DNA from: Carcharhinus amblyrhynchos
Lineage: Eukaryota
Direction of reading: 5' to 3'
Assembly: GCA_965287045.1 (NCBI GenBank)
Contig: OZ336878.1
Coordinates: 53,134,001 to 53,198,000, forward strand
DNA length: 64,000 bases
The translations under genes were made by a program, and so were the position numbers. Below the pieces are notes generated by a model. It was not told the origin of the DNA. It did no database searches and saw nothing but the letters and a program-made list of their open reading frames with translations. Below are positions 1 to 64,000 of the stretch, in pieces. Every line of letters begins with the position of its first letter. Positions within the stretch are counted from its first letter, which is position 1.

Positions 1-1110
1 TTCAAAGCAGTGAGAAACTTTTTCCTTCTAATAGCTATATTTAGTCCACTCTTGCCAGCTCATCTTCCAGCTTTGTAGGATTTGTTTTCTCCTAATTTAG
101 AACTTTCACTGCTGTTCTATATTTGTCCTTTTCATAGTGATGCTAAATCTAACTATAATATGGTTATTAGCTCCTAAATGGTCCCCACTGCTACTTCATC
201 CACTTGCCCACCCTGATTTACTGAGACTAAATCTAGAATTACTCTCCCTCTTATGTGCCTCCTTAAAAAGTTCTCTTGAATCCAGTTCAAAAATGTTGTC
301 CTCTCTGCCCTTCAGACTCTTCGTATCCCAATTAGCGTATAGGAACTGTATAAACTGGGTGCTTTACACCTAATCAGGAGTGGGAGAATTAAACTAGATT
401 GGCAGGGGGGTGGTAACCTGAGGGTAACTGCAGAGCAAGGAACATAAAGTGGAAAGTTAGTGAGCAAGTGATTCTGAGACAAAAGCAGCACAGGTTAAAA
501 AGTGTACAACACAGGGATTTGCAGCCCCCAACAATTAAAGACCTATTGTTTTATCTGGCTATATATTTGCTCTTATAATTCCCTTCTGCTATGAGGGTCT
601 GTAGTAGTCCTAGCAATGTGGATGCCCTTTTTTAGTTGTAATGTCAATCCATATGGCCTCATTTGATACCTCATTTAATGTATCATCCCTCCTCACAACT
701 GTAATTAATTCTTTAAATATTGCTGAACCCCCACCTTTTTATCCCCTCCCTAAACTGCCTGAAAATTCTATATCCAGGGATATTGAGCTGCCATTTTTGT
801 CCTCCTCAAACCAAATTTCCATTATAGCAATGATATGATATATTGCCATCTGTCTATCTGTGCCCTCAGCTCATTGACTTTATTTACTATGCTCCTTGTA
901 TTTAGATATATACCTTTTAACACCACCAAATTCCTGTGTTGTATGCTTCTTAATCTGCTTCTGTTTTTCAGAGTCACTCACTCAGTTTTTCTCCATCTCA
1001 TGCTCTTGCTCTGAATTTGCCCACAGATTCCCATTCCCCGCCAAACCAGTCTAAAATATTTATCCCACTCCTGTTCAGGTGTAAACCGTCTGGCTTGTAG
1101 CGGTCCCATA
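1..1110 (-). mobile_element. Degraded CR1 LINE (ORF1 esterase end and ORF2 endonuclease region), with a short + strand piece at about 360-520
   Basis: Reverse complement of 1070-1109 reads WDRYKPDGLHLNR, the DGLHLN SGNH-esterase motif of CR1 ORF1. Confidence 0.65.
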
Positions 1111-1501
1111 CGTCATTTCCACCTTGAGAAGGTAGCTAGTTAAAGACTGTTCCCATTGGTGGATGAATTTGCATAAGGGGCATATTTTAAGATTATTGCT
1201 AGAAGAATGAGAGGCAGAAAAAAAACAAATAGAATCAAATTATTACAGGTAAAAACTGAGACAGAGATCATACCATTTTAAAAAAAATTGAGTAAATATT
1301 TCACAGTGGAGAAATGTTAATGCAGGCATGAAAGACCAACAGGCTTCATCCTGTGCTGTAAATTATATAACCTTTTTAAAGAGCAATATGGAAGTAGGAA
1401 AGAGCAATCTGCCATAAAATAATCTTTCAGAAAAAAAGGGCAAAATATGGTAAAGGAACATTAAGGCATCCAGTATTGTCATTTTCTTCTTTTTCTTTTA
1501 G

Positions 1502-1616
1502 CCAGTGACAACCAGTCAGCTTGGGACGATCAATAATGTCATTCAAGTGAAGAAATCTGATTTTGAAGTGTTTGATGCCCTTAAACTGGACTCGCTGGAG
1601 TGTTCAGATACCTCGG
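1502..1616 (+). CDS. PRKAB2: AMPK beta-2 subunit, internal exon (end of carbohydrate-binding module and linker)
   Basis: Pyrimidine tract plus AG at 1500-1501, GT at 1617. Translates PVTTSQLGTINNVIQVKKSDFEVFDALKLDSLECSDTS, matching vertebrate AMPK beta. Upstream exons lie outside the window. Confidence 0.95.
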
Positions 1617-3879
1617 GTGAGGAATGTGCAATTGTGGATAATGAAATCTGTCAAATGAAAATAACAGTTGATTAAGATCATTTTTTAAAGGAAAAGATAA
1701 AAGAAAAACGTATATTTGGATATAAGTTTATGAAATTGAACTTATATCTGCCTAATGAATTAATGAGCCGAATCTTCCCCCTTATTTGTGCACTAAGATG
1801 GAGCTCTGCATTTCTAGCCTGGACTTCTGACCTGGGCCTCTTCAGAAATGCAGAGTGTACCTGTTCTCGCAGTCCTTCTTCATAGTGCAGGATCGCCAGG
1901 GGAAGTCAAGCCATGTCCTCTTATGCCTCTAGTTGCTGCATTTTGGTTTTCATTTATTAATGCACTGAAAAGCTTTGAGTCACTTGCATAGATTTTCAGT
2001 GCGTTGGTGAATGAGTGTGAGTAAGGTAAGTGGGTATGGTGGTAGGTGCCAGCAAAGTGGTAGGAGGGGAGGATGCCAGCTGGGTTTGGTGCCAGCATGC
2101 AAGGTGGCAGGCTGAGTAAGGTGCCACACGTGTAGGATGGTGAGGTTGGGCCAAGTTGGTTTGGGGGCGAGTCAGGAAGTGAAACAGGGCCAAGCTTTGT
2201 TTGGAGTCTGTTTAGTTATCCAGGAGTTTGACATTTTTTTTTGTCTAATATTTCTTGAGTAATTATCCAGAGTAACTGAGTCAGAACCCTCTGAAGTCTC
2301 AGATTCTAACTCAGAGTTAGAAACTTCTGGAGACTTCCGGGGGCAGAGATATTGCCCATTGGAAATTGAATCTTCCCAGGCAATTCCCATAGAATCCTTG
2401 CATTAGGACTTCCAAGGGATCCTATAGTGCAGCTTCTGCAGTACACCTCTAACCATCAGGAGTCTGGACGATCTAGGCCAATATTTATTAGCTTTTAATA
2501 AAGGAAAAGAAAGGCCTGAATAACATATTTAATGACCTGGGGATATTAAGTATTTTTGAAGTGTACTCAAAGTTGTATTTTTGGAAATGCAGCAATAAGT
2601 GACCAGGCAATCTGCTTTAGATATTGGTTGAGGAATAAATACTGAGGTGAACTCTCTTGATCTTTGAAATAGATTTTTTTGCACAATTCCTGAGATTTAT
2701 TTTATGAAGATAAACTAGAATTATTCCTGCTGTAGTGAATACCAGTTAAATATTTGATCTGTATATTTTTCAGTAGTATTGCCAAGTGGTAGGTGTGAAA
2801 TTTCAGATAACCTGTGATTTTTACACTTCAGTTGATAACAGAATTTTCACGAATGCACAAGATGCCTGTAATTCTGATGCTTATGTGATTTGTTAAACAC
2901 TGTTGTGAAAGCTGCCTTGAGTAGTATTGAGACACAGCATATAAACTTAGGAAATATGTTTTGGGAATGCCTATCCAGATATTAGTGCAACAGCACATCT
3001 GTTTGAAATCTGGAAAATGATGACAGTTAGGAGACTGGACACAATTACTGCTAATGCAAATGGTGAGTCTTACAGAGATCTCTAAGAATAGTTGAGAATT
3101 ATGCTGAAGAACCCAGTTCCATTTTTTATAATGCTGATCTTTCTTTCAGTATATCTTATCAAATTGGTTATTTGGAGTTCCTGCAGTGGATAAGCTACAA
3201 TATAACACTATGCTAATCCTCAGAGTGAAGAATGTCTTGAGTTTGACTTCTGGTCTGTTCTGAGTTAGCTGATCACAGCCAGGACAGTAACCAGACTGCT
3301 ACATTTGATTTCTACACACAGACTAACTAGGCAAAGGAAAAATGAATCAGGGATCCTGCTCTGATAACTCCTGCTGCTGGATATTAGTTTACAGCTGTAT
3401 TGGGCTTGGCTATAACACAGTCCATTGTTAAATTGCCAACCAAAGACCTTGTTTACATTCATACATGAAAAATGGGTCAGTGATGACACACAACAAAATA
3501 ATCAATATTTTATGACCATTTCTACGTTATGAATTAGAAGAATTCAGTTGGTATGTTTATAACTGTAGGAGAGGGGAAGATGAAAAAAAGACTTAGTAAC
3601 TGAATTCAGATGATGAAGATATGAAGTATGAAACAGGACTCAAATCAGTACTGGCAAGATATAAATATTGCATTAAATTTATAGCATAATGAGTTAAACT
3701 ACTTGGTATAACTACAGACAATGGTTGAGTAACAATTTAGGGATCTCAGCCCTTGTAATAGCCAACAAGTTTGAAGTTCTTGTAACCTGTGTGGACACTA
3801 GCAAGTCTGCATGAAAGGTGAGCAAGTTGACCCATGGCATCATGGTCCAGGGAACCATTCATGAGCTGGGGAGTAAAAA

Positions 3880-4600
3880 GTAATGTAATTATAGCAATAG
3901 CCGTACAGGGGGAACAGTGCTGTTCTCTACAGCCAAGCATGAGTGTCCTGAAGGCAGTGTTGCCTGTCCAGTGCCAGGTTAATAACATCTCTTCATGACT
4001 GGAGAGGAACTCTGGAATGGGAGTGGAAGGATCTAGTTGTCGTGGTCCCATGTGGGTATCAATGACAAAGACAGGACTAAGAGAAGGTATGAGCAGGGAA
4101 TATGTGCATTAAGGAGTAAAAGCAGCTCAGGAGAAATTTAAAAATCAGAACCACAAAATTAAGGCAAATGTTTAAGGCTGATTGTCCCTTGGACCTGATG
4201 GCTTGACTCAAAGAACAAAGAACAACACAGCACGGGAAACAGGCCGTTTGGCCCAACGAGCCCGTGCCGCCATTTTAACATTGTGAGTTCCCTCTTCCAT
4301 CCATGACCTTTATCTATGCTTATGGCACTCCACATTGGAAACCAGATTGAGGGAAGACTAATTTAGGGACAATTTGTTACATCGGTTAGCCTAAGATCAC
4401 ATCTTTGGGGTGTGGGAGGAAACTGGAGCACCCAGAGAAAACCCATGCAAGCACAGGGAGAATGCGCAAACTCCCACAGACACTGGCCCAAATCCATGTA
4501 TCTGCACAGCAAACAGTGATAGGCACTGAGCTGTCGTGTTGCCCTAGGGTCTTAAAGGAGATAGTGAATACATTGGTTGTGATCTTTCAGAAATTAAGGC
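3880..4600 (+). mobile_element. Degraded CR1 ORF1/ORF2 fragments, interrupted by a - strand SINE at about 4209-4535
   Basis: Remnants of CLPGA and VVVHVGTND esterase motifs; SINE V-domain (gggaggaaactggagcacccagagaaaacccatgc). Confidence 0.55.
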
Positions 4601-4789
4601 CACAAGTAGATCAGAGCTTATTGAGTGTCCACTACCCTACTCTCGTTCTGATTTCTTATCTTAGATCTTAAACTGGCTGGTGTATTGTCTGATGCCACAC
4701 TCTGATCTCAGAAGGATCAGCTGTTTACATAGCTCATTTTTTTGTGAATTCTACATATTCTTTTCGATTGATGTAATATCCTGTTTTAG

Positions 4790-4923
4790 ATTTATCAAGC
4801 TCCCCTCCAGGACCGTACCATCAGGAGATGTATATGTTGAAGCCTGAGGAGCGCTTTAAGGCACCTCCCATTTTACCTCCCCATCTGCTCCAGGTCATTC
4901 TCAACAAGGACACGCACATTTCA
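4790..4923 (+). CDS. PRKAB2: AMPK beta-2 exon
   Basis: ttttag|...|gtaagt; phase 1 to 0. DLSSSPPGPYHQEMYMLKPEERFKAPPILPPHLLQVILNKDTHIS. Confidence 0.96.
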
Positions 4924-5787
4924 GTAAGTTCATTAAAATAGCAATGCTGCTAACATTGCTGAAATCATATCTGTTATTTCAGCTGAGCATTTGAGGTCCC
5001 CTGTGTTGTGTATAATTTTAAATATTCAGAATCCTGTAATAGTACAGAATTCTGTAACAGGATATAGATGCAAACTTAAATGCATTTGTCAAGTGCTTGC
5101 ATGGAAGAATTTTTTCCAGAAATAAATTTCAACTTTAAATTCTCTCAATGGAACATTAAAGGTACATTCTAAAATGTTTAAAGAAACTTACCTGACAATT
5201 TATCTCATTGTGTACAAAGGTTCCAAAAACACCAAATTGGATCTGTATTTCACTACAAGAATGGCTACAATTCAGAAGTACTCAATTGGCTATAAGCACT
5301 TAGGATAACCTGAAGTTGTGAAAGGCATTATATAATCCTAATTCTTCCTGCACTAATGTTTTCATTTTTTGTCTCTCAACATTAAATTCCAATATTAAAT
5401 TTCAGTTGTCTGTTCAACTGAATACCCAGACTTAATCCTATTCCAAGGTGTTATCTTTTGCCCTTGTTGCTCCTTCTACTTTAGTGTCCTTTGCTAACTC
5501 AATAAGCTTTTGGTTGAATTCTGCATTTAAGCAATTTAGCTATGAAACCACGGGAGTCCAAATGCTGAGGTCTGGGTACTGCACTTAACATCAAGTCCCC
5601 CAAAGATCACTTTGGTTCCTACCAGTATGGACTATTTTTTATTTTAAAATAAGTCCTATCCCACCTTCATTTAGGGTTTCTTATGACATTTTTAGTTAAA
5701 TATTATCTGTGGGAAATTGTCAAAGGCATTCCGAGAGTTTAGAAAGCTTTTCAACAAGGACCTTCCCTTTTAACAAAATATATAAAG

Positions 5788-6570
5788 AACACACAAGGAA
5801 TAGAAGCAGGAGTAGGCCACCATGTACTTCAAGCCTGCCTTGCATTCTGTACGATAATGGTTGATCTATGTCAGCTTCAACTCCTTTTCTGTGCCGTTTC
5901 TCCATATTTCTCTATTCCTTGATCTATCAAATATTTATCCACCTTCACTTTAAATACTTATAATGATCCGGCCTCCACCATCCTTTGGGGCAGAGAATTC
6001 CAAGGGTTCACCACCCTCTGCAAAAAGAAATTTCTACGAGCTTCAGTTTTAAATGACTAGCCCTTTATTCGTAGTTACGTCCCCTTGTTCGAGACCCTCC
6101 CATGAGTGAAAACATCCATCCTTTCAAGCCCACTCAGGGTCTTGTATGTTTGAATAAGGTCACCCCTCACTTTTTTAAACTCCAAAGAATACAGACCCAG
6201 ATTATTTAATTCTCTTGATAGGACAGCTCCCTCATCCCAGGAATTAGCTTGGTGGATCTCCTTTGGACTGCTTCCAATGTTAATCTAATCCTTTTATAGG
6301 TAAGAGGATCAAAACTGTATGCAGTATTCCAGATGAGCCTCACCAACATCCTGTACAATTGCAACAAAACCCCCCTATTTTTAAACCACAACCCCTTTGC
6401 AATAAAAGCCAAATGCCATTTGTCACCTTAACTACTTGTCAGACCTACTTGCTAGCTTATGATTCATGCCTAAGGACACCTAGATCCCTGTGTACTTCAC
6501 ACACCTGCAGTCTCTCTGCATTTAGACAATCTGCCTTTTGATTCCTGCTACTGAAGTGCATGATCTCATA
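5788..6570 (-). mobile_element. CR1 LINE 3' fragment (RT C-terminus and 3'UTR), degraded
   Basis: ORF 6206-6412 AFIAKGL...LLQLYR...LEAVQRR; typical tail. Confidence 0.85.
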
Positions 6571-6599
6571 AAATAAATGTGATTAAGACACATTAACAG

Positions 6600-8872
6600 T
6601 GGCAGGGCAGGTGATGTATCAAGGGTGTAGCATGCTAGTGTGATCCAGGACAAACATATTTGCAGTTAAGTATTTGTGGCTGGAGGAGCTTTGGCTTGGA
6701 GAGTCATTGAGCTGGAGGCTGTGCTTCAGATAGAATGACACATTGTAAAATTACCTGGATGTTTTGTACTAGGAGGTAGTCACATCACTTAGGGTTTTCT
6801 GATTTTGTGAGCGGTCAGGAGGCTGGGACTGAGAGTGGGAGGAGGAGGAGAATCTGGTTGTCGTGGCCCATGTAGATATCAGCAACATGGTTAGATCCAG
6901 GGAAGAAGAGTTCTGCATAGAGAGTATGAAAAGCTAGGCGCTGAATTAAAAAGCTCAACCTCAAAGATGATAATTTCTGGGTTCTTACCTGAACCACATG
7001 CAAATTGGTGTAGAGTACACCAAATCAGAGATACTATGTGGCACAAAAACTGAAGGAGAAGTGGGCTCTGGTTCATGGGGCACTAGCAGCTGTACTAAGT
7101 GGATCCACCAGTTGGTATGGTCTACACCTGAACCATACTGGGACCTGTGTTCTAGTATAACTATGGAAGTAGAGGAGATTTTAAATTGAATAGTGGGAGT
7201 AAGTGATCAAGTTTGGGAAGATGTGATAAATCAAAGTGCAGAGACAAAGCAAGAGAGAAAGATATTAACGTTAGAACAGACAGTGACAGGGAATACAAAT
7301 CTGAGTAAATCAGATAGGGCTCGAGGTTACATAATAAGAAAAGGACAAAACTTAAGGCTCTGTATATGATAGCACATTGCATTCGAAACAAAACAGATGA
7401 ACAAGAGTATAATTAAAGATAATAGCCATTACAGAAACATGGTTGCAAGATGACATAGACTGGGACCTGAAGACTGAAAGGTATGTGATGTTTAGGAAGT
7501 CGTGATGTGGAGATGCTGGCATCGGACTGGGGTAAGCACAAGAAGTCTCTCAACATCAGGTTAAAGTCCAACAAATTTATTTGGCAGTACTAGCATTCGG
7601 AGCCTCAAGCTCCTTCATCAGGTGAGCAAAGACTTGTGTTCCCAAACAGGACACAAACTCAATTTACAAGATCGTGGTTGGAATGCAAATCTTTACAGGT
7701 AATCAAGTCTTAAAGGTGCAGGCAATGTGAGTGGAGAGAGGATTAAGCACAGGTTAAAGAATGTGTATTTTATATACATCTGTTTAACCTGTGACGAATT
7801 TTTATACGGTACACATCTCTTTAACCTGTGCTTAATGATCATAATATGATTGAATTTTACATTCAATTTGAGGGAGAGAAGAGTGGGTCCAAGACTAGTC
7901 TTGTAAACTTAAATAAGAACAAATTATGAGGACATGAAAGAATAGCTAGCTATCGTGAACTAGCAAATTAGGTTAAAGAATTGGTCAATAGAAATGTGTT
8001 GGTGGGCATGTAAGGTAATATGTCAGAATCTGGAGAAAATCAAGGGGAGGAATCCATAGTTAACTTAAAAGTAGTATAAAACATAAGGAAAAGGCTTTTC
8101 TTAAACTATGCTATGCAAAGATGGCAGATCAGAATATTGGACTGAATATTTAAAAAAAGCAAAGGATGGCTGAAACATTGAGGAAGGAAAAAATTAAAGC
8201 ACAACAGAAAATTAGTTAGAAATATAAAAACAAATATAAAGAGTTTCTAAAGATGTTTAAAAAAGAGTTAACAAAGTGAGCATTGGTCCTATACAAAGTG
8301 AGTCTGGAGAATTAATAATGGAAAATAAGGAAATGGCTGAACTGAACTGGGATTTTGAATCGGCCTTGTATATAGAGGATGGAAGTAACTCCCAGAAATA
8401 GCTGTAACTCAGGAAGTGAAAATTAAGGAAGAAATTGGAAAAATTATAATCACCAAGGTAGTGGTACTGAGAAAATTGTTGGCACTGTGCACCATCAAGT
8501 CATTGGGTCCTGATGGATTGCATCCTACGATCTTAAAAGAAGTGGCTAGTGAGATAGTTGATGTGTTGGTTTTCCTTTCCAAAATTCCCTGGATTTGGAG
8601 AATTTTCCATTTGATTGGAAGATAGTGAATGTAACTTCCTTATTCAAAAAGGAGACAAAGCAGGAAATTACAAGCCACTTAGCTTAAAATTTGCCATCGA
8701 GATGTCAGAAACTGTTATTAAAGATGTTATAGCAGGACTCTTGGAAAAAACAGGCCGAGTTAACATGTTTTTATGAAAGGGAAATCATGTTTGACCAATT
8801 TATGGAGTATTTGAAGAAATAAAATATACTGTGAACTAATGGGAACTGGTGGATGTACTGCACTTGGATTTT
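6600..8872 (+). mobile_element. Degraded CR1 LINE (ORF1 end to RT start)
   Basis: AITETW-like, KSLGPDGLHPTILKE and GKSCLTNL remnants; interrupted by a Penelope-like piece. Confidence 0.8.
7502..7835 (-). mobile_element. Penelope-like element terminal fragment with mutated hammerhead core
   Basis: Shares the gatgtggag...ggactggggta...aggttaaagtccaaca...gctccttcatcaggtga block with 30962-31165; short internal inversion at 7743-7835. Confidence 0.65.
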
Positions 8873-9010
8873 CTTTCCTACTCTCCTTCATCAACCTAGC
8901 ATAAACAACCTATGGTCCAGTGGATTTGTCAATCATTATTTCTTTTTTATTTATGAATTATTTTACACTATTTTCGGACCACCCTGGATGGCTTGATATA
9001 TAGTAATTAT

Positions 9011-9518
9011 AACACAGAACACTACAGCACAAACAGGCCCTTCGGCCCACAAGTTGCACCGATCACATCCACACCTACCAAGCCATAGAACTATCTGTAA
9101 CTCCCAATCCCATTAAATCCCATATACTCATCCAGAAGTCTTTTAAAAGACCCCAGTGAGTTCGCCTCTACCACCACTGATGGCAGCCGATTCCACTCAC
9201 TCACCACCCTCTGAGTGAAAAACTTACCCCTACCATCTCTTCTGTACTTGCTTCCCAGCACCTTAAACCTGTGCCCTCTCGTAGCGACCATTTCAGCCCT
9301 GGGAAATAGGCCCCGAGAATCCACCCTATCTATTCCTCTCAACATTTTATAAACCTCTATCAGCTCACCTCTCAACCTTCGTCTCTCCAGGGAGAAGAGA
9401 CGTAGCTCCCTCAACCTATCTTCATAAAGCATGCCTCCCAATCCAGGCAACATCCTTGTAAATCTCCTCTGCACCCTCTCAATAGCCTCCACATCCTTCC
9501 TGTAGTGAGGTGACCAGA
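9011..9518 (-). mobile_element. Young CR1 LINE 3' fragment
   Basis: ORF 9091-9492 is nearly identical to the C-terminal part of the 31797-33223 element. Confidence 0.92.
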
Positions 9519-9847
9519 TGGCAAGTTAATATTTTCCCTCAAGTTCCAATTTTCTGTTCCGTATTATTTATGTATCCTTTCTCCTTTTCATCTCTGTTCT
9601 TTTCCAGTCTGTTCTAGTATTTTCTATTTCCTTTCCAAAATTCTCTAATTTTTCCTTAAATTTCCCTTTCCTTTCTGACTCCAGCATCAATATTTGATCC
9701 TGGGGGAATTTTAGTGTAGATTAAATGGATATGAATAGTTCAGCTTGCAATGTTATTTTTTAGTTAAAATATTACTTTTTATTTTATAATCTTATGTAAG
9801 CAATTGAGACTCTATCATTAATCAGCCTATCTGTCTTCCTCACTTAG

Positions 9848-9916
9848 TGTGATCCTGCTTTACTACCTGAACCGAACCATGTGATGCTGAATCATCTATA
9901 TGCACTTTCAATAAAA
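9848..9916 (+). CDS. PRKAB2: AMPK beta-2 exon (alpha/gamma-binding domain)
   Basis: cttag|...|gtaagt; 69 nt; CDPALLPEPNHVMLNHLYALSIK. Confidence 0.97.
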
Positions 9917-10329
9917 GTAAGTTTGTCATATATTTCAACTGCTATTCAGATTAAATATGATCAATAGTGAAAGACGTGCATTTTTCCATTTCCTTTCATC
10001 AGCTTGTTGAAGCACATCAAATCCTTCATTTAATTGTTCACTGAAAACTGTGTTGAGAGCCCAAAGTAAAGTAGAAAAGTCAATATTAGCTGCAGAGTGT
10101 ACAGGAGTCTTTAAATGCTCAAGCCTTGATACTTATTCAGAATTATTTAAAAGCTATAAACATCATTTTCCTAAGGTTGACTAATACGCTTGTGAAAATA
10201 CTAAACTGATCACCTACAACATACAGTTTTTCAAACTCTGCTGTCTTATGCATAACGCCATTCAGTGTGGAAACCTATGTTGGGTTTTTTAGGTCTTTTA
10301 TAGTTCTATGGTTCCAAGTTAATCTTGCT

Positions 10330-11330
10330 TAACTCGATCTATACCAATCTGGAGGGAATTTTGATTTGGATACCAGCAGGACTTTCTTCATGCTAAGAGT
10401 TCTTTCCTGACCAGGTGATGTTTTCAAGCAGTTGCAGTAGTTGGAGACCAATGATTTTGAAGACTACAGATTTGTCTTCAGTATATGACAGGAGACTGTC
10501 CATTCTTGAATTTCTTCAAGAGAACCAGTACTTCTAGGGCAATCTGTGGATTCCAGTGGATGGTGCTGAGGACCAGTCTGTGTCCTTGACTTTTGCAGTG
10601 AGGTTTGCTAATAGCTGACTATCACCATTGTTAGCTCGGCAAAATACTAATTTGTAATATTCACAAAGAATCTTAGTGTTGTGAAAGGCATTCTTTGTGC
10701 ATTTTTATTTCCTTAACTACTTTGCATCATTCGATTTCATTCATCTCTTTCTTTGATGGTCAATTTTAGAATGTCTTGTCTCTTGAACAATGTCCTTCCT
10801 TCTGTACCATGAGACACCTGTTGAAAGTGGTATTTCGAACAAAGTTCGCAAGTATATTGTGTTCCCACTGGCTTCTCTGCTGCCACAAGGTTTTGAGTGT
10901 CTCATAAGAGCAAGAAGAAACGAGTTGCATTCTGTAATCAAAGAGCACTGAAGGAGGCTGGTGCCACAATTCGGCCAGTTCTGTCAGCTGAACACCACAA
11001 TTGGCATGCAGGAGATGCAATGGCTGGGGTTTTTAGAATTGTAACCTTGGTTCAGAGAAAATGCCCAGCATCAAAGTCAATAGGCTAGTAGCAGAGACTA
11101 GGTGACTTTTATGTCCTGGATTCCACGTTTTTCTAAAATTTGTCTAGCGCTCACTTGCATTATTGCCATGGATGTCATTAGCATTTCAGTGACATTTGCT
11201 TTGACCAACACTGCAGACTTGATGGTCAAGAAGAATTTTCACGTAGCCCTTAACACTATGTACAGATTCACCAGAAATAATGATGTAGCCATTTGCCTCA
11301 GAGCCTAAGGTATGCCTGCCAATGTCTTTG
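10330..11330 (-). mobile_element. Highly degraded non-CR1 LINE endonuclease region (RTE-like?)
   Basis: Faint LALxET...REASG motif in ORF 10741-10941; family uncertain. Confidence 0.3.
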
Positions 11331-12450
11331 CCGCCTTGAATTAATATGTGCATCTTGAGCATTTAGTCTGATTTGGTAATTGTTTTATACGGAGTTCCAG
11401 GCATTAGAAAACACACTTGTTTGTTTCTTTTCCCACACCTAGTGATGCACAAGACAGACTTTCATCTGATTTCACAGCGAGTTTTAACTGGAACAGGCGG
11501 CTAGCCTGTCACCAGAGGCTGATAACTTGAGGGGCACCACTCCACACTAAGCATGATTGATCAAGAGTCTGTCCCGCTTTTACTGCCACCATTGGTGTGT
11601 TGGGAGGATATTGCAGGTTGATATTCAACCTGTTGACTGCATCATGAGTGCACCTTCCCTAACCATCAAGCCCTAGGTCGGGACTCAAACCTGGAGCTTC
11701 TGGCTCAGAGGTAAGTAACATAAGACCTCCCATAAAGAGAAAATTTAATCATTCTATAATTATGTTTTTAATTTTCCAGTGATAACTGCTGGCATATGCT
11801 CCATAGGTGCTGAAAAAACACTGATGCCTTGTCCAGGTATCTATTTTTAAATTTGTGGCCCAGGCCAGCAAGAGTCAGTAACCAATTCAATTGTGGGAAT
11901 CACAACCACACCTGATTCTGCCCCTCTTTGATATCCACACATATGCAAAATCTAGGAAATGGTAATAAAGATTCTATTGAATTTTTATTCTTCCTTCTAT
12001 AACCCACAGGCACTAAGACTAATTCTGATTGCTCCCCAGATAAAATCAGTAGAGAGCACAGATTGTAAATGAAACTTTGCTGCTTGTGTTTGATTTATAA
12101 ATTGTGATACTGGGGGACATGCTTGCCAATACATCTTAATTGCATTTCAGTGTGCTAATTTATTGGCTCATGCTACTTCTAAGCTATTGGACTTTTGACA
12201 GGTCATAATAAAGAGTGTTACAATTGTTTATGATATTAGCAAATAGAATCTTAGCTCAATATTATGAGTTTTTTTTATTTTTTAACTGAATTATTCACTA
12301 TGTGGTACCTCAACTCTTCTCATGGTTGCTCAGTTATAGGTAGTTGTTATTTTATCTGACCTCAATTTGAACAATCTGGTTAGCTACTCTAAGATCAGTT
12401 CAAAGTTAATGCTGCTTTTTAATGTTTAAATCAATACTTTTTTGTCCTAG

Positions 12451-12528
12451 GATGGTGTGATGGTTCTTAGTGCCACCCATCGTTATAAGAAGAAATATGT
12501 TACTACTCTACTATATAAGCCAATTTGA
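12451..12528 (+). CDS. PRKAB2: AMPK beta-2 terminal coding exon
   Basis: tttgtcctag|DGVMVLSATHRYKKKYVTTLLYKPI-TGA, the canonical AMPK beta C-terminus. Beta-2 assignment rests on residues and adjacency to PDE4DIP. Confidence 0.96.
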   Translation, partial: DGVMVLSATHRYKKKYVTTLLYKPI

Positions 12529-13184
12529 TCTGCCATCTCTATAACCAGCATGTCCAAATGGTAATTGAATGCCTCTGTTGGTTGGCTGCTCAGTGGCGGA
12601 GCTTCATTAGGATTTTAGTAGTTGTGTCGGTTGCCTTCTACATAATCGCTACAAGCACTTTACCGGATTGAGGTACAAGTCAGACACTGAATACAATAGC
12701 ATGGAAATGCAGATTGTTCACTGTGAACTTGCATTTTGGGAAACTTGAAATGCATCTGAAATCAAGGGACTATCTTAGTCATGATGAACTGTTACACAAG
12801 GAGAAGTTTATAGTTGGAATTCAAAAGATATAACAGGTAAATACCATAAAAGCTTGCTTAGTATTTAATAAGTATTGCATTTTAATTTGCGGGTATGGCT
12901 TTACTTTTTTTTGATTTAATGAAGTGAGCTTTGTTTTTGGTTGAAACCTCCTAATGTTTACTGTGTGGAAAGAAATCCTGCTTTTAATAGTGTGCTGTCT
13001 TTAAGACGTGGAACCTATTTTATATTGGCACACCTATTTGCTTTGTTGTAGATGCACAGATGTGAATATTTTGCGACAGAACATGTTGTCCAGAATATTA
13101 GTTTGCAAGATGTGAAGTACATCAAGTAATGGATCTCACCTGATTTCACAGATGTATTTTTAATGCTGTTGAAGGATTTACAAA

Positions 13185-13190
13185 AATAAA
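13185..13190 (+). terminator. Candidate proximal polyadenylation signal of PRKAB2
   Basis: AATAAA about 660 nt after the stop codon. Confidence 0.35.
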
Positions 13191-13289
13191 ATTTTCTGTC
13201 CATGAGATTAGAGTCAGAATATTATAAACTAGGTAAGTCAAGACCTAATTTGCACAATAGCTGATTGGTTTGTGATTAAATAATAACAG

Positions 13290-14062
13290 TAATGAAGTTC
13301 AGAATGCACTACTGAAATGGCCAGGTGGCAGATTAAATTAAGTACAGAGAAGTGTGAAGTGATAAATTTTGGTAGAAGAATGAGAAGAGGCAATATAAAG
13401 TGTACCATTTTAAAGGGGGATACAGATCTTTGAAGGTGACTGGACAAGTTGTGAAGTTGTTTGTTATTAAAAAAGTGTATGAAATTCTTGGCTTTAGCAA
13501 TTGTGGCAAAGAGTACAAAATAAAAAATGCTAAACCTCTAAAATACTGGTTAAGCATCAGTTAGAAAGGTGTCAGTTTACCACATTGTAAGAAGGATATA
13601 GTAGTCAAGGGTGCAGAAGAGACTTACTGAGATGATATCAAGGGTGAGGGATTTCAGTTATGTGAACAGAATGAAAAAGCTAGAATTATTCTCCTTGGAG
13701 CAGGAAAGGCTAATAGGACATTTGATAGAGGTGTTCAGAATTATGAATGGTATTTATTAGAGTAAATAAGGAAAAATGATTTCCAGTAGCAAAGGGGCAG
13801 TAACCAGAGGCTTGAGATTAAAGATGACAGACAAAAGAGCAAGGAGCAACATTTTTAGACAGCAAGTCATTGCGACTTGGCCTTTGTTGCTTGAAAAGAT
13901 TTAATAGTAACTTTCAAAAGGGAATTTGGTAAATACTTGGACAGAAAATATTTACAGGGCCGTGAGGAAAGAACAGGGGAGTGAGATAATAGCTTGAAAG
14001 AGCCAGTGCAGATAATTAAATGGCCTCTTTCTGTAGTGTTTTGGTGCGTGATTCTATGAAAT
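13290..14062 (+). mobile_element. Degraded CR1 3' fragment
   Basis: WQIKxSTEKCEVINFGR remnant and CR1 tail (aaatggcctctttctgtagtg...attctatg). Confidence 0.75.
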
Positions 14063-14900
14063 GCCATCTCATTTGCTTAGTGATATTATGCTTTGTGATT
14101 TGATCCCATTCTGATACGAGAGGAAAGTTGGAGTAATAGGAGAACATTAGTGCTTGTGAACCCTAAATTACTCCATAGGCATAATTTCGCCAAAGTTCTA
14201 TTTCGGCCAGCAAAAATAAACATCAGGGAAATGGAGCAAGTCGAGAGGCTTTATTTCAATGTATTTTAAAATGTAGGTGCTGCTTTGATATTTATTTTGT
14301 ATCAGCGCATACAGGAAACTAATGTAAAACTGCAAATTACAGGTGGAATGGTGTGAATTTGAAACATTACCTTGTTTGAATGTCACAATCTAATATCTGA
14401 GGTTATTGCTTATCTGCAATAACTATCTGATAAATTGGGAAATAATAATTGGCACATTCTAGACTTCAATCTGATGGCAACAATTATTGGATATTAATAT
14501 GACTTGCTAGCAGAGTTTAGTAGCAAAAGTGGAATACTGCAGTGGTGAAATACAACTGATGTGTACAATTGATGTTTTCTTGGCACTTTTTATTCAAAAA
14601 TAATCATGCTGCATCTATTTCCCTTTGAAGCAAATAAGAAACTGAGAGCTGTGTCAGTGTTCCTGACAGAGTTTCATTCCAGGGAACAGAAAGACAAAGA
14701 ATCTAAAATATCCTTGGGGCAGTGCGAATAGGTTGAGGAATTCCAAAGACTTATGGTGTTAGTGAGTTTCTGCTGGTGTACAAAGTGGCCTAGGTTTACT
14801 TGTGTCTGAAATGGCATGAATACTTAAGTCTTTAGAGAGACAACTGGAGTGCTCTTTTAAATGTATAAATAGATATCTATACTTTTAAGATTGTAACAAA

Positions 14901-14906
14901 AATAAA
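14901..14906 (+). terminator. Candidate distal polyadenylation signal of PRKAB2
   Basis: AATAAA followed about 25 nt later by the GT-rich element ggtattgtgttgtc. Confidence 0.45.
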
Positions 14907-15947
14907 GTAACTGAGCTTATTAAAAGAATTGGTATTGTGTTGTCTTCACCTGATCTCCTCCTATCTTGCCTATAACTATCTTCTCTTTCTACCCTCCCCC
15001 AACCACCACATACACACACAATTAAGATATTTTTATTGTTAAAGTATTGACAGTTCACATAAATTTACAAGGATGCTACATTTTTCTCATCAAGGGCTTA
15101 AAGGGAAGGGTGAATTTGATAGATATAGGACTTCGACAAATGCTGGAAATTAAAATAGTCGCTACTTCCGAGTGTTTAGTAATTCAGTGCCTCTATTTTC
15201 AATGCAGATAAATGTTATTTAAAAGATTCTCATAACTTTATGGTACAAGTGCAGTTAGGAGCAAAGAACATGGAAATATTGTTTTTAACTATATTAGAGA
15301 AAAGATCAGAAGTTGACTGATGCAACCATGTAAACATTAACAGATTTAAGTGTATCTAAAAAACTAAATGTACATTTTTAGAATCATTTTCTGCTCATTC
15401 TCACCAATTAACCTCCATTGCAATGTCCTAAATGAGCTCTGCTCATCTGCCTCAATTCTCACCTGTGTCACAGCAATGCAGGCTTAAGGCATTTATGAAC
15501 TTGAACTAAGTTGAAAAGTTTCAACAGAAGCCTCATCTGGTATTTCTGGTGCAGGTATGTACTAAAGATCTTATTCTGGCTAATACTCATTGAAAAATAC
15601 TTGAGTAGAGATACCAATGATTAGCAGAATTGCTACATTCTTTGGTCACTGATTTCATGATTTATTTATTTATATTCCAAATGGCTGCAGCATTACAAGT
15701 CTATCCTCCAATATATTAACAGTCAGTGTGTAACCTGGGAAATGTGGATTGGAGCGACAACCTGACATTTTTGGAAACTATCCAGTATAATCAGGTACGA
15801 ATATCAAGAGATAAGCAGTTTGGCACAGACTGACTAATCAGATTGAGGACTTTTCTATTTATCCCACAAGTTACGTGAGTGTTAGTTTTAAAAATTCTTA
15901 AAGCGCTAAGGAGAGAGAAGTCAAACGGGCATTGAGCATTTAATATT

Positions 15948-15953
15948 TTTATT
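15948..15953 (-). terminator. Candidate polyadenylation signal of PDE4DIP
   Basis: AATAAA on - at the end of an AU-rich 3'UTR-like stretch, with a pyrimidine-rich tract downstream. Confidence 0.4.
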
Positions 15954-17504
15954 ATTTGGACCATTAAATGAAAACAAATTATTGTTTCAAACATTAAATG
16001 CACATCTTTTAGATTTTCACAGAATTACTTTTTCCCAAAACAATCCAGGAAATGCACCACTTTTCATTTCCCAGAACTGTGTCATACACACATTGCTACG
16101 CTCTATCATACAAATGAATGTATATACACCGGGAAAATATATACAGCCTGAAAGAGGAACACTATATAATCATTATATACGCTTTGTACAGTATACAGCT
16201 GTGCCTTAGGGACACCTATTGCATCATCACCTTTTGTAACCTATAATGTTTCAAAATAAACCATTTACAGGCTACTAAATGCAGGAACCCTATGATTTCT
16301 ACCAAACGTCAGTGATCAATGATCATTTCCTTAGACCACGAAAAAGAACTTCTGCCGTTTTCTCAATGGATTTCCTGAGGAGCAAACCCAGTACTCCTTG
16401 ATCCCTGGCTTATTTTAACTTAATTACACAATGACCATGCAAAACAGAAATGAAAAACACATGCGGCACAAAGCTTCGGCACTACTATTTACTGATTATT
16501 CAAGATGTTTATAAGCCTGTTCACGTGTGTGTAAGATGCACAAAAGCATACATACACACCACATATTTGCCACCAAGGTGTGTATATACAGCTCAGGCAA
16601 AAAACCAGTGCTAAATTTATCTACTATTTCTAATAGTGTACAATAGAAAATACAAAGTAATCCAGCCCTATCTTGTCTTAACTCTGTACCGTACTCTCAC
16701 CCACCATGCTACATTATTAAATCAGAAAGCTGTATCATAACAATGTTCAAGATGCTCGATACTGTTGTTGAGGCTTATAAATATAATTTTGTCTTATTCC
16801 AGTGCTTGATAAAACTAATATAGCAGCAGTTGGCTGCAAATGGCAAACTTATTGCACATTCTTTCTTATGACTATGTTTGGTGAACATTTTATTCAGTAG
16901 CAAATGTTGTTAGGATGAATATTTTTCTGTTTTAAATTGCACAAACTCATACAAGGACATTCACCAAAGCTATCATTTTGGCTCAGTGTTTCTCGATCTG
17001 GCATATATTATATTTTAATGTGATCACAAATGCATTTATATTAATATATATTGTAGCTCTTGACCAGGATTTTTCTTGCATGTGGAGACAGCCAAAATTT
17101 ATTACCTTTTAACCTTTCTCACTAGGCCCTAAAGCTTTTAGGTAATGTTGTAAACAAGTCTGCAAGGCTCTTAGCCTTTGCCGGGGGGGGGGAACAAAAG
17201 ATGGCAAGTTTGTTTGATGAATAACTCTACCCACAAGTACAAGACTTCCCGTTTCAAATTTTTGCACAAGACAGGAAAATTAATCAGCTATTCATTGTTT
17301 TATACAGCATAATCAAGAAGTTACTGTTAAGTTTGGATTATGCAGAATAGTTCTTTCTGGAAACACAAAAGATGTCATTTACTTGTGTTTTCAAATGCTG
17401 TTGTACTAAATTATTTTTGTAGGATAAGATTCCAATATTGTTGTGTATTTTGTTTTGAAAAGGGCAAAGAGGTAACTGCTTCAGTAGTTTGCTACATTTC
17501 TGAC

Positions 17505-17644
17505 TTAAACCAGGTTGGGACCATATCTTTCATCCTTCCCAGACAGTGAACTTTGACTCCGACTTCTTGCTTCAGCTTTTGGAAAAATGGGATTCATGAA
17601 GTTCCAGTTTCCGGGACAGCTGTAACCAAGCTTTGAGATTTCTG
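17505..17644 (-). CDS. PDE4DIP: Putative terminal exon of PDE4DIP, readable in two frames
   Basis: Strong acceptor (ttttttctctccaattactttttcag|CAG, NAGNAG). Phase 0 gives QKSQSLVTAVPETGTS* (stop 17594). Phase 1 gives AEISKLGYSCPGNWNFMNPIFPKAEARSRSQSSLSGKDERYGPNLV* (stop 17505). No homology support. Confidence 0.55.
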
Positions 17645-18159
17645 CTGAAAAAGTAATTGGAGAGAAAAAAAATTACCATCAACCTTCAAGGCAAGGTAAA
17701 ACATAAAAACACAAAATAATATAGTGGAATGTTTCCAATACGAACACTTTATGGTACTGGTGCAATGAATGATTATGCCAAACACAACATCTGAAACAAT
17801 TTGTCCTGTCATTGTCTTGCAAGATTTATGCAACTTGTACTGATCTGTGAATCTGAAAAATATGACCAAATGTATTATGGGACAACAGCCTGTTACAATT
17901 TTTAATTGATATTTAATCAAGAAATTTTCCCTCTTACAAAATGCAATCCCCAAGGGGCATTCCTTTTAGTTAGGCACAAAATTCTGCCCAGCTCATTTGG
18001 TAGAATCAAATAGACTGACAATCTATACCTACGCTACAGTAAGAGGTTAATCCAGGCCAAAGAATATTACTTCAAATTAACATTTTAAATTCTTGCTGCT
18101 AAACTGTGGATATTCTACTGTTTGCTAAGTATTTCAATCCCAGCAAAAACTTACCCCAT

Positions 18160-18660
18160 CTCAGAATTATTACAGCACAGAAAGAGGCCATTTGTTCCAT
18201 TGTGTCCATGTTGGCTTTGTAAAAGTAGCTCATCTCATCTCTCCACTCCCCTCCCCTGCCTTTTCTTACTATCCCTCCAAATTTTTCTTTTCAGGTGATT
18301 TCCAGTTCTCTTTTGAATAGCACAGAATCTGCTTCTACCAATGGAATTAGAAAATTATCTATGCTGTTATTTATAAAATTCAGGATCCCATATGCTTTAT
18401 TAACTTCTTTCTCAAACTGCCCTCAATGATTTGCGCAGATATACCCCAGATCTCTCTACTCCGCCTTTAGAATTTATTACCACTGACCAAAATGTATCGC
18501 TTCACACTTTCTGCAATAAATTATATTGGCCACATGTCTGCCTATTCCACCAGCCTATGTTATCTTGAAGTTTATCATCATCTTCCATAGTTCACAATAC
18601 TTCCAAGTTTGTGTTATCTGCAAATTTTGAAGGGTCAGTAACCAAAGTACTCAGATTTAA
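18160..18660 (-). mobile_element. Old CR1 fragment
   Basis: KFADNT motif and CR1 tail remnant. Confidence 0.6.
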
Positions 18661-18671
18661 GTATTTGCCTG

Positions 18672-19642
18672 AAGAACACATAAGAAATAGGAGCAGGAGT
18701 AGGCCATCTAGCCCTTCGAGCCTGCCCTGCCATTCAATAAGATCATGGCTGATCTGAAGTGGATCAGTTCCAATTTCCTGCTTTCTCCCCATAACCCTTG
18801 TCTGTCAAAAACCTATTTACCCATGACTGAAATACATTTAGCGAGGTAGCCTCCACCACTTCAATGGGCAGACAATGCCAGAGATTCACCACCCTTTGAG
18901 TGAAGACGTTCCTCCTCAACTCTGCTCTAAACTGACCCCCTCCCCCCACCCCTTATCTTGAGGCTGTGCCCTCTGGTCCTGCTATCCTTTCTAAGCGGGA
19001 AGAATCTCTCTACTGCTGCCCTATCCATCCCTTTCATTATCTTATACGTCTCTATCCCCCCCTCATCCTTCTAAACTCCAGCGACTACAGACCCAGTCTA
19101 TTTAGTCTCTCTTTATAGTCCAACCCCCTCATCTCCGGTATCAGCCTAGTGAACCTCCTCTGCACTACCTCTAAGGCCAAAATATCCTTGCGCAAGTGCA
19201 GCGACCAAAACTGCACACAGTACTCCAGCTGTGGCCTCACCAGGACCCTGTACAGTTGCAGCAAGACCTCCCTGCTTTTATATTCTAGCCCCTTCGCTAT
19301 AAAGGCCAACATACCATTTGCCTTCTTGATCACCTGCTGCACCTGCAGACTGGGTTTTTGCAACACATGCACAAAGACCCCCCGGTCCCTCTGCACTGCA
19401 GCATGCTGCAGCTTTTCTCCCTTTAAATAGTAATCCCTCCTACTATTATTGCTACCAAAGTGGATAACCTCACACTTGCTAACATTGTACTCCATCTGCC
19501 AGGTCCTCGCCCACTCGCTCAGCCTATCCAGATCCCTCTGTAGACTTTCCACACCCGCGCAATTTGCTTTTTCACTCATCTTCGTGTCATCAGCAAATTT
19601 TGTCACCCTACACTCAGCCCCCTCCTCCAGATCATCTATATA
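18672..19642 (-). mobile_element. Young CR1 LINE 3' fragment (RT YIDD to 3'UTR)
   Basis: ORF 19085-19681 YIDDLEEG...KFADDTK...RPQLEYCVQFWS; near-identical to 47430-48417. Confidence 0.95.
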
Positions 19643-20952
19643 AGACATGGAGAATGGACTGAATGGCCTCTTTCTGTGCATTATAATTCTCTCCTTAAAC
19701 CTTTGTCTCTGTAAAATGCTCCTTAAAAATCTATTCCTTGTAATACCCTCACGTGGATTAGAGTTAACTTTTATTTGATGAATCCTGTGAAAAGGCTCGA
19801 GATATTTTACTATATAAAAGGCAGTGTATAAATGCCAGTTGTTACATAATTCTATAAAACACAGTCAGATCGGAATATTTGTAATAGACTTATAACAATC
19901 AACAAAATACTTGGAACATAGAATGAGACTTACTATGATTGCCACGTGCATTGGCATCATAGATGGGAAACTGCTATTTCACTATTCCTAGACAGTTTAA
20001 ACAAACTGCGTGGAAATGTAAACACTAAATCAGGCTCCACAATGCATTCATTATAATAGTAATGATATGGAGTTGCTAGCGTTGGACTGGGGTAGGCACA
20101 GTAATACTGTAACAGTAGATCAATCAATGATATTCTCCCTACGGCAGACAGCTATTTTAAACCATCTGTTATATGTATTGAATTATTTTTGTATGCAGCT
20201 GTCTATCCCACATCCTATCGTAAGCTAAAACTATAGTAGATGAAAAATATTCTCAGAGCAATTTAGCAGTTCTTGTTGTTTCCATGTTATTATACTTAAA
20301 ACCGGACTAACAGCTGCAAGAGACAGTGGGTAATAAACAGCTGAAAAAGTCCATTTAATCCCATAAGTTAGCATTACTTGTAGCGAACAGGGTGCAGCAC
20401 TTGATTACTCCATATGTTGGACATCACAAGCATTGATATGTCTGTATAGCCTCCTCCCTATTCTGTACTTTTCAATACTTAGACTGAAGCCAAATCTTTA
20501 GGCTTTGGTGATATTTAAGAATAACTTAATTTCTATTGTATCCATTAGTACAGTTGTAGTCAGAAATGCTGTTCTAACATGTCTGAGTTTTCATTTGCAG
20601 TCTACTTACAGGTTAATGATATTGCAGTGTCAGGGGCATTTATATATAATTGGAATTATGACGTACAATAAAAAGTTGGGTGTGTAAATCCAGTGTCACC
20701 TGAACATCTGTTTTGTAATCATTCCCAAATATTTGAATGGCCATAAAAACATTTTCAGATGTTAACAGGGACTTTACATAATAAAAGCACTTTTTGTGAA
20801 TGGATGAGTTTAAGAACTATTAGATGCAAATGGCAGAAAATAGAGGTGATTCATGCAGCGGTTTTGCAAGCAGCAGTGTTAACAGTCAGTGAAGAGGCAA
20901 CAGCAGTCTGGCCTTCCATGGCGCATGCTAATACTAATGTATCATTACCAAC

Positions 20953-21004
20953 CTTTGCTGTCATTCAGGGAGGTATTTACACCAGAAATTGTGCAATCAT
21001 TCAC
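20953..21004 (-). CDS. PDE4DIP: Putative 52-nt cassette exon of PDE4DIP
   Basis: Very long pyrimidine tract (about 21007-21070) plus AG; VNDCTISGVNTSLNDSK-G|gttggt; UGCAUG at 20852-20857 downstream. Confidence 0.5.
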
Positions 21005-21217
21005 CTGAACAGACTCACAAAAGAGACAAAGGACACACAGGGAACAGAAAGTCAGAAAGGAGCAACAACAGGTTCTGGCTAGGAAAGTAAACATCCTGGT
21101 TCAACAAATTCAGACTCCACTGAACCTGCCCCTTGACATATCTGCACTGATGGTACTTTGGGCAGCACCACAATTTATTTTTCTATGAACAAGACAGACT
21201 TACTTTTCATTGGTTCA

Positions 21218-21385
21218 AGAATCATAGAATCCTACAGTGCAGGAGGCCATTTGGCTCATCGCGTCTGCATTGAGCATAATCCCATCCCAGGCCCTATTTC
21301 TACAGTCCCACACATTTACCCCACTAATGCATCTAATCTACACATTCCCAGGACACTAAGAGGCACCTAACCCGCACATCTTTGG
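21218..21385 (-). mobile_element. HE1-like SINE 3' fragment
   Basis: Matches the 3' half of the SINEs at 40453 and 62396. Confidence 0.75.
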
Positions 21386-22194
21386 AACAATATGTTCTAC
21401 TCTTCATGTGTTCTCCTCCTGTTTCTTATATTCAATTTATTTTCTTTCCAAAGGGAGGACTACATTTCTCTGCTTGAATCTCTTATATGGAGAAGATTCC
21501 CAATTGTAATGATAAAATCATTTTTTTTCCCATATTTCCTTCAATACTATCATCAAGTTGTTGATTCATACTGATGTCTAGTTCTTGCGTGAAGTACCAG
21601 AGGGTCTCTAGTCCCCAAAGTGTTCAGTTGTCAAATGCAAATCCAGGCTGTATATGTGGGCAGATTCTTAGACCCAGGCTACAGAGAGGTTCATGAAGCC
21701 AGGCCCAGGATTGTCCTCCCCTAATATCCATGTGTATATATAGATCAGTAGGGATCAACTGATGGCAACAAGTGGAAAAGGTGGCTAAAATTCCTCTCCT
21801 TGACTTAGGTGTGAGGAGAATTGTGAGACTCCATTCTCCAACCTAGTGGAGATCAGATAACAGCACAAACCAGCAAATAAATAATTCTTGGAATTTCCTG
21901 GTTTGTGTGGTTTGAATGAACATTCAATTTATGACCTGCATTAGGGAGGACAGCAACACAAGACTTCAGATTAGATTATCAGCTGGTAATCCTTTTTTTC
22001 TCTATTAGACCCAATGGACAAAAATATCTTTGCATAGAGGCATTTTGAGATTAAAATCAAACTATCATTTTGCCAAAAGCTGTACAAGTATAGTTTTCTA
22101 AGAGTTAAAAGCTTGAAGCTCAGCTCTTCATTTTAAACAGATATAGCCATACACTGACCTCTGTAATTAATTGGTTCATTAAAAAAAACTTTGT

Positions 22195-22242
22195 TCAGTT
22201 TTTCTGGTCTACCAAAGAAGGCAAATGCAAGGTGTTATTTGT
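22195..22242 (-). CDS. PDE4DIP: Putative alternative stop-containing exon of PDE4DIP
   Basis: ttttctttccccag|TNNTLHLPSLVDQKN-TGA, in phase 0 after the 22759 exon. Possible donor gtcagt at 22158. Confidence 0.45.
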   Translation of the reverse strand, partial: TNNTLHLPSLVDQKN

Positions 22243-22758
22243 CTGGGGAAAGAAAACAAAGCAAAATGGAGAGCAAGACAAATGAAATCACAGGCCACTA
22301 TTGTCACCTCTGAGTAGATAGTTATTGGGTTACATCCCATTGTAATCAGCAAATAATGATGGTGAGCAAAAGAGAAAAGACAATTAAGGTTTAGTTTATT
22401 CTGGATTGTCCTGGAACGCTGAGTGGTTCTGTGAACATATTCAGTTTGGGTACAGGTTTATATCTATAAGTTATCACGTACCAAGCAAACTAATCTCAAT
22501 GTTGCTAGCAGGAAGTAGTGTTACGTACTTAAGGCGATCTTGGAAGTATTTGGGATCAGGCCTAAAAATGAGGTGATGTCTCAAAAAAAGATATTTACAC
22601 CACTTTACTAATTACATTTGATCCATAGTGATGGTACACATTCCATTACAGAGTTTTGTTCTAATTAATGTGTTTGCCTTTATCAGGAAAAAAGGAACAC
22701 GTTTACAAGACCTTTTTAATAGCTGCTCCAATTCCACACCATTCTAGTGTAAACTTAC

Positions 22759-22805
22759 CTCTAAATTACTCCTTGCCTTCTTCAGAACATCATGTGTTCT
22801 TGTCA
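22759..22805 (-). CDS. PDE4DIP: Myomegalin exon, conserved C-terminal (CM2-like) motif
   Basis: tttttttcag|...|gtaagt; LTRTHDVLKKARSNLE (human, from recall: LTRTHDVLKKARTNLE). Confidence 0.95.
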
Positions 22806-24116
22806 CTGAAAAAAAGTGTTACAGATATTATCAGATGCTGAAACACTGAAAAAACCAAGAGGTAACCACAAATATTAGTTAAACTGGTTTCACAGGATGA
22901 CAGAACTTTCATGTGTTGTACCTGAACCATGAAATGTTAATAGGCTACATGTCCGCACGGGGAACAAAATCAACTGAGTAGTCAATGATAGCAGCAGGAA
23001 TCATGACTATTTTGTTACCTTCAAAGGGGAAATAAATACCTTCACCTGCTTGGTTTATAATTAGCTAACTAAACACAGATTCAGCCAGTTCAGTAGTTAG
23101 TTAAGTCCAGTGCAAGCTCGTGGAAGGATTGAATTAACCTGTTAGCTCATTTCAATAAATTCTCTTTACAGGATTGTATCAATGGTGCACAATTGTGCAC
23201 CAATGTGTTTAGTCACTAAAGCAGAAAGACATTTAATAATCAGGGCCTTATTTTTCTGGAGCATCAATGAGGTGGGGTTTTGGAATGGGTAGGAAGAGTT
23301 ATCATTGGGAAACCTGGACACCATGAAAGTTTAATTTTACGGCATGCATGATTTTTTTAAAATGAGTTCCCTGACAGAAGCCAGATTGATGGGCTTGGCT
23401 ACCTGTCGTACAAGGAACATTCCAGAAAAGACCACAGCCAAGGATCATGCCAGTTTTGTGAATGCGACGGTAGAGATTGTGAAATAGTGGAGCATAGTTG
23501 GGGAGGTCAGATGTAAACATGGAGCAAGATTGTAGGGAGAGATCAGGGATTGATGTGGTCATTGTTGGGGTGAGATGCTAGAGGAAACACATCTGTTTAT
23601 CATAGCCTACAAACACTACTGTAAAGGGTGATGACTCAGTCCTTCTCCTTTTACCTCAGTTCGCTGAAGCCTGGGAAACGCAGTCAGTAAGGGTTAAAGA
23701 AAGAAGCATGCAGCTTCTTTAAAAAGGTTTAATGGACATGCTTCCTGAGAGTGGATTGGTTATCTGCCAGCAATCACATTACTGTTAAAATCACAAGAAA
23801 ACAAATTCATGGCAGGCTGGCTTCCTGTTTCAGATTTTTCTGACCTCCCAATTGATTCAAACCCACCCATTTTGGAAGATAAAAAATTTCTAATCTTAAT
23901 TGTGCAGTCATCCAAATTGGCATTTTCCCTGCACAAGTGGTCAGACTCGAAGGAATGATCCTTATTCCTTGGGAATATCCTTAAGCCCTGATTTGCTGTT
24001 CACATTGGCATTCAGACATATTAAAGGGAATGAGAAACACACACCTGTAGAATAAACATGCTCTTCTGTTCGATATCTACAATATAAAGGAAACTTGAAG
24101 TATTGATTCTACATAC

Positions 24117-24255
24117 ACTGATTAACAATGAACTGTTCCATTCCTTCCTTCACTTGGTTTGTGGCCTTCAGTCGACTGATTGCATTCTGCAGCAAGCTTT
24201 CCTGTTCTGTTATCTTATTCCTCAGCCTGCAAATCTCTTCTTTCATTGACTGCTC
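24117..24255 (-). CDS. PDE4DIP: Myomegalin exon
   Basis: EQSMKEEICRLRNKITEQESLLQNAISRLKATNQVKEGMEQFIVNQ; AG/GT; phase 0 to 1. Confidence 0.93.
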
Positions 24256-26050
24256 CTGTAATAACCATAGCAACCAAATTTAAACCATGAGGGAGTTTGC
24301 ATATACCTTAAGTTGCACTGCTCCTCTTAGTTCTAACTGGATGCTACATTCTTCATTCAACTTCAGGATCTCCCAGTACATTTTATAGTCAATGAAATAT
24401 CGTGGCAAAAAGGGCACTTCTTATTTTTGCAGGAGCAGAATGGAGTCAGGCCAAAGTTTGTGCAGGCATGGTTTAAGAAGGTAGCTGGCCATTTATATCA
24501 TCAGCTTTCTCCACTGAAGTGGAATTTCAGGAGGCCAGGAGTGTGAAACCTGACATAAATAGGTTAGACCAGGTAAGAGGTGATCTGAACATTGTGGATT
24601 CATTTGGATAGCCAGGATTTCCTTTGGAGAGGTAGGGCATCCTTTGGGATTGTTAAAATTAGACATGATTGTGCATAAAAAGTTCATGAACTCAATATAA
24701 GCATAAAAGCTGGCAATGAACTATTAAAACTCATTGGAACTGTCAAAGCTGACAAGGGATTGAATTCTGGACTTTAAATGTTTAAAAAAAAGGCGTGGAG
24801 CTAAAAGAAAATCAGTGCTTGCTATTTCATTTTGCCTGTTAACATAAGGCCTAAGGTTGTCAATGTAGGATTTGTGTGAAATGACTGATTTTGCTAACTA
24901 ATAATTTTAGTGTGGATGAAGTGCCTGTTAAATGAGCAGTTTGATTGACAGCCCCAAATGGTTATAGAATAAGAAATGTTTGTTTTCATAAGAGATTACA
25001 AGTTTCACTGTGTATTGCATTTTTTAAAATCAATGTTTTGTTTTTAAATGTGACATCTTCAACAAATACAAGAGAGTCAGCATAGCTCCTGAGGTTTGTC
25101 CTGATGAATACTAGGTAAGTGGGCATGATGAGGTTAAGTGAAAAGGTGGTTAAAGGGCAATGAAGGGCCACTGGGATGAGTGGGAGTGGAGGGGTGGGGG
25201 AAGTCATTGGTTGGCGTAGGGGTTTGTGAAGTTGGGAATCTCCTTTCCCTGCACACATGATCCAGGAGTGAAAATGTGGGACTCATGTCATTATTGCCGG
25301 AAGCCAATTTGCATACAGCAGGCTCCAACAAACTGCAGTCTGATAGTGACAAGGTCATCTGTTTTAGTGGTATTGGTTAAGGGCACACTAAGACCTCCCC
25401 TGTCCCACTTCAAAATAGAATGTGATGTCCATCTAACAGAGCAGATGGCACCTCATGTTTATGGTGTCCTGTGGAAGACAGTGCAATGTCATCTTAGATT
25501 TTTGTGCTCAATTCTCTGGAGTCGGACATCAGCACATGAACCTTCTGACCCAGAGGTGACAGCTGGCACTGAGCCAGGCAACACTGCATGTGGCCCTCAG
25601 TAACTTTTTGTCCCATCTGCTCATGACCCATCCGGCTCTGGGATGTTATTGGAGACAGTATTCAGCATTTGCTCTCTAATGAGCAGAAGCTAGCCCATCA
25701 TTCTTAACGTAAATAAAAGGTCTATTCATCAACTCTTCACTGACATAATTTATATCTGGTCTTCTCAGGATGACTATTTGAGCACTGTTTTACATCACAT
25801 TATTACTGCCACATTGCAAAATTTTGAAATATAACAGATCTGCTTTCAAACCAGTCACTGGTTACAATTGCTGCCAGTGATAAAACAGTTAGTAATAATA
25901 TTGTATTGGGTCTTGCCTGAACATGATATCATAACAACTAGAACCAGAGGAGGCCTTTCAACCTGCTCCACTATTCTATGATGTTGGTTGAACAGATTGT
26001 GGCCTTTGCTCTACTTTCCTGCCTACACATCAGTGAACACAAAGGCTTAC

Positions 26051-26194
26051 CTTGTGATTATTTTGTACGGCACTATCTGGATTTGGCAGAGCTGCTCTCC
26101 AGAACATCTTCAGTAAGGAGCAGGTTTCATCCAAGATTTGACGCAAAGTATTGGTATTAGAAAACAGCTGCTTTACAGTCTGATGATCCAAATC
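26051..26194 (-). CDS. PDE4DIP: Myomegalin exon
   Basis: DLDHQTVKQLFSNTNTLRQILDETCSLLKMFWRAALPNPDSAVQNNHK; contains the conserved MFWRAALP; 144 nt. Confidence 0.94.
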
Positions 26195-26304
26195 CTGCGA
26201 GGTTAAAATCAGACGCAAGAGATAATCTATTGTGATTGCCAGTATTATAAATCTCTTCCCATTTGTCAGACTAAGAACACACATTTTTTTCTTTATAAGA
26301 TTAC

Positions 26305-26770
26305 ACCCCCCCCCCCCCCAATAACTGACCTCGCTACTAGGGGAAATGGCATTCCTGCCTACTCTATGTCAGCCACTCACAATCTTGTACACCTCAATTA
26401 AGTCACCCCTCAGTTTTCTCTGTTCTAAGAAAAATAACCCCAGGCTATCCAATTTTTCTTCATAGCTACACTTTTTAAACCTCGGCAACATTCTTGGAAA
26501 TCTCCTCTGTGCCCTCTCCAGAACAGTTATCACTATTCTAATGAAGCAGCCAGAACTGTACACTGAATTCCAGCTGTGGCCTAACCAGCGTTATATACAG
26601 TTCCATCATTACATCGCTGCTTTTGTATTCAATAACTTGTCCAATAAAGAAAAGCATTCCATATGCTTGCTTTATCACCTTATCTGTCTATCCTGCCCCC
26701 TTCAGGGACCTATATATGCACGTCAAAATCTTTCATTTCTTCCAAATCTCTCATTTATTGTGCATTCCCC
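26305..26770 (-). mobile_element. Degraded CR1 RT C-terminal fragment
   Basis: LERAQRRFPRMLP...LRGDLIEVYKI. Confidence 0.8.
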
Positions 26771-27208
26771 TTTCTAATAAAATGATAAGGAACATTTATG
26801 ATTCAATAGGTTAGTTTATCATTTGCTACACAACTGAGGCATACAAACTATGAAGGCATGAGTTTGATATTCTTCCTTCCTGATTCCAAGAGCACAGAAA
26901 CCATTAAGCTACCTGAAATGCATGATCATCCTAGTCTATTCCGATAACTCGCAATTCCATTCCCAACCAGATACGTATCCAGCTCTTTGAACATCGATGT
27001 GAAGTTTACCGCACCAGTATGTGTGAATGTTAAACATACATTCTTGCTTTCATGGGTCTCTGAGATGTAATGACACAGCTAACAGTTAAAGTCCACTATT
27101 CAGTTATTCACAACACACAATAAACTGGCAGGTCAGGTTATTGTACCTCAAATATCCACTGTATTTTACAATATTTTGCTCAGCAATTTCTTGCCTTCCT
27201 GTTCTTAC

Positions 27209-27420
27209 CTTGGATCCATTGATTTCCAAAAAAGCAGCATTAACACAGGATTGGACAATAGACTCCATCCTCTGAACCAATATTCTGCCCTCCATAATTT
27301 GTTGCTGAAGTGCATTGTAGTCATTAATGTGTCCAATCACATGACATCCTTTCTTCTTGGTAAACTCGTCATCTATTACAGAACAGGAGATCTGGCTCAT
27401 GGAATCACAGAGGTAACCAC
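27209..27420 (-). CDS. PDE4DIP: Myomegalin exon
   Basis: ...GCHVIGHINDYNALQQQIMEGRILVQRM... (human HVIGHIDDYSALREQIAEG); 212 nt; phase 1 to 0. Confidence 0.93.
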
Positions 27421-28479
27421 CTAAAATAATGGGGAAAATGCCACATGGACCTCAGTTCAAATTTAAAGAATTGTAGTTTGAAACTATTGAAACAACTTAC
27501 TTAAAATAGTTAAAATAACACAGAAATTTCACACAAACAGAACCAATTAATTAAAAATGCTGCGCAGAATAATTTCTACCCTCTAATGCAGTGCCCCTCA
27601 AACTGAAGGTCATGGATCCACTGGAATTGCGAGATGAGATTCTGGAGTTGAGTTCTGCAGCCTCGACTGAACATAAATAGCTGCAAAGAGCCTTTAAACA
27701 CTTGTTTTTTTTTCAAAAAGATGGCTGATGATTGAGACCTGATCTCTGCAACAAGAAACCCACTAAAAAGCTAAGTTTAAAAAAATATGTGGAGCTTAAT
27801 ACTCTGCTGTTTCCACGGTACCCCCCCCATACCACAAACATACACACATAATCACTCCTCCACAGGTCTAAATGTAGCTGAACATTTCAAGGTCCCCATT
27901 GTCAACCTTAGGTTGCTGAACTCCTCAGCCTAAAAAGTTGCCACTTGTGGAAAGTGGTTCCAACAGCAAATTGCAAGGAATTAAATGGAGGAAATATGTG
28001 ATTTGTATGTATGTATGATGCATCCACTTGTGAGTGAGAACACTGACTGTCCTTGAGCTAAGTATACAGGAAATGTAAGGAGTGTAAAGGGAGGTAGAGC
28101 TGGAGTGAGCATGCGCCAGAGGAATTTCCCAGCCTTGTGCATTGCAGATGCAACAAAACTTCAGTGTGATATCCAACCCAAAATGTCCTTCTGGTGATTT
28201 GCCCCATCTAGTGGTGCAGCCTCACAATAGGCTCACTTCCATCCGTGTAAAGGAGTACAGATTTTCTAACGAGCTCTTTTTTTTTTAAACAACAGTGTTG
28301 ACCTATTTAAAATTGAATGAATAGTTTCAGGATTAAACAGCAACAACTGGAAAATGTACGCTGATCAATAAATCCTGCTGCTAGTTCTTAAGTTACCAAG
28401 CAACATCTGTAATGTTATAGTATTCAAAGATACATCACTGCTGTAGGGGAATCACTGATTATTGCATTGTTTCATACAT

Positions 28480-29850
28480 GAATATAGACATCACTGGCAA
28501 GGTCATCATTTCTTGCCCACCCTGAATTGCCATTGAGAATGTGGTGGTGAGCTGCCTTCTTGAACCACCATATTTCAAATGGTGTGGTGCTCCCACTGTG
28601 CTGGCAGTTAGGGAGTTCCAGAATTTTGACACAGCGGCAGTAAAGAAACAGCAATATAGTTCCAAGTCAGGATGGTGCTTTACTTGGAAGAAAATTTGCA
28701 GATGTTGGTATTCCCATATGTTACCTTTGTTCTTCTAGGTGCTAGATGTCACAGTTTTGGAAGATTTTGACGAAGGAACCTTGGTGAGATACTGAAGTGC
28801 ATCTTGTAGATGGTACACACAAAGTGTTGCTATACACTGGTCCTTCATCTTGGGATTCATTCTTGTAAATCTTTTCTGCATCCTCCCTAAATTCTTGATC
28901 ATTCCTAAAGTGTGATGCTCAGAATTGGACACAATACTCCAGTTGTAGTTGAATCAGTGTTCTATAAAGGTTCATTGTAATTTCCATGCTTTTGTATTCT
29001 ACACCTCTATTTATAAAGGCATCCCATATGCCTTTTGAACCACTTTCTCAACTCACCCTGCCATTTACAATTTGTGCACATATGCTCCAAGGTGTCTCTG
29101 TTTTTGCACTGTTGTTAGAAATGTATCTTCTAGTTCATATCGCCTCTTTTTATTCCCCCCACAAAAATGTATCACTTTGCATTTCTCTATAATATTTCAT
29201 CTGCCATGTGTCCATCCATTCCTACAACCTGTCCATGTCCTTTTGAAGTCTATCACCAACATCCCCACAGATTACAATACTTCCAAAGTTTGTATCATCT
29301 GCAAGTTCTTAAATCGTGCCTGTTACATCCAAGTCTAAGCCATTGATATGCATCAAGAAAAGCAGTGGTTCTAGTATCAACACTTGAGTAAATCACTGTA
29401 CACCTCCCTCTTAAATGAAAAACAACCATTCATCACTACTTGTTGTCTGGACTTGACTGAAATTTGTATTCATGCAGCTACTGTTCCTTTTATTCCATAG
29501 GAAACAACTTTGCTGGCAAAATTATTATGCAGCACTTCATCAAACACCTTTTGGAAATCCAGATACACCACATAGGTCCTGTTTCCTCATGAAAAACGCA
29601 ATCAAATTAGTTAAATATGATTTGCCTTTTAACAAATGCTTTCTGGCATTCCTTGATTAATCCACCTTTGTTGAAGTGACTGCTAATTTTGCCCTGGATT
29701 ATCATTTTATCACTGAGGTTAAGCTAATTGGCCTCAATTTGCTAGGTTTATCTTTACACTTTTTTTTGGACAAGGGTGTAACATATGCAATTTTCTGAGT
29801 CATCAACAGTTCCCTGCATCTAAGGCAGATTGCAAAATTTTGATAAGTAC
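28480..29850 (-). mobile_element. Two adjacent degraded LINE fragments (3' tail family at 28480-28840; CR1 RT at 28840-29850)
   Basis: VTPLSKK...RPISLTSV, DFQKVFD and FADDT remnants. The tail segment resembles 38500-39150. Confidence 0.7.
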
Positions 29851-30063
29851 ACCCTAACTCTGCCAATTTCCAATCATATTGCGACCAGAGGGTCAACAAG
29901 TAAGGAGATCGACGCATAGCAGAAACAAAGAACATATTAAATAATGAGACATTGAACAAAGGGATAACTAACAGGCAACTAGATAAAGAACAGGTGAAGA
30001 AATCGTCAAAAGTTTAGTTAATCTAAGGACAGCAAAGAAGTGACAAACAAAGCTATAAATTAC

Positions 30064-30180
30064 CGTGTCGGTCTGATTTATCTTCCATATTAAAATCTTC
30101 CACTGGCGAAGTTGTCTTTGGGTGCAGTTGGAATGGCAGAAATAAACCAGTGTCTCTAACAGGTGGTGATGGCACACAAT
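30064..30180 (-). CDS. PDE4DIP: Myomegalin exon
   Basis: DCVPSPPVRDTGLFLPFQLHPKTTSPVEDFNMEDKSDRH; conserved SPPVRD; 117 nt; phase 1-1. Confidence 0.9.
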
Positions 30181-30961
30181 CTGCAAAGGATTATCAGTGG
30201 AGAAAAGGAGAAAACTGGATATGTATAATTTTCCAATAACAAGATCAACATTTATCTTAATATCATTTATTAGTTGATTTATCGAGAAAGCTTTTAATAA
30301 ATAATTTTTAAGAACGATGCAGGCATCATTAGAGAACTATCAAATTGCCAACTAGTAAGATGTCAATATGGCTAAAAGTTAAAATAATGTGAGATAAGCC
30401 TTTGCTTCAATGGTGATGATCACATTCAGGGCTTGGAATTAATTTATCTTGTAAATTCTAACAGAACAACCAAGTGTTTTCTGGAATAATTTTACTACAA
30501 CTAGGCAACATATCTTGTGCTGTATTACATTATCTTTTAACAAGGGGTGACATCAATTGTGTACATTAATGGGTGTCTTGTAGGTAAGAGTTGAATGCTG
30601 GACTCTGAAGCAGGAAGCTGAGTCAGGTGTATTTACCCAACCTTCGATTGGTTCTTGCTCAGACTGCTACTCAAATTTTGTTTGAAATAAAAGAGAATAC
30701 AGTTGAAGTTGTTGAACTTGAATCTCATCCCTTTGTAGATATTCATGGTGAAACATTAATTACAGCTATGAAGCAGTCTGGTCATTTATCTCACCTTCCT
30801 GGCTGAATATCTTGGATGCCGAATGATTAATGAGATGGGGACAACTGAGTAATTTTAGGAACTTCTTTTCAAGCCCAGTCTTTGTATTTGAGGCTCTCAA
30901 CTGCCAGATTATTTATTTTAGGTAGTTTTGTTACTGTTAGAGTTTCTCTGACTAATTAACG

Positions 30962-31165
30962 TGATGTGGAGTTGCCGGCGTTGGACTGGGGTAGGCACAA
31001 TAAGTAGTCTGATAACATCAGGTTAAAGTCCAACAGGTTTATTTGTTAGCAGAAGCTTTTGGAGCACTGCTCCTTCACTCACCTGATGAAGGAGCAGCGC
31101 TCTGAAAGCTCGTGCTACCAAATAAATCTGTTGGACTTTAACCTGGTGTTGTGAAACTTCTTTCT
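30962..31165. mobile_element. Penelope-like element termini in inverted (palindromic) arrangement
   Basis: Arms at about 31003-31077 and 31087-31161 are imperfect reverse complements; contains a hammerhead core. Confidence 0.7.
31080..31114 (+). ncRNA. Minimal type I hammerhead ribozyme motif
   Basis: CAC-CUGAUGA-A-GGAGC-agc-GCUCU-GAAA-GC-UC-GUG: stem I CAC/GUG, core CUGAUGA and GAAA, stem II, palindromic AGCU in place of stem III. Activity not shown. Confidence 0.6.
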
Positions 31166-31796
31166 GTAATTAACACGAGGCAAGGTTATATGGCATAATG
31201 TGACTTAAGTGATGCCAACCTTTCCCTATATTGAGCAGAGTAACTCTGTCATTTGATAAACCACTGTATTAGCAGAATAAATAATTCTTTTCCAACCAAA
31301 GAACCATGACGATCTGACTGGAAACTCAAGCAGAGATTTAATTAGTTAAGCCACATGGTAACTTCCAGTGCCTTTAGATTACCACAGTATCTATCCTGTG
31401 ATAAGATTTCACATGAAGGCAAGTCTCAATTTTATCAATTGAGATGTGAACTTTAGCTAGTTCATCAATTATACTGGGTACCTGCGATACCTCTATACTT
31501 TAATCACACCAGGGAGCCATCAAAATTGGGCAAAGCAATTTGACATTTACAGGGAGAAATGGAACTGTAAGGAAAATGTTAATCAGTATTTTAAGTTTCC
31601 AATATGAATTAAATTGTTTAACCGTCCTGACCCTTTATGCTCACAAAGGCTTTAGGCTAATTACAGGTGAATTGCTCTTGGTGAAGGAAGTTTGCAGATT
31701 GAGGCTGCCAAACTTCCAGCTCCCATTCAGAGAAAACTGGTAATGAAATGACTGCTAATTCTCCTTTTTAAATATTTCTACTTATAGAATCTTAAG

Positions 31797-33223
31797 ATGT
31801 GGTTCCTATTTTCAAGAAAGGGAACAGGGATAGCCCGGGAAATTACCGACCGGTGAGTCTGACCTCAGTGGTTGGTAAGTTGATGGAGAGGCTTCTGAGG
31901 GACAAGATTTATGAGCATTTGGAGAAGTTTAGAATGATCAGAAATAGTCAACATGGTTTTGTCAAGGGCAGATCGTGCCTTACGAGCCTAGTTGAGTTCT
32001 TTGAGAATGTGACTGAGCACGTTGACGAAGGAAAAGCGGTAGACGTGGTTTACATGGACTTCAGCAAGGCGTTTGATAAGGTCCCCCATGCAAGACTTCT
32101 TGAGAAGGTGAGAGGGCATGGGATCCAGGGGGCTTTGGCCTTGTGGATCCAGAACTTGCTTGCCTGCAGAAGGCAGAGAGTGGTTGTGGATGGGTCTTCT
32201 TCTGCATGGAGGTCGGTCACCAGTGGAGTGCCCCAGGGATCTGTTCTAGGACCCTTGCTGTTTGTCATTTTCATAAATGACCTGGATGAGGAAGTGGAGG
32301 GATGGGTTAGCAAGTTCGCAGACGATACGAAGGTTGGTGGTGTTGTGGTGTTGTGGATGGTCTGGAGGGATGTCAGAAGTTGCAGCGGGACATAGATAGG
32401 ATGCAAGACTGGGTGGAGAAGTGGCAGATGGACTTCAACGCAGATAAATGTGTAGTGGTCCATTTTGGCAGGACCAATGGGATGAGGGAATACAATATCA
32501 AGGGTAGGAGTCTTAGCTGTGTTGAAGACCAGAGGGACCTTGGGGTCCGGGTCCATAGGACTCTTAAACCGGCCTCGCAGGTGGAGGATGTGGTCAAGAA
32601 GGCGTATGGTGTACTGGCCTTCATTAATCGAGGGATTGAGTTTAGGAGTCGGGAGGTAATGCTGCAACTTTATAGGACCCTTGTCAGACCCCACTTGGAG
32701 TACTGTGTGCAGTTCTGGTCGCCTCACTATAGGAAGGACGTGGAAGCTATTGAAAGGGTGCAGAGGAGATTTACAAGGATGTTGCCTGGATTGGGAGGCA
32801 TGCCTTATGAAGATAGGTTGAGGGAGCTGGTACTCTTCTCCCTGGAGAGACAAAGGTTGAGAGGCGACCTGATAGAGGTTTGTAAGATGTTGAGAGGAAT
32901 AGATAGGGTGGATTCTCGGAGGCTATTTCCCAGGGCTGAAATGGTTGCTACGAGAGGACACAGATTTAAGGTGCAGGGAAGCAAGTACAGAGGAGATGTT
33001 AGGGGTAAGTTTTTCACTGAGGGTGGTGAGTGAATGGAATTGGCTGCCGTCAGTGGTGGCGGAGGCAAACTCGCTGGGGTCTTTTAAAAGACTTCTGGAT
33101 GAGTATATGGGATCTAATGGGATTGGGGGTTATAGATAGGTCTATGGCTTAGTAGGTATACAAGTGATCGGCGCAACTAGTGGGCCGAAGGGCCTGTTTG
33201 TGCTGTAGTGTTCTATGTTCTAT
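31797..33223 (+). mobile_element. Young 5'-truncated CR1 LINE with complete RT domain, frameshifted
   Basis: ORFs 31799-32395 and 32353-33033 ([23 protein letters not shown]). An 8-nt tgttgtgg duplication near 32345 breaks the frame; tail ttctatgttctat. Confidence 0.97.
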
Positions 33224-33672
33224 ATAACATGATGGTAAATCATGATAAAATATGCCGTTGTAAGTGTCATGATACAACTGTGCAATTTGTCGAGCATATC
33301 TCTCCATCTCCAACAAAATAGGACCCAACCGAAAGGCTACAATTATTTTCAAGGTATTATCGATAAATACGTTAAGAATACAAAGTTCATAACTGTATTA
33401 ACATTAACTTAGACTTCGTTGGCATGCAAATGATTTAAGTGAATGCTGCTTCAAAATTTTACATTTCAGTTAGAAGCAGAGGAGAATTAAAATAGAAGGA
33501 GAAATTGAGCACGTTCCTCAGCCAATCAAATGAATTTATGGAAATCAAAGCTTTACTCTGACCATTATCTCCCTACCCTAGCCTTTTACTATTCATTAGG
33601 ACACCATACTACTTCTCACTGCATTGACTTTAATCTCTCTTTACTTATCCATTGCATTTCTAATGGTCTCAC

Positions 33673-33900
33673 CCTGGAACACCTGTTTACTATTGTGTTC
33701 ACTGGATGAGGTCAAATGATTGATATTGAGGCTGGCTGGTTGATGTTCATCTATCTGTTCCTTCAGCTGTTTCCGTAGGCAGCCATTGGTGTGGATACTG
33801 TGCTCCAGCTGAATGCGGAGGCTTCTGATTTGTGTCAGGAAATCACTGATGTCAAAGGTGCAGGGCCCGCCACCATGGTGCTGAACATTTCCTGAGTAAA
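33673..33900 (-). CDS. PDE4DIP: Myomegalin exon
   Basis: VYSGNVQHH...IRSLRIQLEHSIHTNGCLRKQL...SKQVFQ; 228 nt; phase 1-1. Confidence 0.9.
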
Positions 33901-34381
33901 CTGAGAAGGGAAAATTGTTACTCATTAAAATTGTAATTTTCTTCATTTATTTCACTACATCCGGTGTTTATAATGGAATGTAGTCTGGGCCTTTGTGATT
34001 GAAGAAGGATGCTTAAATGTTATTTTCTAAAAATGATATGAAAAGAAATCATTTTTACACAGGAATTGTAATCTGGAATGCAATGCCTGATGGGGTGGAG
34101 AGAGCAGATTTAATTGTGGCTTTTCAGTGGGATTTGGATGAGTACCAAAAAAGCTATTTGTTGGGCAGTGGGGAAAGGGCCAGGGAATGAGACTAGTTAA
34201 ATTGTTCTTCCAGAGAGCCAGCATGGGCTCACTGGGCTAAATAGGTCCCTTATGTGAATCTAAGGCTGGTTACAGCAATGGGATTAGTTCAGGAACCTAA
34301 AATTATCTGCCACTGGTTTTTAGAATGGTTGAATTGCAGGAATGACAGCCTTTCATGCTGGTGAGATGGTGCAGTTCCTAC

Positions 34382-34503
34382 CTTGGAAAGGCTTCTTTTT
34401 CCCATACAGCCTCTCATACAGTTGAAGCTCAGACTGGAGAGAATGAAGTAGCTGGTGGCTTTCATTTAGCTGTTGTTGGAGCATAGTCATCTCCTGTATC
34501 AGC
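34382..34503 (-). CDS. PDE4DIP: Myomegalin exon
   Basis: LIQEMTMLQQQLNESHQLLHSLQSELQLYERLYGKKKPFQ (human SLQSELQIYEALYG); phase 2 to 1. Not in the ORF track. Confidence 0.92.
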
Positions 34504-35469
34504 CTGGGCAGATGAATAAAGCAGACATGTCATAAGAGGGAAAATAAAATGTGTTAACATGGTTCTATAAATCGCTCACATCCTGGAGGAAGATTTCCTT
34601 TGTCTTATTTTCAGAAAAATTATAAATGTTCCTTATAAATAGGATTATGATTTTTGTATCTAACACACACACAGGAAAGTTTCACCATGTTGCTCACAAA
34701 GCTAAGATAATCTTTTTCAGTGGGATCTTCAATGAATGTAATTCCCAAAACACAGACTAATTCAATTTGTCAGTAGTGGTGTTGGGGGATGGTGTGTGTA
34801 TAAGGTCATTGTCCTATCAGCTGGTTTAATTACACTGATGGCATGCTATTATTCTGTTTCAGAAAATACCAGCATGTGGCACTTAATAAAGAATGTCACT
34901 GTGCTTTGCTTTCCTATCACCGTTGGCTTATAAAGGCTCCAACCAAGTGAGCAGAGGTTAGATGCAAGTAAAGCTCCTTCTACTCTCCAACAAAGAATCT
35001 CAATTCCACCTCAGAAAACAAAGTACCATTTCTTTCCGCATACCAACTATTGTTATCTTCACTCCCAATTTCTTTTTACCAAATTGGTGAAAATTCTGTA
35101 TTATGGACTGATATCCACTAAGAATTGGATGGAGGCTATCTAGATGCATTTTCATTAGCACCTTTACAGTTTGCAGGAAAAGATTTCATACACCCATGAG
35201 TCAGTTGAGAACTCAAATTCATAACCTGTAAAGGAAGGACCGTCTTCAAACTAAAACATCCAATTCCCTCAAACAGTGCATCTCAAATTAGGCAATGCAC
35301 AAGACATACTCTTGATAATAATACAACCAGCAATTATTTATTAAGGAACTCGTAAAGCAGGAGGATTGTATCGATGGGTCCAGCTCCATGTCATGCAGCC
35401 ACTTGGCCATCAGAATGGTCATCACTGACCTATGCATAAATTAGAAAAATAGAAGATTGGTCTCCATAC

Positions 35470-35659
35470 CTATTGCTTTTGTTTTGGCTGCATTGCTGTT
35501 CTTCTCTCAGCTGTATTGCTTCCTCCTGTCTGTCCCTGACTTCAGCCTGCAAGCTGTTGTTCTCTTCTCTCCACTGATCCAGTTCTTTCTCCAAGAGCTT
35601 ATATCTCGCCCTGGTTGTTAAGAGACTCTCTCTCAGTTGCTCCATCTCTTTGGCCTGCT
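35470..35659 (-). CDS. PDE4DIP: Myomegalin exon (coiled coil)
   Basis: EQAKEMEQLRESLLTTRARYKLLEKELDQW...QNKSNR; 190 nt; phase 1 to 2. Confidence 0.92.
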
Positions 35660-36296
35660 CTATGGAGTTAAAATAAAACATACAAGTTCAGAACAAATGA
35701 TACTTTCCCTGGTTGAAAATGTTAAAATAACTATTGTTTATGAATATTTTATATGAAGTTGTAAATTTTACTTTTAGCCAAAAACAAAACGACTTGCAGT
35801 GATTGAATAATGTAAAAAAAATTCCAAAATGCTTCACTGAGGACATATGAGGAAAATGTACTTCAATGCAAAGGAGGAGGAATTAGGAAATTTGACTAAA
35901 AACTTGATCAAAGAGATAGGTTTTATGAAGAATCTTAAATGCAATGCAGACACTTTGGGCTAACATGATGACATACAGTGGCATGCTATTACAGTGAACT
36001 CTACCAGATCGAAGGACAAGGACAGCAAAACCACCACCCCCATGTTCCACTCCAAGCTACACACCACCCTGACTTGGAATTATATTGCCCTCTTTTGAGT
36101 CAAAATCCTGGAACTCCCTTTCTAATAGTACTGTGGCTGTTCCTAAATCATATGGCCTACAGCCATTCAAGAACAGGCTGACACCATCTTCTCAAGGACA
36201 AATAGCCACATCCTACGAAGGGATAAAAAAGTATCAATTTTACTAATATAGTTTTGCCAAATTATATATACTGTTCATTCAATGATTTACATTATA

Positions 36297-38097
36297 TATA
36301 AGAACATAAGAAATAGGAGCAGGAGTAGGCCATCTGAACCTTCGAGCCTGCCCCGCCATTCAATAAGATCATGGCTGATCTGTCGTGGTTCAGTTCCACA
36401 TTCCCGCCCTCTCCCCATAACCCTTAATCCCCTCTCTTATCAAAAACCCATCAACCCGCGTCTTAAAATTATTTAGCGAGGTAGCCTCCACCACTTCAAC
36501 AGGCAGAGAATTCCAGAGATTCACCACCCTTTGAGTGAAGAAGTTCCTCCTCAACTCCGTTCTAAACCGCTCCCCCTTTATCTTGAGGCTGTGCCCCCTA
36601 GTCCTACTGTCCTTTCTGAGCAGGAAGAGTCTCTCCACCTCTATCCTATCCATCCCTTTCATCATCTTATATGTCTCAATGAGATCTCCCCTCATTCTTC
36701 TAAACTCTAACGAGTACAAGCCTAGTTTATTCAGCCTCTCCTCATAGCTCAACCCCCTCAACTCCGGCATCAGCCTAGTAAACCTCCTCTGCACTCCCTC
36801 CAAGGCCAAAATATCCTTGCATAAGTACGGCGCCCAAAACTGCACACAGTACTCCAGCTGCGGCCTCACCAATGCCCTATATAGCCGCAGCAAGACCTCC
36901 CTACTTTTATATTCAATCCCCCTCGCTATGAAGGCCAGCATCCCATTCGCCTTCCTGACCACCTGCTGCACCTGCAAGCTGGGTTTTTGCGACTCATGCA
37001 CAAGACCTCGAGGTCCCTCTGCACCATCGCCTGCTGCAGTTTTTCTCCACGTAAGTAATAATCCTTCCTACCATTATTCCTACCAAAGTGGACCACCTCG
37101 CACTTGCCAACATTAAATTCCATTTGCCATTTCCTGGCCCATTCGCCCAGCCTATCTAGATCCTTCTGCAGACTCTCCACACCCTCCGCGCAATTTGCCG
37201 TTCCACCAATCTTGGTGTCATCAGCAAATTTCGACACCATACACTTGGCTCCCTCCTCCAGATCATCTATATAAGTGGTAAATAGCTGAGGCCCCAGCAC
37301 CGATCCCTGCGGCACTCCACTAGTCACCAACCGCCAATCCGAATAGCACCCATTGACCCCCACTCTCTGCCTCCTATTTGACAACCGGTCCTCTATCCAC
37401 GCTAACACCCTACCCCCAACTCCATGTCCCCTGACCTTCTGCAATAACCTCTTGTGAGGTACCTTGTCAAACATCTTCTGAAAATCCAGAAAGACCACAT
37501 CCACCGGCTCTCCTCTATCCACCGCCCTAGACACATCCTCATAGAACTCCAATAAATTTGTCAGACACGACTTCCCCTTAACGAAACCGTGCTACGTCTG
37601 CTCTATCAAGCAATTCCCCTCAAGATGCCTCGCTATTTCCTCCTTGATGACGGATTCTAACATTTTACCTACAACAGACGTCAAACTAACCGGCCTATAA
37701 TTCCCCGCCTTTTGCCTGGCACCCTTCTTAATCAACGGCGTAACATTAGCCGCTTTCCAATCTTCCGGCACTTCCCCGGAATCCAGCGACATCTGGAAAA
37801 TAACCACCAAGGCATCCACTATCACCTCCGCCATTTCTTTCAGAACCCTCGGATGTATTCCATCCGGTCCTGGGGACTTGTCCACAATCAGCCCCTCCAG
37901 TCTGTCGAGCACCGCCTCTCTAGTAACAGTAATGTCATTGAGACCCTCCAGTCCTACCACCTTTCCATCTCTAACACCCGGCAAATTATTCACGTCCTCC
38001 TCCGTGAAGACCGAAACAAAAAAGTTATTCAAGACCTCAGCCATTTCCCCATCCCCTACCACTAAGTCCCCCTTCTCATCCTCTAAGGGTCCAACGT
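36297..38097 (-). mobile_element. Young 5'-truncated CR1 LINE
   Basis: ORFs 37592-38230, 36926-37552 and 36390-37001 give a near-continuous ORF2 ([28 protein letters not shown]); tail tatgttctt. Confidence 0.97.
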
Positions 38098-38499
38098 AGC
38101 AATGCTGGCCGGCATTCATTGACACTTTAAGCAGTTGATTAAGAAATTCCTCAGCCTCTACTTTGTCACAAGCTTGGATCTTGGTGCATGAAGCAAACAC
38201 CCGAATGGAGGTACTCAGTAGCAAACACAAGCCAAAAGTTAAAAGTTGGGATTTTCTAAGGAGCTAGCAAACTTACTGCCTCTAAAGTAACAGATAACAA
38301 ACATTTCTTGAGGTAGTTTTCTGCATTTCTGGCAAAAGTAGAATTACGCCACTTACATTACAGCACAGCCACTCAATTCAGTGAGCCACCAGCAGCAGCA
38401 CACCAAAGTGAATGGAGCAGGGCTTGAGAATAATAAATATCCGTACAAAAGCAAAGTTTGGTATTCTGAAGAAGGAAATTAATAAGAAAGTGCCTGTTA

Positions 38500-39150
38500 T
38501 TCATCACCATCAACATTCTGGGGGTTACCCCTAACCATAAACTGAACTAGTCATAAAAATACTGTGGCTACAAGAGCAGCTTAGAGACTAGAAATCCTGT
38601 GGAGAGTAAGTCATCTCCTGACCTTCCAAAATCTGTCCATTCCTGAAGGCACTGGTCAGGAGTGTAATGGAATTCTCTCCACTTGCCTGGATGAGTGCAG
38701 TTCAAACAACACTCGAGAAACTTGACACCGTTAAGGACAAAGCAGTCCATTTGATTGGCATCCATCCATAAACATTCATTCCCTCCACAAGCAGTGGCAA
38801 CAGTGTGTACTATCTATAGATGCACTGCAGGAACTCGCCAAAGCTTTCAAATTAGCACCTTCCAAATCCATGACCACAACCATCTAGGAAGACAAGGGCA
38901 GCTGACACATGGGAACACCTGGGAGTTCCCCTACAAGCTGGTCATCATCTTGATTTGGAAATACATCACTGTTCCATCACAGTCACTGGGTCACAATTCT
39001 GGAACTCCTTTCGTAACAGCGCTGTTGGTTAATCTACTGCACATGGACTACAGCAGTTTAAGACAGCAACTCATCACCTTCTCGTTGGCAATTAGGGATG
39101 GGGAATAAATGCTGGCCTAGCCAGCTACACCCACATCCTGTAAAAATGAA
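38500..39150 (+). mobile_element. Degraded LINE 3' end of a different family
   Basis: RSVMEFSPLAW-like remnant and tail aataaatgctggcctagccagc...cccacatcc. Related pieces at 28480-28840 and 35975-36225. Confidence 0.7.
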
Positions 39151-39930
39151 TTTTAAAAAAGGTTGTCCTATTTTTAGATTATGTACAAGTTTAATCCAGT
39201 CCTCTTCCTTTGGCACCAAATCTGTCTTTCAGGGATTTATTAAACTGGGAATCTGATCATTTTCCTTTTGACTGTTAAAACAAATCCAAGTAGGTGTCCA
39301 GTCTTAATGACCAATAGAGGAAAGTAAGTGGAGAAACTTTCTTTCCAACATTCTATAGCTCAGCATTTGTGCCATTCTTTTTGTAACAGTGAAGGTAAAA
39401 TGTCAGCAACTAAAAACAGGATCATACATATAAAACTGAGGAACACAAATCCAAGGTTACACAGTGTAAAATTTTGCTCTGAAAAGCACAGTTGTTGCTT
39501 TAAGAGAGTTCCTTAGAAGAACTAAAGGATTGGCTGGAACTGGTGAAATAAGTAATTATATATGGCAGATGAAAACATAGGCAGGATCAGAGTACATGGC
39601 CCAAAATGTTGAGGCCTATCAGTTCTTCCGTGGAACTTTTTTAAGGTAACAATTGCTCTTTTCAGCTCAAAATTTTGCATGGTGGAACTGTAAATTTGAC
39701 TTCCTCAATGACGCTGCCCTCACCACGTGCTTTCAAATAACTTTTAAGGAAGGATTGTGAATTTTTTTCAACAAGTAATGATCCGCCAAACAAATTTTAA
39801 GATCAAGTCACTTTGAAATGCACAAATTTTGGGACTGCAACTTCAGTAGTGGGTTGCTAATTACTAAGAAAAACAGGAACTATTCATTTTTCTTTAAAAG
39901 AGGAATGTTATCCCTCAGTCAGCGTCTCAC

Positions 39931-40053
39931 CTCTGGGCACTTGTGTGAGCTGGGCTTGGAGAGTCAGGATCTCTTCCCTCAGCATTCGATTCTCCTCTGA
40001 CAGCTGAGTCATTGTTTCCAGTCCCTGAATGTAGATGTTAGTTGGAGCAACAG
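39931..40053 (-). CDS. PDE4DIP: Myomegalin exon
   Basis: VAPTNIYIQGLETMTQLSEENRMLREEILTLQAQLTQVPR; 123 nt; phase 1-1. Confidence 0.92.
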
Positions 40054-40452
40054 CTACAACAAAATAAGAGGCACCAAATGAAACACAAAAATGCCATGAG
40101 TGGAAACTCCTCATCAAGGATTCCTATCCATAAGCATCCAACAAAGTATTGAATGAGTGACTACATGTCAAATTTGCAGACATGTGGATGATATGTCACT
40201 TATTTACGATTATTTATAATCACTTTGCATAATTATTTATGACAGACTGTAAAAATGACAAAGATACAAATATTTTGCGTAGATTTGTTCCACCGGTCTC
40301 AGAAAGAATTGTGGGGAGTAGAGGGGGTAAAGTGTGACTTGGTGAAAATATGATAAAAAAGGGCAGTAGAGTTGTGGATGTGCTAATGTTAATGCAGGAT
40401 AGAAGTCTAGGCAAAACAGCACTGAAGTAATGATCGGGATTTTGAGATTTTA

Positions 40453-40788
40453 GGGCGGCACAATAGCACAGTAGTTAGCACTGTTGTTTCACACTCCAGG
40501 GACCTGGGTTCAATTCCTGGCTCGGGTCACTGTCTGTTTGGAGTTTGCACATTCTCCTCGTGTCTGCGTGGGTTTCCTCCGGGTACTCCGCTTTCCTCCC
40601 ACAGTCCAAAGAATTGCAGGTTAGGTTGATTGGCCATGCTAAAATTGCCCCCTAGTGTCTTGAGGATAGAGGGATTAGAGGGTAAATATGTAGGGATATG
40701 GGGGTAGGGCCTGGGTGGGATTGTGGTCGGTGCAGACTCGATGAGCCGTAGGGCCTCTTTCTGCACTGTAGAGTTCTATAATTCTATG
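40453..40788 (+). mobile_element. Full-length tRNA-derived V-domain SINE (HE1-like)
   Basis: A-box tagcacagtagtt, B-box ggttcaattcc, V-domain tgtttggagtttgcacattctcc...ggtttcctcc, CR1-like tail ttctat. Confidence 0.88.
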
Positions 40789-41504
40789 AGTCTGCATGGG
40801 TCCCTCTGCCAGAGTTGAAAGTGAGGAAACTGGAGGTTGGGGAGGGGGTGTGTGTGTGTGTCCCACTTTGATGAGTGGCCTGCCCCCAGGGCTTCATTTT
40901 ATCAGCAGCAGCCATTTAACTGGCAGCTCAGCAGCACCACCACAATGCACCTGTACCTGGATGAAAAGGACACATGTCTGCCTTCACAATAAAGGAAGTG
41001 GGGGATTGCAGATTCCAGGGCCAGTCAGACAGGCAGAGGGTTGTTATTGAGGAAAGGCAGTGCCGTTGTTGCAGGAGAGGATACTGCAGCTAGGTGCCAA
41101 TCCAAGCTCCACAAAATGCCAAAAATGGAGACCATGCCATCCCAGAGCCCACTGGGAGATGGCCACAATTTACCTCTTCAATAAAAGAATTAATTTTCAA
41201 TGCTCTGTTGTGCTGAACTTCAAATCTCAGTTGCATTGCTGAGGAAATATAATAGGTAGAATTTAGTTGTTGTTCCTCAGTACAGAAAGGTAACTTGCAA
41301 GGAGAGTCATCCCTGGGTTAAGCTTCTGTCATGATGTGGATGTGCCGGCGTTGAACTGGGGTAAACACAGTAAAAAGACTTTTTACTTAAGCTTCTGTAT
41401 CACCTATTTAACTCATGATGAGCAATCCTGATAGTAATGTAGTGGAACATAATATACCCAGCTTCTGTTGCTAAATGGCAGTTTTTTTTCTAACATTAGA
41501 TACA

Positions 41505-42111
41505 ATCATAGAGTCATAGATGGAAACAGGCCCTTTGGTCCAACTTGTTTTTAAAACCCCTGAGCTAATCCCAATTGCCCGCATTTGGCCCATATCCCTC
41601 TGTATCCATTTTACCCATGTAACTGTCTAAATGCTTTTTAAAAGACAAAATTGTACCCACCTCTACTACTACCTCTGACAGCTTGTTCCAGACATTCACC
41701 ACCCTCTGTGTAAAAAAATTGCCCCTCTGGACACCTCTGTATGTCTCACCTTAAACCTATGCCCTCTAGTTTTAGACTCCCCTACCTTTGGGAAAAGATT
41801 TTGACTATCCAGCTGATCTATGCCCCTCATTATTTTACAGACCTCTATAAGATCACCCCTAAGTGTCCTATGCTCCAGAGAAAAATGTCCCAGTGTATCC
41901 AGTCTCTCCTTATAACTCAAACCATCAAATCCTAGAAGCATCCTAGTAAATCTTTTCTGCACTCTTTCTAGGTTAATAATATCCTTTCTATAATAGGGTG
42001 ACCAGAACTGTGCACAGTATTCCAAGTGTGGCTGTACCAATGTCTTATACAACTTCAATAAGACGTCCGAACTCCTGTATTCAGTGTTCTGACCAATGAA
42101 GCCAAGTGTGC
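41505..42111 (-). mobile_element. CR1 3' fragment of a third subfamily
   Basis: ORF 41696-42058 LYKTLVQPHLEYCAQFWSP...TRGHRFK. Confidence 0.9.
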
Positions 42112-42196
42112 TGTTGGGTTAGATTTGGGTTAGTTTATCAAAATCACAACCAGTTAAACTAGAATATAACGTGTCTGAATTCTGATAGCATCTTAC

Positions 42197-42328
42197 CATT
42201 TTCTTTGGTTGCAGCAGCCAGGCGCACTTCGAGCTGCTCCCTGAGTCGATTGTTTGTGTGGATGGATTCCTCTAGGCGTTGCCGCATGGTGCGTATCTCC
42301 TGAAAATGCTCCTCCAGCAACTCTGCAC
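42197..42328 (-). CDS. PDE4DIP: Myomegalin exon
   Basis: GAELLEEHFQEIRTMRQRLEESIHTNNRLREQLEVRLAAATKEN (human GADLLEEHLGEIRNLRQRLEESI); 132 nt; phase 1-1. Confidence 0.94.
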
Positions 42329-42595
42329 CTACACACAAAAGAGATGAAATATGGCTGCAGTTAATTTAATAATATGGAATATAAGTCCAAAGTGCTAACC
42401 AACTATTTGTCCACCAATTTATGGTGCTCTGAGATCCTACCGGAAAATAGGTTCTGGAAAATATTTCTTGAAGGTCAGTCAAAAACAATTCATGCCAACT
42501 TGTGCAGACAAGAGAAGATAATTGAAGAGTCAATACTGTACTCCACATCAAATCCAAAGTTAATGTGTTTAACTAGTCGGAAAATACTGAACAGA

Positions 42596-43030
42596 TAAAG
42601 ACCTTGCATTTATTTAGCATTTTTTAGATTATTAGGAGATCACAAAGCACTTCAAATATATTATTTTTTGAAGTGTTGTAACCATTATAATGTGGAGAAA
42701 ACAGCAGCCAATTTGGGAACAGTATGGTCCAACAAGAAGCAGAGATAAATGATTAAACAGAGTATGTCTTTCCAAATCAGCCAAGTGCACTGTGAGCAAG
42801 CATTAACTCCACACGAGTGGAGCACACTTTGCTGTGTTGGCCATATTTGTTTTTAGTGATGTTGGTTAAGAGATAAAGGGTGACCAGGACACCACAAAAA
42901 CTTCTTCATTTATCCTAAAATTGTGGCATGGGATCTTTCATGTTCAGTTGAAAGGCCAGACACGGCCTTAGGTGAACATCTCATCTGGACTCTAAGAAAA
43001 CAAAATTTTACTTAAATTGCAGTGTGTTAT
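42596..43030 (-). mobile_element. Ancient Deu-domain SINE (SacSINE1/AmnSINE1-like)
   Basis: Reverse complement shows tgtcctggtca...tttatctcttaaccaacatcactaaaaac...aaattggctgctgtttc...acacttcaaaa...taaatgcaagg, matching the recalled Deu consensus. Weaker copies near 2500-2680, 5225-5345, 25360-25580 and 56080-56330. Confidence 0.65.
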
Positions 43031-43277
43031 GTGTGCTTATAGATGGAAAGAAGGGTGATGTAAAAGAAAAAAACAATTACCCTGGAAATGCTGCTATCCA
43101 GTTTCTCTGACAGTGGGCAGTCTCTCAGCTTTCAAACCATATGCAGTCCGATGCCACCATGTAATTTAGGTATGTTACCTCATCACTGTTTCTTTTTTTT
43201 TATAAAATGTAAATTTTTTTATGGCTCAAATTTTATCGAGAGGTTTGGCAAAACCAGAATCTGCCTCTAAATGAGAG

Positions 43278-43382
43278 ACTATTCGCTTTGACAAAGGGTC
43301 ATCTGGATTCAAAACGTCAGCTCTTTTCTCTCCTTCCAAGTGCTGCCAGACCTACTGAGATTTTCCAGCATTTTCTCTCTTG
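43278..43382 (+). mobile_element. Second Penelope-like terminal fragment with degenerate hammerhead core
   Basis: GCT-TTGACAA-AGGGTC-atctg-GATTC-AAAAC-GTC-AGC followed by tgctgccagacctactgagattttccagcatttt. Confidence 0.5.
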
Positions 43383-43999
43383 ACTACAAGCTTTGTCTTT
43401 GTGGGTAGTTAATGTGTATTCTATAGAATCTCAGGAACCATGTGTAACTAATGGCCTATTAATTTGCAAATATCTCATGTTGAACAAACAACTAAAATTT
43501 GGAGCTCTAATTAGGATTAGGATTTGTATACCAAAAACATTTTTTATAACCTCACTTTTCAGAGCTCTGGGTCAAAAGATTCAAACTGAACAGACCAACA
43601 AATGCCAACTAAAATTACAAACAAAACTAAGTTGCCTGGGCTTCTTTCCAGGGCCCACAGGGTTTGTGGCTTCTGAAAACGCCTGTGCTAAAGGCGAGAA
43701 AGAGAGGGCAATAAGTGAACAGCGCACTCAGTAGGGTGCATATTTTCACCATACTGTCTGTGTTCACTCAACATTAATACAATTTTGGAGCTCTTCCTCA
43801 AGGCTTTCCCCCTCCTAATTGATGCTTTAAAAACTAAAAGAAAGAAATATTTTTATCAAGAGTTTTCATCTTACTGTAGAGGCTTCAAGCCAATTCACAT
43901 CCAACAATCTGCTCTGAAAACTCTGCTCATATTTTATCAACCATGCCAAATTCTACCATAGGAGCTGAGACAACCTACAAGATTGTAAGCAAATCAGCA

Positions 44000-45215
44000 A
44001 CATTCTAAAAAAAAAAATTCATCCTTATCTCCCAAGGTGAATAGATCCTTTAAAAATGACCAAAAGATTGACGCGGAAGGAAAGATTAGAGTACAAGCGA
44101 AAGCTAGTTTAAAACATAGATAGTAAGAGTTTATATAGCTATATCAAAAAAAATTAGCAAAGTGAGCAATAAAAAGTGAGTCTGGGGAATTAATAATGGA
44201 AAATAAGGAGATGGCAGGTGAATTGTATAGATATTTTGCATTGGTCTTCACCATAGGAGATACAAGTAACTCCCAGAAATAGCTGAAAATCAGTAAATGT
44301 AAGGGAGGAACACAGGAACAGTATAATCACCACGGTGATTTGGGCAGCGTGATGGCCTCACAGCACCAGGGACCCAGGTTTGATTCCTGGCTCTGGTCAT
44401 TGTGTGGAGTTTGCACATTCTCCCCAAACTGTGTGAGTTTCCTTCGTGCGCTCTGGTTTCCTCTCACAGTCCAAAGATGTGCAGGTTAGGTGGATTGACC
44501 ATGCTAAAATTGCCCCTTACTGTCAGGGAGACTGGCTAGGGTGAATGCACGGGGTTGTGGGGATTGGGCCTGGGTGGGATTGTGGTCAGTGTATACTTGA
44601 TGGGCTGAATGGCCTCCTGCTACACTGTAGATTCTATGATTTATGACCAGGGAAATCATACTTAGAAATTGGAACTGTGGGCCAACAGGTCCCTGGGTCC
44701 TGATGGAGTTCAAGTATCTTAAAAGAAGTGGCTAGTGAGATAGTTGATGCATTGGTTTTAATTTTCCAAAATTCCCTAGATTCGATGGAGATGCCATTAG
44801 ATTGGAAAATAGCAGATATAACTTCTTTATTCAAAAGGGAGACAGAAAGCAGAACAATGGGTCAGTTAGCTTAACATCTGTCAAAGCAAAAGGAGATAGA
44901 AGCTATTATTAGGGATATTATAGCAGGGCATTTAGAAATATTCAGGGTCATCAGGCAGAGTTAACATGGTTTTGTGAAAATGAAATCATGTTTGACCAAT
45001 TTATTGGAGTTCTTTGAAGTAATATCTGCTGTGGATAAAGGGGAACCAGTGAATGTGTTGTGTTTAGATTTCCAGAAAGCATTTGAGAAGGTGCTACATC
45101 ATTGCAAAAAATGAAATTTCATAGTGCAGGGGATAACATATTGTAGAGATAGAAAACTGGCTAGCTAACTGGAAACAAGAATAAGTATATGTGGGTCTTT
45201 TTTTGGTTGACAAGG
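44000..45215 (+). mobile_element. Degraded CR1 ORF2 with a V-SINE inserted at 44342-44645
   Basis: Similar to 8200-8870; QHGFVK..SCLTNLLEFF and DFQKAF remnants; SINE B-box and V-domain. Confidence 0.8.
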
Positions 45216-45328
45216 TATAATAAGTACTTTTGTATCATACTTTTTAGAACTTTGGAATGTGCTAAAACACTTCAAACGGTGTTGATAAAATTTGCATTTG
45301 CACGTATCAACACTATAGATGCAGGAAG

Positions 45329-48300
45329 AGTTAGGGATCCTCTTGGAACGAGCAATCATTGTATGGTTGAGTTTTTGATGCAGATGGAAGATGAGAAAGT
45401 AGGGTCCCGAACCTGTGTCCTCTGTTTGAAAAGAGGGGAGTATGATAGGATGAGAGAGGAATTGGCAAATGTAGATTGGGGACGCAGATTGGTTGGTAGG
45501 ACTGCTGAGGAACAGTGGAGGATCTTGGGAAGGACTATTACTTACGGGGCGAAAAACTGCAGCAGGCGACGGTGCAGAGGGACCTCGGGGTCCTTGTGCA
45601 TGAGTCGCAAAAACCCAGCTTGCAGGTGCAGCAGGTGGTCAGGAAGGCGAATGGGATGCTGGCCTTCATAGCGAGGGGGATTGAATATAAAAGTAGGGAG
45701 GTCTTGCTGCAGCTGTATAGGGCATTGGTGAGGCCGCAGCTGGAGTACTGTGTGCAGTTTTGGGCGCCGCACCTGCGCAAAGATATTTTGGCCTTGGAGG
45801 GAGTGCAGAGGAGGTTTACTAGGCTGATACCAGAGTTGAGGGGGTTGAGCTATGAGGAGAGGCTGAATAAACTGGGCTTGTACTCGTTAGAGTTTAGAAG
45901 AATGAGGGGAGATCTCATTGAGACGTATAAGATGATGAATGGGATGGATAGGATAGAGGTGGAAAGACTCTTCCCGCTCAAAAAAGACAGTAGGACTTGG
46001 GGCCATAGCCTCAAGATAAAGGGGGGGCGGTTTAGAACGGAGTTGAGGAGGAACTTCTTCACTCAAAGGGTGGTGAATCTTTGGAATTCTCTGCCCGTTG
46101 AAGTGGTGGAGGCTGCCTCGCTAAATATTTTTAAGACGCGGTTTGATGGGTTTTTGATAGGAGAGGGGATTAAGGGTTATAGGGAGAGGGCGGGAAAGTG
46201 GAACTGAGCAGTGACAGATCAGCCATGATCTTATTGAATGGCGGGGCAGGCTCGAAGGGCTGGATGGCCTACTCCTGCTCCTATTTCTTATGTTCTTATG
46301 TTTAAGAAGATCTTTTTCGGTGCTCAGCAGAAATATATTCCAATGGTAAAGAAGGAATGTAGGAGAAGGGATAACCAGCCATGGCTATCGAAGGAAATAA
46401 AGGACAGTATTAAATTAAAAGCTGATGCATTTAGACTGGCTAAAAGTAGTGGGCGAGTAGAAGATTGGGAGAGGTTTAAAAATCAACAAAGAATGACTAA
46501 GAAGTTGATAAAGAAAGGAAGGATAGACTATGAAGCTAAACTAGCACTAAATATAAAAAAGGACAGTAAAAGTTTTTACCAATATATAAAGAGGAGGCTG
46601 GCTAGAGCGAATGTTGGACCCTTAGAGGATGAGAGGGGGGATTTAGTGGTGGGAGATGAGGAAATGGCGGAGGCCTTAAATAAGTTTTTTGCCTCGGTCT
46701 TCACAGAGGAGGACGCGAATAGTTTGCCGAATATTAAAGATAGAAGGATAGTAGGAGTTGAGGGCCTGAATGCGATTACTGTCACTAGAGAGGTAGTGCT
46801 TGATAGACTAATGGGACTGATGGTGGACAAGTCCCCAGGACCAGATGGAATGCATCCCAGGGTTCTGAAGGAAATGGCAGAGGTGATAGTAGATGCCTTA
46901 GTGATTATTTACCAAACTTCGCTGGATTCCGGGGAAGCGCCGGAAGATTGAAAAACGGCTAATGTTCCGCCGCTGTTTAAAAAAGGTAGCAGGCAAAAGG
47001 CAGGGAATTATAGCCAGTTAGTTTAACGTCTGTAGTTGGAAAAATGCTTGAATCCGTCATCAAAGAAGAAATAGCGAGGCACCTAGAAAAGAATGGTTTG
47101 ATCGAGCAGACGCAGCACGGATTCGTTAAGGGGAAGTCGTGTTTGACGAATTTATTGGATTTCTATGAGGATGTGACTAGTGCAGTAGACAGAGGGGAAC
47201 CAGTGGATATGGTGTTCCTCGATTTTCAAAAGGCGTTTGATAAGGTGCCGCACAAAAGGTTGCTACAAAAGGTTAGGGGGCACGGAGTTGGGGGTAAGGT
47301 GTTAGCGTGGATAGAGGATTGGTTGTCTAATAGGAGGCAGAGAGTTGGTATCAATGGGTGCTATTCTAATTGGCGGTTGGTGACTAGTGGAGTGCCGCAG
47401 GGATCGGTGCTGGGGCCTCAGCTACTTACCATTTATATAGATGATCTGGAGGAGGGGGCTGAGTGTAGGGTAACGAAATTTGCTGATGACACAAAGATGA
47501 GTGGAAAAGCAAATTGTGCAGAGGGTGTGGAAAGTCTGCAGAGGGATCTGAATAGGCTGAGTGAGTGGGCGAGGACCTGGCAGATGGAGTACAATGTTAG
47601 CAAGTGTGAGGTTATCCACTTTGGCAGAAATAATAGTAGGAGGGATTATTATTTAAAGGGAGAAAAGCTGCAGCATGCTACGGTGCAGAGAGACCTGGGG
47701 GTCCTTGTGCATGAGTCGCAAAAACCCAGTCTGCAGGTGCAGCAGGTGATCAAGAAGGCGAATGGGATGCTGGTCTTTATAGCGAGGGGGATAGAATATA
47801 AAAGCAAGGAGGTCTTGCTGCAACTGTACAGGGCACTGGTGAGGCCGCAGCTGGAGTACTGTGTGCAGTTTTGGTTGCTGCACTTGCGCAAGGATATTTT
47901 GGCCTTGGAGGGAGTGCAGAGGTTCAACTAGGCTGATACCGGACATGAGGGGGTTGGACTATGAAGAGAGACTAAATAGACTGGGTCTGTACTTGTTGGA
48001 GTTTAGAAGGATGAAGGGGGATCTTATAGAGATGTATAAGATAATGAAAGGGATGGATAGGGTAGAGGTAGAGAGATTCTTCCCACTCAAAGGACAGCAA
48101 GACTAGAGGGCACAGCCTCAAGGGGGCGGGGGGGGGGGGGGCGGCAGTTTAGAACGGAGTTGAGGAGCAACTTCTTCACTCAAAGGGTGGTGAATCTCTG
48201 GAATTCTCTGCCAGTTGAAGTGGTGGAGGCTACCTCGCTAAATATATTTAAGTCACGGGTAGATAGGTTTCTGGTAGACAAGGGAATTAAGGGTTATGGA

Positions 48301-48417
48301 GAGAAAGTGGGAAAGTGGGAAAGTGGGAAAGTGGAACTGATCCACTTCAGATCAGCCATGATCTTATTGAATGGTGGGGCAGGCTCGAAGGGCTAGATGG
48401 CCTATTCTTATGTTCTT
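45329..48417 (+). mobile_element. Young CR1 LINE (about 2.3 kb of ORF2 plus 3'UTR) containing a nested CR1 3' fragment at about 45526-46300
   Basis: ORFs 45189-45671, 45515-46207, 46238-46951 and 47044-47931; two complete 3' tails at 46300 and 48417. Confidence 0.96.
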
Positions 48418-48702
48418 AATCACCAGGACTTGTGTGTACTTCAGCCAGTCTCATTCTGTTTTGCTGCTACTCTTTCTTGCCCAAATAATGTTTCTTTTTT
48501 ACTCCTTCCTTTCAGCTATCAGTTGCAGACACTGCTAGTTCCAGTACAATTGAACAGAGAATCTACCTCAATATAAATTGACAGTGTTAACTTTGATGCC
48601 TAATGTGGGTCTCAATCTGACCATTTTCACCCTGGGAAACTCTGTACTAATGATCTAATGAGAGAGATATGTTCAATTATCAGACCACAAATATTTGTTT
48701 AC

Positions 48703-48954
48703 CTGCTGTGTTAGTTCCTGACTGGTATCCTGAAGATCCAGAGGACACATCGCCAAGTGTATTGATTCTCAATGGTCGATGAGTTGTTTCCCAGAGTGCA
48801 CTGTTGTCCAAATAATTGTTAGTGGTTCGCACAGTCTCCTGCATACTGTTGGTGTTGTTCAGCTGCTGGTGAAGTGCATTGTTGGACTGTGAGGCACAGC
48901 CAACCTGTTCTAAATGTGAAGACATGCCAGTGCCTATTCCAGAAAAGGTCATAC
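48703..48954 (-). CDS. PDE4DIP: Myomegalin exon
   Basis: SMTFSG...LGDVSSGSSGYQSGTNTA (human GDLSSGSSVYQ); ctgcag|...|gtaaac; 252 nt. Confidence 0.88.
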
Positions 48955-50537
48955 CTGCAGGAGTGATTTTCAGCAGAGGCTCAGAAATTTGGAAGAGAAA
49001 GAGAAAACAAGCAGCTTACAGACATTCTGGCAGACACAAGGGATCACTCAAAGGCAAAAATCATACTCAGAAATCATTGTGTCACATCTGACCAATCACA
49101 AATGCCCATTTGCAGCACAAGCTGTTTTTCAATATTGCACTTATTCAATGATACAATTATTTGAGGACCTGATCCTTGCCATCAAAGGGTTAAACAATAT
49201 AAGAGCCACACAGAAGGTTTTCCATGAATAATGAATTCTTTCATCTCTTTCAGGAAATGTTGAAGTCTGGCAGTGGTTTATTTTGTTCCACATTGTTACC
49301 AGAACCATCCTCTGTCCTCTCCTCACTCAACTTCACAGGCAACAATCGTGGCCTTTTAATAAAGTACATTCTACAGAATCATGCAGTATCTTATAATTTG
49401 GTATTTTATCCATCTTACTGATTTAACATATTCATAGAATCATATCATTGGAATATCTTTTTCATTTATGTTAGTTTATTACATTGTCCCAAAGATAAGA
49501 AGGTGTATTGATTGTTCAAGCAAGCATTGGTTAGCAACTTTTGCATTAATAGCAATAGGTGTACATCATGCTGAGCAGTGAAAGGCTCTTGGAGCCAGAC
49601 AGGGCATTCAAAGACTGCAGTGAAAGGTTAGAAGGGGTATTCTGTGTCTCTGTATTTTGATCAGAGGCTCATCACCGTAAATAAGAAAACATCCTTCTGT
49701 GCATCTATTCAATTGGTTAATTTTCTGTTGCAAGTTGCTTATAGCTTTTCCTTTGGCACTATGCCTGCCATTGTTTGGATTTATCAGTCCTGTTTAATTT
49801 GAATGCCAATCCTTGAACTTCTCAGGAAATTTCAATCTGCTTTGATGTATCTTAAGATATAGGGTTAATTCAATTACCTCAGTACTGAGCCATGATCCAC
49901 ATGAATGCAGATTAGAGAATTGAGTAGGTCTTATCCTCAGCCCAGTTGTTCTCTGCCTGTGGTAGTCTGCTGGGTACATGGGATTATTGAATTTGTTGTT
50001 TCTTTTTGCCAATTTTCTCCCACTTCTGCAGGAATAGTTGTGCTATAGTTCCATGTTGCTATATTGTGGGTATGTTCTCATGGTTCTGGCTGCCCCATGT
50101 ACCTCAACCAATTAGCTCAACTGTAAGAGTCGGTACATTGTTCAACTGTTGAGGGCATCCCAGCGAAGTCTAATTGTGTCCTCGCCTGACAATTACGTAG
50201 ACCCAGTTTCCAATAGGAGTTACTGGGCAGCGATCCACACTACAAACCCCACCTGATTTTTCCTCCTGTGGTGCTGAGGCCAATTTTAGTTCACTATAAC
50301 CACATCAGCTGTGATACGATTGTTTAGCACAGACCAGTGATTGAACCTCCGAGTTGAAATAAAATTTAGAAAAAAATATAATAGATATCCATAAGTAAAG
50401 AAAACAAATGAATGGATCGTTAAAATACAGAAATATTTTTTAGTGCCCCAATTAAACCTCCACTTCACATCATGCCATTTTGCACATGCTGAGTTATACA
50501 GGTGGTATCCAAGCAGAATATCAGGTAAAATTCTCAC

Positions 50538-50714
50538 TTTCTCCCAGCTGTCTTTGCAACATGTGAAGTTCCTGCTGGACCTCGGCCAGGGAAAATGTTG
50601 ATGCTGTGGGGTAAGCTGGGCCAAAGGGTAAGCTTCTGAACTGACAAGGAATGTCAGCACAATATGAAGCGTGAGAGGCATTAGTGCTTTGTGGCACACT
50701 GCTTGAATAGAGGC
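50538..50714 (-). CDS. PDE4DIP: Myomegalin exon
   Basis: GLYSSSVP...FSLAEVQQELHMLQRQLGE (human SLAEAQQELQMLQKQLGE); 177 nt; phase 1-1. Confidence 0.9.
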
Positions 50715-53289
50715 CTATAGATTGACAGCAGAATTGAAAACAGAAATATGATGAAAAATTGTAAAAATAAACAAAGTTGAACATAAAACACAGTAAATGC
50801 AGTCATTTTTGAACCTTGTTCCCTATTATAAGTAACCCCGGACAGATTCAGAATTGCTATTTTGTGGTTACACACTTTCTGTTGTCCAAGCCATACTCAT
50901 CAGTTTACATAACAGTAGCAAATGATAACTTGAGCTAAATGGTCTAATAGCTTAGGTCTCTGACATGGTGGGATGCGGAGATTAAAACATTGACCTGTAA
51001 CTTCCTCAAAGTAGCAATCACCGACAAATTGCCATCTTACTTTCACTGGAATTCCAAAGCCTCCATCTTGCCTGACCTTTCTCACTCAGGCTGGGTGAGA
51101 CAACTGGACGAAGCAGTTCTGGGGCTCCAACAGCAAATGGAGCACAGCGAAGGAGGACGTGTCCTCTGTTTACATCACCAGCTGCCTTAAAGCAGGTGAG
51201 TTTAAGGGGAACTTTGAAAGAGAGAAGGTAAGTTTCGAAAGTAAATGGGATCTGGAAGTGGAAATTCAGACGTGGGGGCGCAGGTTTTGGGTTGAGTCGT
51301 GGGGGAGGGGGGGGTCTGGTGTCATGGCCAGCCTGTGACAGGGGTCAGGCAAAAGGTTTTGACAGGGGAGGGGGAATGATGATGCTTGGTTTGGGGGTGT
51401 ATATATTGTGGGGGGTCTTCTTGGAAGGGGTGGAAATGGGGGTGGTGGAGTCCCCTGGGAGTTAGAAGTCAGGGTGGTGCAGAGGGTTCCCGGTGGGAGC
51501 TGGAGGATGATATAGTGGGGTCTCACGTGGGGCTCAGTCTGGATTTTTAAAATAGTTATGTGGAAGTTACAAGTGCTTTTTTTCCTTCTAACTCTTTCAG
51601 AGTAACTATGAGAGTACAACTGGTAGAACAATCTGAAGCTAGCAACTTAAATCACTTTGTCAGATGGTTCCCAACCCAGTGTAATTGTCCAGGGGAAGTT
51701 AGCTCTTCCGGACAATTGCCAGATAAATGGTTATGTGGAAACATCCAAGAGGGATTCCCCAGCACAACATTGGAGTACCTCCAAATGTGACACAGGGGAG
51801 TTGGGAAATTATGGTGAAGTCATTACTGCTGAGTCTAATCCTACTTTCATCCAATCTTCACACACAAACCCTTTTGCAGCAGGAGTTATTGGATAATGAT
51901 CAGAAATAGAAATCACGCCTTATTTTTCTAGTCTTAGTAAGGGACATTGATGTAGATTATAGCAAACCTACCACCCCTGTGATTTGGTGAGAGTATAGAC
52001 AAAATCTTTATCTTTCAGGTCTCTTTAGCTTGGTTCACATTTGACAAGTTTTTTGCACCATCTGACTTCTGTAGGCATCAGACTAATTTGGAATTGAAAT
52101 GAGATGTCCATTGTGTATGTCGTTGAGGCGGTTTAGTGTGCATTCACCTCTCTGTTCTTGAGCAAATGTTTGTTCTTGGGATTTCAGAAATACTGATAAT
52201 GTTGCATTTACTGACCCTGCTTAGTTGTCACGAGACAGTAGTGATGGGCCTTCAACAATGACTCTATAATCAAATGGTTTACCATGCCATTTCATTGAGT
52301 GGGATTAGGTTTGCCCCCTTGAAGGACATTAATGCAAACAATGGGTTTCTATGACAATCAGGGCCTGGTCACAGATTTACTGAACTTAATTCAGATCTTG
52401 CAGAGTTGAAATCTCAATATTGCCACTACAGTACAATATTATTAAAACCATGTGCCATTGCTAGAGGATGCATAATGACAACTGGCAGAACTACTTTGCT
52501 AATGTTTCCTGTGTGATAAAACACTTATGTCATCAATTTCTCCAGAAGGGTTCTCCCAATTGTCCACTGTAACTTTAGCCAGTTTATATAATTTCTTTCT
52601 CACAGACCTGTTGTCAGTTGGGTGATTGGGAGAACTTTGACAGAAATGTTATTCTTTGGGTTTCATTTACTGTTTGGCTAGCCAGTGTGACTGAAATTGA
52701 AACCTCACAGTGTGGAATACAGCATCTAACACACCATTCATATTCATATCATCCTCTGCATCTTAATAGCCTTGCAGTAATTGTATGTTTCTAATAAATG
52801 TCCTGAGCAAACAAGTGGCACCAAGTGGTTGCGATGCTACACTTGAGGCAATCCAGCTTTAAACAATGCTGCAAGGTTTACTCAGAAAACTGAGAAACTT
52901 TATCAGCTCTCAGAATATTGCACGCACAAAGGTGAACTCTGGTCCTCTCTCCCACTTTACTCATTTAAGTCACTGCAGTGCCCCAATTAAAACTCCATCC
53001 AATGGCCAGCCTCTGACCATACCTTTTTCTGACTTAATTGTGTCCATGGAAGGTTGCTGGGGTGAGCTGCTGGCAATGCTTTTTATTTGATTTTCACATG
53101 ATGATGCAGATGCGAGAGATGAATGTTGGGATGGATTTCCACAATGACTTTGATCATCTGAGAAGAGTAAATATCAATGTAGTGAGATGGACCAAATGCT
53201 ACAAACAGATGAAAACACAAACACATACATATGTGACATGAAACTTTGGGTGATGTTTGGATTTTTTTTAAGCAGTTTTGCACCAAATT

Positions 53290-54990
53290 TGTCACCTAGA
53301 TCCATTAAGAGACTGCAGTTGTACATTTGCATTTTCCTGAGGTACTTGATAAGTTGGTTCACAAGAGGTTTGATAGAAAAATGAAGTTCAATATAAAAAA
53401 GTATAAGGTTGGAAGAACATGGAAAGAGGATATTAAATAAAAGATGCAACTCTAAAGGTGTGCAGGAGCAGAGGGTGCTGGGTGTGTATGTGCATAAGTC
53501 ATTGAAGGTGGCAGGACAAGTGGAGAAAGTAGTTAATAAACAGTTAGTATCCCAGACTTTATAATAGGGGCAAAGAATACAAAAACAAAGAGGTTATGCT
53601 GAAGTTGCATAAGATCCTGGTTAGACCTCAGCTGGAGTATTGCGTAAGTTCTGGGTGTCACACTTTAGAAAGGATGTGAACACATTGGAATCCTCTTCTG
53701 CACTCTTTCCAAAAATGGTTCCAGGGATAAGAAACTTCAGTTATGAAAACAGATCAGAAAAGTTGGGACTAATGTCCTTGGATTAGAGAAGGCTAAGTGG
53801 AGATTTGATCAAGGTGCTCAAAATCATGAGTGGATTGATCAGAGTAGACAGGAAGAAACTGTTCATGCTCATAAAAGAATCGAAAATGAGAGGGCACAGA
53901 TTTAAAGTGATTTGCAAAAGAGCCAAATGTGATGAGAAAAAATATTTTCACACAGCAAATGGTTCAGGTCTGGAATCCATTGCCCAGAAATTTGGTGGAG
54001 ACAAGTTTAATCGAGACATTTAAGAGGGCATTATAAGATTATTTAAACAGAAATAATATGCAAGGATGGGGTGGGGGGAGGTGAAGCAGGAGAATGGCAT
54101 GGTGTCATAATGCGCAGAGAACCAGTAAAGACACAATAGGTAAAATGGCCTCCTTTTGCTCTGTGAGCATGATACAAGATAATGTGTAGAAGCATGGATA
54201 GAAAACTGGATGTCAGGAAAGAGTGAGGCTAAACTGGTGTTGCTGGAAATGTTCCTGGCGTTTAAGTACATGATTTAAACTTAGGTACAAATGAACAGAA
54301 ATTCTATTATTGCTGTTGACAGAAAAATAGGAAGTTTGGCAAACAGTGAGAAGAAACATAAAAATTTCAGTAAAATTTGGAAAATTGAGCAGAATATGCA
54401 AATGGGTAGCTGGTGCCAAAGGTCTCGTGTACAACTGCATTCCTTTTAAGGATCTATGTAACTGGTGCAACATGATGTGAATCAGAACTAGGAATACATT
54501 TTGGAAAAAGTACATATATTCATGTAATGAAAAGATATAGCATTGTTATTGGGGAGACCCAATGGGATCAAATAGTTAAATCCTTTAAAGTGCAAGTGTA
54601 GGTAAATATTGAAACCATAAAGGTCAATAGGATCTGGAGTTTTAGAAAGAACAGCATTGAGTACAAGAGTAAAGAAGTAGTGATGAATTTGTAGCTAATA
54701 TTTGTTAGGCCTTATTTAATGATGTGCAGTTTGGACAGCCTGTTAAAGAAAGGACATTGAAACAATAACATACAAGAACATATAGTATAGATAATCTCGG
54801 GAATGGGAAACTATGAGAGGCACCTGAAGGGCTCAACTATTTCCACTGATGCAGAGAAGACTGATGAGATTTAATGGACATTTTAAAAGTTGTGAGGAAT
54901 TTTCATAGAACAAATAGGAAAAAACAATTCCTTCTTGTTAAGGAGCCAATTATCAGCGACCATCAATTTAAATCTGTTGGATTGTTTTGT
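53290..54990 (+). mobile_element. Two tandem degraded CR1 3' fragments
   Basis: LVRPQLEYC remnant at about 53620, RGHRFK at about 53890; a second, more decayed copy at 54180-54990. Confidence 0.75.
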
Positions 54991-56494
54991 TAAGATTTCT
55001 TAGCCAATGCTGAAACTTTTTCATAATTTCTCTTCCCTCAGCCACCCACTCGCCAAGTATCTGGCTCAATAAAACCTTGATATCTGGTAAGATGTTTAGT
55101 TGATTTAATTGGTCTTTTGTTTAAGCTAGCCACAGTTGTACTTGGCATGCAGCATTCTGACTATGGTTCCTGCAGTCGGGCTGCATACAGATTTACTAAA
55201 GAAGTAGTGGTTGTTGCAAAAAATGCTAATACACTGTGACCTCTGCAGTCTGGCAATCTATTGTTTGGAAACACCAGTTGTCTGGTAATGTTTTGAGCAG
55301 GCCCAAGCATTTTCTGAACATACTCAGCATCATTTTAGTACAATACTTTGGGAGCGGAAATGTGGAAGATGCAGTATTTGGATAAGGAACAATGTTTTAT
55401 CACTGTTTAATGTTTCAGATAAATATGTATAAATATGGTGTTTTCTGATTCAAACACTTGTGGTTAGATATTCTAACTTCATAATTCAGAAATTTCCAAA
55501 ATATAGAAATGACATGTCCCAGGCATTCCAAACTGGAGAGGTTATAGTGCTGTACTTTTCAGAATTGTGCTTCATCCGGGCTATCAAATTATAATTGCTT
55601 TGAGAGACGAGGGAAAAATGTCAATACAAGTATATTCAAGGGGTGAGAAGAAATGATCCATGAAATCAAGTTATGTTAAAGATTAATAAAGTGACGAGCT
55701 CACTCTCTGATGTCATGAAATCACTATTATGTCATGAAATAATTCTGTGATGTCACAAGGTTACTCTATGATGATCTGAAGCTGGAATGAGCAGTACCAA
55801 CAAGATAGATTAAAGGCAGCAAAAGTATTGTGATAACTGTGAGTGCAAATGAATGGATAACGTGAATGTTAAAGGACCTAGATTTCTTATAGTTAGGTAA
55901 TCAGTGAGTCAAAACTGCTCATTAGAGTCAGCCACATGACAGAATAATTATCCAATGTCCTTTCACACTGGAACAGCTCAAAGAACTTGACACAATGCAC
56001 TGTTCTGTGGAGTGCAGTGTATCTTGCCAAGTAGGCAATGTAGCAGCCATTCTGAGTCAGCAACATCTGACAAACACCAGTTTTGGTCTCACTCATGACA
56101 AATGTAGTCCAGGACACTGAGAAAACTTCCTGCTCATCTTCAACAACACAACTGAATCTTTACCTGTATCAACAGAATAGGCATATTCGGAACTGCTTTA
56201 ATGTCTCATCTGAAAGATGGGATATCAGACCACATTGCGTGCTTTCAGAACTGCACTGAAGTCAACTTATCTCAAGTCTAACCACATCTTATAATTTAGA
56301 GGTGAGAGAACAACCAGCTGAGCCTAGCTGGTACCGTAACTTGTTCACCTTACAAGTAGAGATACCTGTATACAAATAGTTGTAATATAGTTATGGTATT
56401 GCTTTTGATATTCTGGTGGATTTTTTTGTGTACTGTAGTAATACATGAAATGTTGGTACTGATATTAGATAAACATTTTATCAATTCTGATCGC

Positions 56495-56628
56495 TAAGTT
56501 TTGATTAATAAGGGGATCAGGGGTTATGGGGAAAAGGCAGGAGAATGGGAATGAGAAAAAATCAGCCATGATTGAATGGCACAGCAGACTGGATGGGCCG
56601 AGTGGCCTAATTCTGCTCCTATGTCTTA
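56495..56628 (+). mobile_element. CR1 3'UTR tail fragment
   Basis: GYGEKAGEW end plus tcagccatgattgaatggc...ctgctcctatgtctt. Confidence 0.8.
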
Positions 56629-57131
56629 AGATAGCTAAAATCTCACATTAGGCTTGATTACCTTATAGGCTTGGTGCAATATACGTAAACATTATGTCAT
56701 AATCTGCTATCTGCTTTGTCCCACTGTGACCTATTCCATTTCCCATGACTGTTACTTCTGCCTTTCTAAGGAATTACCTGCATTGTGGACAGTTTTGTAT
56801 TGAGGACTTCCACCCAATGGGAATTGCTCCAAATTAAATCAATATTGAGTTTTTCCAGAGGCCAGCTGCACTGGATTGACCTCAGTTGAATCTTAATGCA
56901 GCTCATCGACATGGAAGAGGTATGCTAACTATCTGCAGCACCTTACATCGTCATTTCAATATCACAGAAATACTTTAAAATAATTTTTCATTTCCACTGT
57001 TATTTCACCACTCAAATGTTAAAGAAACAACTTGGGACATTATTTCACTTCAACACATATAAAACAAGATGGACAAACTGTTTTGCTCGACCTGTGTTTA
57101 AAAGCATGAATAGTTATAATTTTGAACCCAC

Positions 57132-57385
57132 CTGCTGTAGTTTGTGTTTCGAGCCCTGTGTTCTGCTGATCATTGTGTGAGTACTCACTGCTCGAGTCAA
57201 CTTCACAATGATACACTTCCAGGTCGTCATTGGTCGACTCCTGTTCCTCTGACACAAATGATGCCCTGTCAGACTGCTCCGAGTCCGAGAGAACATGACT
57301 GCTGGAGGGAGTGTCTGCTCGACTCTGCAGCTTGCAGCTCAGGGATTCAATGAGCTTGTTCTTCTGCTGAAGTTCTTTACTCAGT
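57132..57385 (-). CDS. PDE4DIP: Myomegalin exon
   Basis: LSKELQQKNKLIESLSCKLQSRADTPSSSHVLSDS...SSEYSH (human TPSSSHALSDS); 254 nt; phase 2 to 1. Confidence 0.92.
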
Positions 57386-57759
57386 CTGCAAATAGGTTAA
57401 TAATTCAATTAAAGGGGAAATCGCCATCCTTCTAAAGCGTCTGTACCAATTTCTTCCAAACTCACAATATACATTGATTGCTAGGAAATTTTACACGTTT
57501 TTCCATTAAATGTATTGAAATTATGAAACTGTTTATAAAGAATGGGTTTAAGAGATTTTTTTTTTTACATAGAATTTTACGGCACAGTAGGTCATTTGGC
57601 CCATCATCCTTTTCCGGCTTTCTGGAACATCATGGATCTGTGGTCATATTCATTGGAACTGGAATTGACTTAGGTAATCACAGGCAACCTGGCCTGAGTA
57701 TGGCTGCTTCCCCACTTCATGCTTCTTCTGAAATGGTCATCAAATGCACGGTGGCAAGA

Positions 57760-58450
57760 GCTATACCCTCAGCATGATCAAACTGTGCAGGATGTAGCAG
57801 ACCACCACCACAAAACTTGCTCTAGCAAGTACAGGGGACTCCTCCTACAGGAGCAATTGAGGCAGCAGAGTCTAGCTTCCACACCACAATGATCAGCTTG
57901 ATGACGTTCCATGTGACAGCACGGCTCTCATTATATGCTGGCCATGTGTGGCTTAAACAGCTCTTGACACCCAGCAGCACACTCTAGATTTGCTTGATGG
58001 CTGAAAGATTACTGGAACAGTGGATTGGCACAGAATGAATGCAAAAGACCTCTGCCATGATAATGGACATTCTGAGCATGGTTACCTGCCAGCTGCCCAT
58101 TGAATTCATGCTAACCTTTGCAGTTTCAGAACATTTCAGTATGGAAATGAGACACCCTGATAGACATGTGTATGGAGTTGATGGTATCTACACCACAAGG
58201 AAGTCTACTATTTTGGGAAGGCCATGAGTATGCTTTGTTGTTTCTCTCTGTTCAAAGTTCCCTTGTGGCATACAGAGTCACTGTCATTTCTTTGATGCAG
58301 TAATGGACAGTAAACTGGGAATTGTTACAGATGCTACCTATTCCAGCCTGAAAGCATCCCGAAAGGGTAGAAATTGAGGGCCACAGTTACATTCCCTGTC
58401 ACTGCAGTGCCATACACACCCTTAAGCTGCAGATCAGGTTCCTAGCAGTA
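57760..58450 (-). mobile_element. PIF/Harbinger (HARBI1-like) transposase relic
   Basis: With frameshifts the - strand reads AFILCQSTVP ... YNESRAVTWNVIK ... VVVVCYILHSL, resembling Harbinger DDE C-terminal motifs (HDAFIL, YNxxHxxTRNxIE, CCxLHN). Confidence 0.55.
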
Positions 58451-59780
58451 GCAGATTTCTGTAAGCAGCACTTACTTCAATCAGGCTTTGAAAGAGGTAA
58501 GGAAATTGCTCCCAAAAAACGGTACATTGATAAGGCCTCCTGCTGAGAGTCCTTCTTTCTCCATCTCCCTCTGCAAGAAAACTTATTTGCTACCTTTGCA
58601 CCATCTCTCTCTCATGCCACATTTCCAGGTGACACTGCAACTATGACAGCTGTTCTAACGCTGATACAATGGGCTAAATGGCATCCTTTTGTGCTATAAA
58701 CCACCGTGGTTCTATCCTAGTACATCACGTTTCCATCTACTCCATGTTATCCTTCCGAACATAAGGCCCTCAAAATTAGACACAGTGGGTATATTTCTCT
58801 GGTCTTATATATGGGGGGCCCATTTGGCATCCTGCTAAAACTCCATTCACTTTCAGTGGCATCGGAAAATCCCAGCCACAAACAAGTTCAGGGAATTTCA
58901 GCCAATATTTTAATTGTGGTCGGAATGCAGCATGAAGAGGATACCTCACCCCATAACGTAAAAATGTAACACAATATTTTAGAAGTTTCAGTACAGAAAT
59001 TTAACTAATGTCCTGCAATTTTGAAATGGTCAGCAGGCATGTGAATTTCAAGTTGCAATCTGTCACACCTAAACTGGACTGCAACTGTGCTTGATGCCTG
59101 AAACAGACATTAAGCTCCTTAAGTATGTAGAATTGGAATCCTGTATCTACTTTTGGAAATTATATATGAAATCCAGCTACAAACAAGCACAGCCTTCACT
59201 AAACTGAAATGCAGTGTATATCTGTGCCAAGATTTGATCAGCCTAACCAAAAACTCTAAAAGGGATTGCTGGATGCCATATATAAAACAATTTTCTTTTA
59301 TTATCATATAACCCAGAAGCATTAGTTCTTTTGGGCCTACAAAAAACCTCTGATACACTCCACTGCCTACGTGTTCGAGCTACTCCCACCAGAATCATCT
59401 ACTGACCGAAATGAGAACTGGCAGATTTCCAGTTGGTGAGTAGCTGCAGGCCAACCACTTGGTGCAGATAGATCTCCAGCAGCATTTAAATGAGTTATGG
59501 CTCAGGCTGGCACATGGAACAGTTGATCTGGTTTTCCATCCATTTTAGGTGCAAGTCAAAAACCTGTCAGTTTATTAGTATACTGGAGTTTTACGTGTAG
59601 AAATTGGGACTGTGGTCTCATGTATGTATTAAATCCAGTGCAATTATGTTGGGTCATAAATCCAACATCAACATGCCAGTTTTCATAAAATGGTAATTGG
59701 GCAGGGTGAAATCAACAGCTCACCACCATATTATAAAAAGAACTCATCAATGGGCAATGCAGCTGGTTAACAAGCCAACT

Positions 59781-60077
59781 GACGGTGGCACAGTGGTTAG
59801 CACTGCTGCCTCACAGCGCCAAGGATCCAGGTTCGATTCCCAGCTTGGGTGACTGTGTGGAGTCTGCACATTTTCCCCATATCTGCGTGGATTTTCTGTG
59901 GGTGCTCTGGTTTCCTCCCATTGTCTGAAAGATTTGCTGGTTAGGTGCATTGGTCATGCTAAATTCTCCTTTAGTGTACCCAAACAGGTGCCTGAGAGTG
60001 GCGGCTAGGGGATTTTCACAGTAATTTCATTGCAGGTGTTACTGTAAACCTATTTGTGATATTAATGAATAAACTTT
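59781..60077 (+). mobile_element. tRNA-derived V-domain SINE with a different 3' tail
   Basis: tggcacagtggtt A-box, ggttcgattcc B-box, V-domain; ends aataaacttt. Confidence 0.85.
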
Positions 60078-60984
60078 ACTGCGCTGCCGAGTCTAGGGTA
60101 GAAAGGGAGCACTTCATTTTTCAGGAGATACTACCTGTGCACATTGGGGATACCTCTCCAAGGTGGTACTCCAGTTTGTGCCTTCCTGATGACTTCCAAA
60201 ACTGGACCCCCAACTTTCTTCCCTCTTTTCCCAGGGTGCTGGATCCCTCTCCACCCAGAAGTCCCAGATTTACCTGAGTCCAGGATCCACGTTATCTTCT
60301 TTCAGACTCTATTGAGTATGGCATTGCTGGAACCACAAAAGCTGCTTTCTTCCACTGAAGGGCAGAAGCCCCACTTTGAGCTTATTAAGGCTGTCTGTAG
60401 CATAATATTGCTTCAGGGCAGCTTCCCTTTTAAGATTTTCAGTTTGTGCCTAAGCTTTTTAACAGAAAGGGAGGGAGCAAGCAACATGACAGCCAACCCC
60501 TAAAAACCAGCCCATTGAATGTTTATTGAGGTATCAAAAGTGGAAAATTTTCCATATCAAGTACCAAGCTCATAAGATACAGCACAAGCAGGGACAGAGT
60601 AAAGTTCTCCTCTACCACAATAATGGGTGGAGAGGAATATCTTCCATTTGTAACCTTGTTATTAAAGAGGAAACCAAACCCACTATACTTTAAACCACAC
60701 AATGTGATTCTGAATATAATTTTTCATCTAGGATGTGCAGATAACAATTAACAATCTGCCCCAGACTTAATTATAAACTGCGATCCAGAATTGAAGGTTT
60801 ATTTCAATAGTGTCATCCAAAATTACATCATAAAAATATACCAATTAGGAAAAGAGCAAGATTCAAGATAAGTGCCACTGAGACAGATTTCATTACTGCC
60901 AAAGTGGCTGAAATAATCCTTACATTCCAATTTCTGTGGACATTGTTTTCTGTAATTATCAAGAAAATCAGCAGAATTATGCAT

Positions 60985-62345
60985 AGCTGGATTGTATTAT
61001 CTAACAGTGATTATTATTTACCTTTATATGCAATCACTCTATTAACCTGTAGTTACATGAACAGTATTGGCAGCTACATACAACACACTCTATTTGCCTG
61101 CATTTGCAATATTGTATTAACCTGCGTGTAGACGGTGTTAGCCTGTGTGTACAGTGATTTCATTAATAAACACAACTATAATAACCTGGAGGCAGAACAG
61201 TTGTGTTCATATTTCTGCTCAGGAACTGTATTAACCAGTGACAGCACAGAAAGCAACTCCATTTCATCTGTAAATGGATGGATTGTATTAATTCAAACAT
61301 ACAGCAACTAAATTAAGTAGTACGCACAGCTTCTGCATTGCATTGTATTTATAGTGACAATATTGGTCTGTATTTAAAACAATTGCATTAATCTTCAAAT
61401 ACAATCATCATATTATTTGCGGTGAGTACATTAACTTGTTGTATTAATTGTACACTGAGGACGCTAACCTGTGTCAGTGAGAACATTTACCCATATAAAC
61501 AGCAATTGTGTTGACTATGCAGTGAATTGGTAAATTGTGTATAAAGCTTCCACATTGTCTGTATAGTAGCAGTACTTGACCTGTGTATATTGTGATTGCT
61601 TAAGCCTGCCTGTACAATCATTTCATTACTGTACAAGTGAGAAAATTAACTTTACATACTGCAAGCACATTAACCAGAATATACAGTGAGTACATAACCT
61701 GTATTTGCAGCATTTATATTAATCTGGTATACAGCATCTGTATTAATTGCATAGCAATGAATGAATTCCTGGTGCCTTGCACATAACAGCATTGTATTAA
61801 CCTACATTACAGTAATTATATTAACCAGTATTTACAACGATTGTGTTAAACTGTGAATAGAGTATCTGTACTAACTTTGTAAGATACTAACTTTTACTTT
61901 ATATTCAATAACTGTTGCATTGTATAAACCTATAATGCACAGACACAGTTAGTTCATTAACTTGTGTATGCAGAGATATTAACTGTACATTCAGCAGTTG
62001 TAAGAATTGGAATATTCTAACTATATTAACCTGTATTTAGTTTATTATTTGATCTAGGTATAATCTGTACAGAGGCTGTAATAACCTACACATGCTGACC
62101 ATATTAACCTGTAATAACCCACTCACACACTAACAATATTAATTAACCTGAAATAACTTGCACACAATGACTACATCCATCTGCACCTACATATACCGGC
62201 TATATTAACCTATATCTACAAAGATCCCATAACAATCTACCCACTATTGTATATACAGGTTAATATAGTCAATGTAATTAATCTGTGTATATACTGTATG
62301 AACCTCTATGACTCACCAAGCTACAACATATATAACTACTGCATT
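60985..62345 (+). repeat. Degenerate minisatellite-like array, about 26-bp period
   Basis: Recurring (t)attaacctg...tacag core, for example 61669-61880 at about 26-nt spacing. Confidence 0.7.
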
Positions 62346-62395
62346 ATAGCAACTTTTAAAGCAGAGTGGCCCAAAAGCAAAGCAAGGCCCTCAGT

Positions 62396-62740
62396 ATAGA
62401 ATCACAGAAATCCTACAGTAGAGAATGAGGCCATTCGGCCCATCAAATCTGCACAGACAGTAATCCCAACCCTGGCCCCATCCCCACAACCCCACACATT
62501 TACTCTGCTAATCCTTCTAACCTACACATCCCGGGACACTAAGGGGCAACTTAGCGTGGCCAATGCACCTAACCCGCACATTTTTGAACAGTGGGAGGAA
62601 ACCAGAGCACCTGGAGGAAACCCAAGCAGACATGGGGAGAACGTGCAAACTCCACACAGACATTGACCCAAGCTGGGAATTGAATCCAGGCCCCTGAGCT
62701 GAGAGACAGTAGTGCTAACCACTATGCCACTGTGCTGCCC
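62396..62740 (-). mobile_element. Full-length HE1-like V-SINE
   Basis: Reverse complement gggcagcacagtggcatagtggttagcac..., V-domain, tail gattctat. Confidence 0.88.
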
Positions 62741-63065
62741 CTAAAACTCGTAATGAAATAAACCTCAGTAACTTCATTAACCTGCAAATGTTGACTTCTT
62801 ACCCAACTTGAGGGCATTTTCATTGATTAACCACATTTCAGACTGACACCTTCATACATAACTTTGTAATTTGCCCTTGCTCCAATCTCTAACTTACCAA
62901 GTTTATGCATGTTTTACAGTCTGAATAGACAATGAATTTCACAAAAAATATAACCAGTGTTTTAGCTGCTAGCTTATTGGCAACTCATTAAATAAGGAGT
63001 TAACAAAAAGTCCCTTTGGCACCTTTGCCTCAGTGATTAAGATAAAGCCAGAATGCATCTCTTAC

Positions 63066-63203
63066 TTGTCAAATTCCTCTCTGGTGCTTGCAGCCAGGAT
63101 TTGCTGCTGCTGCCTTAAATTTTTCAGCTGCCCGTGTAGCAGACTTCGTTCCTTCTCCATCTGTTTGCGAAGTAAGATAATTTCCCTCTCCAGGTTACGG
63201 GCA
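63066..63203 (-). CDS. PDE4DIP: Myomegalin exon (coiled coil)
   Basis: tccttgtgcag|ARNLEREIILLRKQMEKERSLLHGQLKNLRQQQQILAASTREEFDK|gtaag; phase 2-2, in frame with the next exon. The gene presumably continues beyond the window. Confidence 0.85.
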
Positions 63204-64000
63204 CTGCACAAGGAGAAGGAGAAGAGGGAGTCTCGGTAGATAGGGCTGCTCTTTGATAGCATGGCCAGCCACAGAGGAGCCATCTCCCAGTCAAGAGAAC
63301 CTAGATGCAGTCAATGGGAAATACCACGAGCCTTTATCGCAAAAAAAAACCTCACAGGATATCAAGTTCCAAGAAGAGAGGATGATAACGATTTGACTGA
63401 ACAGCAGCATTCACCTTCACATATACCAAATAGCAACTGGCAAAATAAGCCAGTCAGCTGTGATAGCTTTACACAGAGAAAAGCACAGGTCCATTATTCT
63501 CCAAGTACTCGTTGTGCTGAAGACACGGTCCAAGTGCAAGTCAACAAGCAGAAGACCTTCCCCTCCAGACTTCACTCTGCTCTCTTTCTCTCTCTGTTCC
63601 CTAGTCTGGATAAATCACTAATACTATCTTTACTCCTCCCCTCCCGCCTCCCCTCCCTGCAGCTTAACACAAACGTCAAAGCATATCAACATACTGCCTA
63701 GGAAGGTTTAAGGTCAACTGGTTTGCCCATTAGCAAATTCTGGAACATTCATCAAACAGCAATGGTACTGATCCACTACTGCTCTTTTCAAAATAAAAAT
63801 ACAACTGAGTAATATAAATCGGGTAAAATTTAACAGTTGCTGACGAGCAGCTGCACTCTAGGATTTCAAAGCACAGATGTACCACAGAGGGTAGATCCTC
63901 AGTAGGCAAAATCTCCACTCCCTGCAGGATAATCCACTCAAGTATAGAATTATTGGAAACAATCCAAACAATTGTGGTTATTTCCCTAAAGACAATCAAA

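Follow-up and report, generated by a model that had tools for sequence, protein, structure and literature searches.

A mirror-image stump of a Penelope-like element with a probably inactive minimal hammerhead in a PDE4DIP intron of Carcharhinus amblyrhynchos

The question raised by this locus is whether 35 nucleotides in an intron of PDE4DIP are a real hammerhead ribozyme of a Penelope-like element (PLE), and whether this copy still works. The window, i.e., the whole stretch of 64,000 nucleotides that was analysed, belongs to contig OZ336878.1 of Carcharhinus amblyrhynchos. With a probability of roughly 0.85, the locus is a 206-bp mirror-image PLE stump with a target duplication, of which the right arm holds the minimal hammerhead of its family, likely dead and predicted not to cleave. 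The following features were assigned in the window.

30062 to 30180, minus strand: myomegalin/PDE4DIP exon, downstream of the intron (tblastn, splice joints)
30953 to 30960, plus strand: likely target-site duplication (TSD), left copy, TAATTAAC; the sole repeat of at least 7 bp common to both ends
30961 to 31166, no strand: whole insertion of 206 bp, made of two PLE ends, each 5'-truncated, in head-to-head order (inverted arms, fold, 8-bp direct repeat)
30961 to 30996, minus strand: PLE tail of about 36 bp, limited to the left arm (aligns to the young copy L093 up to position 1840)
30997 to 31077, minus strand: left arm, an inverted pseudo-LTR (pLTR) end on the gene-sense strand, truncated within the ribozyme (arm alignment)
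31070 to 31094, plus strand: junction, with CTCCTTCA and its complement TGAAGGAG separated by a 9-nt spacer (junction pattern, 77 exact matches genome-wide)
31080 to 31114, plus strand: minimal type I hammerhead, predicted cut 3' of C31111, with G10.1-U11.1 and not G-C
31115 to 31166, plus strand: remaining right pLTR end, no tail (AATAAA at 31121-31126, putative role)
31167 to 31174, plus strand: likely target-site duplication, right copy, TAATTAAC (the same 8-bp direct repeat)
33673 to 33900, minus strand: myomegalin/PDE4DIP exon, upstream of the intron (tblastn, splice joints)

The hammerhead was parsed from its letters. Stem I is CAC/GUG (31080-82/31112-14, 3 bp), and C3-A9, i.e., CUGAUGA, lies at 31083-89 and is followed by a single extra A at 31090. 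Stem II has 5 bp (31091-95/31099-103) and is closed at the core end by a G-U pair. GAAA is placed at 31104-07, and N17 is C31111, which we take to be C17 under the hammerhead numbering convention. The core (C3-U4-G5-A6-N7-G8-A9, G12-A13-A14-A15.1, U16.1 and H17) is complete. The palindromic 15.1-16.1 segment for a dimer helix III is AGCU at 31107-31110, present family-wide. Helix I is open, with 3 bp here and mostly 5-6 bp in young copies. The parse given in the earlier note agrees with the window letters exactly, including the G-U closing pair, where G-C is the family state, and its predicted cut site after C31111 accords with the hammerhead numbering.

With a relaxed minimal-hammerhead descriptor the motif was the sole passing site on both strands of the window, and the same descriptor matched 6 of 200 dinucleotide shuffles. 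The loose pattern gave 6 matches in the window against 1.9 expected, which is not significant, and the isolated 35-mer did not fold better than its shuffles (z 0.19). The covariance-model check that had been proposed with the motif came out negative, i.e., no hammerhead family of Rfam matched 29000-33000 at E<=10. Five sub-threshold Rfam matches in 29000-33000 were dismissed as unrelated. A chance match, or a hairpin that is a host RNA of the miRNA or snoRNA type, would fit the loose pattern not being above chance, and a MIR4221 match exists, although below threshold (28 bits vs 100). However, tens of thousands of homologous copies are tied to a PLE ORF and stem II shows compensatory changes, so the probability left for this explanation is negligible. 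It was rejected on the family of 48,926 copies and its link to the ORF.

The core pattern was matched 48,926 times genome-wide (24,446 + 24,480 by strand), against 0 for the control, and a 17-mer of the older type was matched 14,763 times. Thirty loci were selected with a ribozyme-free upstream sequence, and the locus of the query itself was left out. Of the remaining 29 copies, 26 continue into the ribozyme. Several run back into frames with an RT-thumb, a C-x4-C-x2-C linker and GIY-YIG, the GIY-YIG match being just under the cut-off (E 6e-4); a Pfam search with the decayed 322-aa frame of one locus (L042) gave no match. With the protein of the older copies a young sister subfamily was found, the ORF of which is intact and has 893 aa (RVT_1, E 5e-10). 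In this subfamily, tandem and inverted pLTRs are 100% identical, and each holds a hammerhead. At the family level the pLTR is joined to a single RT ORF with C-terminal GIY-YIG, and the window locus has no ORF. The PLE-terminal assignment of the earlier note is borne out by this linkage of copies to the RT and GIY-YIG ORF, and the stretch 31080-31114 is, on sequence grounds, a true PLE hammerhead of the minimal type I class.

The young PLE copies L093 (G000:C23:3616500-3626400), L094 and L095 were recognized, of which L093 has the intact ORF (893 aa) and, in tandem, a second copy that is interrupted by a duplication of 56-57 bp. The family may be active to this day. Between RT and EN, the 893-aa ORF holds the C-x4-C-x2-C linker. 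A Zn-finger-like CX2-5CxxC linker is described for Neptune clade PLEs, in common with Nematis, in a part of Craig et al. (2021, PMC8557442), and the linker of the shark ORF fits this pattern, which points to the Neptune (or Nematis) clade. Copies of an older variant (L047, L048, L059, L062; run X11 at 31111) have 7 extra bases after the cut site. Judged by its letters, the window subfamily looks like a deletion derivative of the older variant with a shorter stem I.

The shark family was compared with the metazoan PLE minimal hammerheads as described in portions of Cervera and De la Pena (2014, PMC4209133). Both have a type I core without helix III, an extra nucleotide between A9 and stem II, palindromic 15.2-16.2 and, in the shark family, G10.1-C11.1. 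They also share the pLTR location, mostly solitary truncated copies, high family variability and opposite-strand pairs 100-700 bp apart. In contrast, the window copy has G-U at 10.1-11.1 and a stem I of 3 bp, and its inverted partner overlaps the hammerhead and is without a core. Sharks are not named in the portions of that text that were covered. No relevant paper on shark PLE hammerheads was found among the papers searched; the supplements of PMC4209133 and of bioRxiv 10.64898/2026.07.22.740005 may list shark motifs.

The hammerhead seems to be maintained as a structure. A parse was possible for 65 of 69 young loci. In these, variation within the pLTR is greatest in stem/loop II, which is still paired, and the core is near-invariant. 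In the young subfamily (L064-L137), stem/loop II has several versions that differ in length and sequence, and the rest of the pLTR is nearly the same in all. From the sequences, stem/loop II is a mutation hot spot under pairing constraint. A set of 32 distinct stems II was obtained from 67 position-ordered matches in 60 fetched stretches, chosen blind to stem II. Four pairs were Watson-Crick in 79%, compared with 59% when shuffled (0/5000), with a control that ignores relatedness. In alignment A1, i.e., 17 hand-picked copies of equal length, two-sided changes were found in four of the five stem II pairs, again with relatedness ignored. The support from alignment A2, i.e., 13 young copies of the same length, is weaker: one of four pairs changed on both sides, with 3/500 for covariation and 29/500 for two-sided cells, relatedness being ignored. 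Helix I columns of A1 and A2 are invariant and show no covariation. The covariation that the earlier note had proposed to look for is thus present in helix II, as compensatory changes between subfamilies. Because stem II changes in this compensatory way, we infer that the hammerhead structure was kept under selection, with the signal lying between subfamilies.

Within the old copies, the majority frequency is 0.94 in the core, 0.92 upstream and 0.87 downstream in 26 of 29 copies (three were dropped for a missing region, and the query locus was left out); the upstream value is inflated by the way copies were picked and the downstream value is deflated by truncated copies. Preferential conservation of the core is a weak test for dead copies, in which the core is just a little better kept than its flanks. 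Decay within the old copies looks nearly neutral, with core and stem I both kept in 6 of 29. The catalytic core is intact in the window copy, which in view of these 6 of 29 is a point against a dead copy.

The G-U pair of the window can be placed in this decay. Position 31103 reads C in 17 and T in 9 of 26 relatives, and position 31104 reads G in 21 and A in 5. Because the pair sits in a CpG with these readings, it is likely due to CpG deamination at C11.1 after insertion. A G-C closing pair occurs in 46 of 50 copies with C at N7 and in 9 of 17 copies with T at N7. A G-U pair at 10.1-11.1 would probably lower hammerhead activity; rates for changes at this pair were not found in the literature checked.

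The motif belongs to the right arm of a larger inverted repeat, and the inverted arm, the tail and the target duplication were absent from the earlier note. The arms are 81 nt and 83% complementary, and 31000-31170 folds with -105.9 kcal/mol (z -16.7). In the left arm, C3-A6 are missing, A is in place of G12 and stem I is broken. The window tail ends at the position of the ORF start codon in full elements (893-aa ORF start, L093 1840). The first part of the junction also resembles native pLTR sequence, i.e., microhomology. Tandem or inverted pLTRs, a one-sided tail and a TSD, which mark EN+ PLEs, were found at the family level together with the window. No direct-repeat partner was found beside the window hammerhead, its sole neighbour being the inverted arm without a core.

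Portions of Craig et al. (2021, PMC8557442) and Arkhipova et al. (2013, PMC3846280) describe EN+ PLE insertions with the same plan, i.e., head-to-head inverted ends, an inverted 5'-truncated pLTR with the tail on one arm (30-40 bp there), a TSD (8-bp and AT-rich here) and a palindrome or microhomology at the junction. Unlike in these insertions, the halves in the window have been shortened to about 80-120 bp each, and an ORF is missing between the two. Self-priming was proposed for such inverted junctions (in a part of PMC3846280). Non-LTR retrozymes, i.e., non-coding hammerhead-bearing PLE derivatives present in one chondrichthyan, are head-to-tail tandem repeats according to the covered part of bioRxiv 10.64898/2026.07.22.740005, whereas the window has no tandem array. 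This class was rejected, as no tandem array or head-to-tail units with hammerheads were found at the window locus. The structural features of the window element all match PLE traits in the published portions covered.

The junction recurs, and the first 30 of its 77 exact matches were examined for arms, tail and flanking repeats. The tail was on the left in 13, on the right in 9, on both sides in 1 and partial or absent in 7. Flanking repeats of at least 7 bp were found at 12 of the 30 loci, a rate without a chance control. Two linked sites are subfamily-diagnostic, and the copies differ among themselves at them. At the first site the arms agree in 12 + 11 copies and differ in 3 (p 2e-4; out of 27 rows, one was dropped for a third letter). 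At the second they agree in 11 + 13 and differ in 1 (p 3e-6; 2 of 27 rows dropped). These data bear on a non-autonomous, MITE-like fold-back family that would have multiplied as a unit from a single master palindrome, to which the 77 identical junctions, the similar total length and the flanking repeats would all be suited. Such a family is improbable, however, in view of the agreement of arms within a copy while copies differ, the changing side of the tail and the many other junctions that occur in the family. The 77 insertions likely arose repeatedly, as the letters of their arms suggest. Repeated formation by two cDNAs annealing at native complementarity of 5-7 nt is what we infer. Arm-to-arm gene conversion, or two masters, is possible.

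A likely course of events can be proposed for the mirror-image stump. Both nicked target strands would have primed cDNA on uncleaved element RNA in one insertion event. The two cDNAs would have begun at two known RT start sites, with and without the tail, halted near the ribozyme and joined via short built-in complementarity. The stump would have decayed afterwards, including loss of the CpG at C11.1. In active elements, the ribozyme lies within the pLTR flanking the RT and GIY-YIG ORF. By analogy with published work on other PLEs, helix III would be formed from the AGCU palindromes of two copies and lead to a cut after N17, probably aided by the element protein.

The covered portions of Frangieh et al. 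(2024, PMC11167929) report that the ribozyme of Anolis PAc Poseidon is protein-assisted and unneeded for insertion in vitro, that both target strands are primed at an AT-rich target, and that the tail is delimited by two RT start sites. A cleavage footprint was sought in the shark family, in 10,134 young copies of which the downstream part matched exactly. Copies without U16.1 numbered 95 (two break positions), against 52 without A15.1 (one position). Among the first 30 of each class, 26 and 24 were truncations, giving about 41 vs 42 truncations per position and no excess at the cut site. This lack of excess fits hammerhead-independent insertion, as in PAc Poseidon (portions of PMC11167929). 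A difference is that the PAc Poseidon ORF starts inside the ribozyme, whereas in the shark PLE some 90 nt separate the cut site from the ORF start downstream. In five tight fold-backs (L230, L240, L242, L244, L245), one arm starts with the very base that follows the cut site; they are too few to exceed the background. It is tentative, and on balance doubtful, that the ribozyme region itself shapes insertion, i.e., that complementarity at the 5' end anneals opposite-strand cDNAs and yields the recurrent junction with self-cleavage uninvolved.

Because RNA-type contigs in four of four runs connect 30180 with 33673 and skip a minus-strand GT-AG intron (CT..AC), the motif is intronic and antisense. 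Along the window, the minus-strand exons match, in their proper order, a catshark Olduvai-domain protein and a further protein, P0002. The flanking exons match P0001 and P0002 (tblastn), and the closest relatives of P0002 are named myomegalin. Some 218 kb past the window, the strand of the host exons has a Cnn_1N exon. Judged by these homologies, the host is shark-like. The antisense position in a PDE4DIP intron that had been given in the earlier note was thus correct. Because the left arm begins after C3-A6, has A for G12 and has a broken stem I, the PDE4DIP pre-mRNA carries, by its sequence, only the antisense of the intact core and a core-less arm.

Folding predictions were compared for the question of function. 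The pairing probability of stems I and II is 0.00 in the whole element vs 0.79-0.94 in the bare 35-mer, and 0.87-0.97 in a young native pLTR. The element context does not allow the fold in these predictions, and with 31078-31166 folded alone stem II pairs at only about 0.06. The inverted arm is predicted to sequester the hammerhead in a long hairpin; a plus-strand transcript starting within the junction would escape it. Because stem pairing in context is near zero and the gene-sense arm lacks the core, the window copy is likely inert according to these models, which leave out protein chaperoning. Two copies cofolded without constraint gave a stem II-swapped duplex (-22.1 kcal/mol) and not a helix III dimer. 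A constrained dimer, as a partial model, reached -12.4 kcal/mol.

It is very unlikely that the copy is still an active or co-opted ribozyme, one that in a trans-dimer with another family copy would cut an antisense transcript and so regulate PDE4DIP. The intact core, U16.1-C17 and the 5-bp stem II are what it would need, and family-like RNA contigs are abundant over the stretch (X1 summed depth 25,821), so trans partners may exist. However, this depth belongs to a multi-copy repeat and not to the window locus, the contigs are unstranded, and an antisense transcript at the locus is hypothetical. In addition, stem pairing in context is about 0, the closing pair is a decayed one and there are only 3 bp in stem I. 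Monomeric PLE minimal hammerheads were inactive and dimers cleaved weakly in portions of Cervera and De la Pena (2014, PMC4209133); dimer cleavage by Lunse et al. is treated in a covered part of a review (PMC6765202). A noteworthy or working locus is not supported, i.e., this is a decayed copy in a family of about 49,000, without a direct-repeat partner and predicted to be locked in a hairpin.

The mirror-image stump, likely inert, is the relic of an element type already described and matters little by itself. The family has a bigger meaning. It is partly young, with intact ORFs, and its ribozyme seems to be under structural selection though uncleaved RNA seems to be inserted. It is a large data set for the role of the PLE hammerhead and the origin of inverted PLE ends. 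The roughly 49,000 copies with compensatory stem II variation are a natural mutational scan of selection on the PLE hammerhead.

Other pieces of the same PLE family were found. A longer 5'-truncated end with a tail lies at window 7501 to about 7790 on the minus strand, and its hammerhead is degenerate (GAAU for GAAA, stem I weakened). A tail-only fragment lies at 20063-20104. Elsewhere in the genome (G000:C11:58609775-58609948), a small tandem array holds 4 copies of the ribozyme downstream segment with 49-bp spacing. Repeated RT-like frames at window 31790-33230, 18470-19870, 36290-38270 and 44060-48410 are probably decayed LINE fragments.
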